NCBI GenBank assembly: GCA_964016885.1 | Contig: OZ024746.1 | Coordinates: 54,312,001-54,376,000, forward strand | Length of the DNA stretch: 64,000 bases | Reading direction: 5' to 3' | DNA from: Eledone cirrhosa | Lineage: Eukaryota | Shown: one piece after another, positions 1 to 64,000 of the stretch | How the letters are laid out: every line of letters starts with the position of its first letter | Numbering within the stretch: position 1 is the first letter of the stretch | Notes under the pieces: generated by a model | Seen by the model: the letters and a program-made list of their open reading frames with translations, nothing else | Told to the model about the DNA's origin: nothing | Databases searched by the model: none | Program-made: the position numbers and the translations under genes

Positions 1-1175
1 TTTCTTTCCCATATATATATATGTATATATGTATCTGTTCTCTCTCTCTCTCTCTCACTCGCCCCTCTTTTTTTTCTATTTGAATTTGTTTCGCAATGGC
101 TATTGATACATATGATATTATTTATTTATTTTTAACTCATAAAACTATGTCTATCATTATCCTGTTTTTTTAAATCAAGGATTAAAATAATTTCCGCTTC
201 CGGCTCTGTTTCGATTGTTTTTATAGTTTCATTTCAGAGAGTAAATAATAATAATAAAAATGTAATTAATTATATTCATGCATATTTAAGGAAATGTTTT
301 CAGTGATCAAAACAAAACAAATTATATAAAATATTTAGAGAATTACGAAAAACAAGAACGTATTTAAAGAAATCCATTCCAATCTTCCTTAGCGAAAAGA
401 GTTCTTAAAATTATGGGATTGCTTTTATAGTCTTGTCCGCGGGGCGGAGCCCGCCCCTGGCTCAGAGCCTATTCCCCCTCCTCCTTCCTCTCCACATTCT
501 TCTGTACACTAGAGTCCTTGCCATTCCCTCCCTTTTTCTTTTTTTTTCTTTTTTCCTATTTGCTTTTATTTTTAATTCCATTCTTTCTTCTCAATCTAAA
601 TTTTATCTTTTTATTTTTCTATTAAAATGTATTTACATGATATATTTCATAAATAATTATTTTCATGTTTTATATTATATTACATGATATCTCTAATATC
701 TGATACCAATATGTATTGGCACGTTGATCCGATGGTCCGATGTCCCAAGTGCACGCACACGCAGTCGCACATACACACACACACACAAACACACATATAT
801 ATATAAATATGACGAAAGTACCCATATTTTACTCCTTTACAGTTTTACCTGCATATAGACCCCTGTCTTTATACAACTTTCTTAAACATGTTTGTATGTT
901 GTTTAATAGAAATACTCATTTCTATTCTCCTGTACTCTTTATATTCTGATCGATTACATTTTCCTTTTCCGGTGTCTAAAATATTTTGTAAGATGGTCTA
1001 ATAATATATAAAATTATACAATTTTGGCGTAACGTATGAAATTGTATTTCCAGTAGGGTAGGTGGTTGAAGAGAGTTGATGCTCGCATTCTTTTATCGTC
1101 CATTTATTCATGTGCACATGTACTTATATTCGTATATATATATACGAATATATGTATGTATACGAATATATAGTC

Positions 1176-1219
<44 letters not shown>

Positions 1220-1459
1220 GAATATAAGTACATGTGCACATGAATAAATGGACATGAACGTTAACATATCTCACATAAAATATAATGACTTTCAAAAAAC
1301 CATTCATCCTAATACTCCAATATATGTTAACAACATTACTAACAAAATTCCTAGTAATCAGACTAAAACACCTAAATCAGTTAATCTAACTAAACCTATA
1401 TATATAATACATTCACTAATAGTAACTCTCTTAGTAAACATCCTGATACATCGTATAAA

Positions 1460-3285
1460 TATAAAAAACAATATCGAAACCGTAATCGACGGGTTACTTG
1501 GTATAATGCTCCATTTAATCTACAAATTAAAGATACTATCCCTAACATTTTTTTTACTATTCTAGAGAAAAACTTCCCGCCAACCCATAAATACCATCAA
1601 ATTTTAAATAGATCAACTGTCAAATTTTCCTACTCCACTACCAAAAATATACAACAAAATATAAGTGAGTACAACACATATAAATGTAAAAAAAACCCAC
1701 AAATATACCACCAACACATCAAACCAACCATAATACTAAAATAAACCGCATCAAACCACCATCTCCTTCACCTATAACAAGTCGAGTAAATTCCACACCA
1801 AATTTGACTAACTCACCTGATATAATATTCACGAATGGTTGTAACTGTAGAATCAAAAGAAATTGCCCATTAAAGGGAAATTGTCTTATTAATAACATAG
1901 TCTATAAATGTAAAATTAGCACTAAGGACCCAACTTATTCATATATAGGAGCTACGTCTAACCAATTTAAAATAAGATTTAATATCCACAAACATAGTTT
2001 TAAAAAAATGCAGCATTAGCTAATACAACATCCTTGGCTGAAACAATTAATAATTATAGAAAGAAGAATATCGATTACAACCTGACCTGGAGTGTGCTTA
2101 AAAGTCCACCCCTTATCAAAATAACAGATACGAGTGTAGGTTATGCTCCCAGGAACTTTTTGAAATCATGAAATCTAAGGATATCCTATTAAATAAGCGG
2201 CAGGAATTAATTATATCTTGCAATCATAGAATTAGAAGAACCTTCAAATATTATAAACCTAATTAATATACACCTTACACTTATATTTTACATATTATTA
2301 TAATTAGTTTTTTTTAATTTAGTTAACCTATAATTAGTACTTTCCTACAGAGAACTTCATAATTTTACTTCCCTCTTACAGCTCTCTTTTCCTAAAATTA
2401 ATACCTAAAATTATACCTATAAATTAATTTAATTTCCTGTTATGAATCTAGATTGCTTGTAGTTTATATAAGATTGGTATTTCTCACTACTACCCTTATC
2501 CCAAAATTTTACTTTCCTTCGTTTTTAACAACACTCTTTAATAACATCTAATTCTTATTTATCACATTCATATGAATTAATATAAATGTATCCCTATACG
2601 TATACCTATCGATTAATTTAATTTCTCGTTATAGATCTAGATTCCTTGTGGTTTAAATAAGATTGGTATTTCTCACTAATACCCTAAAATTTTATTTTCC
2701 TTCGTTTTTAACATTATTCTTTAATAACATCAAATTTTGGTGTACCCTTCACTGGCTTGACCTCTTTTCATCCCCAAAGTATGCTTTTCATTCAAAGTAT
2801 TCTTTTCATTCAAAATATAAGTCTGCACTCCTCTACTCCTAAATTAAATTTCTACTACCACTATTCTATCACCTTGACTTCTAACTACTTTTCTATTGGT
2901 CAATTCAAAACCTGTTCCCAAACAGACCTTTTATATTAAATCTTTGTTGTTTTTTTTTCAATAAACAAATCTCATCATTTCTGAAGACAACATGTATATG
3001 TGAAGGTATGTATATTTCTTCTGATAATTTGTAATATTTTTACAAAGATCTATATGATATACATACCAACACACATATACATTCTAGAAACGATCGTAAA
3101 ATGATGAATTTTTTAATATAAAGAACTTGTCCTTAGTTTTTATTTCATTGTTTTTATTAATTTATCTTGACTCTGTTTTCCTATGATTTTCACCGACATT
3201 TTTGAATGCATCTTCTCTTTTCATGATATTTGGATTACATTGAGTTCTTCATACAGATTGGAGACTACCGTATATTTTGGTAGAT
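1460..3285 (+). mobile_element. Penelope-like element, 5'-truncated and frameshifted: RT-EN linker, GIY-YIG endonuclease, then 3' non-coding region with a hammerhead
   Basis: Manual translation gives RNRRVTWYNAPFN and NFPPTHKYHQILNRSTVKFSYST. ORF 1804-2019 gives CNCRIKRNCPLKGNCLINNIVYKC...YIGATSNQFKIRFNIHKHSF. Coding remnant ends near 2263, HHR at 2972-3107, element ends at CT/TA repeats. Confidence 0.85.
2972..3107 (+). ncRNA. Type I hammerhead ribozyme in PLE 3' region
   Basis: tcatcattt-CTGAAGA-(long stem II atgtatatgtg...cacatatacat)-GAAA-cgatcg-TA-aaatgatga. Perfect 9-bp stem I, palindromic stem III. Confidence 0.8.
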
Positions 3286-3341
3286 TTATATATCTATCTC
3301 TCTCTCTATATATATATAGATACGCCCCCCCCCCACCACCA

Positions 3342-3712
<371 letters not shown>

Positions 3713-3774
3713 CAAATTATAAACGTAAACATGTAAGTATGTTTTTGAAACGGTGCGCGAGTTTGAAATGAGAA

Positions 3775-3985
3775 ATTAGAAATTATAAGCTTTCACCGTA
3801 TTTTAGACTAAAGAAATTTCTAGCCTGATAGTGGGGTTTATAACCCTCGGAGAAATGGAAAAAGATGAGTGTTGCCATGTACGGCAACACTCATCTTTTT
3901 TCCATTTCTCCGAGGGTCATAAACCCCACTATCAGGCTAGAAATTTCTTTAGTCTAAAATACGGTGAAAGCTTATAATTTCTAAT
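3775..3985. repeat. Near-perfect hairpin, ~102-bp arms and 6-nt spacer, ending in TA repeat
   Basis: attagaaattataagctttcacc...gtgttgcc atgtac ggcaacac...ggtgaaagcttataatttctaat. Confidence 0.9.
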
Positions 3986-3995
3986 ATATATATAT

Positions 3996-4447
3996 AAGCA
4001 AACAGATATTTAATTTGTTGGTAATTCAACAAATATATTTATAACAGATTCGAAGCACTCGACAAGTTTTCTGGAGTATAATATCAATAATATTAATAAA
4101 TGGAAAACTATATTTATATTTATAAAACCATATTTATTCTTTTATATATATTTCAAGGGTACCAAAACTTTGATACGCCCTCATCAGATAAAATGCAAAG
4201 TTTGTTTTATAAATATTGACATACCCAGGAATGACACCTTAACGGTTCAAGTTTCTCCTGGATAGACTATCCAGGAGAAACTTGAACCGTTAAGGTGTCA
4301 TTCCTGGGTATGTCAATATTTATAAAACAAACTTTGCATTTTATCTGATGAGGGCGTATCAAAGTTTTGGTACCCTTGAAATATATATAAAAGAATAAAT
4401 ATGGTTTTATAAATATAAATAAAGTTTACCATTTATTAATATCATTG

Positions 4448-4451
<4 letters not shown>
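3996..4451. mobile_element. Family B fold-back element (~185-bp arms 4081-4265 / 4267-4451) with a hammerhead on each strand
   Basis: Centre ctcctggatag-a-ctatccaggag. Plus HHR ttttat-CTGATGA(4345)-gggcgtatc...ggtaccctt-GAAA-tatata-TA, mirrored on minus at 4139-4193. Second copy at 14118-14420. Confidence 0.8.
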
Positions 4452-4522
<71 letters not shown>

Positions 4523-4969
4523 ATTATTAATAAGTAGGAACGAGTTGTTAGATCTGGCACGCGCTTCACGATTGATTAGCTCATGCTACGGGTAACTCCC
4601 ATCAGCATCGAACCCGAGAGTCTGATCAACCATTGATTCCCGAGTCGGGACCAATCGATACAGATCGAATCTTGAGCTGATCAATCATGAAACCTTTTAC
4701 GAATATTACACTCTACTTATGAAGGTAACTGACTATAGTTTAACAACAAATGTATAACACCACGTTTTCAACTTAAACGGACCCACATACGCGTCGAGTG
4801 CTTCAGTTCGTGAGCCAACGTTCATGCCAACACAAGAGCAAGAATGAAATGTTCATTCTACTGACATGGATATAAAATTAAGGCTTGTTTGCAAAATTGC
4901 AAACGAATTGAATGTTATTATTAATTTTCGAACAAACTCAGATTACATTTATTATATATATATATATTT

Positions 4970-5131
4970 TAAATATAGAAAAGGCTTCTACAGGGCTATG
5001 ACTGTTTCATTCGGAGGAAATCACCAGGAAAGTTGAAGTCCTGTAGAATCAATTTCTAAATTAGATATTTATACTCTACTATGTATTGAGTAACTTACTT
5101 ACTGTGGTTACCCCCGACTGAACCCGGGAAG
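4970..5131. mobile_element. Family A HHR fold-back copy
   Basis: Minus-strand CTGGTGA...GAAAcagtcatagccctgTAgaagcc (4983-5030), followed by the family tail on plus. Confidence 0.65.
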
Positions 5132-6129
5132 CACACACACACATATACATAATATATATATGTGTGTATATGTGTGCGTGTGCATGTGTGTGTGTATGTA
5201 TGTGTGCATGTGTGTGTGTGTGTGTGGCTGTGTTTGTGTGAATATGTGTACATAAACATAAATAAATCTCTGATATATGAAATATTACGTGAAAAAGCGA
5301 GAGTGAGAGATAGTGAGAGAGAGACTGTCCAAGTAAAATATATCACCGAAGTGAAGAGATTAGATAGATGTTCGTAGAGAAATTTGTAGATTTGACTAAT
5401 ATTAAATGACAAAAATTATGACAGATATTCACAGTAAAGATGGAGAGAACTGAACGATGAGGGAGAAGAGATGAGCGAGGGGAGAAGAAAAAGAAGGAAA
5501 ATTAAATGGAGAAGGAGAAGACAGAGCAGAAGAAGAAGAAGAAGAAGAAGAAGAAGAAGAAGAAGAAGAAGAAGAAGAAGAAGAAAAAATACATGGTGGA
5601 TGCAGTGGGGGAAAAAGTGGAAAAGAAAGAAAAAGAAAATTATTATTTATGAATTAATTGACAGAACATTTAGCTTCACATACACCCAACCACCACCACC
5701 ACCACCACCACCAACAACAACAACCGACCCCACATGATTCACAGACACTACATGATTGTAAGGCCAATGTCTCTAGTAATTAGTCAACACCTAATTACAG
5801 CTAATTAATTATAGGCGTTTCCTTATAGTTTTTTGTTCCTTTTAAGTTGCATAAACTTGTCGAATTAAAATGGTTGCATATAAACTTCTTGAACGTCGAG
5901 AAATTCTTCTTGAAATTATTGAACCCACACTCAAGGGAACTAGCTAATAAGGGAATATCTATGAACTTGTACACCTACGACCTACTAGAAATAGTAGTAA
6001 AATCTTTCTCTAATCAAATTTGATCAAATGTCACATTGACTAGTGTAGATTGAAGTATGATATTTTCTAAGATAGACGGGATCGCACATAGCCGAATTTG
6101 CTTCTATTATATGTAACTAAACTAAATGG

Positions 6130-6340
6130 GTGGTGGATTGGCAGTATCGGTAGAGGGTCTGACGCCATGCTTTGCAGCAAAGAGTTACGGCCCTTTATGA
6201 TCTGAGTTCAAATCCCGCCGAGGTTAACTTTGCCTTTCATCCTTACGGGATCGATAAAAAAAAGTACCAGTCACGCACTGCGGTCGATTTAATCGACTTT
6301 ACCCTCCACCCCAAAATTGATGGCCTTACTCCTTTATTAA
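6130..6340 (+). mobile_element. tRNA-derived SINE with Nin-like central domain
   Basis: A-box-like tggcagtatcggtagag, B-box gagttcaaatcc, core tttgcctttcatccttacgggatcgataaa...gtaccag. More than 10 copies in the window. Confidence 0.8.
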
Positions 6341-7115
6341 AATTTTATATTTGTCTAAACATCAGCGTCATCATCATCAGTAATATCGTCATCATCATCA
6401 TCGTCGCGATCGTCAACAACAGCAAACTGAATCCTCCACCACCAACAATAGCAACAAAACCACAAACAACAATAATGTTTATACTTTTGGCACAATGCCA
6501 GCAATTACCCCAATGCTTTACTCGTTCTTTATTTTATCGACCCCGTAAGGATGAAAGGCAAAGCTAACCTCGGAGGATTTGAACTCAAAACGACAAGCAA
6601 CAATAATAACATCTGTGCAATAGTTTGTAATCCTTTTGATGCTAGTGCTTATATTTATTTGAAAATTTTCCATCATAATCTTGTGTAAGAAACTTTATTA
6701 AGTTATTCTCAAATACAAGACTAATGATGAACCCGTTAATTATATTAGTAAATCTCTCCAAATACTTAATTATTTTTTAAATTATTCATAAAAAGTAAAA
6801 ATAATATTTAAAAAATTGTTTGTAATGGAACCGTATCTTGTTTGGATTTACAGAATTGTAACTTGGTGTTTGAATGAATTGTTCTAGTTTCTATTCTATG
6901 CTCAAATGTCAGTACATCTACCTGCAGCTCATTGCTCATAGATACGTTGCATTACAAACTAATTCACAATTCTAATGTGATGGATCGAACTAAATAATTT
7001 GATATTTGTTTCGACTTTCAGCGCTCTTTGTTCAAATTACATGTAAGTTAATTTTGTTTTCCAGTAATTTAGGGAGGATAAGTAGTTCCAGTCCAAAGCA
7101 TCAGATGGTGGAATT

Positions 7116-7335
7116 AGTGGATTAGCAGTATCGGTAGAGCGTGAAACACCGTGCTTTGCAGCCTAGAGTTTCCCCCCTTTACGTCCATTTACGTTAAAAT
7201 CTCACCGAGGTTAGCTTTGCTTTTCATCCTTATAAGGTCGATAAAATAAAGCTCCAGTAACGCACTGGGCTCGATTTAATCGACTTTCCCCTCCCTTAAA
7301 AAATTGTTGGCCGTGGGACTAAATCAGAAATCATT
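7116..7335 (+). mobile_element. Same SINE family as 6130-6340
   Basis: Collinear similarity in head, core and tail. Confidence 0.75.
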
Positions 7336-7446
7336 ATTAAAAAGTCGGATAGGATACTTTGTAGTTTGTGTTCGTTTTTGTGTGATTGGAGATTAAATAA
7401 AATCACCTCTGGCCTCTGACATCTTGCAATAAAAGTGACAATCTAT

Positions 7447-7680
7447 CTAGGGCGGGTAAAATTCCCGAGATCTATGGACGAGTTCTCTCCCGCGGTCTCT
7501 GTCCCTCATCATCGCTGCCATGTACTGCGTCTCCAAGAGACCAGTGTCTGTCCTTAGGGCATCAACATATATCAACCTCGGTCTCCCTATTCTAGTGTGT
7601 CCTTGCACGGGCTCCCACAGGAGCACTGAGTGCAGTGTCAACTCTGGATGTCGGTGAGCATGTCCAGCTAACCACAGTGA
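7447..7680 (-). pseudogene. 3' end fragment of an RTE-type LINE
   Basis: LAGHAHRH...VLLWEPVQGHTRIGRPRLIYVDALRTDTGL...MMRDRD matches the RTE-like C-terminus. Confidence 0.7.
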
Positions 7681-9559
7681 CAATTCATTGCATTAAAGCT
7701 GCTATTAGAAAAAGCTAACATAAGTTCAAAGCTTTGTCACCAAAATGCATAATTCAACACGCCTGTACAACATAATTAAACATCTCATTATGTTCTTTTA
7801 CTTATTTTGAAAAGTGTAGTTTTCTTCGAAATATATCGAACTCTAATTAAACATTTCCAAGATAACATTTTAACGTATTTATTAATGTTATTTTCTTATC
7901 TTAATACAATGGTATTACAGAACTTTATATTTAAAATTCTCTTCTCACTTTGTTCAACTTCACATTGTTCTGAAGTCGATAAAACGATGTACCAATCGAA
8001 TATGAGTGTCAATATGTTCTGCTAATCTCTCTCTACTCTCTAATCTAAACATCCAAAGTGATAGAACGTCAGATGAAATGTAGTGCGGTATTTATTTAGG
8101 TTCCGTGTGTTGTACGCTCCAATAATAGCTCATCTTTTCCTGGTTGATAAAGTAAACTAATAGAGACAGTAATGGAATCAATTCAACCGACTTTCCGCAC
8201 CACACAAATTCCTGTAACTAAAGTAGAAATACTATTATTACATTATACTAAACTAGTGAACGAAGATTGAGTTGTTAAAGCGTCAGATAGGATGCTTTGT
8301 GGAATTTGTTTCACCTCATTGTATTATGATGCCGTTCAAATATCTTCGATGTTCGTTTCGTAAGTTAATGGGTCTCCCGGTTCACAACACGGCGATGACG
8401 ACGACACCCCCACCACTACATCAAAAACAACAGCAACAACCACCACCACAACCACCACCACCACCACCACTACTCTCACCAACACCATCACCACCAACAC
8501 CAACACCAACACCACCACCACCTCCAACATCATTATCTGACTTTTGGTTTACTTTACTGTAGTCCAATCAACTGCAAGTATTCATGCTAGATTCTCAGGT
8601 TGAGGAGAACTTCCAATGCTCTGTACCACCTATTTCAGAGGCTCTGACTGAACATAAAAAAATAAGAATTATTTCTTTATTGGCCACTAGAGTCGAAAAG
8701 GAGACGATACAAACCTTGCTACTCTCCAGAAGCACCCTTAGAATGTACCCCAAATTCAGTGATAGGAAATAATCGGGTGAAGGTGATGTGTGATTTTAGA
8801 ATACAAACAAAAAATAAGTAGAACACAATAGGTGGGTATTAACAAGGAAAAACATATCTTGCTTCATTATAAATGTCGGTTGCCTCTTTGACACATGAAT
8901 GCATGAAACGGAGGAGAAAATTACCAGTATCTAAGGTGGGAATTGAAACGGATTTGAGTCATTATAGCACCAAAACTTCATCAACAGCAACAGCAACAAC
9001 AGCAAAACAGCAACAAAAACAACACCAACAATAGCAATAATGATAATAATCTGGCTGAATGGACGCCTGTAACGAAGATCCCTGCAAGATTTGAAATAAA
9101 ACGGACATCATTGATAAAACAGTAGGGAACGAAAAAAACGAAAGAACCCTATCAATAATATGTTTTATGAATTGTTAGTCTGTATAATGAACATTTCTTT
9201 CTTAACACTGGAAACTTTGGCAAAAAATGCAACTAGTTGAAAAACAACCACAACTCGACGCGGGAGTGTTTTGAAATCCCGAATAATATCGACCAAAACA
9301 ACAATAGACCAAAAGAAAAACGAAACAAAGACAAAAAACAAACAAACAAAAAAGGAATACAGGTACATGAAATTTATTGATTGTAGTACAAGTGTTCATA
9401 TAATAAAATTAGTGAAAGATGTATATAAAGGAATAGATGTACGGATATTCGTTCTTTGAACTTAAGAAAAAAATGTATGAATACTGAATCACAGAAATTT
9501 AGAAGCACAACCACAGTCTGTTCCGAATAACTTTCGAGCAGGGGACTATTGACATCTTC

Positions 9560-10265
9560 CCGAAGAAATTCTTTACTTGGAAGTGCAGCCGAGGAGAACG
9601 CAGACTCGGGAAAAATATGATAACATACTAGATGAAGCGCCGTATTTTACTCCTCAAGTGCCACAAATACAATCAAGAAAACACAAATGGACACGGCAGG
9701 TATATGATTCTATTCTACGTGCATATATGACGGCAACACTATACCCTAAAATTGAAAACACAAGACACACGTATAGAATCTGGCAAAAAAGAAACCCACA
9801 TCGATTTAAATTCCACCCCAATAAACTAGCAGATTGAAAGAGATACATATAAAAGAAAAATCAGACATGGAAAGAGAGCACTTTAAAGAACAAATACACA
9901 ACGGAAACATAAATAAAGACACAGAACAGAAAACGAACATAAATATATTGAGAATTTAAAACATGAAGATAAAGCCAACATTAGTAAGAAACAAATCGCA
10001 ACAAAACCCAACCTTAAAAGCAATACAGAAACCGATAAAAAACGATTCAAGACAACACATCCAATAATAAAAATGAAAAGAAATATGAGGAGAAAAATGT
10101 AGGAAAAAGAAACCCTAAAGACGAAATGCAAGTCTACAGCAGGATAAATCTGGATATAATCCAAGAATTACAAACAATAAAAGATCTCCCTATGGACCAA
10201 AGAATACAGACAGATAGATAAAAATCAATTATAAAAGACGTTTAAATAGATATCATAGACTTTTG
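9560..10265 (+). pseudogene. Degraded N-terminal fragment of an R4/Dong-type retrotransposon
   Basis: KHKWTRQVYDSILRAYMTATLYP...TYRIWQKRNP...NKLAD aligns with REKWSREDNKEVLEAFYTAMYYP...TYINWKKKHP...NKLAN in ORF 46956-47708. Confidence 0.7.
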
Positions 10266-10740
10266 TGAATCCATCTACTCTCTATAACAGTGATTCAAGT
10301 TGTTTCTCGCCTTTAGATTATCAATATATAGGAAATGGTTCATTTTCTTATTGTAGCGTTTATACCACAGTCGAGTTCAGTTTAATATCTCAGATAATGC
10401 TAGGCAGAAACGTAAGGATGATAGGGAGTCTCCTTGAACACTCAGTGCCTGTATATTGGGTGTACATTGTATTTTCTGCGTACAAAATAATTGTCAATAG
10501 GTTCAGCTTCAGCTTGGCCGCTTCACAAACACACACACACACACATATATATATAGATTAAAATAAAATTATTCATTCATATTGTTCAATACAATTAGAA
10601 GGCTAAAAAGTATATTGCGTTGCTTATTTATATAAATTATATTAAGGTGTAATTATGGATTCTATGTTAAAAGTAAGCAATGCATGATAGCTTTGTCCAG
10701 TATTGGCCCAGAACATGTCGAACTTAATTGCACCAACTAG

Positions 10741-10807
<67 letters not shown>

Positions 10808-10856
10808 GAGAAGAATGGAGTGCTGCTGCGTGGTTGCACATGGGTTACATATGAAT

Positions 10857-11449
10857 AAAATTAGTCATTCATCAGTGATTTTCCAACCGTCGTTGGTATT
10901 TCCTCACTTTAAAAATCATATACCTCTAGTTGGTGCGAGCAATAGCTAAATAAACCTATTGGGACAAGTAATATAGCGTGAAGCGAGCGAGACATGTAAA
11001 CAAACAAATATGGTATTGCAACGGAAAGATAGAAAGAAACAAGTACATGATATCTATTAAGCTTAAGCTAGGTGAATTCATGGACGAGAGATATACAGAC
11101 CATCTGACTTCCACTCGCACACTCTCTGCTTCTCCCTCTCTCTCATTTCCTCTCGTTTAACCTGTGTGAAATCCTTTTCTCGCTCACATCTCACCCATGT
11201 CAGATGGTCTGTATATCTCTCGTCCATGAATTCACCAAGATTAAGCTTAATAGATATCAAGTACTTGTTTCTTTCTATCTTTCCGTTGCAATACCTTTTT
11301 TGTTTGTTTACATGTCTCGCTCACTTCACGCTATATTACTTGTCCCAATAGGTTTATTTAGCTATTGCTCGCACCAACTAGAGGTATATGATTTTTAAAG
11401 CGATGAAATACCAATGACGGGTCGAAAATCACTGACGAAGGACTAATTT

Positions 11450-11450
<1 letters not shown>
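10857..11450. repeat. Large inverted repeat (~250-bp arms, ~90-bp spacer); MITE-like or fold-back element next to (TA)n
   Basis: aaaattagtc...gaccatctgac (10857-11108) is the reverse complement, with scattered mismatches, of gtcagatggtc...gactaatttt (11199-11450). Confidence 0.85.
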
Positions 11451-11501
<51 letters not shown>

Positions 11502-11662
11502 ATATATTTTAAGTATTTCCGAAGAAAAGGCAAAGGAAAAGAGAGTGCTCTATGTATAGAACAGAGTTATTTAATTAGAAAGTGAACAACACAATATATA
11601 ACTACTCCATTCCCAAAGGTTTCAGGAACCTAAACAATATTAAAATATGTCGTTCATAATTC

Positions 11663-11730
11663 CTCTGTCTGATGAACGAACTAGACGTATGTTAATATTG
11701 TCTAGGGTTCTGAAACCTTTTGTAATGGAG
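11663..11730 (+). ncRNA. Type I hammerhead ribozyme inside fold-back 11568-11766
   Basis: ctctgt-CTGATGA-acgaactagac...gtctagggttct-GAAA-ccttttg-TA-atggag. Degenerate inverted copy immediately upstream. Confidence 0.7.
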
Positions 11731-11985
11731 TAGTTATATATTGTGTTGTTAACTTTCTAATTAAATATATACTATTGTATATATTTAATTAGAAAGTTAA
11801 CAACATATATATATATATATAACCAAAATTTTAACAAGGTTCATTGATTAATAAATGAATACAGTTTTACAATAGATTAGAAGCACTCAACAGTGAGGTT
11901 TTCTGGCGATATTAATATTACTTCAAAAATATTAATAAGACTGGAATTGAACCATCAGCACAGTTGAGGTATGTCAGACATCAAT

Positions 11986-12053
11986 TTATTTTATCTGATG
12001 AGGTCGTATTGATGCAATAGCTCAGTACCTCTGAAATATGTTTAATAAAATAA
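11986..12053 (+). ncRNA. Type I hammerhead ribozyme (family C, related to B)
   Basis: ttattttat-CTGATGA-ggtcgtattga...tcagtacctct-GAAA-tatgtt-TA-ataaaataa. 9-bp stem I; stem III mismatched. Confidence 0.65.
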
Positions 12054-12233
12054 GTTTGATCACATGAATGTCTATATTTATTCATATTTTGAAGTAATAT
12101 ATATATATATATGTATGTATATATATATGGGTTTCTGTGTGTCTGTGTGTGTGAGAGTGTAAATATGTGTGTGTGTGCATACTTTCTGATGTACTATAAA
12201 ACGTTGCGGGAAGTAGAGAACTAACATCTAGAG

Positions 12234-12563
12234 CAGCGTTTCTCAACCGGTGTTGCCCGGAACCCTAGGATTCCGCAAAAGTCGCTAGGGGTTCCGCGAG
12301 AACCAGTGATAAATAAACTAATGTATTTTAAAAAGTAATTTTTATTTAATTTTATATTCGTAATTTTAATATACATTTACAGCATAATGTCGGAAAATAG
12401 TTCTTTATTTTAAGAAAGGCTACGACCTCTTATATTATTTAAAATTAGGTCAATATAAGAGATAGATATTAATAATGGTATATAATAATTTTTATGTAGG
12501 GGTTCCCTGAGGCATGAACCTATTTCAAGGGTTCCATAAAGGTAAACAGGTTGAGAAACGCTG
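12234..12563. mobile_element. hAT (Charlie/Buster-like) MITE
   Basis: 15-bp TIRs CAGCGTTTCTCAACC / GGTTGAGAAACGCTG; 8-bp TSD atctagag / ctctagag matching the NTCTAGAN target. Confidence 0.9.
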
Positions 12564-12750
12564 CTCTAGAGCAATGGTCCATATAAAATATGTTGGATAT
12601 GTAGTAGTATATACTTTGAAAAGCCAGTATCGGTGAAACTTCAAAGTAAACCGTGACTTCTCTATTTATAAGTATTGTATATATATATATATATAACGGC
12701 GTTGAATTAGTTTTGCGAAGTTTTTGATATGAAATAGTGTGTCGAAACAA

Positions 12751-13736
12751 ATATTGTTATACTTGGGGAGGGTCATATTTGTGTAATACTGCCAGAATTA
12801 ATAACAGAACACTCTCACTGTTTGGTTGGTTTTCGCTTTTCGCTTCTGTGTCTTTTATATCGGTAATCTAAGATGTACATAAGATGTACATAAGATGTAC
12901 ATAAGATGTACAGAGGGTACTTGCAGAAACATGACAACAACATACATAGGCGAGACAGCTCGTAGCATAGGTGAGAGGATAGAACAACACTGGGGGGGAA
13001 CTAAAAGGACGAAAAAACGGTCCAGTACTATACGAACATGCCAGACAACAACACGACGGTAACATAGACAACATAGAAATTAGAATAATATCTAAACATA
13101 GAAATGACCCAGCAGATAGGCAAATCAGAGAGGCCAGTGAAATAGAACTTAGAAGGCCAAGGCTAAACAGAAAGAATGAATGGAATAACAACAACACCCA
13201 AACAAACAACACTGACCTAAGAGAAGTATAAATGAATAAATAGATAAATAAATAAATAAATACATACACAAGTACAATAACAACAAACACATATAAACAC
13301 ACACTAGTAAAGATAGAATACATTAACCAATACACTCACCCAATCACGAACACACATCAAACAAAACATATACACACACGCAAACGCATGCGCAAAGAAG
13401 ACAAAATAAAATAAACTAATAAATAAATATATAAACAGACGAAAGATGGCGTAGAAAATACAATGCAACGGGAGAAAACAATAGCACCACTGACGATGTG
13501 GCAGATGTGCAACGAAAGAACTTTGATAAACTATGTGTATGTGTTTGTGTCTATATTGTATCTGTATTATTTTTGACCGTTTGTCTGTCAATGGCAACAT
13601 TGAGGACCGAATAAATTAGATTACCGATATAAAAGACACAGAAGCGAAAAGCGATAACCAACCAAACAGTGAGTGTGTTCTGTTATTAATTCTGGCAATA
13701 TTACACAAATATGACCCTCCCCAAGTATAACAATAT
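12751..13736 (+). mobile_element. 5'-truncated PLE (GIY-YIG C-terminus) with an inverted copy of its 3' end at the 5' side
   Basis: About 12910-13190 translates, with one frameshift, to TYIGETARSIGERIEQH...VLYEHARQQHDG...RQIREASEIELRRPRLNRKNEW. Degenerate HHR CTGACGA...GAAA at 13486-13527. 12751-12871 is the reverse complement of 13616-13736. Confidence 0.8.
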
Positions 13737-13786
13737 ATATATATATATATTTATATTAATATATATATACATATATTTATAAATAA

Positions 13787-13960
13787 GTTTACCCTGGGTT
13801 CAAACGGGAGTAACCACAGTCAGTAAGGTACTCAATACATAGCAGAGTATAAATATTTAATATAGAAATGTCTTAATTCGGGAGAAATCATCAGGGCTTC
13901 CTGTTGATTTCTCCCGAATGAAACATTTCTAGTCCTGTAAAAGCATTTCTATATTAAATA
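13787..13960. mobile_element. Family A HHR fold-back copy
   Basis: ttcgggagaaatcatcagg-gctt-cctgttgatttctcccgaa hairpin; HHR 13895-13944 with a CTGTTGA core. Confidence 0.7.
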
Positions 13961-13965
13961 AATAA

Positions 13966-14090
<125 letters not shown>

Positions 14091-14167
14091 CATACATATA
14101 TATTTATATATATATATAATTCAATGATATTAAATAAATGGAAACTATATTTATAAAACCATATTAA

Positions 14168-14226
14168 TTTATTATATATATTTCAAGGGTACCAAGACAA
14201 CATTGGTACGCTTTCATCAGATAAAA
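14168..14226 (-). ncRNA. Type I hammerhead ribozyme (family B) within fold-back 14118-14420
   Basis: Minus strand: ttttat-CTGATGA-aagcgtacca...tggtaccctt-GAAA-tatata-TA-ataaa. Confidence 0.75.
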
Positions 14227-14457
14227 TACAAAGTTTGTTTCATAAATAGAGACGTACCCATGAAATATATATAATAAAATAAATATGGTTTTATAAATAT
14301 AGTTTCCACTTATTTAATATCATTGAATATTTACTCCAGTAATGCGTTGAGTGCTCTAAATCAGTTATAATCATTTATATTTGTCGGACTTCCAACAAAT
14401 TAAATACCCCTTCTACTTATATATATATATATGTGTGTGTGTATATATATGTATATA

Positions 14458-14528
<71 letters not shown>

Positions 14529-14742
14529 GAAATAACATAAGGCTGGACTGGTGTAAATCCTTGAAAGATTTATTATACTATGATCACTTCAATGACAGGG
14601 TTCCATATGAATCCGGTGATATCATCAGGTAATGAATATAACAAAGGAATATGTAAAAAACCATGGGTCCGAAAAACCATGGGTCCGAGAAACCAGAGAC
14701 AGAGAGAGCGGCTGACCAACTAGCTTCACAGCCAGTCGCCCT

Positions 14743-14863
<121 letters not shown>

Positions 14864-15086
14864 ATGTGTGTGTGGGGGGGGGGGGAGTTATCTATCTATC
14901 TATATGTATATATAATTGCGTATATATATCTATATATCTGCATAATTCCATGTGTGCATATATATGTGTCTGTGTGTGTATCTATAGACATACCCACAAC
15001 TAAGTGAATGCTATTTACGTAGGTACGTGTAATCTTTGTAATTATATGACAATGTTTCTGAACTAATTAAATATTGTCATGTTCGC

Positions 15087-17890
15087 AAATACATCAATAT
15101 CACCACCATTACCACCACCACCTTAATTATCAGCAACACCATCACCATCATTACCACCATCACTATCAGCACCACCACCACCTTAATTACCATCATCACC
15201 ATCATTGCCACCACCACCACCAACATCACCATCACCATCACCATCACCATCACCATCATTACCATCATCAGCACCATCTTTACCACGCTTACCATCATCA
15301 CCATCATTACCACCATCATTATCACCATCACCATCATTGCCACCATCATCATCACCATCATCATTACCATCTTTACCATCATTAACATCACCACCACCGC
15401 CACCACCACCATCACCATCATTACCACCATCATCATCACCATCATTACCAGCATCACTATCAGCACCACCACCAACTTAATTACCATCATCACCATCATT
15501 GCCACAACCACCATCATCAACTTCACCATCATCACCATCACCATCATTACCACCATCATTCTCACCATCATCACCATCACCATCATTACCACCATCATTC
15601 TCACCATCATTACCATCATCACCATGATTGCCACCATCATCATCATCATCACCATCATTACCACCATCATCATCACCATCATTACCACCATCACCATCAT
15701 CACCATCATCAGCACCATCTTTACCATCATTACCATCATCACCATCATTACCAGCATCATCATCACCATCCCATCATCACCATCACCAGCACCATCATTA
15801 CCACCATCATCTTCACCATCATTACCACCATCATCATCACCATCATTACCACCATCACTATCAGCACCACCACCACCTTAATCACCATCATCAACATCAT
15901 CACCATCATCAGCACCATCTTTACCATCATTATCACCATCACCATCATTACCACCATCATCATTACCATCATTACCACCACCATCATTACCACCATCACC
16001 AGCACCATCATTACCACCACCATCATTACCGTCATTACCACCATCACCAGCACCATCATTACCACCATCACCAGCACCATCATTACCACCACCATCATTA
16101 CCATTATTACCACCATCACCAGCACCATCATTACCACCACCATCATTACCGTCATTACCACCATCACCAGCACCATCATTACCACCACCATCATTACCAC
16201 CATCACCAGCACCATCATTACCACCACCATCATTACCATCACTATCATTACCATCATCTGCACAATCTTTACCATCATTACCATCATTGCCACCATCCTC
16301 ATCACCATCATCACCATCATCATCACCATCATCACCATCATTATCACCATCACTATCATTACCATCATCTGCACAATCTTTACCATCATTACCATCATCA
16401 CCATCATTACCACCATCACCATCATCATCATCATCATTATCACAATCACTGTCACCATCACCATCGCCGTCACCACATCAACAGCATCAATACCACCATC
16501 AACATCACCATGCAACAACATCAACACTATCATTACTACCATCATCATTATCATCATCATCATTATCACCATCACCGCATACAATAACATCATCGCCATC
16601 ATTAACACTATCACCCTCACCATCATCACCGCATACATCAGCATCATTATCAGCATCACCATCGCCACCATCATTATCACCATCATCATCATCCCCGCAT
16701 ACAACACCAGTTACACAATACCAATTCCACTATCTACACCACCACCACCACCACCACCACCACCACCAACATTACCACCACCACCACCACCACCACCACC
16801 ACCACCACCACCACCACCACCACCACCACCACCACCACCACCACTACCAACATTACCACCACCACCAACACCACCAGCACCACCACCACAACCACCAACA
16901 CTATCACCACCACAACCAACACTACCACCACCAACACTACCACCACCACCAACACCACCACCACCAACATTACCACCACCAACACTACCACCACCACCAC
17001 CACCAACACTACCACCACCACCAACACTATCACCACCACCACCAACACTACGACCACCACCAACACTATCACCACCACCACCAACACTACTACCACCACC
17101 ACCAACATCATCACCACCACCACCACCACCACCACCACTACCACCACCACCACCAACACTACCACCACCACCAACACTATCACCACCACCACAAACACTA
17201 CCACCACCACCACCACCACCAACAACACTACCACCACCACCACCAACATTATCACCACCACCACAACCAACACTACCACCACCACCACCACCACCACCAA
17301 CACTATCACCACCAACACTACCACCACCAACAACACTACCACCACCACAAACACTATCACCACCACGACCAACACTACCCACCACCACCAACACTATTTC
17401 CACAACCACCAACACTACCACCACCACAAACACTACCACCAGCACCACCAACACTACCACCACCACCACCACCAACATTATCACCACCAACACTACCACC
17501 ACCACCACCACCACCACCACCAACACTACCACCACCACCAACACTATCACCACCACCACCAACACTACCACCACCACCAACACCACCAACACTATCACCA
17601 CCACCACCAACACTACCGCCACCACCAACATTATCACCACCACCACCAACACTACGACCACCATCACCATTGCACATACTACATACACTAACAGTAACAA
17701 TAACCCCCGCCATTATAACCACTACGGACATTCCCCGACCCCACTATCACTACCAATACCACCTTTGCATCAATAACATCAACAACACCAACATTAGCAA
17801 CAACAACAACCAATATTGCATCAATAACATCAACAACTCCAACATTAACAACAACAACAACCAATATTAACAACAACAACAACAACATCA
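15087..17890. repeat. Degenerate trinucleotide satellite grading CAT/CAC to CAC/CAA
   Basis: Continuous CAY/CAA-based low-complexity tract; poly-His, poly-Pro and poly-Val ORFs are by-products. Confidence 0.95.
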
Positions 17891-18725
17891 AAATGCATTG
17901 AAGAACAGATATTGTGATTTAATTTCATACGCTTAAGGCGAGAAAAGTTTTACAGAATACCTGATTAATAATTATGAAGACAGTCTTGATGGCTGTGATG
18001 GTGGCGCTGTCGTCAGATTGGAGGGGGGGTGAGAGAAGACGAGCGATGAGTGTTAGAAAGTGGGATGGATGATGGAGGCGAAGGGGTGGGTGGGTGTTAC
18101 CGATCGATGACTACAGAGTGATGTAGCGGGCGGGACACGTAGGACGCACTTCAGGTGAATTCTTAGAATGTGGGTAATTAATGTGTTGTAATTAGTACAT
18201 AATACTATATGGTTGAACTATGACCCCTTCCTTATTAGATTGCAGATTGGAAGCGTCAGTCGATGAAACGCCATCGTAAGAAACTGGGAATATTGCTTCG
18301 CCTCGACTTTGCTTTGTACAGCTTTTCGAGGTTAGCGAGGTTAGTATTGGACAAAACACGGTTCCACTGTTCGCTGTCATGTTTGTTGTTGTTCTTCTTC
18401 TTCTTGTCGGTATGTTTGCCGATGTTGCTGCAGCTGCCAGTGTTGCCGCTCTTGCTACGGCCTAAATTAGTATCAGGTCCGAAATACGTGATTAATCAGG
18501 AGTTTTACTTGGGAAGACTTAGCAAAAACACCGACTTGGCAGCCGAAATTCTTCAGAGATGTCTTCGAGAAGAGATTCCTCGCTTTCAATCATAATTGAA
18601 AATTAAATTTTGGTAATTGTTCTCATTCCAGCAGAATGCCAAATTAATCCGAATGTTCACCACCCCTTGGGGGCTTTCGTTTTTAATATCAAACCTTACC
18701 AGTAGAGCTTCTAAAATCCATCATG

Positions 18726-18727
<2 letters not shown>

Positions 18728-18780
<53 letters not shown>

Positions 18781-18800
18781 CATCATTATTATTATTATTA

Positions 18801-18883
<83 letters not shown>
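18728..18883. repeat. (TTA)n microsatellite
   Basis: Direct reading. Confidence 0.95.
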
Positions 18884-18885
<2 letters not shown>

Positions 18886-19002
18886 AAGAATAATGCCGAT
18901 ATATCATATTGGTGGAGTTTCAATGAATCCAGAGCTACAATCAATGCAGCTGGCAAACTACTTTTGTGATTAGGTTTCGATTCCTAGTGGGGTGGTATTA
19001 TT

Positions 19003-19560
19003 GAATTGGCAGTCTCGGTAGAGCGTCAGACACCATGCTTTGCAGCATAGAGTTATATCCCTTTACGTTCTGAGTTCAAATCCAGCCGTGGTTAATTTTG
19101 CCTTTCATCCTTACGGGGAAGATAAGATAAATTACCCGTAATGCATTGGGTAATTGCTGGCCTTGTGCCAAAAGTAGAAGCAAGTATTACTTGAATTATG
19201 GGTCTTCGAATAACTTTTATTTAGATTGTGAAGAAAGGAAAACGGTCATCTTAATCCGTTGCAAACAATGATGATTTCTGATTTAGTCACAAGGCCAGCA
19301 ATTTAGTCTGAGGAGAAATTCGATTAAATAGACCCCTGAGCGTTACTGGTGCTTTATTATATCGACCCCGCATGGATGAAAGGCAATATTAACATCGGCG
19401 GGATTTGTAGCAAATAATAATAATGATTTCTAGTATAGGCACAAGGCGGGAGGGGAATTTGGTGGGAGGGGAACGTCGATTAAATCGACCCCAGTTTGTT
19501 ACTGGTGATTTATTTTACCAACTCCGCATGGATGAAAGGCAATGTTAACATCGGCGGAAA
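19003..19560. mobile_element. Cluster of three Nin-like SINE copies (19003-19185 +, 19275-19408 -, 19426-19560 -)
   Basis: Shared core gcctttcatcc...gtcgataaaataa...ccag. Confidence 0.75.
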
Positions 19561-19599
19561 TTGCAGCAAATAATAATGATAATAATTATAATGGATTAC

Positions 19600-20445
19600 G
19601 AAGTTGCGCCAAGGCATCTCTGAAGGGAGGTAAACTAATGAAAAACCTTAGTATCTTGTTAGATAAAGAAACTGAGATAAGAGAATTAGATCAAATACAG
19701 ACAAATACAAATCAACAAGCTAGACAGGTTTCAACATATACAGATGAAAGAGAAGATTAGAAAGGAATACCACAAACGGATTAGATTACGTCTTAAAACT
19801 GAATTAAATGCAAAGAATAATGTAATTGGCATCAATACAGTTTTAATATTCTGAACTGGACACTAAAAGAACTAGCTGGAATAAACAGGAATAACAAGAA
19901 TATAATGACTGCATTTAGAATACACGATCCGAAATCAGTTGCAGAAAGATTATACTTACCACGAACACACGGAGGAAGGGGCCTTATGCAACTAGAACAC
20001 CGTTATAAAATAACCTGTCTAGACTACGAAAATAGTTACAAATTATGAACAGAAAAAAAATGTACTCAGTCTTCAAAGAGGCAAAGCATTTCAAAGCAGA
20101 AACCAGATTAACAGATAACTGTGAAGAAAAAGGAAAACAAACAAAAAACAACAGAAATTATAGGACACTTAAAATCTAAACCGCAAAGAAACCTCCAGAA
20201 TGGCATGTTAAATTGATAGCAAGAAAAACACTTACATGGCTAATACTTGAAAAAGTTGAATAAAGAGGAAGTATACAAGAAAAACACACGAAACTGGCTG
20301 CGAAATACTTGCCTAGATGTCGAAACGGGAGGACTTCTATTTGTAGCACAAAACCAAAGCTTCCCTACAAGAAATCACAAGAAGTACATAATGAAGCAGA
20401 ACATAGTACGTAACCGCAGAATATGTGGAGGTGTACAGAAAATTC
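19600..20445 (+). pseudogene. Degraded R4/Dong-type RT C-terminal fragment
   Basis: LKTELNAKNNVIGINT, ERLYLPRTHGGRGLMQLE and ETGGLLFVAQNQSFPTRNH, homologous to 48769-50601. Confidence 0.75.
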
Positions 20446-21000
20446 TACCTTTACCGATATTCCCTCGGAAATTCAGATTGACACACTGTGACATAGCTGG
20501 CCCTTTTAATTATCGGTACCCATTAGATATTGCAAGTTGAATGCGATACATTTGGAGATTAAAGAATTACATTTTCAGCGGTATGATCTCGTGGTCATCA
20601 AGGCTTGAACATTCTAACGTGGATAGACCTCATAGAACCTACCACACAGAGCTATGTGAGAATAGTGAGTGGAACCCGGAAGTTCTCATACGAGCAATGG
20701 ACGACAGAGTCGGATAAAGAAGGAGAGTCATGGTGATCCGTGCATCCAGCACGTTTAAATGGAGATGAGGACGACATATCACTTTTAGCCAGTTCAGTGG
20801 ACTAAAGCAAATTGAAATAAGGTAACTTGCCCAAGATCACAGCGTGACACCGGGAATCGTACTTACGTCTTTAATATCCTGAGCCAAACGCCCTAATTAA
20901 CAGAACATGTGTGTTTCCCCATCCCATTAACTTAGTAACAATGACATTGATTCCATTGAAATTTTGCTAATATTTTTGACGTTATCATAAAATCGAGAAT

Positions 21001-21480
21001 GATCTGAGTTCAAATCCCGTCGAGATTAACTTTGCCTTTCAACCTTACGGGGTCGGTAAAATAAAGTACCAGTGTCACGCTGGGGTCGATTTAATCGACT
21101 TTCCCCTCCTCCAAAATTCCTGGCCTTGTGCCTATATAAGAAACCGTTATCATAAAATCGACAGGCGCAGCATTGATGAATGGTTAAGGAGTTCGCATCG
21201 AAATCATCATGTCTCAGGTTCAATGCCACTGCATGGTATCTGGCGTAAGTGTTATGTAACATAACTTTAGGTTGACTCATATCTTGTAAGTGAAATTATT
21301 AGGACGGAAACGATTTGAACTGTTTCCGAATTACAAAGGTTAGCGTAACAAAACAGTGTGTCACGTTGAATCACTCTGAGAATTATGTTAAAGATACACG
21401 TGTATGTGGAATACTCAGTCATCATTTGCCTTTACGAGCAGGCCATTATCATCGTCAAATTTGACGGACGTTCTTTGAAT
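21001..21480 (+). mobile_element. Truncated Nin-like SINE (21001-21145) followed by a second tRNA-derived SINE family (21161-21480)
   Basis: Second element has a tRNA-like head (aatggttaagga...ggttcaatgcc) and a body similar to the reverse complement of 38980-39357. Confidence 0.6.
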
Positions 21481-23429
21481 TCCACCACAAAATCGAATAT
21501 TTTCTTCCCAATATGTTTGCTTGCAAATATGAAAGATTATTATTATTTTAAATGTTATTTTTTACGTGTAGCTAATTGCTTTTTGTTTTGTTTTAATATT
21601 TTTTTCCTGAAATAGTAACATTTTCTATTCTTCACAACCTAAGGTCAAATTTAACATTTAAAATATTTGCAAAAATGTCCATTCCCGAGATTTTTAACTG
21701 ATAATCAATAAAAAATTTATAAAACCTGAAGGTATTTAAACCGTAAAAATAAATTTGAAAACTATAGATTTTTAAATTATATTTTAACCTAGTTTATTAA
21801 TTTTTTTTACTTTAGGTGTTCCTATATTTAAATGTGTTAATATTTCCTCGTGTGTAATCACCATATGAACAGGATTCTTAACAAAGATTTTTTTACTTTT
21901 TCACCATTAAGGATTTTCTAGCGTTATACATTGTGTACAAGAACGGGGTGTATATATGTGTGTGTCTGCTTGTGGACGCAGCTGTTATGAATTCATGAGG
22001 GCTCGGGTTCGACGTGAGTCGTTACGCGAGTTTAATTTACGGTGGTCTTGACCCAGAAACTGTGAGTCAAATTGGAGCAATGAAAGCTGGTAGAAAGTCT
22101 GTTGGAGGCGCTATAACTGTACTTCCAGTAGTCAGCTTTGTCACACACTGACTTACTCTAGAATTACATTAAACGTACACATGTGTCTGGAATGCCCAGC
22201 CACTTACACGATAATTTCACGAGCAGGCTTTTCAGTTGTCCTAGTAGTATATTACATTGCGTGCTTGTATGTTTGTGTGGATATATATATATATATAGAG
22301 AGAGAGAATGAGAGTGGGAGAATAGGGAGAGAGAAAGAGGAAGATAGAAAGACAGATATGTGGGTGTTAACCGAATCATTTGGATCAATCTCAACCCTTG
22401 GTTTGGTCACTACTTATTTTACCTACACTAGAAATATAAAAGATAAAGTGTTAATTTTGGTGGGATTGAACAGAAATTATTAAGGAACTAATTACATCAT
22501 GGTACTAGTGACCAATATTGGATATTAGACTTCATACGATTCCAGGTTTAACACAATAATCTGGCCCTTGGTTGTATTTAGTAGAGTACAATCCGTTAGA
22601 AGATTTTCGAATAACTCGTAGGTTTGAGGCTAAATTGTTTCTTTTTTTTGCGTAAAATTATGATGGAAAGTTACAATACAAGTGTTTTAGTCAAGGACGC
22701 AATGCATCACTGGAAATCGAACTGAGAACTAACACACAAACAACAACATCAGAAACAATAGCAATAACAATTACTTAATGCAACAACAATTTCAACAACA
22801 CTATCACCAACAACAAAATGGATTTACTTAGTGATAAATATGGGTAATGATAAAATGTCGGAAGAACGCAAGTACGAGAAGGTATGTATGTATGTATGTA
22901 TGTATGTATGTATGTATGTATGTATGAATGTATGTATGTATGTATGTATGTATGTATGTGCAAGGCCTTTCACCACTTAAAAAAAACTTTCAAAGCTCAG
23001 GCATTGCTTGTTTAGGATATGTTACACTTTCGTGTGGCTGGCCGTAGCCTAAAAGTGCACCAAATTTTGTAATCTAACAAGCAATTGTAATACTCTTAGC
23101 AGAGTTTGCTGCCATCATGTATGTATGTGTGTACGTAAGTATGTAAGTGTGTATGTATGTGTATGTATGTATGTATGTATGTATGTATGTATGTATGTAT
23201 GTATGTATGTATGTATGTATGTATGTATGTATACAATATGATGGTATCCAATGATGTTGACTTGTTCTTCTTTTTGGTAAATATCATCTTGGTTAAGAGA
23301 GTGGGACTGGCTTTGTGCAGTGCCTTTGCTCACTATAAAAGCTTCACGGCACAGGCATTGCATTATATCTGGAGATCTCTCTGCACTTGTCGTCACATGG
23401 TACCATGGGCCCAGCACTATGTGTCAATA

Positions 23430-23577
23430 ATTGTCACAAGTGTATTATTTGTACCAGAGTTTTCAAGTCGCTGGCAGGACTAAAAAGTCACACTCGTTCA
23501 GCGCAACGGTAGGGTTTCTCCTACAAGGATATAAATAGTGGCCGTACTCGAAAACGAATTGGCAGCCACCATGTATA
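23430..23577 (+). pseudogene. RTE/BovB-like LINE 3' end
   Basis: CIICTRVFKSLAGLKSHTRSAQR* C-terminal zinc-finger-like motif followed by a short 3' UTR. Confidence 0.55.
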
Positions 23578-24069
23578 CAATAAACAAAACAAAGCACCAG
23601 TAATGCACTAGGATAATGAACAAGTAAACAACTGAAATACTATCACCAACACCAATAACAGGAATCAATCACACTGTCAAACGATCCCGAACCGATCATC
23701 CATGATTAATAAACCACGCCTATACACAGATCTAAGGTATAGATTCACGGCCTTACGATCAAGGGCCAAACAGCCTCCACCACCCCACCAGGAATCAAAC
23801 TCATGGTGTTACGAACATGGGTCAAACAAGCTCTAACCACTGAGCTACGTGCCATCACATCGATAACATGTAATGATGGTTGGCATGTAATTACAGTAAT
23901 ATGTGGAGAGTATTTACGGTATCTCAACAGCAAAACTGGAGCTAAAGGTAAAAATCTTGTTGACACGAAGATTAATTAAAAGACTCAAGTAGAAAAAGCT
24001 ATGACTAATTACATTAACGCTACAATAGATAACTGCTTAATGAACGAGCCATACTTCATTGGGATTTAT

Positions 24070-24638
24070 ATTTGTGTACATGTATGTATGTATATATGTA
24101 TGAGTGTATGTATGTATTTATGTATGCATGTATGTATGTATATATGTATGTATATCTGTATGTATGTATGTATGTATCTATGTATGTAAGTATGTATGTA
24201 TCTATGTATGTATTTATGTTTGCATGTATGAATGTATTTATGTATGCATGTATATATGTATATATGTATGTATATATGTATGTATGTATATATGTATGTA
24301 TGTATCTATGTATGTATCTATGTATGTATCTATGTATCTATTTATGTATGCATGTATGTATGTATTTATGTATGCATGTATGTATATATGTATGTATGTA
24401 TATATGTATGCATGTATATATGTATGTATATATGTATGTATGTATCTATGTATGTATCTATGTATCTATTTATGTATGCATGTATGTATGAATATATGTA
24501 TGAATGTATGTATCTATGTATGTACGAATGTATGTATGTAGGTATGTAAGTAAGTATGTATGTAAGTATGCATTTATGTATGTATGTATGTATATAAGCA
24601 CGTATGTATGTGCATATATATATATATATATATGTTTG

Positions 24639-24676
<38 letters not shown>

Positions 24677-24790
24677 CGTGTATGTGCGTGTGTGCCTGTT
24701 TGTATATATATATATATATATATATGTATATGTGTGTGTATATGTGTGTGTTTGTGTGTGTGTATATATGTGTGTGTATGTGTGCGTGTG
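24070..24790. repeat. (TATG)n/(TG)n compound microsatellite
   Basis: Direct reading. Confidence 0.95.
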
Positions 24791-25334
24791 ATTTGTTTGC
24801 TCCAATTGTATTTTAGAAGAAAATCAATAATCTACACGACAAATTCTCTATTGCTTAGTTAATGAACTTGATGATGATGATGCTGATGATGATGATGATG
24901 ATGATGATGTTAGTGATGGTAGTGGTAGTGGCGGTGGAGAGATAGTAGGTGGTGATGACGGAGGTGGGGAAGATGGAGGTGCTGATGCTGATGAGGATTC
25001 TGTTGGTGGTGAGATTCTGTTTGGGATGATGATGATGATGGTGAATCCGAAAAATCAAGCAAACGTAATACAAAAAACCTCAGCCATAAAACCTTCATAA
25101 GCATCACACTCAATCTACACCACCACCACCACCAACAACAACAACAGCAACAATAACAACTATTACACCTATCACCATAGTAACTGTGGCGCCAACAGCA
25201 GCATCTAGATCATTAGCAAATGGTCAAAACTAGCAACTTTACAACAGTAACAAAATACAAAAACAAAATAAACAAGCAAACAAAACATTAGCAACATTAA
25301 CAACAACACAAACATCAAAGCCATCAATAATGAT

Positions 25335-26775
25335 TTCGAGCATTGGCACAAGGTCAATAATTTTGAGGAGGGGAGGTCGATTAAATTGACCCAGTACGTT
25401 ACTGGTACTTTATTTCATCGACCCCGAAAGGCAAATTGAACTCCGGTGGGATTTGAAATCAGACCGTAAAGGACCGTAACTCTATGCTGAAAAGCATGGC
25501 ATATGACCCTCTCCCGATACTGCCAATCCACCGGTCTAAAACCGACAATAATGGTTTCTTTTATAGGCACAAGGCCACCAATTTGGGGGGGGAGGGGAAA
25601 GTCGATTAAATCGACCCCAGTGCGTGACGGGTGCTTTATTTTATCGACCCCGTAAGGACGAAATACAAAGTTAACCTCGACAGGATTTGAACTCAGATCA
25701 TAAAGGACCGTAATTATATGCTGCAAAGCACAGTGTCCGACCCTCTACCGATACTGCCAATCCACCGCTGCCATATCAAAACAACAATAATAACAACAGA
25801 AATTATTATATTTAACTGAACAGAACAACAATTACAACAATAATCATATAATACAACAAAAAGGCAACAACTACAACAATAATAACTATAACACTAACAA
25901 CCTAAACAGAAACTTCCCGTACTCCAACTCAAACATCAATACCAGAAACAAAACCAATAGCAACAACTTAATGCTACAACTATTTCACCAGCACTATCAC
26001 CTACAACCGACGAAAAAGGCCAGCAATTATCTCAGTGCATTACTGGTACTTTTATTTTATCGACCCCGTAAGGATGAAAGGCAAAGTTAACCTCGGCGTG
26101 ATTTGAACTCCGACCGTAAAGGGCCGTAACTCTATGCTGCAAAGTATGGAGTTTATCGCTCAACTGATACTGAATAACATCAAAGACTCCTGCAATGACA
26201 GCAGTAATGATTACGACAACATCAATATAACATAACAACACCTGTTGAAACTCTAATAACAACAACAACAACAGCAACAGTAAAATGAACAATGATAACC
26301 ACATCTACTAGAGCAACTCTTTCTATATTTGGCACATGGCCACCATTTGAATGGAAGGGGAAAATCAACCAAATCTACCCCAGTGCGTTACTGGTACTTC
26401 ATTTTATCCAAGCCGATATGGATGAAAGGCAAAGCTTCCCTCAGCGGGATTTGAATACAGGACGTAATGAGGCATAAATAAACACTATAAAGCATTTTGT
26501 CCGAAGCTCTACCAATTCGGCCAATCCGGCGCCATATCTACTATTATAACAACAACAACTACTCGAGCAAGCATCAGATAATGCAACAATAATTGTTTCT
26601 ACTTTAGGCACAAGACCAGCAATTACTCACTACATTACTGGTACTTTATTTTATCGACCCCGTAAGGATGAAAGGCAAAATGAACCTCGGCGGGATTTGA
26701 ACTGAGATCGTAAAGGGACGTAACTATGCTGGAAAGCATGGCGTCCGACCCTCTACCGATACTGCCAATCCACCA
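25335..26775 (-). mobile_element. Five co-oriented Nin-like SINE copies (25335-25533, 25553-25768, 26015-26150, 26320-26532, 26596-26775) between AAC-rich spacers
   Basis: Recurrent ctggtac...ttttatcgaccccgtaaggatgaaaggcaaa...gatttgaactc...gccaatcc. Confidence 0.8.
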
Positions 26776-27019
26776 ATGTTAACAATACGATCACCAACAT
26801 CCAAAAGAGCAGCAACAGCAACAAGAACATCAACGATAACACTACCAACAACATTAGTAACATCAATAACTAGAACTGCAACATCAAAGCACCGACTATA
26901 GTTGTAACAACATCATTAACAACCTCAACGATATCATCATCACCATCAACCACAACAATAATAGTAACAATAAGAATAACAACACCACCATCACCATCAA
27001 CAACAGCAGCAACACCACT

Positions 27020-27051
<32 letters not shown>

Positions 27052-27061
27052 CAACACCACT

Positions 27062-27093
<32 letters not shown>

Positions 27094-27331
27094 CAACACC
27101 ACGAACAGCAACAACACTACTACTAACACCACTACCACCACCACCACCAACAACAACAACACTACCACCACCACCACCATCACCACCAACAACAACAACA
27201 CTAACACCACCACCATCACCACCAACAACAACAACACTAACACCACCACCACCAACAACAACAACACTAACACCACCACCACCAACAACAACAACACTAA
27301 CACCACCACCAACAACAACAACAACACTAAC

Positions 27332-27362
<31 letters not shown>

Positions 27363-27367
27363 CTAAC

Positions 27368-27398
<31 letters not shown>

Positions 27399-27403
27399 CT
27401 AAC

Positions 27404-27435
<32 letters not shown>

Positions 27436-27610
27436 CACTAACACCACTACCACCACCACCACCAACAACAACAACACTACCACCACCACCATCACCACCA
27501 ACAACAACAACACTAACACCACCACCACCAACAACAACAACACTAACACCACCACCAACAACAACAACACTAACACCACCACCACCAACAACAACAACAA
27601 CAACACTAAC

Positions 27611-27641
<31 letters not shown>

Positions 27642-28210
27642 CTAACACCACCACCACCACTACAAACAACAACAACACTACCACCACCACCATCACCACC
27701 AACAACAACAACACTAACACCACCACCAACAACAACAACAACACCACCATCACCACCACCAACAACAACAGCAGGAACACCACTACCACCACCACCACTA
27801 CCACCACCATCACCACCACCACTACTAACAACAACACCAACAACACCACCACACCACTACCACCACCACCACCACCACCAACACCAAAACCACCACTATC
27901 ACCATCACTAACAACAACAACACCAACAACACCACCACCACTACCACCACTACCACCACCATCACCACCACCACTACTAACAACAACACCAACAACACCA
28001 CCACCACCACTACCACCACCACCACCAACACCACAACCACCACTATCACCATCACTAACAACAACAACACCAACAACACCGCCACCACTACCACCACTAT
28101 CACCACCACTACCACCATCACCACCACTAACAACAACAACACCACCACCACTTCCACCACCATACCACCACCACTACTAACAACAACACCAACAACACCA
28201 ACAACAGTGA
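26776..28210. repeat. CAA/CAC minisatellite (~24-30 bp unit CACTAA(CAC)n(CAA)n)
   Basis: Direct reading; the poly-V/L ORFs are artefacts. Confidence 0.95.
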
Positions 28211-28359
28211 TGGTATCTCTTGACAAAGTACGCCATTAAAAAATGATTCAAAGCGAAACAAAATGACAACATATCGACATAAAGTAAAACAGCAATAATA
28301 TCATTATTATGATCCCCACAGCCAAAAGTATCGACCCCAGCACCAGCACCAGCACCGCC

Positions 28360-28394
<35 letters not shown>

Positions 28395-28782
28395 TGTTAT
28401 ATGTATATATATATATATACATATATATACATATAGATATATGCACATACATATACATACATACATACATACATACATGTTGGTGTTGGTGCGTGCGTGC
28501 GTGTGTGTGACCGGGAGTTCCGTAATAGCGCTTAACGTCTGTTTTTTTATGGTTGGTGATCAAAAGATATAGTTGAGTGGCTGTTGCATCAATAGAAGTG
28601 AGTGGAAGGAGTGTTTTACTATAGTAAACTAATAACTTAATACAGCTATTACGTCTCTACAGCAAACGCACTAACACATATGGCATACATATATGGGCAG
28701 GCACGCAAAATCACATACATACATGCATACACACATGCACATAGACACACAACACATATACATAAATATGTATATGTATATG

Positions 28783-28932
<150 letters not shown>

Positions 28933-29511
28933 TATGTGTGGTTTCGTGTGTGTGTGAGTGAAAGAGTGTGTGTGTGTGTATGAATGCTTGTATGTATATA
29001 AATTATATATATATATATATATTAAGCTTATTATAGAAATAAATAGAGAACCCATTAGATTACTGTTCAACTATATGTATATACACACATATACACATCA
29101 TTTCACGTTGCTCCAGTCTACTCAACTATCAGAACTGTATTGGACATGTAATTCATAGGGCCAGCCTTGACAAACTAACTGTCAAGCAGAATGCTCAGCC
29201 ACTTACATGTTAATTTCACGAGCAAGATGTTCCAGTTGATTCTAACAGCGGAAAAACCTGCTCATGACAATAGTGTACATGTAGTCGAGCATTCAACAGG
29301 CTCGTGTATGTTTAACGTAGTTGTCAGGAAGATTCAGTGTTACACTATGTGTGACAGGTTTGGTCCTTTGAATATGAGTTACAACTCATGTTTGATATAT
29401 ATTTGGACTGGAGAAACGTTAAATGAAGTGCCTCTGTGTGTGCATATAAATGAACTGGAATCTAATAGGATCTCTACATATTCTTGTCATAAATATGTAT
29501 AAATAATATAT

Positions 29512-29972
29512 ACTAGCAGAATGGCCCGGCGTTGCTCGGGATTTGCTCTAGGGTTCTTATATATTTAATATATATTTATCCTTCTCGAGCCACGTGAAGT
29601 AAATACGATTGTTTATATTATGTTATTGTGTATGCAAAAATATCTGTACACGAGTATATAAATAACAGTACAGAGAAGTACGGAATACCTCGGCCTCGGG
29701 TTGGTGTCTACATTTTGTGCTTATAAAAAAAATTCGTCGTACATTACCAGGGTTTTTTCCGTTCGAAAAAAATCAATACTTTATCGCGAAATAAATACTT
29801 TTGTTTATATGTGTATGCAAAAATATCTGTACACGAATATATATATATATATTAAAATAACAGATTAAAGTTTAAGCAAAGAATCGCTGCTTTCACCCTT
29901 AACGGGATCTTCTGAAACTAAAATAATAAATCTGTGAACGCAGAAGTAAATATTTGGAAAAACGTTACACAC

Positions 29973-30055
<83 letters not shown>

Positions 30056-30349
30056 ACACACACCCCCACACACACACACACACATACACACACACACACA
30101 CCGTGTCCTAATGACGTAATGCAGACAGCCATTATACTAGCGCAACGTTATATCTATGTATCTTTCTAAAAAGAGAAAGACTAAATCGCCCAATGCAGAC
30201 CCTAGGGCATTGACAATTTGAAATTGTCTTTGCTCAAAACATCCACGGGACCATAAGTATTACATGTGTAAAGTTTGAAAAAAAGGGTTGGGTGGTTCTC
30301 GAGTAGTGATTGGACAGACAGACAGACAAACAGACATTCTCTGTTTTAG

Positions 30350-30352
<3 letters not shown>
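29512..30352 (+). mobile_element. Non-autonomous Helentron/Helitron-like element with nested fragments
   Basis: 5' actagcagaatggCCCGGcgttgcTCGGG hairpin; 3' (gaca)n microsatellite then cattctctgttttagtaatata. Layout typical of HINE-like elements. Confidence 0.55.
29870..29918 (-). ncRNA. Hammerhead-like motif with variant core CAGAAGA
   Basis: Minus: gttt-CAGAAGA-tcccgttaagggt-GAAA-gcagcgattctttgc-TT-aaac. Same variant in the folded-back copy at 38676-38767. Confidence 0.5.
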
Positions 30353-30404
<52 letters not shown>

Positions 30405-30657
30405 TACACGAGTGCGTATGATTGTGTATAGAAGATTATATTGATAAAAGGAATTCCAACTCTGTCTGATTTACTCGTTTTATTTACAATCCTTTAAAAT
30501 GATAATGGTATTAGAATGAAATAGTATGGTAGAATATTAAGTGTTAATTAAACAAGTACTTTCATGCTTTCGCAATCTTAAGGTTCATATCCTGTGGTGA
30601 CAGTCAAGTTTGCAATTTTCAACTTTGTTTGCAAACTTGACTGTCACCACAGAATAG

Positions 30658-30694
30658 GAACCTGAAGATTGCGAAAGCATGAAAGTACTTGTTC
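30658..30694 (+). ncRNA. Minimal type I hammerhead ribozyme in fold-back 30441-30815
   Basis: gaac-CTGAAGA-ttgcgaaagcat-GAAA-gtac-TT-gttc; the mirrored arm has a mutated core (CTTAAGA). Confidence 0.75.
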
Positions 30695-31122
30695 AATTAA
30701 CACTTAACATTTAATATTCTACCATACTATTTCATTCTAATACCATTATAATTTAAAATGATTGTAAATAAAACAAGTAAATCAGGCAAAGTTAAGTTGG
30801 AATACCTTTTATTAATATATATATATAAGTTGTAATAAAATGAAAACGAAATTTCATTTCTCACTCTTTGTACGGCACTTACTTAAATGTAAGTATGTAT
30901 GTATACGTACATACATATATGTATACAGACGTACAGTAGCATGCATATATATATATATATGTATATACATACAGGTACACATACATATATGTACGTATCA
31001 GTTTAGCGGACGCTTGTTATAACGCCCGCTTTGTTCGTTTGTAAACAAACTGAACAGCCTGAATTTATGCAGTACGGTGTTAAGGCAACCACGTCACCTT
31101 TTTGTTCAACACTGACACAGGA

Positions 31123-31165
31123 ACGATGTACTAGTTTCAAGCTTGTTAGCTATCATCAGCACCGT
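31123..31165 (-). ncRNA. Type I hammerhead ribozyme, monomer 1
   Basis: Minus: acggtg-CTGATGA-tagctaacaagctt-GAAA-ctag-TA-catcgt. Confidence 0.85.
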
Positions 31166-31397
31166 ATACCCTTCTGCCAGATGGTTGAACGTTCAAAAGT
31201 ATATACTTTCCTTATGAAAATTAACGGCTGAGCAGCCTAATTTGCATATCGAGTGAGTTCGGCCAGGCGTACCGAAAACGATAAGTCGTAATAAAATGAA
31301 AACGAAATTTCATTTCTCACTCTTAGTACGGCACTTACTTAAATGTAAGTATGTATGTATACGTACATACATATATGTATACAGACGTACAGTAGCA

Positions 31398-31439
<42 letters not shown>

Positions 31440-31590
31440 CAGGTACACATACATATATGTACGTATCAGTTTAGCGGACGCTTATTATAACGCCCGCTTT
31501 GTTCGTTTGTAAACGAACTGAACAGCCTGAATTTATGCCGTACGGTGTTAAGGCAACCACGTCACCTTTTTGTTCAACACTGACACCGGA

Positions 31591-31633
31591 ACGATGTACT
31601 AGTTTCAAGCTTGTTAGCTATCATCAGCACCGT
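31591..31633 (-). ncRNA. Type I hammerhead ribozyme, monomer 2
   Basis: Identical to 31123-31165. Confidence 0.85.
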
Positions 31634-31804
31634 ATACCCTTCTGCCAGATGGTTGAACGTTCGAAAGTATATACTTTCCTTATGAAAATTAACGGCTGAA
31701 CAGCCTAATTTGCATATCGAGTGAGTTCGGCCAGGCGTACCGAAAACGATAAACTAATACGCTAAACTGATACGTACATATATGTATGTGTACCTGTATG
31801 TATA

Positions 31805-31847
<43 letters not shown>

Positions 31848-31900
31848 GCATGCTACTGTACGTCTGTATACATATATGTATGTACGTATACATACATACT

Positions 31901-31977
<77 letters not shown>

Positions 31978-32604
31978 CAACAGTCATAGAGGACATATAT
32001 ATATAATCATAGTCACAGATACATATATGAGAGTTGGCTACCTTCAATGGTGTGGCTCGATGAGTGAATGAATAAAACAAATAATTATCAATCAGAGCAA
32101 TATAAAATCATAAGTTTGAAGAATAGTATGACAACATTTATTCAATTCTTTTTTCTTAGACTGTAGAAATTAACTAGATAAATAATCATTTAAACGCTAG
32201 TTAATTTCTATGAAAAGATTCAGGACCCCGACGGCTGAACTCCGGCCGTTTCGACAGTTAGATCCGAACTTGTCAACAACCACCCCGCAGCGGCATGTAT
32301 GTGGCTCACACACGCAGTGGGCAAGGCGTTGGGCTACACCGATCTTCTCTTTATTTTTAAACAGCAGAAAGTATCTTACCATACCCTCTGGTGCGTTATG
32401 ATCCACCTGGTATCTTACCACACCCTTTTCGTTTGTATACATATATGTTAGGTATGTAAGTACAGTTACGGTCGGCACGCCGTACGAATCACTCAATGCT
32501 GTTACGAGCTCCGTCTCTCATGGGTTATTATTCAAGAGTTAAGGTGGCTGTAGTGTGCAGAATATAATATCTCTCTCTCTCTCTCTCGCTCTCCTATATA
32601 TATA

Positions 32605-32925
<321 letters not shown>

Positions 32926-32934
32926 TATATATAT

Positions 32935-32988
<54 letters not shown>

Positions 32989-33045
32989 AATGGAAGTTCA
33001 GCAGAATCGAAGCTCTGGCTGCAGCCATGCTAACGAATGCAATCG

Positions 33046-34411
<1,366 letters not shown>

Positions 34412-34508
34412 TAACCATCAACATAGTCAAGGTAAATGAAGCATCAACTTATTTTTTTCTGATGAGGACGTACTGTTGAAATAGCTCAGTATCTCTGAAA
34501 TATGTCTA

Positions 34509-35305
34509 TCCTGCCCAACGCATGCGGTCAAGCCGTTAAAATGACACACACGCAACATCAGGTCGCAGATAATAGCTGTTTATTATAAACATGTTGATAC
34601 TGACACTAAAATTAGTAGCATTATTCAACGTTTTGTTCTCTACATAAGGAGAACAATTATAAAAGTGGATGAATACTTCAACAGGCACTAAGTACTTGTA
34701 TAAATATGCAAGGTGTTTATAATATTTGTGGTACGATGGTACTAATTTGAGATACCAGAACAATATAAAAAGAGCGGAGCAAGCGGTTATCAAACAATTA
34801 TTTAGAAAATTGTTTGATAACCGCTTGCTCCGCTCTTTTTATATTGTTCTGGTATCTCAAATTAGTACCATCGAACCACAAATATTATAAACACCTTGCA
34901 TATTTCTACAAGTACTTAGTGCCTGTTGAAGTATTCATCCACTTTTATAATTTTTCTCCTTATGTAGAGAACAAAACGTTGAATAATGCTACTAATTTTA
35001 GTGACAGTATCAACACGTTTATAATAAACAGCTATTACCTGCGACCTGATTTTGCGTGTGTGTCATTTTAACGGCTTGACCGCATGCGTTGGGCAGGAAG
35101 CGAAATATTTACTTTCTGTAAGGATGGCAACCTTATAGTATGGAAATAAGCTATCTGAAGATCCATTTCTTTCCATTGGAAATTCTCTGGATTTCCAATA
35201 TTTGGAATGGTGAAACCGACGGTAACAGCAATAGAACTGGTGATTATTTAATCGTTTTTTAATTTATTTAGAAAATTGTTTGATAACTGCTTGCTCCTCT
35301 CTTTA
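34509..35305 (+). mobile_element. Terminally redundant ~466-bp HHR element (34800-35305) preceded by a ~290-bp inverted copy (34509-34797)
   Basis: tttagaaaattgtttgataac at 34801 and 35267; arms 34509-34797 / 34809-35098; HHR at 35150. Confidence 0.8.
35150..35229 (+). ncRNA. Type I hammerhead ribozyme
   Basis: gctat-CTGAAGA-tccatttc...gaatggt-GAAA-ccgacgg-TA-acagc. Confidence 0.75.
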
Positions 35306-36437
35306 TATATATATATATATATATATATAACAAAAGAATTGTGGTAAGAAACCAGATGGACCATAACGCAACAGGGTACTCAATACTTAGGGTAGTAGAG
35401 TGGGAAATAGGAAAAAGTTTGACTCCGACGGCAGAGCTCAAGCCATTTCGACGGCTATTTCTGGACTTCTGGACTGAAATAGCCGTCGAAACGGCTTGAG
35501 CTCTGCCCTCGGGGTCATACTTTTTCCTATATATAAAACACATATTTAACACATATCTCCCACAGTCTGTGATAAACTTGGTTTTTTGAATTACAGTTAC
35601 AAATCATTTTAGCCATCAAAATGAACTGTAGTAACATTAAATAATATATCTCTCTGAAGGAAATAATGCATCGCCGGGAACTGAACTCGTGACTTAACGT
35701 GTGCGAGCCAAACAACCTATCCACTAAAATACTCGCCTACACATCATCCTGTATAATGATAGAGTGATGTAGGATTCTTGCCTGTTGAGAATTTTCTTAA
35801 TTATTACAAATTTACATAATTCTATTTTCATAATTTAATGAATCTCAATATTTTTACAACAGATATTGCGCTGTCTTGTAGTTTTAAATTAAGGCAATGA
35901 ATCTCATCTGCATTTAATTCATCTTAAACTTAATAACGTGGTACATACATAAAGAGATACATACATACATAAATATATACATACATACATACATACATAC
36001 ATACATACATACATACATACATACATACATACATACATACATACATACATTCATACATACAAACACACACAAACGCACACACACATACACACACACATAG
36101 ACATACACACACACACACACACACTCACACACACACTCACACACATATATATATGTATAAGCCTCGAAGTCAGTATTGCTGTATATGTAAACACTTTATT
36201 TGCGTATTACAATTGTTTCAATATCGATCAGCTGAGGGTGCAATCAAGGAGACTAGAGCCGTAACACTGGAATACAACCCGAACTAAACGAATCTCGTAA
36301 CAGCATTGATAAGTTCGAAGGGCACGTCGCCTGTAACTGTTATTACAACCTAACTCACTCACAGCCAATAACATAATATATATATATACACACACACATA
36401 CACACATACACACATACACACACACATATATATATAT

Positions 36438-36700
36438 CATCATCATCAGGTCGAGCTTGCTCGGCTTTCTACGACACGTTTCCTCCATCCATCTCTGTCT
36501 CTCATAGCGTTTGCCAGTTCTTCCGCAGTGCATCCAGTATCGTCCTTAAGTAGCTTGACGTATGTCTTCTTGGGACGACCAGCGTTTCTTGCTCCATGAG
36601 ATGGACTCCATAACAACACACATCACCTGCTATTTCTTCCTTGTTGCGCCAACAGTGGCCAGCAAATCTGTTTCGGTGAGGCACAACCGCTCTAATACAG
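36438..36700 (-). pseudogene. RTE-type LINE 3' end with (GAT)n tail
   Basis: RNRFAGHCWRNKEEIAGDV, frameshift, then HGARNAGRPKKTYVKLLKDDTGCTAEELANAMRDRDGWRKRV. Confidence 0.75.
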
Positions 36701-36778
36701 AGAACTGCTTTCACTTGTATGGATGAGCGACCGCAAGTGTATATCTAGCTATTGAAAGCTAAATATGACACAAATCCT

Positions 36779-36817
<39 letters not shown>

Positions 36818-36922
36818 CAAAGAAAGTGGGGTAAGTAACCAGGGGACCATAACGCACCAGAGTACTCGATATTTAGGGTAGTAGAGTAGGTCCTGACTCT
36901 TTTCTTACACACACATATATAT

Positions 36923-37650
36923 ATACGAGGGCAATCCCAAAATTAAGGTCTCCAAAGCGATGGGGACGCAGAGAAACTGTTCGAACGGCTGTTGGCAACA
37001 CTGTTGTGATTGCTGATTCCTTCACTCCCAAACAAGCATGCGCGCGCTTCGCTGGGATGCTCATTCTTGGCTTGGCAGCCGTTGAGAATGGAGCTCCTGT
37101 TGAACGCTACCGCCAAGTACGAAGTTGGCGTAGTTATCCGGTTTTTGAACGCAAAAGGCCTTGAACCGATTGAAATTCATCGCCAATTGACAGAAGTGTT
37201 TGGACAGTTGGGCATGGATGTCAAAAACGTTCGCACGTGGTGTAGAGAGTTTACAGCCGGTGTTTCCCGGAGACCGTCAATTTCCAATGAGACAGTCGCA
37301 AAGGTTGAGGAAAACATGTGTACACCTTCCGATATTGAAACTTTTCGTTAAAATCCTGTGGATGGTGCATCCGTAAACCTTCCGTCAATTGGCGATGAAT
37401 TTCAATCGGTTCAACGCATTTTCCGTTTAAAAACCAAATAACTGTGCGAACTTCGCACTTGGCGGTAGCGTTCAACGGGAACTCCATCTCAACGGCTGCC
37501 AAGCCAAGATTGAGCATCCCAGCAAAGCGCGCGCATGCTTGTTTGGGAGTGAAGGGATCACCAATCACAACAGTGTCGCTAACAGCCGTACGAACAGTTT
37601 CTCTGCGTCCCCATCGCTTTGGAGACCTTACTTTTGGGATCGCCCTTTTA
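36923..37650. mobile_element. Mariner-derived fold-back made of two deleted 5' halves, inserted in TA
   Basis: Ends ta-cgagggcaatcccaaaattaaggtctcc / ggagaccttacttttgggatcgccc..ta. Both strands encode the mariner N-terminal HTH (EV..VI.FLN.K..EPIEIHRQLTE); ~265-bp arms. Confidence 0.85.
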
Positions 37651-37762
37651 TATATATATATATATATAATACAAAAGTTAGTACAGCATAATCGAAGCTC
37701 TAGCTGCAGCTAAGCTAAGGAATGCAATCGGGATGTGCAGCTAAACACTCAATAAGGTATAT

Positions 37763-37848
<86 letters not shown>

Positions 37849-38627
37849 GTATAGAAAACACTGCAGCGAAAAGCCAACAGTATTCCATAATATATAAGTG
37901 ACTATAGCGTCAAAATGGGAAAAATAGTTAACGCAAGATGTGGGAAAAATAATTCAAACTCATCTCAAAGAGAATCAGGATATAAATTCATCCACAGAAT
38001 TTAGTGAAATCCAGGGAAAAACCAATAGACCCTTAACTCATGATAAAATAAAGTCTAAAATACTTATCCTTCAATTTGGAAAAACTTCAAATGCTCTGTA
38101 TTGTCTTAAAGACTATTTCATGAAAACTTTCAGTGGAGATGGTCACGGTTAGAGTTCATCATCAGCAGAGCTCAACTCGATAACCAGGACTCTCACAGAT
38201 TAATATGCCAAAAAGGGAATTTTAAAGCTGGCTAGTTCAACATCATGCATGCGTGATTATGAAAAACGCACATGAGGAAATACATGGCTAGTGACGTCAG
38301 AATGAGACGAATGTTTGTTTACAAGAAACAGCAGTCAAAAACATTCCGAAAAAAAACTCTACAATAAGGAGTTCAGCAAAAAGCAATATTATCGCAGTTT
38401 TTTATTTAAAAAAAAAAAAAAAAAAAAAAAAAACCGGGATTAGTCACAAATATTTAAGCACTCGAGGAAAAATCCGAGTATGAATATATAAATGAAAGGT
38501 ATAGAAAACACTGCAGCGAAAAGCGAACAGCATTCCATAATATATAAGTGACTATAACGTCAACATGGAAAAAATAGTTAACGTAAGATGTGGGAAAAAT
38601 AATTCAAACTCATCTCAAAGAGAATCA

Positions 38628-38634
<7 letters not shown>
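37849..38634 (-). mobile_element. Retrozyme-like element with ~135-bp terminal direct repeats (period 650 bp) inside (TA)n
   Basis: 37849-37984 repeats at 38499-38634; internal HHR; no ORF. Confidence 0.8.
38093..38171 (-). ncRNA. Type I hammerhead ribozyme
   Basis: Minus: gctctg-CTGATGA-tgaac...gttttcat-GAAA-tagtctttaagacaa-TA-cagagc. Confidence 0.8.
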
Positions 38635-38677
<43 letters not shown>

Positions 38678-38979
38678 TAAAATAACAGATTAAAGTTTAA
38701 GCAAAGAATCGCTGCTTTCACCCTTAACGGGATCTTCTTTGTTTCAGAAGATCCCGTTAAAGGTGAATTTGCTCTAGGGTTCTTATATAATTGATATATA
38801 TTAATCCTTATCGAGCCCTCTTTGGATTTTAGTCTTCACATTTATTATTACTATATATATATATATTCTTTATATTTAAACAGCTTCACTAGCTCCTGTT
38901 TGTATTATTACTTACTCAATGAGACAATATATAAATGTATTAACCATGTAAATCTGTACACAAATTGTTTACCATAGGT

Positions 38980-39357
38980 TATTTGTAATGAGCGGTATTG
39001 CACATTTTCCCGAACCATGGTTCCTTCAACATAAGAAGGTTACGACGTTGGTTACGACGACAAGTGTTCCAGTTCATCCGATCAACGGAACAGTCTGTTT
39101 GTAAATTTAGCGGGAAAGTGGCTGAGCATGCCACAAACACGCGTATCCATAACGTAATTCTCAGGGAGATTCGGCGTGACACAGTATATGACTTGGCTGG
39201 TCCTTCGAATTACAGGTACAACTCATTTTGTCAGCTGACTAGACGGGAGCAACGTAAAATAAAGTGTCTTGCTTAGGGACACAACGCGACGCTGGGAATC
39301 GTACCCACGACCTTACGATTGTGATCCAAATTCCCTAACGACAAAGCCACGTACCTT
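38980..39357 (-). mobile_element. tRNA-derived SINE with CORE-like domain (second family)
   Basis: Minus head gtggctttgtcgttaggg...gtcgtgggtacgattccc then tgtgtccctaagcaagacacttta. Degraded relatives near 20780-20910, 22130-22250, 29100-29400, 42140-42560. Confidence 0.7.
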
Positions 39358-39479
39358 CACACTTTCAACATAGACTGATCAAGTAAATATTGTATCGATT
39401 TTCCCGTCCTTAGCTGCACTGTGTAAAAGATTCAGATCATCAACTCTATTGCTGTTGGTTTTGTCGGTGTCGTTGTTGT

Positions 39480-40940
39480 TGGTGTGGTTGTCGTAGGCGT
39501 TTTCATTTTTCGTTACGCTGTTCTTGTTGTTGGTGTTATTGTTAACCATTTTGTTGTTCTTGGCGGAGTTGGTGTTGTTGTTGTCGTTGTTGCGGTTGGT
39601 GTTGTTGTTGTCATTGTTGCAGTTGGTGTTGTTGTTGTCATTGTTGTAGTTGGTGTTGTTGTTGTCATTGTTGTAGTTGGTGTTGTTGTTGACCATTCTG
39701 TTGTTCTTGGCGCAGTTGGTGTTGTTGTTGTCGTTATTGCTGTTGGTGTTGTTGTTGTCATTGTTGCAGTTGGTGTTGTTGTTGTCATTGTTGCAGTTGG
39801 TGTTGTTGTTGTCATTGTTGCAGTTGGTGTTGTTGTTGACATTGTTGTAGTTGGTGTTGTTGTTGACCATTCTGTTGTTCTTGGCGCAGTTGGTGTTGTT
39901 GTTGTCGTTGTTGCTGTTGGTGTTGTTGTTGTCGTTGTTGCAGTTGGTGTTGTTGTTGTCATTGTTGCAGTTGGTGTTGTTGTTGTCATTGTTGCAGTTG
40001 GTGTTGTTGTTGTCATTGTTGCAGTTGGTGTTGTTGTTGTCATTGTTGTAGTTGGTGTTGTTGTTGACCATTCTGTTGTTCTTGGCGCAGTTGGTGTTGT
40101 TGTTGTCGTTGTTGCTGTTGGTGTTGTTGTTGTCGTTGTTGCAGTTGGTGTTGTTGACCATTCTGTTGTTCTTGGCGCAGTTGGTGTTGTTGTTGTCGTT
40201 GTTGCTGTTGGTGTTGTTGTTGTCATTGTTGCAGTTGGTGTTGTTGTTGTCATTGTTGCAGTTGGTGTTGTTGTTGTCATTGTTGCAGTTGGTGTTGTTG
40301 TTGTCGTTGTTGCGGTTGGTGTTGTTGTTGTCATTGTTGCAGTTGGTGTTGTTGTTGTCATTGTTGCAGTTGGTGTTGTTGTTGTCATTGTTGCAGTTGG
40401 TGTTGTTGTTGCCGTTGTTGTAGTAGGTGTTGTTGTTGTCGTTGTTGTAGTTGGTGTTGTTGTTGTCGTTGTTGTAGTTGGTGTTGTTGTTGTCGTTGTT
40501 GCAGTTGGTGTTGTTGTTGTCGTTGTTGCAGTTGGTGTTGTTGTTGTCGTTGTTACAGTTGGTGTTGTTGTTGTCGTTGTTGTAGTTGGTGTTGTTGTTG
40601 ACGTTGTTGTAGTTGGTGTTGTTGTTTTCATTGTTGCAGTTGGTGTTGTTGTTGTCATTGTTGCAGTTGTTGTTGTTGTCGTTGTTGCAGTTGGTGTTGT
40701 TGTTGTCATTGTTGCAGTTGGTGTTGTTGTTGTCATTGTTGCAGTTGTTGTTGTTGTTGTTGTTGCAGATGGTGTTGATGTTCTTTTTAAATTCGTTGTT
40801 GTTATTGGAGCAGTTGTTGTTGTTGTCATTGTTGGTGTTGGTGTTGTTGTTTTTAATTTCGTTGTTGTTGTTGCAGTTGGTTTTGGTGTTGTTGTCATTG
40901 TTGGTGTTGGTGTTGTTGTTTTTAATTTCGTTGTTGTTGC
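39480..40940 (-). repeat. 27-bp minisatellite with higher-order units; reads as mucin-like (PTATMTTTT)n on the minus strand
   Basis: Unit gttggtgttgttgttgtcattgttgca with recurring gaccattctgttgttcttggcgca inserts; triplet phase preserved. Confidence 0.9.
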
Positions 40941-42632
40941 CATTCTTCAACTTGTCTTGTTTCGTTGTTACTGTTGGTTCTGTCATTGTTCATGTTGTTC
41001 TTGGTGTAAATGTCGCTGTTGTTTTTGTTGCCATTGTTTCTTTCGTCTATTTTTTAGGTTGTTGCTTTTGTTGTTTTTGTTGTTGGCAATACTGCCTAAA
41101 TTGGTGTTCATGCTCATCATAATGGTGCTGATGGTGGTGGTGTTACTTAGCTCAACGTTTAAGCCGCTGCCACGTGGCCGCTGCCTTAACGTTGGTGGCA
41201 TGCTCCGTCCGTGTTTTTTAAAAAGCAAAAAAAACATGTTTTCACACAAGGCCCAAATATTATGTGATCGCCTTAACACAGGTCAATATGTGGTGCCTTA
41301 TCAACAGTTTGTAATGAAAATATAACGAGTGCAATGTAAACAGAGTATTATTGAGATACAACTTGGCAAACCAAACCACAAATATAATGATAATTTCACT
41401 CTTCTTACTGTATTTGTTCGTTATAATTTTTTTCCCGAGAAGGAAAAAAATACCTACAACACCATTTATTACAACTTTGTATTTTTAAGTATCGAACGTA
41501 AGTGGAATAGAATAGTTGTCTACAATTAGAAAAGGTAAGGAAAAAAAATAAAGATAAAAACTGGTTTGCCAAGTAGGAAATATATCACGTGACATTGACC
41601 ATTTTTCAAAATGAATGTATTTACTTTTCTTCTCTATTTGAAAGCACATTGTCAGCATAATGTAACATTAAATAGATCTATATTGCCGAAGGCAGTGATT
41701 CTTGTCTTGCAGCATGCTAGCATCACGATTTGTCATATAAAAGCTTTCTCTGATAATCCTTGCATTAATCTTTGGAAATTTATCCTGATTTCCGCTTAAG
41801 CATTACTAAAGTTGGCTCATGTCTCAAGGCTACTACTGGTAAGTCATGTAATGATAGCCAAGTAAAAAGAGAAGCGTAAAGAAAGAGGGGGAAAATAATC
41901 AATATTTAGGAATAATAGCCATGCCAGGTAATTTTAAAAAGATTTCAGTAATAAGGGATATCATGCTACATAGTTTAAACACTGAAGACAAGTGTGTGAA
42001 TAAAATACGTTAACCCCCCATAAAGATAATATCAGGATAATATGAAGTTGTGTGTGAGTGGGTGTGTTTATGTATTGTGTGGATGTCCGTCGGTTTAGAC
42101 GAAGAGTGTTAAAGTTGTTTGAATAATAGGTCTGTAGTGGTAATCTCCTGAAATTAACGTGCGAGTGGCTGAGCATTTCACAGATGCGGCTTTGTTTTAA
42201 AGATAAATCAACAAAATAGAAACAAAATCCCACCACCCAGGCTACATTTCTATCACCATGTTTACCAACGGAGATATAAACGTTTAGAAGGACAAGCTAC
42301 TGTTTATAGAAATTTGAGTGACTGTGTAGAGGCTCCTAGAAAGCGTGTATGGCTGGTGCCATATTACTGGATCTACGTCTGTTACGAAGCTGAGTGTTCA
42401 GGTTGCTTGAACAACAGAGCACTTGGTAAGTCTCATGTAATTAATGTACACGTGTGGTTGAATATTCCAAAGATACGGGCACCCTTAACATAACTGATAT
42501 GTAGATTCAGCGTGGTAGTGTATGCAAAAACTGGCCCTTCGATTTACAAGTATAACTGTCAAATGTCATATTTATCTATTCATATTGAAGTGTTGGTTTT
42601 AAATGTGAGTGTGTGTCTGTGAAACACACACT

Positions 42633-42672
<40 letters not shown>

Positions 42673-42882
42673 GTTTATCCCGGGTTCAATCGGGAGTAAC
42701 CACAGTAAGTAAGGTTCTCAATACATAGCAGGGTATAAATAGTTAATATATACAGGACTAGAACAGTTTCATTCGGGAGAAATCATGAGGAAGCCCTGAT
42801 GCCTGATGATGTCGCCCGAATCAAACAGTTCTAGTCCTGTAGAAGCCATTTCTAGATTCAATATATATATATATATATATAT

Positions 42883-42962
<80 letters not shown>

Positions 42963-43124
42963 CAAATGAGGTGTGGTAAGGAACCAGATGGACCATAACG
43001 CACCAGAGTACTCAATACTTAGGGTAGTAGAGTGGGAAATAGGAAAATGTTTAACCTCGACGGCAGTCCAGAAATAGCCGTCGAAACGGCTTGAGCTCTG
43101 CCGTCGGGGTTAAACTTTTTCCTA
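42673..43124. mobile_element. Family A fold-back (42673-42863) and family E element (42960-43124) stacked in one (TA)n tract
   Basis: Similarity to 3392-3585 and 35328-35530. Confidence 0.75.
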
Positions 43125-43215
43125 TATATATCATTATAAGAATCATTATAAAAAAGTGGTTTAAATATATTCATACACACATAAGTGTGCACTAATACAT
43201 ATCGAAACTAGAGAA

Positions 43216-43805
43216 TGATTTTGTATCATTGATGACACCCTTTACCTTGAAATTAATAATAATAATAATAATATGTTTGCTCCTTATGTGGTGACCTGTT
43301 TATTGTCGAGAGGTTGGACTGCTATTTTTATCGAACGAGAACCCGTCAAGTCGGTGCGAGTGCTAAAATTCATGTGTTGATACCATGTGCGTTTAGTCAC
43401 TTTCAACCCTGCATTGCGTGAGATTAGGTGATTTTGAAATTTCCTCTGATGATCCGCTTCAAAATATTTAATTTCGCCCCATATTTGGGGAAATGTATTC
43501 TGATTTTGTGGAGAATACATATGAGGGAAATATATTTGATCGTTATCAGGCATTTTGTTTTAAAATTTTTATTAAATTTAATAAGATACTCAACGAATTA
43601 TGTAGTCTTACTTTCAGTGTAGATTGTCTCTAGTTCTAAGATTTGATGTGTCTTAGTGCGCACTTATGTGTGTATGAATATATTTAAAGCACTTTCTTAT
43701 AATGATTAAGGCTCGATTTAATTCTCGGAATTCTATCTTGAGCTGTTTTTAGAGACAAGTCATATGTTTGATTTTGTATCATTCATTACACCCTTTACCT
43801 TGAAA

Positions 43806-43822
<17 letters not shown>
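43216..43822 (+). mobile_element. ~553-bp terminally redundant unit with a degenerate hammerhead
   Basis: tgattttgtatcatt...acaccctttaccttgaaa.taataat at 43216 and 43769. atttcct-CTGATGA-tccgc...gtgga-GAATA-catatg-agggaaat at 43439-43531. Confidence 0.6.
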
Positions 43823-43861
<39 letters not shown>

Positions 43862-43863
<2 letters not shown>

Positions 43864-45795
43864 TTTCTTTATTAACCACAAGGGTTTACATAAAGTAGAC
43901 ATTAAGGACAGTGCAGGACAATGCAGGACGGTACAAATGGGCATTTCTGCGTGTAAAAAACAAAAACAGAGGATGTAACAAAAAATAACAATGAAAAATT
44001 CCCCAATAGGGGGGAGACTTCGGAGGGACATTTGTGGAGAAAGCCCAGTAAAAAGCCACAAGGACCCTGACCACCAAGGCAAGTGCCCTCTCCCAGTTTT
44101 CCACCTTTAATTTACAGATATATACTCAGAGTAGGCCCATTCACTCGGGCCATTCTTGCTTCTCTCACCCATCTTTCAACAAAATGCTGGGAAGAGAGCA
44201 CTTCCCCCTCTACGCTGATTTTCCTTTTCAAATGAAATTTGAAAAAGTCAATCAGAGCATCACCGAAGAGGTAAGTGCTCGTCTTCAGCCCTTTCAAACG
44301 TGTCCACCATACTATCTCTTTCGCCATGGCCACCAGACAGATAAAAACTGCCTGCCCTTCCCGGCTAAAGGAGGAGGGCGGGGCAATCCTCACGATGGAC
44401 TCAGATGATAGCCAGATCCGTCCTAAACGCGACAGCAGGTGTTCGACATAAACCCACAAGTCAGCAATTTTCGGACACTGGACGAGTGCGTGCAGGACGG
44501 TTTCGTCGCCCTGCGCGCATCTCGGACATGCCCGGCTGACGGCACCTCCATGCCTGTAGAGTTTATCCCGAACTGGCAAGGCTCCTCGGTAGCACTGCCA
44601 GGCCAGAGATTTCTGGAAGTTGTCCATAGGCCCTGGCCCGAAAGTTCTTCCGAAGAGATTGGCTAGTTGATTTTCGTCGACGCCTAGAGTTTCCCCAAGT
44701 ACGTCGTCGCTCTTCCCCTCCACTAATCCTCTATAGAACGCCGAGGTGGAGTTTCCACCTATCACATTGCCCGATTGGTCGAGGGCTGTGAGCGCCTGAA
44801 GACATTCCAGTCTCCAGGCGCTCCCTCTCGGTCTTCGCTTGACCCAGGACTGCAGCTCTGTCAAGGAAACGAGCTGGGGAAATACGCGTCTAGCAAACGG
44901 CGACCACACCTGATCACCGTCGAGGAAGAGGTGGAGATGTCGTAGCCTGAGCTCGTGCCTGCGCATCATCAGCCACGGCATGCCCAGCCCTCCACGTAGC
45001 GGGTGTTGACAACAGATGGACCGCCTGACCATCGGAGCACGTCCCTTCCACAAAAAGCAAAAGAGCAAACGCTCCAGCGCAGTCAGGCGAGGCTTAGGAC
45101 AAGGTACGACGGTCAGGCGGTAGCAGATGACAGACGCGATGTACGCGTTAGCCACCTCCGCTCGACCTTTCAGGGATAGCTTCCTCTCCGCCCATTTCTG
45201 GGTGAGAGAAGCCACCCTGCTCGTCACCTCGTCCCAGTTTTTGTCCGTCTGGAGGTCCGGACCGAACCAGACCCCTAGCAATTTAACCGGTCCGTCCGTC
45301 CAGCGCCCGACGACGCTGTTGGACGGCATGGACCTGCCTCTCCAGGTGCCGAGCTGTAGGCCCACTGACTTTTCCTGGTTGATCATTGCTCCTGTCACCG
45401 CTTCGTATTCTCTTAGTGTAGTGCCGATCGCCTCGATGTGTTTGGCGTTCGACACCACTACGGTGACATCGTCCGCATATGCTGACACGGATCTTCCGCA
45501 TCCTAGTTCGCACGAGACTCCCCTCAACGTCTCCAGTTTGTGCAGTAATGGCTCGAGAGTCAATACGTACAAGAGGGACGAGAGGGGACATCCTTGGCGG
45601 ACCGAGCGCATGATGTTGAACGGTTCCGACAGGTGACCGTTCACTCTCACCACAGAGCAGATGTCGCTGTGCATGGCAGCGATCCACCCTCTGAACACGG
45701 GCCCAAAGCCAGCCGCCCTCAGGACTGCCGCTAGGTAACGATGGTCGACCCTATCGAAAGCTTTCGACTGATCTAAATTGATCAAGGACCCACCC
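43862..45795 (-). mobile_element. 5'-truncated L1/Tx1-clade LINE inserted in (TAA)n
   Basis: Flanked by (taa)n at 43808-43861 and 45796-45824; 3' UTR ends cccttgtggttaataaagaaatca-(tta)n. Confidence 0.9.
44112..45785 (-). CDS. ORF2 fragment: reverse transcriptase plus C-terminal CCHC finger (L1/Tx1)
   Basis: LDQSKAFDRVDH, SVRQGCPLSSLLY, AYADD, CPRCAQGDETVLHALVQC; 557 codons open. Confidence 0.9.
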   Translation of the reverse strand: MINLDQSKAFDRVDHRYLAAVLRAAGFGPVFRGWIAAMHSDICSVVRVNGHLSEPFNIMRSVRQGCPLSSLLYVLTLEPLLHKLETLRGVSCELGCGRSVSAYADDVTVVVSNAKHIEAIGTTLREYEAVTGAMINQEKSVGLQLGTWRGRSMPSNSVVGRWTDGPVKLLGVWFGPDLQTDKNWDEVTSRVASLTQKWAERKLSLKGRAEVANAYIASVICYRLTVVPCPKPRLTALERLLFCFLWKGRAPMVRRSICCQHPLRGGLGMPWLMMRRHELRLRHLHLFLDGDQVWSPFARRVFPQLVSLTELQSWVKRRPRGSAWRLECLQALTALDQSGNVIGGNSTSAFYRGLVEGKSDDVLGETLGVDENQLANLFGRTFGPGPMDNFQKSLAWQCYRGALPVRDKLYRHGGAVSRACPRCAQGDETVLHALVQCPKIADLWVYVEHLLSRLGRIWLSSESIVRIAPPSSFSREGQAVFICLVAMAKEIVWWTRLKGLKTSTYLFGDALIDFFKFHLKRKISVEGEVLSSQHFVERWVREARMARVNGPTLSIYL

Positions 45796-45826
<31 letters not shown>

Positions 45827-46789
45827 GCACGAGGTGGTAGAAGGTCATGAAATCGCTCCCGTAAGTTTTTGATTTTTAACATATTTGAATCAATTGTGAA
45901 ATAACAATTCTTAGTACAAATGTTGCATAAACCACCGAATCAGGTCCCATAAAGTTTCGGATCCATATTATATTGTTGTATCGCTCAAATATTCAATTTT
46001 GTATTATATATTTTGTATTCAAAAAAAGAAAATGGTTATAAATGGGAAAAAAAAACACCCTCTGTCTACACTATATAGAACAGCCATATAACAGCAATTT
46101 CACGAACACCAGAAACTTGATACACCACCTATCCCATCACACTAAATATAACAGCCAGATAACGGCAATTTCACCAGCATCATAATAATAATTACTATTA
46201 TTATTGTCTCAAATTTAAAAAAAAATGTTTAATTCCAATTTTACGGGATATGTCAACACAAAATATAATAAAAATATATATTAAACATACGAACACAAAC
46301 TCATAGATACTACATATCAGTAACCACAACGCCACGGCTGCCACCACCCCACCCCATCCATCATTGCTACCACTATCCCATCGTCGCCGCCACCACTCCT
46401 TCAATGCTACCACCACTATTCCCCTGTTAACTTGAGAGAGAAAGGGGAAGGTGGCGGTATCACTAGACAAGGGAGAGGCTAGCAAAAGATATAAATAGAT
46501 TGACTTAGTGACCTGGCCACCGGCCAAACGTCAACACCAACAACTATGGGACTGCTGGCTCACCCCTTCCTCACCAACAATATAAACAGCCCCGGCACCA
46601 CCACCGACATAGCCAACAACAATAACAGCCAACTACAACAAAAAGTATATTATATTATTGTAATGCACTGGGTGATTGCGGGCCTTGTGCCTGGAGTGGA
46701 GACAATTATTAATAATTTCATTCTTAAGCCACGCAATGCTCACATTAAGGAACCACTCATGATAATAACAATTTAAAAAAACAACAAAA

Positions 46790-49700
46790 CGAAAACCCCG
46801 TGACCAAGAAATACCGGGATGGCGGCCGGCGGGGAATAGCCGTGACTCTAGGGGAGAACGACCCCTCTAGTCTTGGTTGACACTCGTTCTAGAAGTGGTA
46901 ACACGAAATGATTACCCCTTGGCGGATAAGGATAAAACGCGACAAAATAAAGTAAATGTCTAATGATAAAATCTCATACCGGATCGGCCGTCACCCGGGT
47001 AAAAAAGGGCCGCGTCCCTCAGAGAGGAACCAGACTGGGGTCGAAAAATCAGCTAATGGTTCAAACCTTCCCATCACTTCGGAGCTGGAGACCTCCCATA
47101 ACCGGAATACTCCTACTGTTGGCCCTCCATGCTCACCACCAAGAAATCCAAAGAAAAAGAGAGAAAAATGGTCAAGGGAAGATAATAAAGAAGTCCTTGA
47201 GGCTTTCTACACTGCCATGTACTATCCATCAAATACATCGAATACAGAACAGACATATATCAACTGGAAAAAGAAACATCCCGAAAACAGAGGCTATATT
47301 GACAGTAACAAACTAGCCAATATACGAAGAAATATTGTAAGAAAAAAGTTACTAATTGATATAAAAATTGATCAGATCAAGCTATTAGCACAAAGTCAGC
47401 GAAGGGAAAATGAAACATGTGTCAGTGAAAACGAGGTAAACTGTAACACTTCGAATCCCAGGGTTGGGGCGGAATCACTGGCAACAGAACAAATTAAAGA
47501 AAGGATCGAAAAAGTGGAGGGAGTGCATGCTCAGGATGAAACTCCAAATGAAAATAATGAGATCGTAAATGATAAAGAAATGAATGAGAATGAACTTGCC
47601 AACTTGAAGGATGAAATTATGATCGAATGGATGAAAATGAAAGAATCTGACATGGGGCAACGAGACACCCTCCCTAAGATCCAGAACTCCAAACAGAACC
47701 AAAAATAATACACAAGACTATCATAATTCTCAAAAACATTATCATCCCAAACAAACTAAACATTACTGATTTAAATCATCTCTATTATGCATCGGCTAAA
47801 GTCACCACTCACTTATGTGGAGTGAAGATGAAAAAACAAAGGAATTCCCACAAGAAATCTACTTGGCAAAAGAACATCAATCGCCAAATAAACCTTCTCC
47901 GATCTGACATAGAAATTTTAACAAACTATAAAGTAGGTGAACATGTTAAACAAACTAAACTTAGAAAATTGAAAGAAAAAGTACAGTATAAAATCAACAT
48001 GTGACATAGACATGCTGATAGAAATAATCAAGCAAAAAGTGTCGGCCAAAGCTGCTCGTATAAGGCGCTTTGAAAAACCATCTAGATTCTATAAGGACAA
48101 TAATATGTTTAAAAACAACCAAAGAAACTTCTACAGAAAAATTGGTAAGTCAACAATAACTGCTAAATCAATACCACCCAAGGAGGAAGTGCAAGAATTC
48201 TGGGAAAAGATCTGGGCCGAAGAAAAAGTTCATAACATACATGCCCCATGGATAGACAGACAAATGAAAGATACAGCTCACCTTGAAATATGGGAAAATA
48301 TAACAGTTGTACAGTTGCGCCTGGCTCTAAGAAAAACCAGCAAATGGAAATCCCCAGGTAAAGACACAATACAAAACTTTTGGATAAATGCCTTCACAGA
48401 GTCTCATGAGCTGTTAGCCCAACTTTACAATGAAATAGTTAAGGAGCCAGAAAAGATACCATCATGGCTAGTTAACGGCATTACATTCCTGCTTCCGAAG
48501 AATGATGAGACAAACAATCCCCAAAATTACAGACCGATAACTTGCTTGACCACAATGTATAAAATTTTAACATCAGTCCTAACTGAATACACATATGACC
48601 ACCTGATAACAAATGACCTATTTCCCATTGAGCAGAAAGGGTGTAAACGAGGCTCATATGGCTGTAAGGATCAGCTTCTGGTTAACAAAATGATACTGGA
48701 AGATTGTCATAATAGACACAAAAATCTATCGATTGCTTGAATAGATTATAAAAAAAGCATTCGATAGTTTGCCACACAGTTGGATTGAAAAATGTTTAGA
48801 GATTTTCAAAATAACCCCCGTTGTCAGGAGGTTTTTGTCATTCAGTATGAAGACATGGAAAACGACACTCCTTTTGAATAGTGAAACAAAATCACTGGAA
48901 GCTGGAGAAGTTAATATTAATTGTGGAATTTTTCAGGGTGACTCTTTATCACCGCTTTTATTCTGCATCGCACTTATACCATTAAGTAAAATGCTCAATG
49001 AAACAAAACATGGATATAAAGTCTATGACAAAACCATTAGTCACCTGTTCTACATGGATGACCTGAAACTATTTGCAAAAAATGATGAACAATTGCAAGG
49101 GCTATTATCCACTGTGAAGCAGTTCAGTGATGACATTAAAATGGAGTTTAGACTAGATAAATGCGCCAAAGCAACGTTCACCAGAGGAAAGCTGCTGAAG
49201 AGTTCAGACATTAATCTTGATCGGGGGAACGTGATAAGAGAACTTGATCAAGAAAAAACTTACAAATATCTAGGTGTTTGTGAAGGAGACGGAATCAAGC
49301 ACTCGACAATGAGGGAAAGGATAAGGAAGGAATGTTACTGCAGAGTAAGAGCAATCTTAAGAACGGAATTGAATGCAAGGAATAGGATCGATGCCATAAA
49401 CACGCTTGCCATACCAGTAGTAACCTACAGTTACAATGTCATCAACTGGTCAAGCACAGAGATCCGTAGGCTCGATACAAAAATTCGAAAATTCTTAACC
49501 ATGCACAGAATGCATCACCCTAAGGCAGATATAGATAGAATATATTTCCCTAGGAAAGAAGGAGGACGTGGGTTAATCCAGTTAGATATTGCGTTGAAAA
49601 CTGCAACAATTGTATTATCTACATATCTAAGGGAATCACATGATTGGATGATCAAACTCGTTTTGAAACACGAAAGCATCAAAAGATCATATTCCATTAC

Positions 49701-50769
49701 AAAAGATGCACAAAGATACAGTAATGGACTACAAATTTCAGAAGTCCCATTTACTGCTGAAATGGAAAACACAGAAAAAGCAAAGCAGGTAAAAGTAACT
49801 GCAAAGAAAGAACTGCTACAGAAACTGGCTAAGAAATGGCAAGAAGAGCCTCTGTATGGAAAATACCCAGAGCGAGCTAACAATCCTGATGTTGACAAAA
49901 CTTTAACCCATCAGTGGTTGGCATCCTCTGGACTGAAATCGGAGACTGAAGGACTGATTATATCGGCACAAGATCAGTGTCTGCCAACAAAAAATTACCA
50001 AGCCAACATAATAAAAAATGGGTGCAGCCCATTATGCCGTGTATGCAAAAAACAACCAGAGACCATTGACCATATAATTTCAATGTGCATTCCTATAGCT
50101 CCAACCGAATACCTAAACAGGCATGACAGAGCTGCACAATACATACATTGGATAATGTGTAAGCATTTTGACCTGCCCCATCAAAAGAATTGGTGGGAGC
50201 ATCAACCACCTCCCATACTTGAAAAAGATCACATCTCAATCTTGTGGAACTTTAGCATCCAAACAGACCGAAAAATAGATGCAAATAGATCTGATATAAT
50301 ATTGAAGGACTTTCAAAAGAGGGTATGCCTGCTAATTGATATGTCTGTTCCAATAGACAAGAATGTATCTATAAAAACATTTGAAAAATTGAGCAAGTAT
50401 AAGGACCTGGAGATAGAAATTGGAAAAATGTGGAAATTGAGAACTAAAACAATACCAGTGGTTGTAGGCGCTCTGGGAATGATACCTAAGGGGTCTAATG
50501 ATTACTTATCGCAAATCCCAGGAAACCCGCGTATAGGAGAAATACAAAAGATAGTACTAATGGGAACTGCCCATATACTAAGGAAGATTCTGTCAATATA
50601 AGTACATCACAAGTCTAAACACTAAAGATGCATGTGTGAATATGTATGATCTTTCTTGAACATGGCAGACCTTGTTGTCTCTTGATGTCACTGGTTGTGA
50701 CTTGGTGATAACTCGTATGAACATAAAGCAAGATAAATGCAACTGTAATAATAATAATAATAATAATAA
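46790..50769 (+). mobile_element. Near full-length R4/Dong-clade non-LTR retrotransposon ending in (TAA)n
   Basis: Structured 5' UTR, single interrupted ORF, 3' UTR and taa tail at 50746-50769. Confidence 0.92.
46956..50601 (+). pseudogene. RT + CCHC + restriction-like endonuclease ORF, broken near 47708, 48004 and 48740-48756
   Basis: WKSPGKD, NYRPITCL, GIFQGDSLSPLLF, HLFYMDDLK, CRVC...HIISMC, RHD, NRSDIILKD...LIDMSVP...EKLSKY. Confidence 0.92.
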
Positions 50770-53700
50770 TGCAAGAGGAGAGACAAACTGGTCTTGCCAT
50801 GGGATGGATAGACTACAAAAAGGTATTTGACATGGTGCCTCATTCTTGGATCACCAAAAGCCTAGAGATCTTCAAGGTGGCAGATAACATCAGACAGTTG
50901 TTGGGCAAAAGTATGAAGTCCTGGGAAACAGAGTTAACATCAGCTGGAGAATCCTTGGGAAGCGTGAAGATCAAGAGAGGTATCTTCCAGGGAGATAGTC
51001 TGTCCCCTCTGTTGTTTGTCCTTGCCATGATGCCCCTGACCAGTGTACTGCGAAATGTGAGAGCAGGATACAGGTTGGGAAAGGGAAGGCTTACCATCAA
51101 TCACCCCCTCTTCATGGACGATCTTAAGCTCTTCGAGAAGAGTGAGAAGGAGTTGGATGAGCTTGTTGACACTGTCCGTATTTTCAGCAATGATATATGT
51201 ATGCAATTTGGTATTAGTAAGTGTGGAGTCCTTGTGATGAACTGGGGTAAATTGAGCAGAAGTAACGGAATCCAGGTACCAACAGGTGAGATGATAAAGG
51301 AAATTGACACTGAAGAAGGATACAAGTATTTGGGTGTTCTGGAGGCTGATGACATCAAGAACAAAAAAATGAAGGAATTGATAAGAACTGAATACATTCG
51401 GAGAGTGAATGCTGAAATAAATAATACCTGGAACAAAGATACGGCCATTGAGGAGATGAATGCTGACGGGCGAGGACAAGATTTGGTTGATATCCTAAAC
51501 TTAGTGGTAGATGAATTGAACAATGATAGTGGGAAACCTATGAACCTAAGATTTGTAGACAGGAAACAGTTAAAAGAAACAACAGCTAAGGTAAACAAAG
51601 TCATCCCATACCTTGAGGCGAGGAGCCTTCACCAGTGCAACAATATCCTCAAAGCAACAGCAAATGCGGTGAGGAAATTACTTGGTATAAAAGCGAGAGG
51701 AAACAACAAACAAGAAAGATCAGAGCCTTGGTGGAAGAAACGACTGAGTGGTCAAATCAGGGAAATGAGAAATGACATTGGAAAGCTTGAGTCCCTACTG
51801 AATGGGACACTAAAAATAGACTGGAAATAAAGTACAAAACTAGGAGGAAAAAGCTAAATATTATCATAGAGGAACTGAAGCTACGCATTGTAGCAAAGAG
51901 TGCAAAAATTAGGCGATACGAGAGCAGAGTCAGTCAGTATAGACAGAACCGTATGTTTGACAACAACCAGAAGATGCTGTTTGGACAGCTTGAGGTGAAA
52001 GAAAGAGGCAACGACTTGATCCCTGAGGATGAACAAACTAAAACATTCTGGAGAGGAATATGGGAGCGGGATGTTAAACATAATGACCAGGCAGTGTGGA
52101 TTGAGACAGTACAGAAGTAGATTAGTGAACAGGCACACCAACAAACTGACTTGAGTATCACAGTTGAAACCCTTAAGGGGCAGGCCAAAAAACTAACCAA
52201 CTGGAAATCACCAGGCCCAAATGGTGTGCAGGGGTATTGGATTAAAAATATAACATCCCTCCACCCGGAACTGACAACCATGTTAAATGACTACTTGATG
52301 TCAGGTGAGGTACCAGAGTGGTTGACAAAAGGTACCAGAGTTCTGGTAATGAAGGACCGAATCAAGGGTAATGATGTTACCAACTATAGACCTATCACAT
52401 GTCTGTCCGTAATGTGGAAACTGTTGACAAGCATTATGTCTGAGGAAATCTACCATCACCTCCACACAAACAACTTGTTACCGGACGAACAGAAAGGATG
52501 CCGAAAGAAGTCCCGTGGTACAATGGACCAGTTACTTATTGATAAGATGGTAATGAGGAATTTCAAGAGGAGACACACTGGTCTTGCCATGGGATGGATA
52601 GACTACAAAAAGGCATTTGAATGGGGCCTCATTCTTGGATCACCAAAAGCCTAGAGATCTTCAAGGTGGCAGATAACATCAGACAGTTGTTGGGCAAAAG
52701 TATGAAGTCCTGGGAAACAGAGTTAACATCAGCTGGAGAATCCTTGGGAAGCGTGAAGATCAAGAGAGGTATCTTCCAGGGAGATATTCTGTCCCCTCTG
52801 TTGTTTGTCCTTGCCCTGATGCCCCTGACCATTATACTGCGAAAAGTGAGAGCAGAATACAAGTTGGGAAAGGGAGAGCTTACCATCAATCACCTCCTCT
52901 TCATGGACGATCTTAAGCTCCCCGGGAAGAGCGAGATGGAGTTGGATGTGCTTGTTGACACTGTCCGTATTTTCAGCAATGTATGCAATTTGGTATTAGT
53001 AAGTGTGGAGTCCTTGTGATGAAGAGGGGTAAATTGAGCAGAAGCAACGGAATCCAGGTACCAACAGGTGAGATGATAAAGGAAATTGACACTGAACAAG
53101 GATACAAGTATTTGGGTGTTCTGGAGGCTGATGATATCAAGAACAAAAAAAATGAAGGAATTGATAAGAACTGAATACATTCGTAGAGTAAGGAGCGTAT
53201 TAAAGTCAATCTGAACAGTAGGAATGCCATAAGTGCAGTAAATTTCCGAGCTGTGTCTATTATTAGGTACAGTGCGGGAATTCTGAGATGGAATGTTTCT
53301 GAACAAAAAGAAATGGATAGGAAGACTAGGAAGCTATTGACTATCTGCAACATGTTCCACAAGAGGAGTGATGTCGATAGACTCTACTTAAGGAGATTTG
53401 AAGGTGGAAGAGGTCTTATCAGCATAGAGGACTGTGTTCAGATGGAGAAAAACAACCTACACAAATACGTGACTAATAGTAAGGAGCCAATGCTCAGAAC
53501 TGTACTGAAGGAGAGGACAATAGACTAGGGATGTCCAAGGAGGAAATAACAACAAGGAGAAAGAGCAGCCTTCAGGAAAAATCCCTTCATAGGACCTTCT
53601 TTGAGAAAACTGAATTCAGATATACACAGACATGGAACTGGTTGAAAAGAGGAGACCTTAAAAAGGCTACAGAAGGAATGTTAATGGCTGCGCAAGAGCA

Positions 53701-54425
53701 AGCCCTCAAAACGAAGTGGTTGAAACACCATATTTACAAGGGGGAAGCTAGCCCACTGTGCAGGATCTGTGGAGAGAGAGAGGAGACTGTGGCTCACATT
53801 GTATCCGAGTGTAAACACCTAGCCCAGACTCACGATAAGGGCTGGAGACATGATGTGATGGGCAGGGTGATCCACTGGCACCAATGCAAAGTAAACAATT
53901 TACCACATTCTGAGAAGTGGTATGAGAATAAGCCAGAGTCGGTGATAGAAAACGATCAGGTGAAGGTGCTGTGGGATTTTAGGATACAGACGGACAAGAA
54001 ACTGGAACACAATAAACCTGACCTGGTGGTTTTGGACAAAGAAAAAAAGATCGTGCCTGATTGTGGATGTGGCCTGCCCATTCGACACGAGAGTGCAAGA
54101 GAAGGAGAGGGAGAAAATTAACCGATACCAGGACTTAAAGTGGGAGGTAAAAAGGATTTGGAACTGCCATGAAGTCAAATTGGTCCCGATTGTCATAGGC
54201 GCACTAGGTACTATCGCAAAAAGTTTCCAGGGATGGTTAAAGAAAATTGGCCCCTTCACGCTTTTTGGAACGCTTCAAAAGGCATGCTTGCTGGGAACAG
54301 CAAGAACCCTCCGATACGTCCTGAATATCTGAGGCTGCTGGTAGTTGCTTGATATTCATTTCAACAAACTTTCCAGTTAACGAACATCAATGAGTGAGAC
54401 TCAAAGAACAATAATAATAATAATA
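50770..54425 (+). mobile_element. Second R4/Dong family element, 5'-truncated and rearranged, directly after the TAA tail of the first
   Basis: WKSPGPNGV, GIFQGD, FMDDLK, CRICGEREETVAHIVSEC, RHD, NKPDLVVLD, DVACPFD, EKINRY; ends 54332 then 3' UTR and (taa)n. Confidence 0.9.
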
Positions 54426-54443
54426 ATAATGATAATAATAATA

Positions 54444-54555
<112 letters not shown>

Positions 54556-54567
54556 CATACATATATA

Positions 54568-55122
54568 TATAAAAATTGAGATGACCAGAACAAACGAACA
54601 TTAAACAATACCTTAAATAAATTAAAAAATGATTTACATATCTACCTGTTCATAATGCTATAACCGGCGGTTTCGCTTTACAAAAGATTAGAGATTCAGA
54701 GAATTTCTAACGGAAAAGTAAAGTTCATCAGATAGCTATTTCGATCCTATAGGACTAAGTCCCACAGCCTGCAAATATAATGCCAACTACCAGCTCGTAT
54801 GAGTTATGGCCGTTAAAGTGACCCACGTGAACTGGCGGCTAGTGAAAGCGGGAATATTACAGACGCGTTGATGGATTTGCTGCTAATAAAATAGCAGTAA
54901 GCAACAAGGAACTTTTTTTCTCTACATAGATTGGAGAATATATAAAATGAGGTAAATATCACTCTGATACCTAAGTACCCATAGAGGTATATAGGGTGTA
55001 TATAATATAATTGTTGTTTAATGGTACTAAATTGAGATACCAGAACTATAAAAATTGAGATGAGCAAAACAAACAAACATTAAACAATCCTTTAAATAAA
55101 TAAAAAAAATGATTTAAATATC
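54568..55122 (-). mobile_element. Terminally redundant ~479-bp HHR element related to 34800-35305
   Basis: 54568-54642 repeats at 55047-55122; shares atggtactaa.ttgagataccagaac with 34736-34760. Confidence 0.75.
54657..54736 (-). ncRNA. Type I hammerhead ribozyme
   Basis: Minus: gctat-CTGATGA-actttac...gtaaagc-GAAA-ccgccgg-TT-atagc. Confidence 0.75.
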
Positions 55123-55275
55123 ATAATTGTAAAAGATGAATTGAGTGGGAGAGGTGGAGGAGGTGATCGTGGAAATTTGGTTTATACCTGTTATATATAT
55201 ATATAACAGGTATAAACCAAATTCCAACGATCACTCAACCATCTCTCCCACTCAATTCATCTTTTAAAATTATGA
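55121..55275. repeat. Inverted repeat (~70-bp arms) centred on (TA)n
   Basis: tcataatt...ggtttatacctgt-(ta)n-acaggtataaacc...aattatga. Confidence 0.85.
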
Positions 55276-55731
55276 TCAAATGGTGGTCAACGCTCTGATC
55301 GCCCCGGGAACCCGGCGGACAGAATAGAGTAGGCATTTCCCCAAGAAAAAATAAAATATCATGCTCATTAACAAAATTGTCCCCGTGAATCTAACTCACG
55401 ACCATACGAACGTGTGCAAAATACCCTAATGAGCAAACCATGACCCTTCAGAGTTCTAGATATGTTGCTATAATTAATGCGGAGAAGTCAAATGTATGAT
55501 TAAAATACATTAACTCATATACCCATAATACCGCATAATATAGTAAAATATAATATGTATGTGTGAGAGGGCCTCGACGAGACTGTTTGCCCTTCTAGAA
55601 ACAGTAGCTTGATACATATCAGAACCCATCCAACCATCTGTTAAAATAGGTTTTCCTGTCATAGAAATAAAACGGAATTGTTATGCCTTCACCTATATGC
55701 TATATAATAAAACTTTGTGTAATTCTATCAT

Positions 55732-57443
<1,712 letters not shown>

Positions 57444-57894
57444 AATTGTCATAAAATATAAACGCATACGCACGGAATCACTACTATTAAAGACCAGAGA
57501 CCATTTCTGTAGAATCAGGTTTATTCGTTGACAGACCATGCCTTTGTGTGACCAACACATCCATGTTAAACCCTGCACGTACACACACATATATCTATAT
57601 ATATATGCGCACACAGAATTCACCACTGTCGGTTGCGGGGCCCAATCTACATGAAGAACTCAATGTGATCAGAATGACTTGTATTTTAATTTCACTGTCC
57701 CAACTTCTTATATTATGGAAAAAATATATGTGTATGTATATATATATATATTTGGAGGCCATTTCTCTGTGTGTGGGTGTATGTATGTGTATATGTGTGT
57801 GTGTATGTGTGTGCATGTGGATGTATGTATTGTGTGTGCGTGTGTGTGTGTATGTATGTATGTGTGTATCTGGATGTATGTGTATGTATATATA

Positions 57895-57925
<31 letters not shown>

Positions 57926-57938
57926 GTGTGTGTATGTG

Positions 57939-57983
<45 letters not shown>

Positions 57984-58414
57984 ATATGTATGTGTGTGTG
58001 TATGTATGTGTGTATATGTATATATATATATATATGTATATGTATATGTGTATGTATATGTATATGTATGTATGTGTGGATGAAGGTATGTGTGTATATA
58101 TAGGTGTAAATGCACTAAATCCCTTTCTATCACGCTCCACACTCCTACCGACCACAGGAAGATATATGTATGTATATTGCTTCCACCCCTCACTGACCAG
58201 CAGCTGGCCAGCTGGCCATTGCTAAATCTGACCTTTATAAAATAACCCACACCCCAAATAACTTCTCATTCACTACCAGAAAGGCACACAGCAGTCAACT
58301 TGTTGCTACCTAGATGAAAACTACTATGAAATCCCACAATGAATTTTATACTTGAATTTTCAAATCTCAAATTTTAACTCTTCGTATTATTAATTTTTCT
58401 TAATATTAATCAAC

Positions 58415-58460
58415 ATTTGAAAAGATGGCTTTTGCAGACCCATCGAAACCGGTCAATTTT
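58415..58460 (+). ncRNA. Degenerate hammerhead, possibly in the 3' region of the upstream PLE
   Basis: att-TGAAAAGA-tgg...ccatc-GAAA-ccgG-TC-aat; 3' half canonical, 5' core mutated. Confidence 0.45.
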
Positions 58461-58558
58461 TATACCCTTTATTATTTCCTTACCTTATAAAATTATATGT
58501 TTTTTCACCAAAAAGTATTCTGTCTCTTATATATTCCATGTGCCATTACCAACCTCAA

Positions 58559-58705
<147 letters not shown>

Positions 58706-58758
58706 CGTGTGTGTCTACGAAGAATAACATAATACAATCTATATATGCATAATTACAA

Positions 58759-58789
<31 letters not shown>

Positions 58790-59410
58790 AATGTATCTGA
58801 TATGTTTGTGTTTCTGTTTTGCGTATATATATATATATATAATATTATTATATTATATTGAATTATATAATTTTATTGTTTATTATTTATTATATGTGTC
58901 TCTTGTAGTTATATCATATTATTGCCTCATGTATATTGGGTAGATGTATTGGTATTACTTTCACTCTTATCATGCTTATTTTTATATTCAAACTTCTAAT
59001 AAGGCTTAATTTGTGTAGTTGAACATAGATGTGCGTGTTGTTATATATGTGTGTGTGTGCGTGTGTGTGCGCACATATATACATGTATATATTGTACCTT
59101 TTGATTTTTAATTGTAATTTTAATGTTGGTAAAGGTATATTATTATAATGTATTATGTTATATTAGATTGTGTTATATATAATTCCTGCTCTATATAACC
59201 AAATTTGTTTAGATTTAGGTTAGTTGCTTTGGACTATATTTGTAATATGGTTCTTAATGTTATATACATCCTTAGTTATTCTTATTATATATTTTTATTA
59301 TTTTTATTTTTATTTTTATTATCATATATTTTTGCAAGACTTTAGTGTATGTACACTCCATATTCTTCGGAGATTCCGGCTTGTATCTGCCGATATTACT
59401 TCTTGTTGTT

Positions 59411-59460
59411 TTGGTTGCCCTGATGAGTCCTTAATAGGACGAAACATTGTCGGCTAATAA
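59411..59460 (+). ncRNA. Type I hammerhead ribozyme
   Basis: gcc-CTGATGA-gtcc-ttaata-ggac-GAAA-cattG-TC-ggc; canonical core, GUC site. Confidence 0.8.
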
Positions 59461-59601
59461 AAACTTTTGATGTATTAAAGGATTCTTTGTTTTACTCTCT
59501 TAATTTTTTGGCTCTGTTTAACTGCATTGAGCTATATCTTTTACTGTCATTTCTATAGTACGAAGAGGGTGTTTAACTCCAACACGCTCCAGTATTCTAA
59601 T

Positions 59602-59638
<37 letters not shown>

Positions 59639-59761
59639 TACACATATATACACTTATATATACACATACATATATATACAATATACATATTGTGACTCCT
59701 ATTTATCTCTCATTTTTATTCTCTCCCTCTATCACTGTGTAAATATATATATATATAAACA

Positions 59762-59840
<79 letters not shown>

Positions 59841-59904
59841 AGACATACATATATATATATACCAATATACATATATACATACAAATAAATATATATATAT
59901 AATA

Positions 59905-59971
<67 letters not shown>

Positions 59972-60011
59972 CATATATATATATATATATGTAATACGGT
60001 TACATTATATG

Positions 60012-60053
<42 letters not shown>

Positions 60054-60286
60054 CATATAATGTAACCGTATTACTATTTGTCCTTTAACTACAATCGATA
60101 TATCGGAAGAGCCGATGCAATACAATGCAACATAATGCACTACACCAAACTTGTATATCTCAAAAGACACGGGGCAGATGTTGCACTCTTGCCACTGCAC
60201 AAACTTCTCTTTACAAACATACAGCACCACCTGATCTGTTCCAATATTGCAGTCGGCGACTTGTTATCTTGTTTGATGCTGTTATG

Positions 60287-60331
<45 letters not shown>

Positions 60332-60469
60332 TAAATCGATTGTTGCATTCCACTATCATCATCATCATCATCAACAACATCATCAATAACATTTTTCTTG
60401 ATGTCAGCCCTTGTGGCCAATAAAGAAATCATTATTATTATTGTTATTATTATTTTTATTATTTTTATT

Positions 60470-61092
60470 GAATGCCATGGTTGGCGGAGGCTCGGCTATG
60501 TAAGATATAGTAATTTTTAACCGCTATAACAATTGTAAATTGTTTAAAACTTTAACCAAATTGTAGACAAAAACACCTCCTCCTCGTGAGAGGGGTCTTT
60601 CTGCCCGTTTGGCCCTTCGGTGTTAAATAACCGCTTATTGGGGTTTTGTACCCAATATTTATTTTAAACCAAAAAAATCATGGCTACAAAAAAGAATTTT
60701 CACAAGTCACTCCCATTCATTCCGTCTTCTTCTTCCTCAATCGTCACTACATCAGATAGAAAATTGTCTCTCTCCCTCCCTTCTCTAAACGTGTCTCTCT
60801 CCTTCCCTTCTCTTTCACATGCGACGCCAGTAAAGAAAAAGAAAAATATAGTTTCTGATAGTTTCCAAGAGCACGTGCAATACGTGGAACATTTCTCCAC
60901 GACGACGACAACGACGAAAAATGTGTGCGGTAAATACGGAAAGCCATTTCATTCGTCTGACGTCATGAATAATAGCAGTAGCAGCCGTAATAAAATCCGC
61001 AGCAGCAACAGTGACAAGGAAAACAACAGTAGCAGCCGCAACAGCATCAGCAGCAGCATAAACAAAAACAGCATTAACAGCAACAGCAACAA

Positions 61093-61137
<45 letters not shown>

Positions 61138-64000
61138 CAACCACAGCAACAGCAGCGGCGGCAGTCGTAGTACCAGCAGCAACAACAAAAGTAACAGTAG
61201 CTCTGACGACGACAACAACAACAACAAAGAAAAACCAATCTCGTTTGCAGGTATCGCAAAGAACCTGGAAACCATCCTTATAACAAATGAGGAATTACAG
61301 GAAGCAAAGAAGATGGTGACGAAAACCGGACACCGAGCAATCTGAAAGGCAGCCGAAACATTTTTCGAAACACAACAGCACTGTACGGTCACGTAACGTA
61401 CAGTAAGCACAAAATCCCGTCGGGTTGAAAGAGCCACAGAGGCTCAAATACAAAAAGCCTTAGGGTCTGTGTGGCAGCGGAAAACGCATATCACCCGAGG
61501 CAAGAAATATGCCACCGTGGACGTGCTTTTTGCCACACCCCAGGATGCAAAGGCTCAATCCTTAGTGACCCTAAGGAGCGAGGATATGGTGTTGGTGCCA
61601 TCCTACTGCGAACAAAAAATTGTGAGGGTCAAACTGAACCACGACCCCCCCCCCCCCCCCCGGGATGGCACCTTCTTGGCTGGCCGCGTCTGTCCTCGTC
61701 GGAATCGAGGACAAAACAACTGTATTGCAAGTACAGAAAAAAGTACGAGAAGATTCGGTCAGCACCTCCATTGAGATGTTAATCCATACCAACCAGGAGT
61801 GCATCGAAGCTATCCCGGATGTGATAGACTTCGATAACGACACTCAAATGCCCATAAGTGTTGAGTGCAAACGCCCGAAATGATTTCGCTGTGGATCGAA
61901 GACTCACCTCAGGGCCTTCTGCAATGAGAAGACCCTGAGAAAGGAGAAAACCCCCTCCTTCCGAAACTAGCTCCACTGCTACCAGCAACAGGACAGGCGG
62001 CAACCAGGAAGATAGGTCCGTGGCACCCATACCCACGCCACGGAAATCAAAAACAGCAGCAGCAGTGGCAGTATTAACATCAACGACAGAAATACCAACT
62101 GCAGCTGCAACAGAAACTCCACTGCAAACATCACCAACAACAACAAGTGAAAGAGTGGAGCTGGTACCACTTCTCGACCTCACAGAATCGGACATGTAAT
62201 GTGAGGTGGGAAAGGGATGGCGAAAGGTCGCAAGAAGGCACAAACGCAGAAGCAGCGCATCGTCGCCTTCGAAAAGGGAGGAAAGAAACGAAAAAAGGGT
62301 AAAGGCTACTGCAAAGAGACTTACAGCAGCAACACCACCAACACCATCACCACCCACACTAGCACCATCATCACCACCGGCGGCAACCTCACCGCCTACA
62401 ACAACAACACCTTCAACACCACCACCACCACAAGCACCAACATCGCAAACATTAAAACGAAATTCCCCAACGCAGTTGGTGATTTCAGAGACCTAGGAGG
62501 GACACTCAACCGGAGAGTATATTCGGATATACTCACAGAAGAGCCGACGACCTGCCGAAGGGACGATTCAACGGTCCCTTCACCAGACGATCAAGTGAAA
62601 AGGGATAGAGAAACCATCCTTCCTCTGCGAGAAGTAAGATAAGTGGTCTTTCCCATCTTTTCCACTCCATTTCAACATGACCTCACTCAGAATAGGCAGC
62701 ATAAATGCGCGTGGCTTGGGGTCGTCATGGAAGCAAGGCCACCTGCTCAACGACCTCAGGTCACTAAACATAGATGTAGTGGCCATCAGCGAGACCAGAA
62801 TCTCCGAAGCACGGGCCTTCGCACCGATCTGTACGCTACGATGTGTACGCATCTCCCAGCCGTCCTGGATCGGGGGGAGGAGTTGCTGTGCTTTTTCGGA
62901 GAGGTTTGGATCTCGCCATACGGGTCATCTTCCTAGACCCAGAAGGTAAGTTGGTGGTGCTGGACGTGACCAGCGGAGAAGGGCAAGCTTTCAGGCTAGT
63001 GGTCGCCTATACCCCGATAGGAGCAGGGCGGCCTGATTTCTCCGGCGTCTGGTGATCTTTCTTGGAACGTCCCGCTCTTTAGTGTTAGTTGGCGACTGAA
63101 ACGGGATCTTATATGTACGCTGGGACTGTGTGGGATTAGCGGATAGGGGAGGAGGGTGCAAGAGCCTCACCAACCTGCTCAGGCGTTTCGAACTGTCTGA
63201 CAGGTACCGATTGGATTTCCCGAATGTGCCAATGTGGACTTGGACAAATCGCATAGGGCCATCCAGATCATATCTAGATACAGTAGTTTGTAGGGAAATA
63301 GATAGGTCTAGCATAGGCTGTCCACAATTCAAGATTGTCAGCTACACTGACCACAAATTCGTGATCTGTGTCCTTGACTTAGATATGATTCATAGACGAG
63401 GACCCGGCTATTGGAAGCTAAACGCGTCCTTACCAGCGCGCAAGGCCTACAGAGACCGGATTAGCGATCTAGTTAAGCGGGCGTTGACTGGGGCCATCGT
63501 CAACAACAAGTGGTGGTTTGCTCTGAAAAGAACGATTAGAATAGAGTCCATTAGGTTTAGTAAGGCTTTAGCAATAGAGAAAAATAGAGCAGAGGGAGAA
63601 CAAGTTAACATATTAGACGAGGCGCTTAGCAAAGGCATCGCGACCGACGTACTTGCGGCGAAATTGGCCCTTGACCAATTCTTCAATGCAAAGCACGAAG
63701 GCAGCGTTGTCAGAGCTAGGGTGCGTGCTCTCAGACACGAGGGGACGAAAGCTGTACAATGGGCCCTAGTGGCGGAGGCGCGTCGTGGCAACAAAGACAC
63801 GATCCGGTCTTTGGTGGACCACGACGGGCGCATGCTACTCGATCCCGGGCAAATGTGTAAAGTTTCAAGCGACACTTCGCCCAGCTGCTCGGGGGCAGCG
63901 GCGGGGCGAATCGAGGGATGGACTTTAGTGTCTACCTCGACGAACTGCCGCGGCTCTCGGCCACTGAGGCGGAGTGTTGCGAAAAGCCGATAACAGCCGC
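60470..64000 (+). mobile_element. L1/Tx1-clade LINE, 5' part (ORF1 and start of ORF2), degraded, running off the window
   Basis: ORF1 from 60680 with CCHC remnant RPK*FRCGSKTHLRAFC near 61870-61923; preceded by (tta)n. Confidence 0.85.
62677..64000 (+). pseudogene. ORF2 apurinic-like endonuclease domain, frameshifted
   Basis: IGSINARGL, DVVAISET, LVGD*N, SYLD, YTDHKFV, RGPGYWKLNASL. Confidence 0.88.

Follow-up and report, generated by a model that had tools for sequence, protein, structure and literature searches.

The 64,000 nucleotides of the Eledone cirrhosa genome analysed here (the window) contain, at about 31 kb, two closely similar units in tandem, each with a hammerhead ribozyme motif, beside a shorter inverted copy. 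The question that this locus raises is what kind of element it represents and by what route such an arrangement becomes inserted in a genome. Judged by its sequence, the element is a non-LTR retrozyme and a non-autonomous Penelope-like element, with self-cleavage and a circular RNA as predictions, and the locus itself is an unexceptional member of a family present in very many copies.

Structure of the locus

Tandem Repeats Finder delimits a repeat at 30825-31752, with a period of 468, 2.0 copies and 95% matches. Both units read along the minus strand. The upstream (5') unit (31281-31748, 468 bp) serves as the reference and is numbered u1 to u468 along that strand, starting from u1 at 31748, and the downstream (3') unit (30825-31280, 456 bp) ends at u468, the 'long' 3' site, where it abuts a short TA tract; positions 31749-31752 are the final 4 bases of another truncated unit. 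Nine substitutions and one 12-bp indel in the TA run separate the two units, in agreement with a previous sequence-only reading of this DNA, which had described two head-to-tail monomers differing by few substitutions and by a change in TA length. On the 5' side lies an inverted, 5'-truncated arm (31760-31905, plus strand; u273-406) that ends at the 'short' 3' site and abuts the right-hand (TA)n target tract (31906-31976); the same reading had placed an inverted segment here, and the arm runs 2 bases past the end assigned to it. The 62 nt between the two 3' end sites (u407-468), which we term the tail, are present at the 30825 end only (30825-30886, minus strand). The two units contain no open reading frame of at least 100 aa, and the RT and GIY-YIG frame of an autonomous Penelope-like element was not found in retrozyme units. 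Read depth over the repeat is high in three runs, the contigs coming from one sample of unrecorded kind.

Several other repeats share the window. A palindromic element adjoins (TA)n at 32227-32269 and 32741-32830 and is found beside TA tracts at other loci as well (L217, L227, L229), a direct repeat of about 165 bp occupies 33092-33255 and 33832-34000 (740-745 bp apart, 97-98% alike), and 44112-57443 contains several disrupted frames for reverse transcriptase (RVT_1, zf-RVT), LINE-like in character. Rfam microRNA matches in the window fall below gathering scores and were rejected as TA-repeat noise.

Hammerhead motifs and predicted cleavage

Identical type I hammerhead motifs occupy the minus strand of both units, at 31588-31639 (u110-161) and 31120-31171, with CUGAUGA starting at 31627 (31627-31621) and 31159, that is, at the 468-nt distance originally reported. 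Stem I is formed by 6 bp, a UAU bulge and 3 bp, and stem II by 4 bp beneath a U-U pair, followed by GAAA; the stem III that had been described as palindromic is ACUAGU. Cleavage is predicted after 31597 (u152, GUA) and after 31129, and the two cuts would yield an RNA of exactly 468 nt (31129-31596, minus strand), the product length first proposed, in which stem I and a longer helix may keep the two ends together.

The Rfam score of the motif is weak (HH9, 17.6 bits, E 0.087 for a 331-base stretch, with a gathering score of 52), and the dimer hammerhead was not among the matches listed (150 of 177) in a scan of the whole window. A chance match can be dismissed, since the 31-nt hammerhead core has 10,718 exact matches in the 3.0-Gb genome and its reversed control has 0. 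In 45 of 45 copies (L001-L030), stem II has U-U instead of G-C as its basal pair, a feature absent from the earlier description; the older sister family C (L164-L177) shows C-A at this position and GUU at the cut site. Folding models make stem III unfavourable in the monomer (-2.2 with its single pair, -7.6 without it), and a competing fold that pairs the core CUG to the cleavage side (-9.7) would be 2 kcal/mol more stable and would bury the core. Taken by itself, the hammerhead has no folding advantage over shuffled sequences (z +0.9 to -0.6), and the stem III palindrome could form a 6-bp duplex between two copies. Because of the U-U pair in stem II and of a stem III unable to close in the monomer, self-cleavage is predicted to be weak and dimer-dependent. 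Axolotl ribozymes offer precedents for both features (Cervera and de la Pena 2020, PMC7229834): HHR_Amex2 has U-U at the base of helix II (10.1-11.1) and HHR_Amex1 a one-pair helix III with a palindromic tetraloop, and both are described as cleaving poorly alone and better as dimers. In the axolotl, however, the two weakening features are split between two ribozymes, and here they coincide in one.

Other hammerhead-like sequences are found in the window. A separate and more canonical type I hammerhead lies at 59414-59458 on the plus strand (Rfam Hammerhead_1, 28.6 bits, E 1.8e-5 for a 171-base stretch, gathering score 34), and a second hammerhead-like family (CUGAUGA ... GAAAUAUA) is represented at 4187 (-), 4345 (+), 11995 (+), 14220 (-) and 34459 (+), with the pair at 4187 and 4345 arranged head to head.

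For the unit as a whole, the predicted circular fold reaches -162.8 kcal/mol (z -10 against 40 shuffles), and the linear fold of the part without the TA core is predicted at z -5.3. In 26 representative units of families A, B and C, the share of cells that pair is 94.9%, a measure of the sort that kinship inflates, and changes on both sides occur in 7 of 83 pairs, including a G-U to U-G change in stem I and two long-range helices; these changes are single inherited events, and their count was matched by 36 of 500 shuffles. Covariation thus understood lends modest support to a conserved fold.

An abundant family of dispersed tandems

Three sister families make up the group, and a degenerate tail pattern drawn over them has 26,888 exact matches genome-wide. 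Family B, of about 430 bp, is 77% alike to family A, the family of the dimer, and family C is 84% alike; both were met by chance near GIY-YIG loci and then searched for. Family A was sampled in two ways. The first sample, which takes the 29 top-scoring matches of the query (L002-L030), is biased towards the query's own subfamily. The second comprises 52 stretches around the first 100 exact core matches on contig C1 (L031-L082) and is free of that bias, but requires an exact core. In this second sample, at least two consecutive intact cores are present at 19 of the 52 loci, and the dimer locus is therefore one of very many. Most arms are short, 53 of 72 having one intact core, and arrays reach 7 to 9 units. 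The standing of the dimer as the best candidate, claimed from sequence inspection, finds no support in this count or in its substitutions: each unit here carries 3 private ones in u13-280, and many other copies carry none.

The retrozyme interpretation fares better. Short non-coding tandems dispersed in thousands of copies, one type I hammerhead per unit, a stable predicted fold and compensatory changes in that fold, hammerhead stem I among them, are all features of the family, and all but the last two-sided changes are those by which non-LTR retrozymes are recognized. The retrozymes of coral, mussel and axolotl described by Cervera and de la Pena (2020, PMC7229834) are likewise non-coding tandems of high copy number with a type I hammerhead in each unit and a highly paired predicted circle. 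They differ in size, with units of 170-400 nt as against 430-520 bp and an internal TA palindrome here, and in that their circles have been shown (PMC7229834), whereas the circle of the present family is a prediction. A plant-type LTR retrozyme was rejected, the hammerhead being of type I and not III and the units standing head to tail with no central region.

The insertion footprint

Copies of the family are inserted in (TA)n, and their arms meet head to head within it. At the 52 positionally sampled loci, 30 junctions between arms are head to head (5' to 5') and 1 is tail to tail. The outer 3' ends occupy either u403-410 or the end of the unit, nearly always abutting (TA)n, and the 5' ends are scattered; the two fixed 3' sites lie about 62 nt apart and delimit a tail of 59-62 nt. 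The dispersed, circularly permuted multimers anticipated from the dimer thus exist as dispersed multimers, but not as free permutations, because 3' ends occupy two fixed sites and only the 5' ends vary.

The two ends of an insertion obey a simple rule. Pooling families A, B and C and dropping 6 duplicate loci leaves 67 two-arm junctions, and in 35 of the 36 classed at both ends a long end is paired with a short one (binomial p 5e-10). The 31 unclassed junctions include 13 with a long end and an end lost in the TA core and 4 with a short end and an end of that kind, the rest being broken, cut by the locus edge or otherwise unclassed. The dimer locus follows the rule, with its long end at 30825 and its short end at 31905, although the end-rule script scored it as single-armed. 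The arms of an insertion also share a haplotype: at 35 diagnostic sites in 30 junctions, they mismatch in 1.2% of comparisons against 32% after permutation, and none of 2000 permutations is as low. Either arm can be the longer one, as illustrated by L073 (61 nt for the long arm and 1435 for the short one) and L043 (1379 and 219), and on these grounds an origin of the inverted arm as a fold-back copy of the other was rejected. Within the sample, junctions between arms are never reused from one locus to another.

These regularities bear on the most mundane explanation of the dimer, namely a local tandem duplication, an assembly artefact or a satellite amplified at the DNA level. The TA-rich palindromic DNA around the units would suit such an origin, but thousands of dispersed copies in varied flanks, which also dispose of the single-locus duplication contemplated in the sequence-only reading, together with fixed 3' ends, the one-long-one-short rule and the 9 differences between the two units, leave it with almost no credibility.

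The footprint is instead the full one of Penelope elements, from head-to-head arms to one long and one short end, and the PLE-type integration surmised from the inverted segment is supported by it. Endonuclease-bearing (EN+) Penelope-like elements such as Neptune, Naiad and Poseidon are described as leaving partial tandems with an inverted, 5'-truncated copy at the 5' side, often a tail at one end, and a preference for (TA)n (Craig 2021, PMC8557442), and the present family shows partial tandems with the same kind of inverted copy, a one-ended tail and AT-rich or (TA)n targets. It departs from those elements in having no open reading frame and a tail of 59-62 nt instead of 30-40. The purified Poseidon enzyme is reported to cut and extend both strands, from two internal start sites that define the tail (Frangieh 2024, PMC11167929); the strands showed no difference in start site in that in vitro system, whereas the one-tail rule is near absolute here. 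The accessible part of the account of metazoan retrozymes in PMC7229834 describes neither head-to-head arms nor a tail rule. A link between retrozymes and Penelope was proposed in 2020, and a recent preprint (bioRxiv 10.64898/2026.07.22.740005) reaches our conclusion that retrozymes are non-autonomous Penelope-like elements, for families of 51-972 bp. Its basis, as presented, is co-occurrence and pLTR similarity in 35 species (vertebrates, insects and a coral), and ours is the insertion footprint. We found no report of the counted one-long-one-short rule or of the shared arm haplotype in the accessible literature, and either may be in print.

Coding Penelope-like elements in the same genome

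A coding family is represented directly beside the dimer. Positions 30400-30822 hold a separate element, a stub in which 3' ends of a coding RT and GIY-YIG Penelope-like family (L116, L120, L128) stand head to head, with its tailed end on the left, its untailed end on the right and a TA tract in common with the retrozyme. The genome contains 10,597 GIY-YIG candidates, of which the best 150 were scored, and the long frames encode RT with a C-terminal GIY-YIG domain, preceded in 4 of 5 inspected cases by CX4CX2C, the motif given for Neptune and Nematis (Craig 2021, PMC8557442). In two coding families, the second of which includes the stub, the head-to-head pairs counted within (TA)n (11 of 11 and 10 of 10) have a tail at one end and none at the other, as judged by eye, each pair being taken as one insertion and one tail-to-tail pair and one unclassable pair being left out.

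Stubs of the same geometry are common in the genome, and with one of them next to the dimer, the unit might be regarded as the terminal repeat (pLTR) of a coding Penelope element, left behind as 5'-truncated stubs; retrozymes of Xenopus are said to resemble pLTRs (bioRxiv 10.64898/2026.07.22.740005). The sequences on the 5' side of the units make this very improbable, because in 82 loci they consist of another unit or of an inverted arm, with no common coding continuation seen. The unit shows no homology to 50 GIY-YIG loci, a small sample of the 10,597 candidates, of which the best 150 were scored, and occurs in 3 of them as a separate insertion only; nor has it any sequence similarity to 9 end regions of coding families. 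A rare coding parent may exist among the other candidates, but we retain a separate, non-autonomous element as by far the likelier reading. As to the source of its enzyme, a young coding Penelope-like family (L113:2273-7400, minus strand) has a 938-aa open frame, a variant hammerhead with U3-A8 and a tail of 64 nt, and the closeness of this tail to that of the retrozyme (64 vs 62 nt), the one trait on which the pairing was made, marks it as a candidate partner, which is only a lead.

The template of reverse transcription

If a Penelope-type enzyme copied the retrozyme RNA, the ends and junctions of the copies should tell in what form. Of the 60 5' ends, only 1 comes within 10 nt of the cut site, and this count excludes a template that stops where the ribozyme would cleave. 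Junctions between units lack an indel at the cut site in 163 of 164 cases, which disfavours a template jump between cleaved monomers. Taken together, these counts indicate that the site was intact or religated when reverse transcription passed over it, and 5' ends that ignore the cleavage site imply that the template would have been either a ligated circle or an uncleaved multimer.

Between these two, the evidence is divided. Uniform arrays of 4-7 units are found in many subfamilies, and changes private to a locus are common to all its units in L034, L035 and L080; the predicted helix that would keep the two cut ends together also speaks for a circle. On the other hand, some variants occupy subsets of units in L009, L052 and L053 (the last an older, 9-unit arm), a pattern not expected from a single-unit circle unless conversion followed, and the common haplotype of the arms could also be explained by two RNAs of one source locus or by gene conversion. 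The same element could, with the same two-strand priming, have been copied from uncleaved linear multimers transcribed from tandem source arrays, the hammerhead being weak or late and circles no part of the pathway. Variants confined to some units would follow naturally, weak stems II and III would be no obstacle, and clean junctions and scattered 5' ends fit just as well. The biochemistry of Poseidon leans the same way, in that the purified protein is reported to prefer uncleaved RNA, its main substrate, and to insert hammerhead mutants in vitro with no effect of the mutation (PMC11167929), and 8 of 9 Xenopus retrozyme dimers are described as showing no cleavage (bioRxiv 10.64898/2026.07.22.740005). 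A linear template must nonetheless account for arms that are mostly short and yet include uniform arrays of 4-7 units with private changes throughout, for each of which a long uniform master would be needed; for inter-arm junctions that are not reused among the sampled loci; and for the survival of the hammerhead core and stem I, a two-sided change included, in families that are 77% alike. On this balance we regard the linear multimer as an unlikely, if serious, contender, and favour the circle to a fair degree as the template.

A U6-like element in each unit

Upstream of the hammerhead, each unit contains TATGCAAATTAG (u33-44; 31705-31716 and, in the second copy, 31237-31248, minus strand), a 12-mer that matches three U6 promoters of the same genome and contains, from u34, what we take to be an octamer. 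Forty-two nt past it lies the TATA-like GTATATAC (u75-82; 31667-31674 and 31199-31206, minus strand). The three U6 promoters, which are independent of one another, have TATGC(A/T)AAT(T/G)AG at -77 to -79 and GTATA at -31, with a spacing of 46-48 nt, 4-6 nt more than in the retrozyme. Among A units, 128 of 141 carry the exact 12-mer, as do 15 of 17 C units, and 40 of 49 B units have it with one base changed. The pattern of the 12-mer, which was drawn from those 3 U6 promoters, arises in 8 of 30,000 shuffles, and in 0 of 30,000 with GTATA behind it. None of the 6 that could be anchored among 14 further U6 matches has the 12-mer, which is also absent from all 14 U1 and U2 upstream regions. Local alignment of the unit with eight upstream regions of snRNA genes gave no significant match (best p about 0.05), and in the RNA the 12-mer and the TATA-like element could also pair with each other.

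The predicted start of transcription would lie around u108-111 (about 31640), where the hammerhead begins on its 5' side. Pol III is disfavoured as the polymerase, since the runs of T6-T9 in some young subfamilies (T4 at the dimer locus) would stop it before the second ribozyme. A U1/U2-type (Pol II snRNA) promoter was rejected, as a matrix of host U1/U2 genes (9 promoters) gives -6.1 at the candidate site and its best score in the unit is reached by 152 of 600 shuffles. The U1 and U2 genes themselves (L250-L261, L276, L278-L287) differ from the U6 genes in sharing TCAGT at -56 to -58, together with a TATA-like run around -32. The schistosome Sm-alpha repeats and newt satellite 2 present a comparable arrangement, with a promoter before the hammerhead in each repeat and two repeats needed to regenerate a unit (PMC6765202, PMC2220036); Sm-alpha is reported to use Pol III and newt satellite 2 an snRNA-type Pol II promoter, whereas the element here would be the 12-mer of host U6 with a TATA-like box at shorter spacing. 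A U6-like internal promoter in each unit is a lead and not a result, and we found no report of such an element in a retrozyme in the accessible literature, where one may well be in print.

A proposed mechanism for insertion

The reading that we consider probable is that of a non-LTR retrozyme with an internal promoter and weak, dimer-dependent hammerheads, whose ligated circle would be copied by a Neptune-type Penelope enzyme priming both strands of (TA)n on the same RNA. Transcription would likely proceed from the promoter inside each unit, and the hammerheads would likely cut the RNA to unit length, to be ligated into a circle. On this one RNA, the enzyme would then likely prime both strands of a break in (TA)n, with reverse transcription starting from u468 on one target strand and from u406 on the other. 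We infer that both cDNAs would head towards the 5' side of the RNA, cross the cleavage site with no scar, stop at scattered points and become joined. A circular template would produce arms of several identical units and a one-unit bottleneck in each lineage, and the dimer would be the smallest copy able to yield a full unit again, having in succession a promoter, a cut, a unit and a cut.

It is tempting to go further and suggest that a dimeric enzyme working on a single RNA circle might make all Penelope-type insertions, its subunits engaging different start sites and different (TA)n strands and chasing each other round the circle, and that the retrozyme supplies the circle by way of a promoter element borrowed from U6. 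This is a speculative proposal that we hold possible but doubtful. Were it true, thousands of young copies would directly record the mechanism of Penelope integration.

More generally, the footprint of this family links two questions, that of the enzyme that mobilises animal retrozymes and that of the tandem and inverted Penelope insertions with a one-sided tail. It sets countable rules for any mechanism: a long end is paired with a short one, the arms share one haplotype, and either arm can be the longer. Metazoan retrozymes seemed to lack promoters according to a 2020 review, and the U6-like element would be a testable exception, with precedents in newt and schistosome. Finally, the predicted 468-nt RNA would offer a small substrate on which the reaction may be reconstituted.
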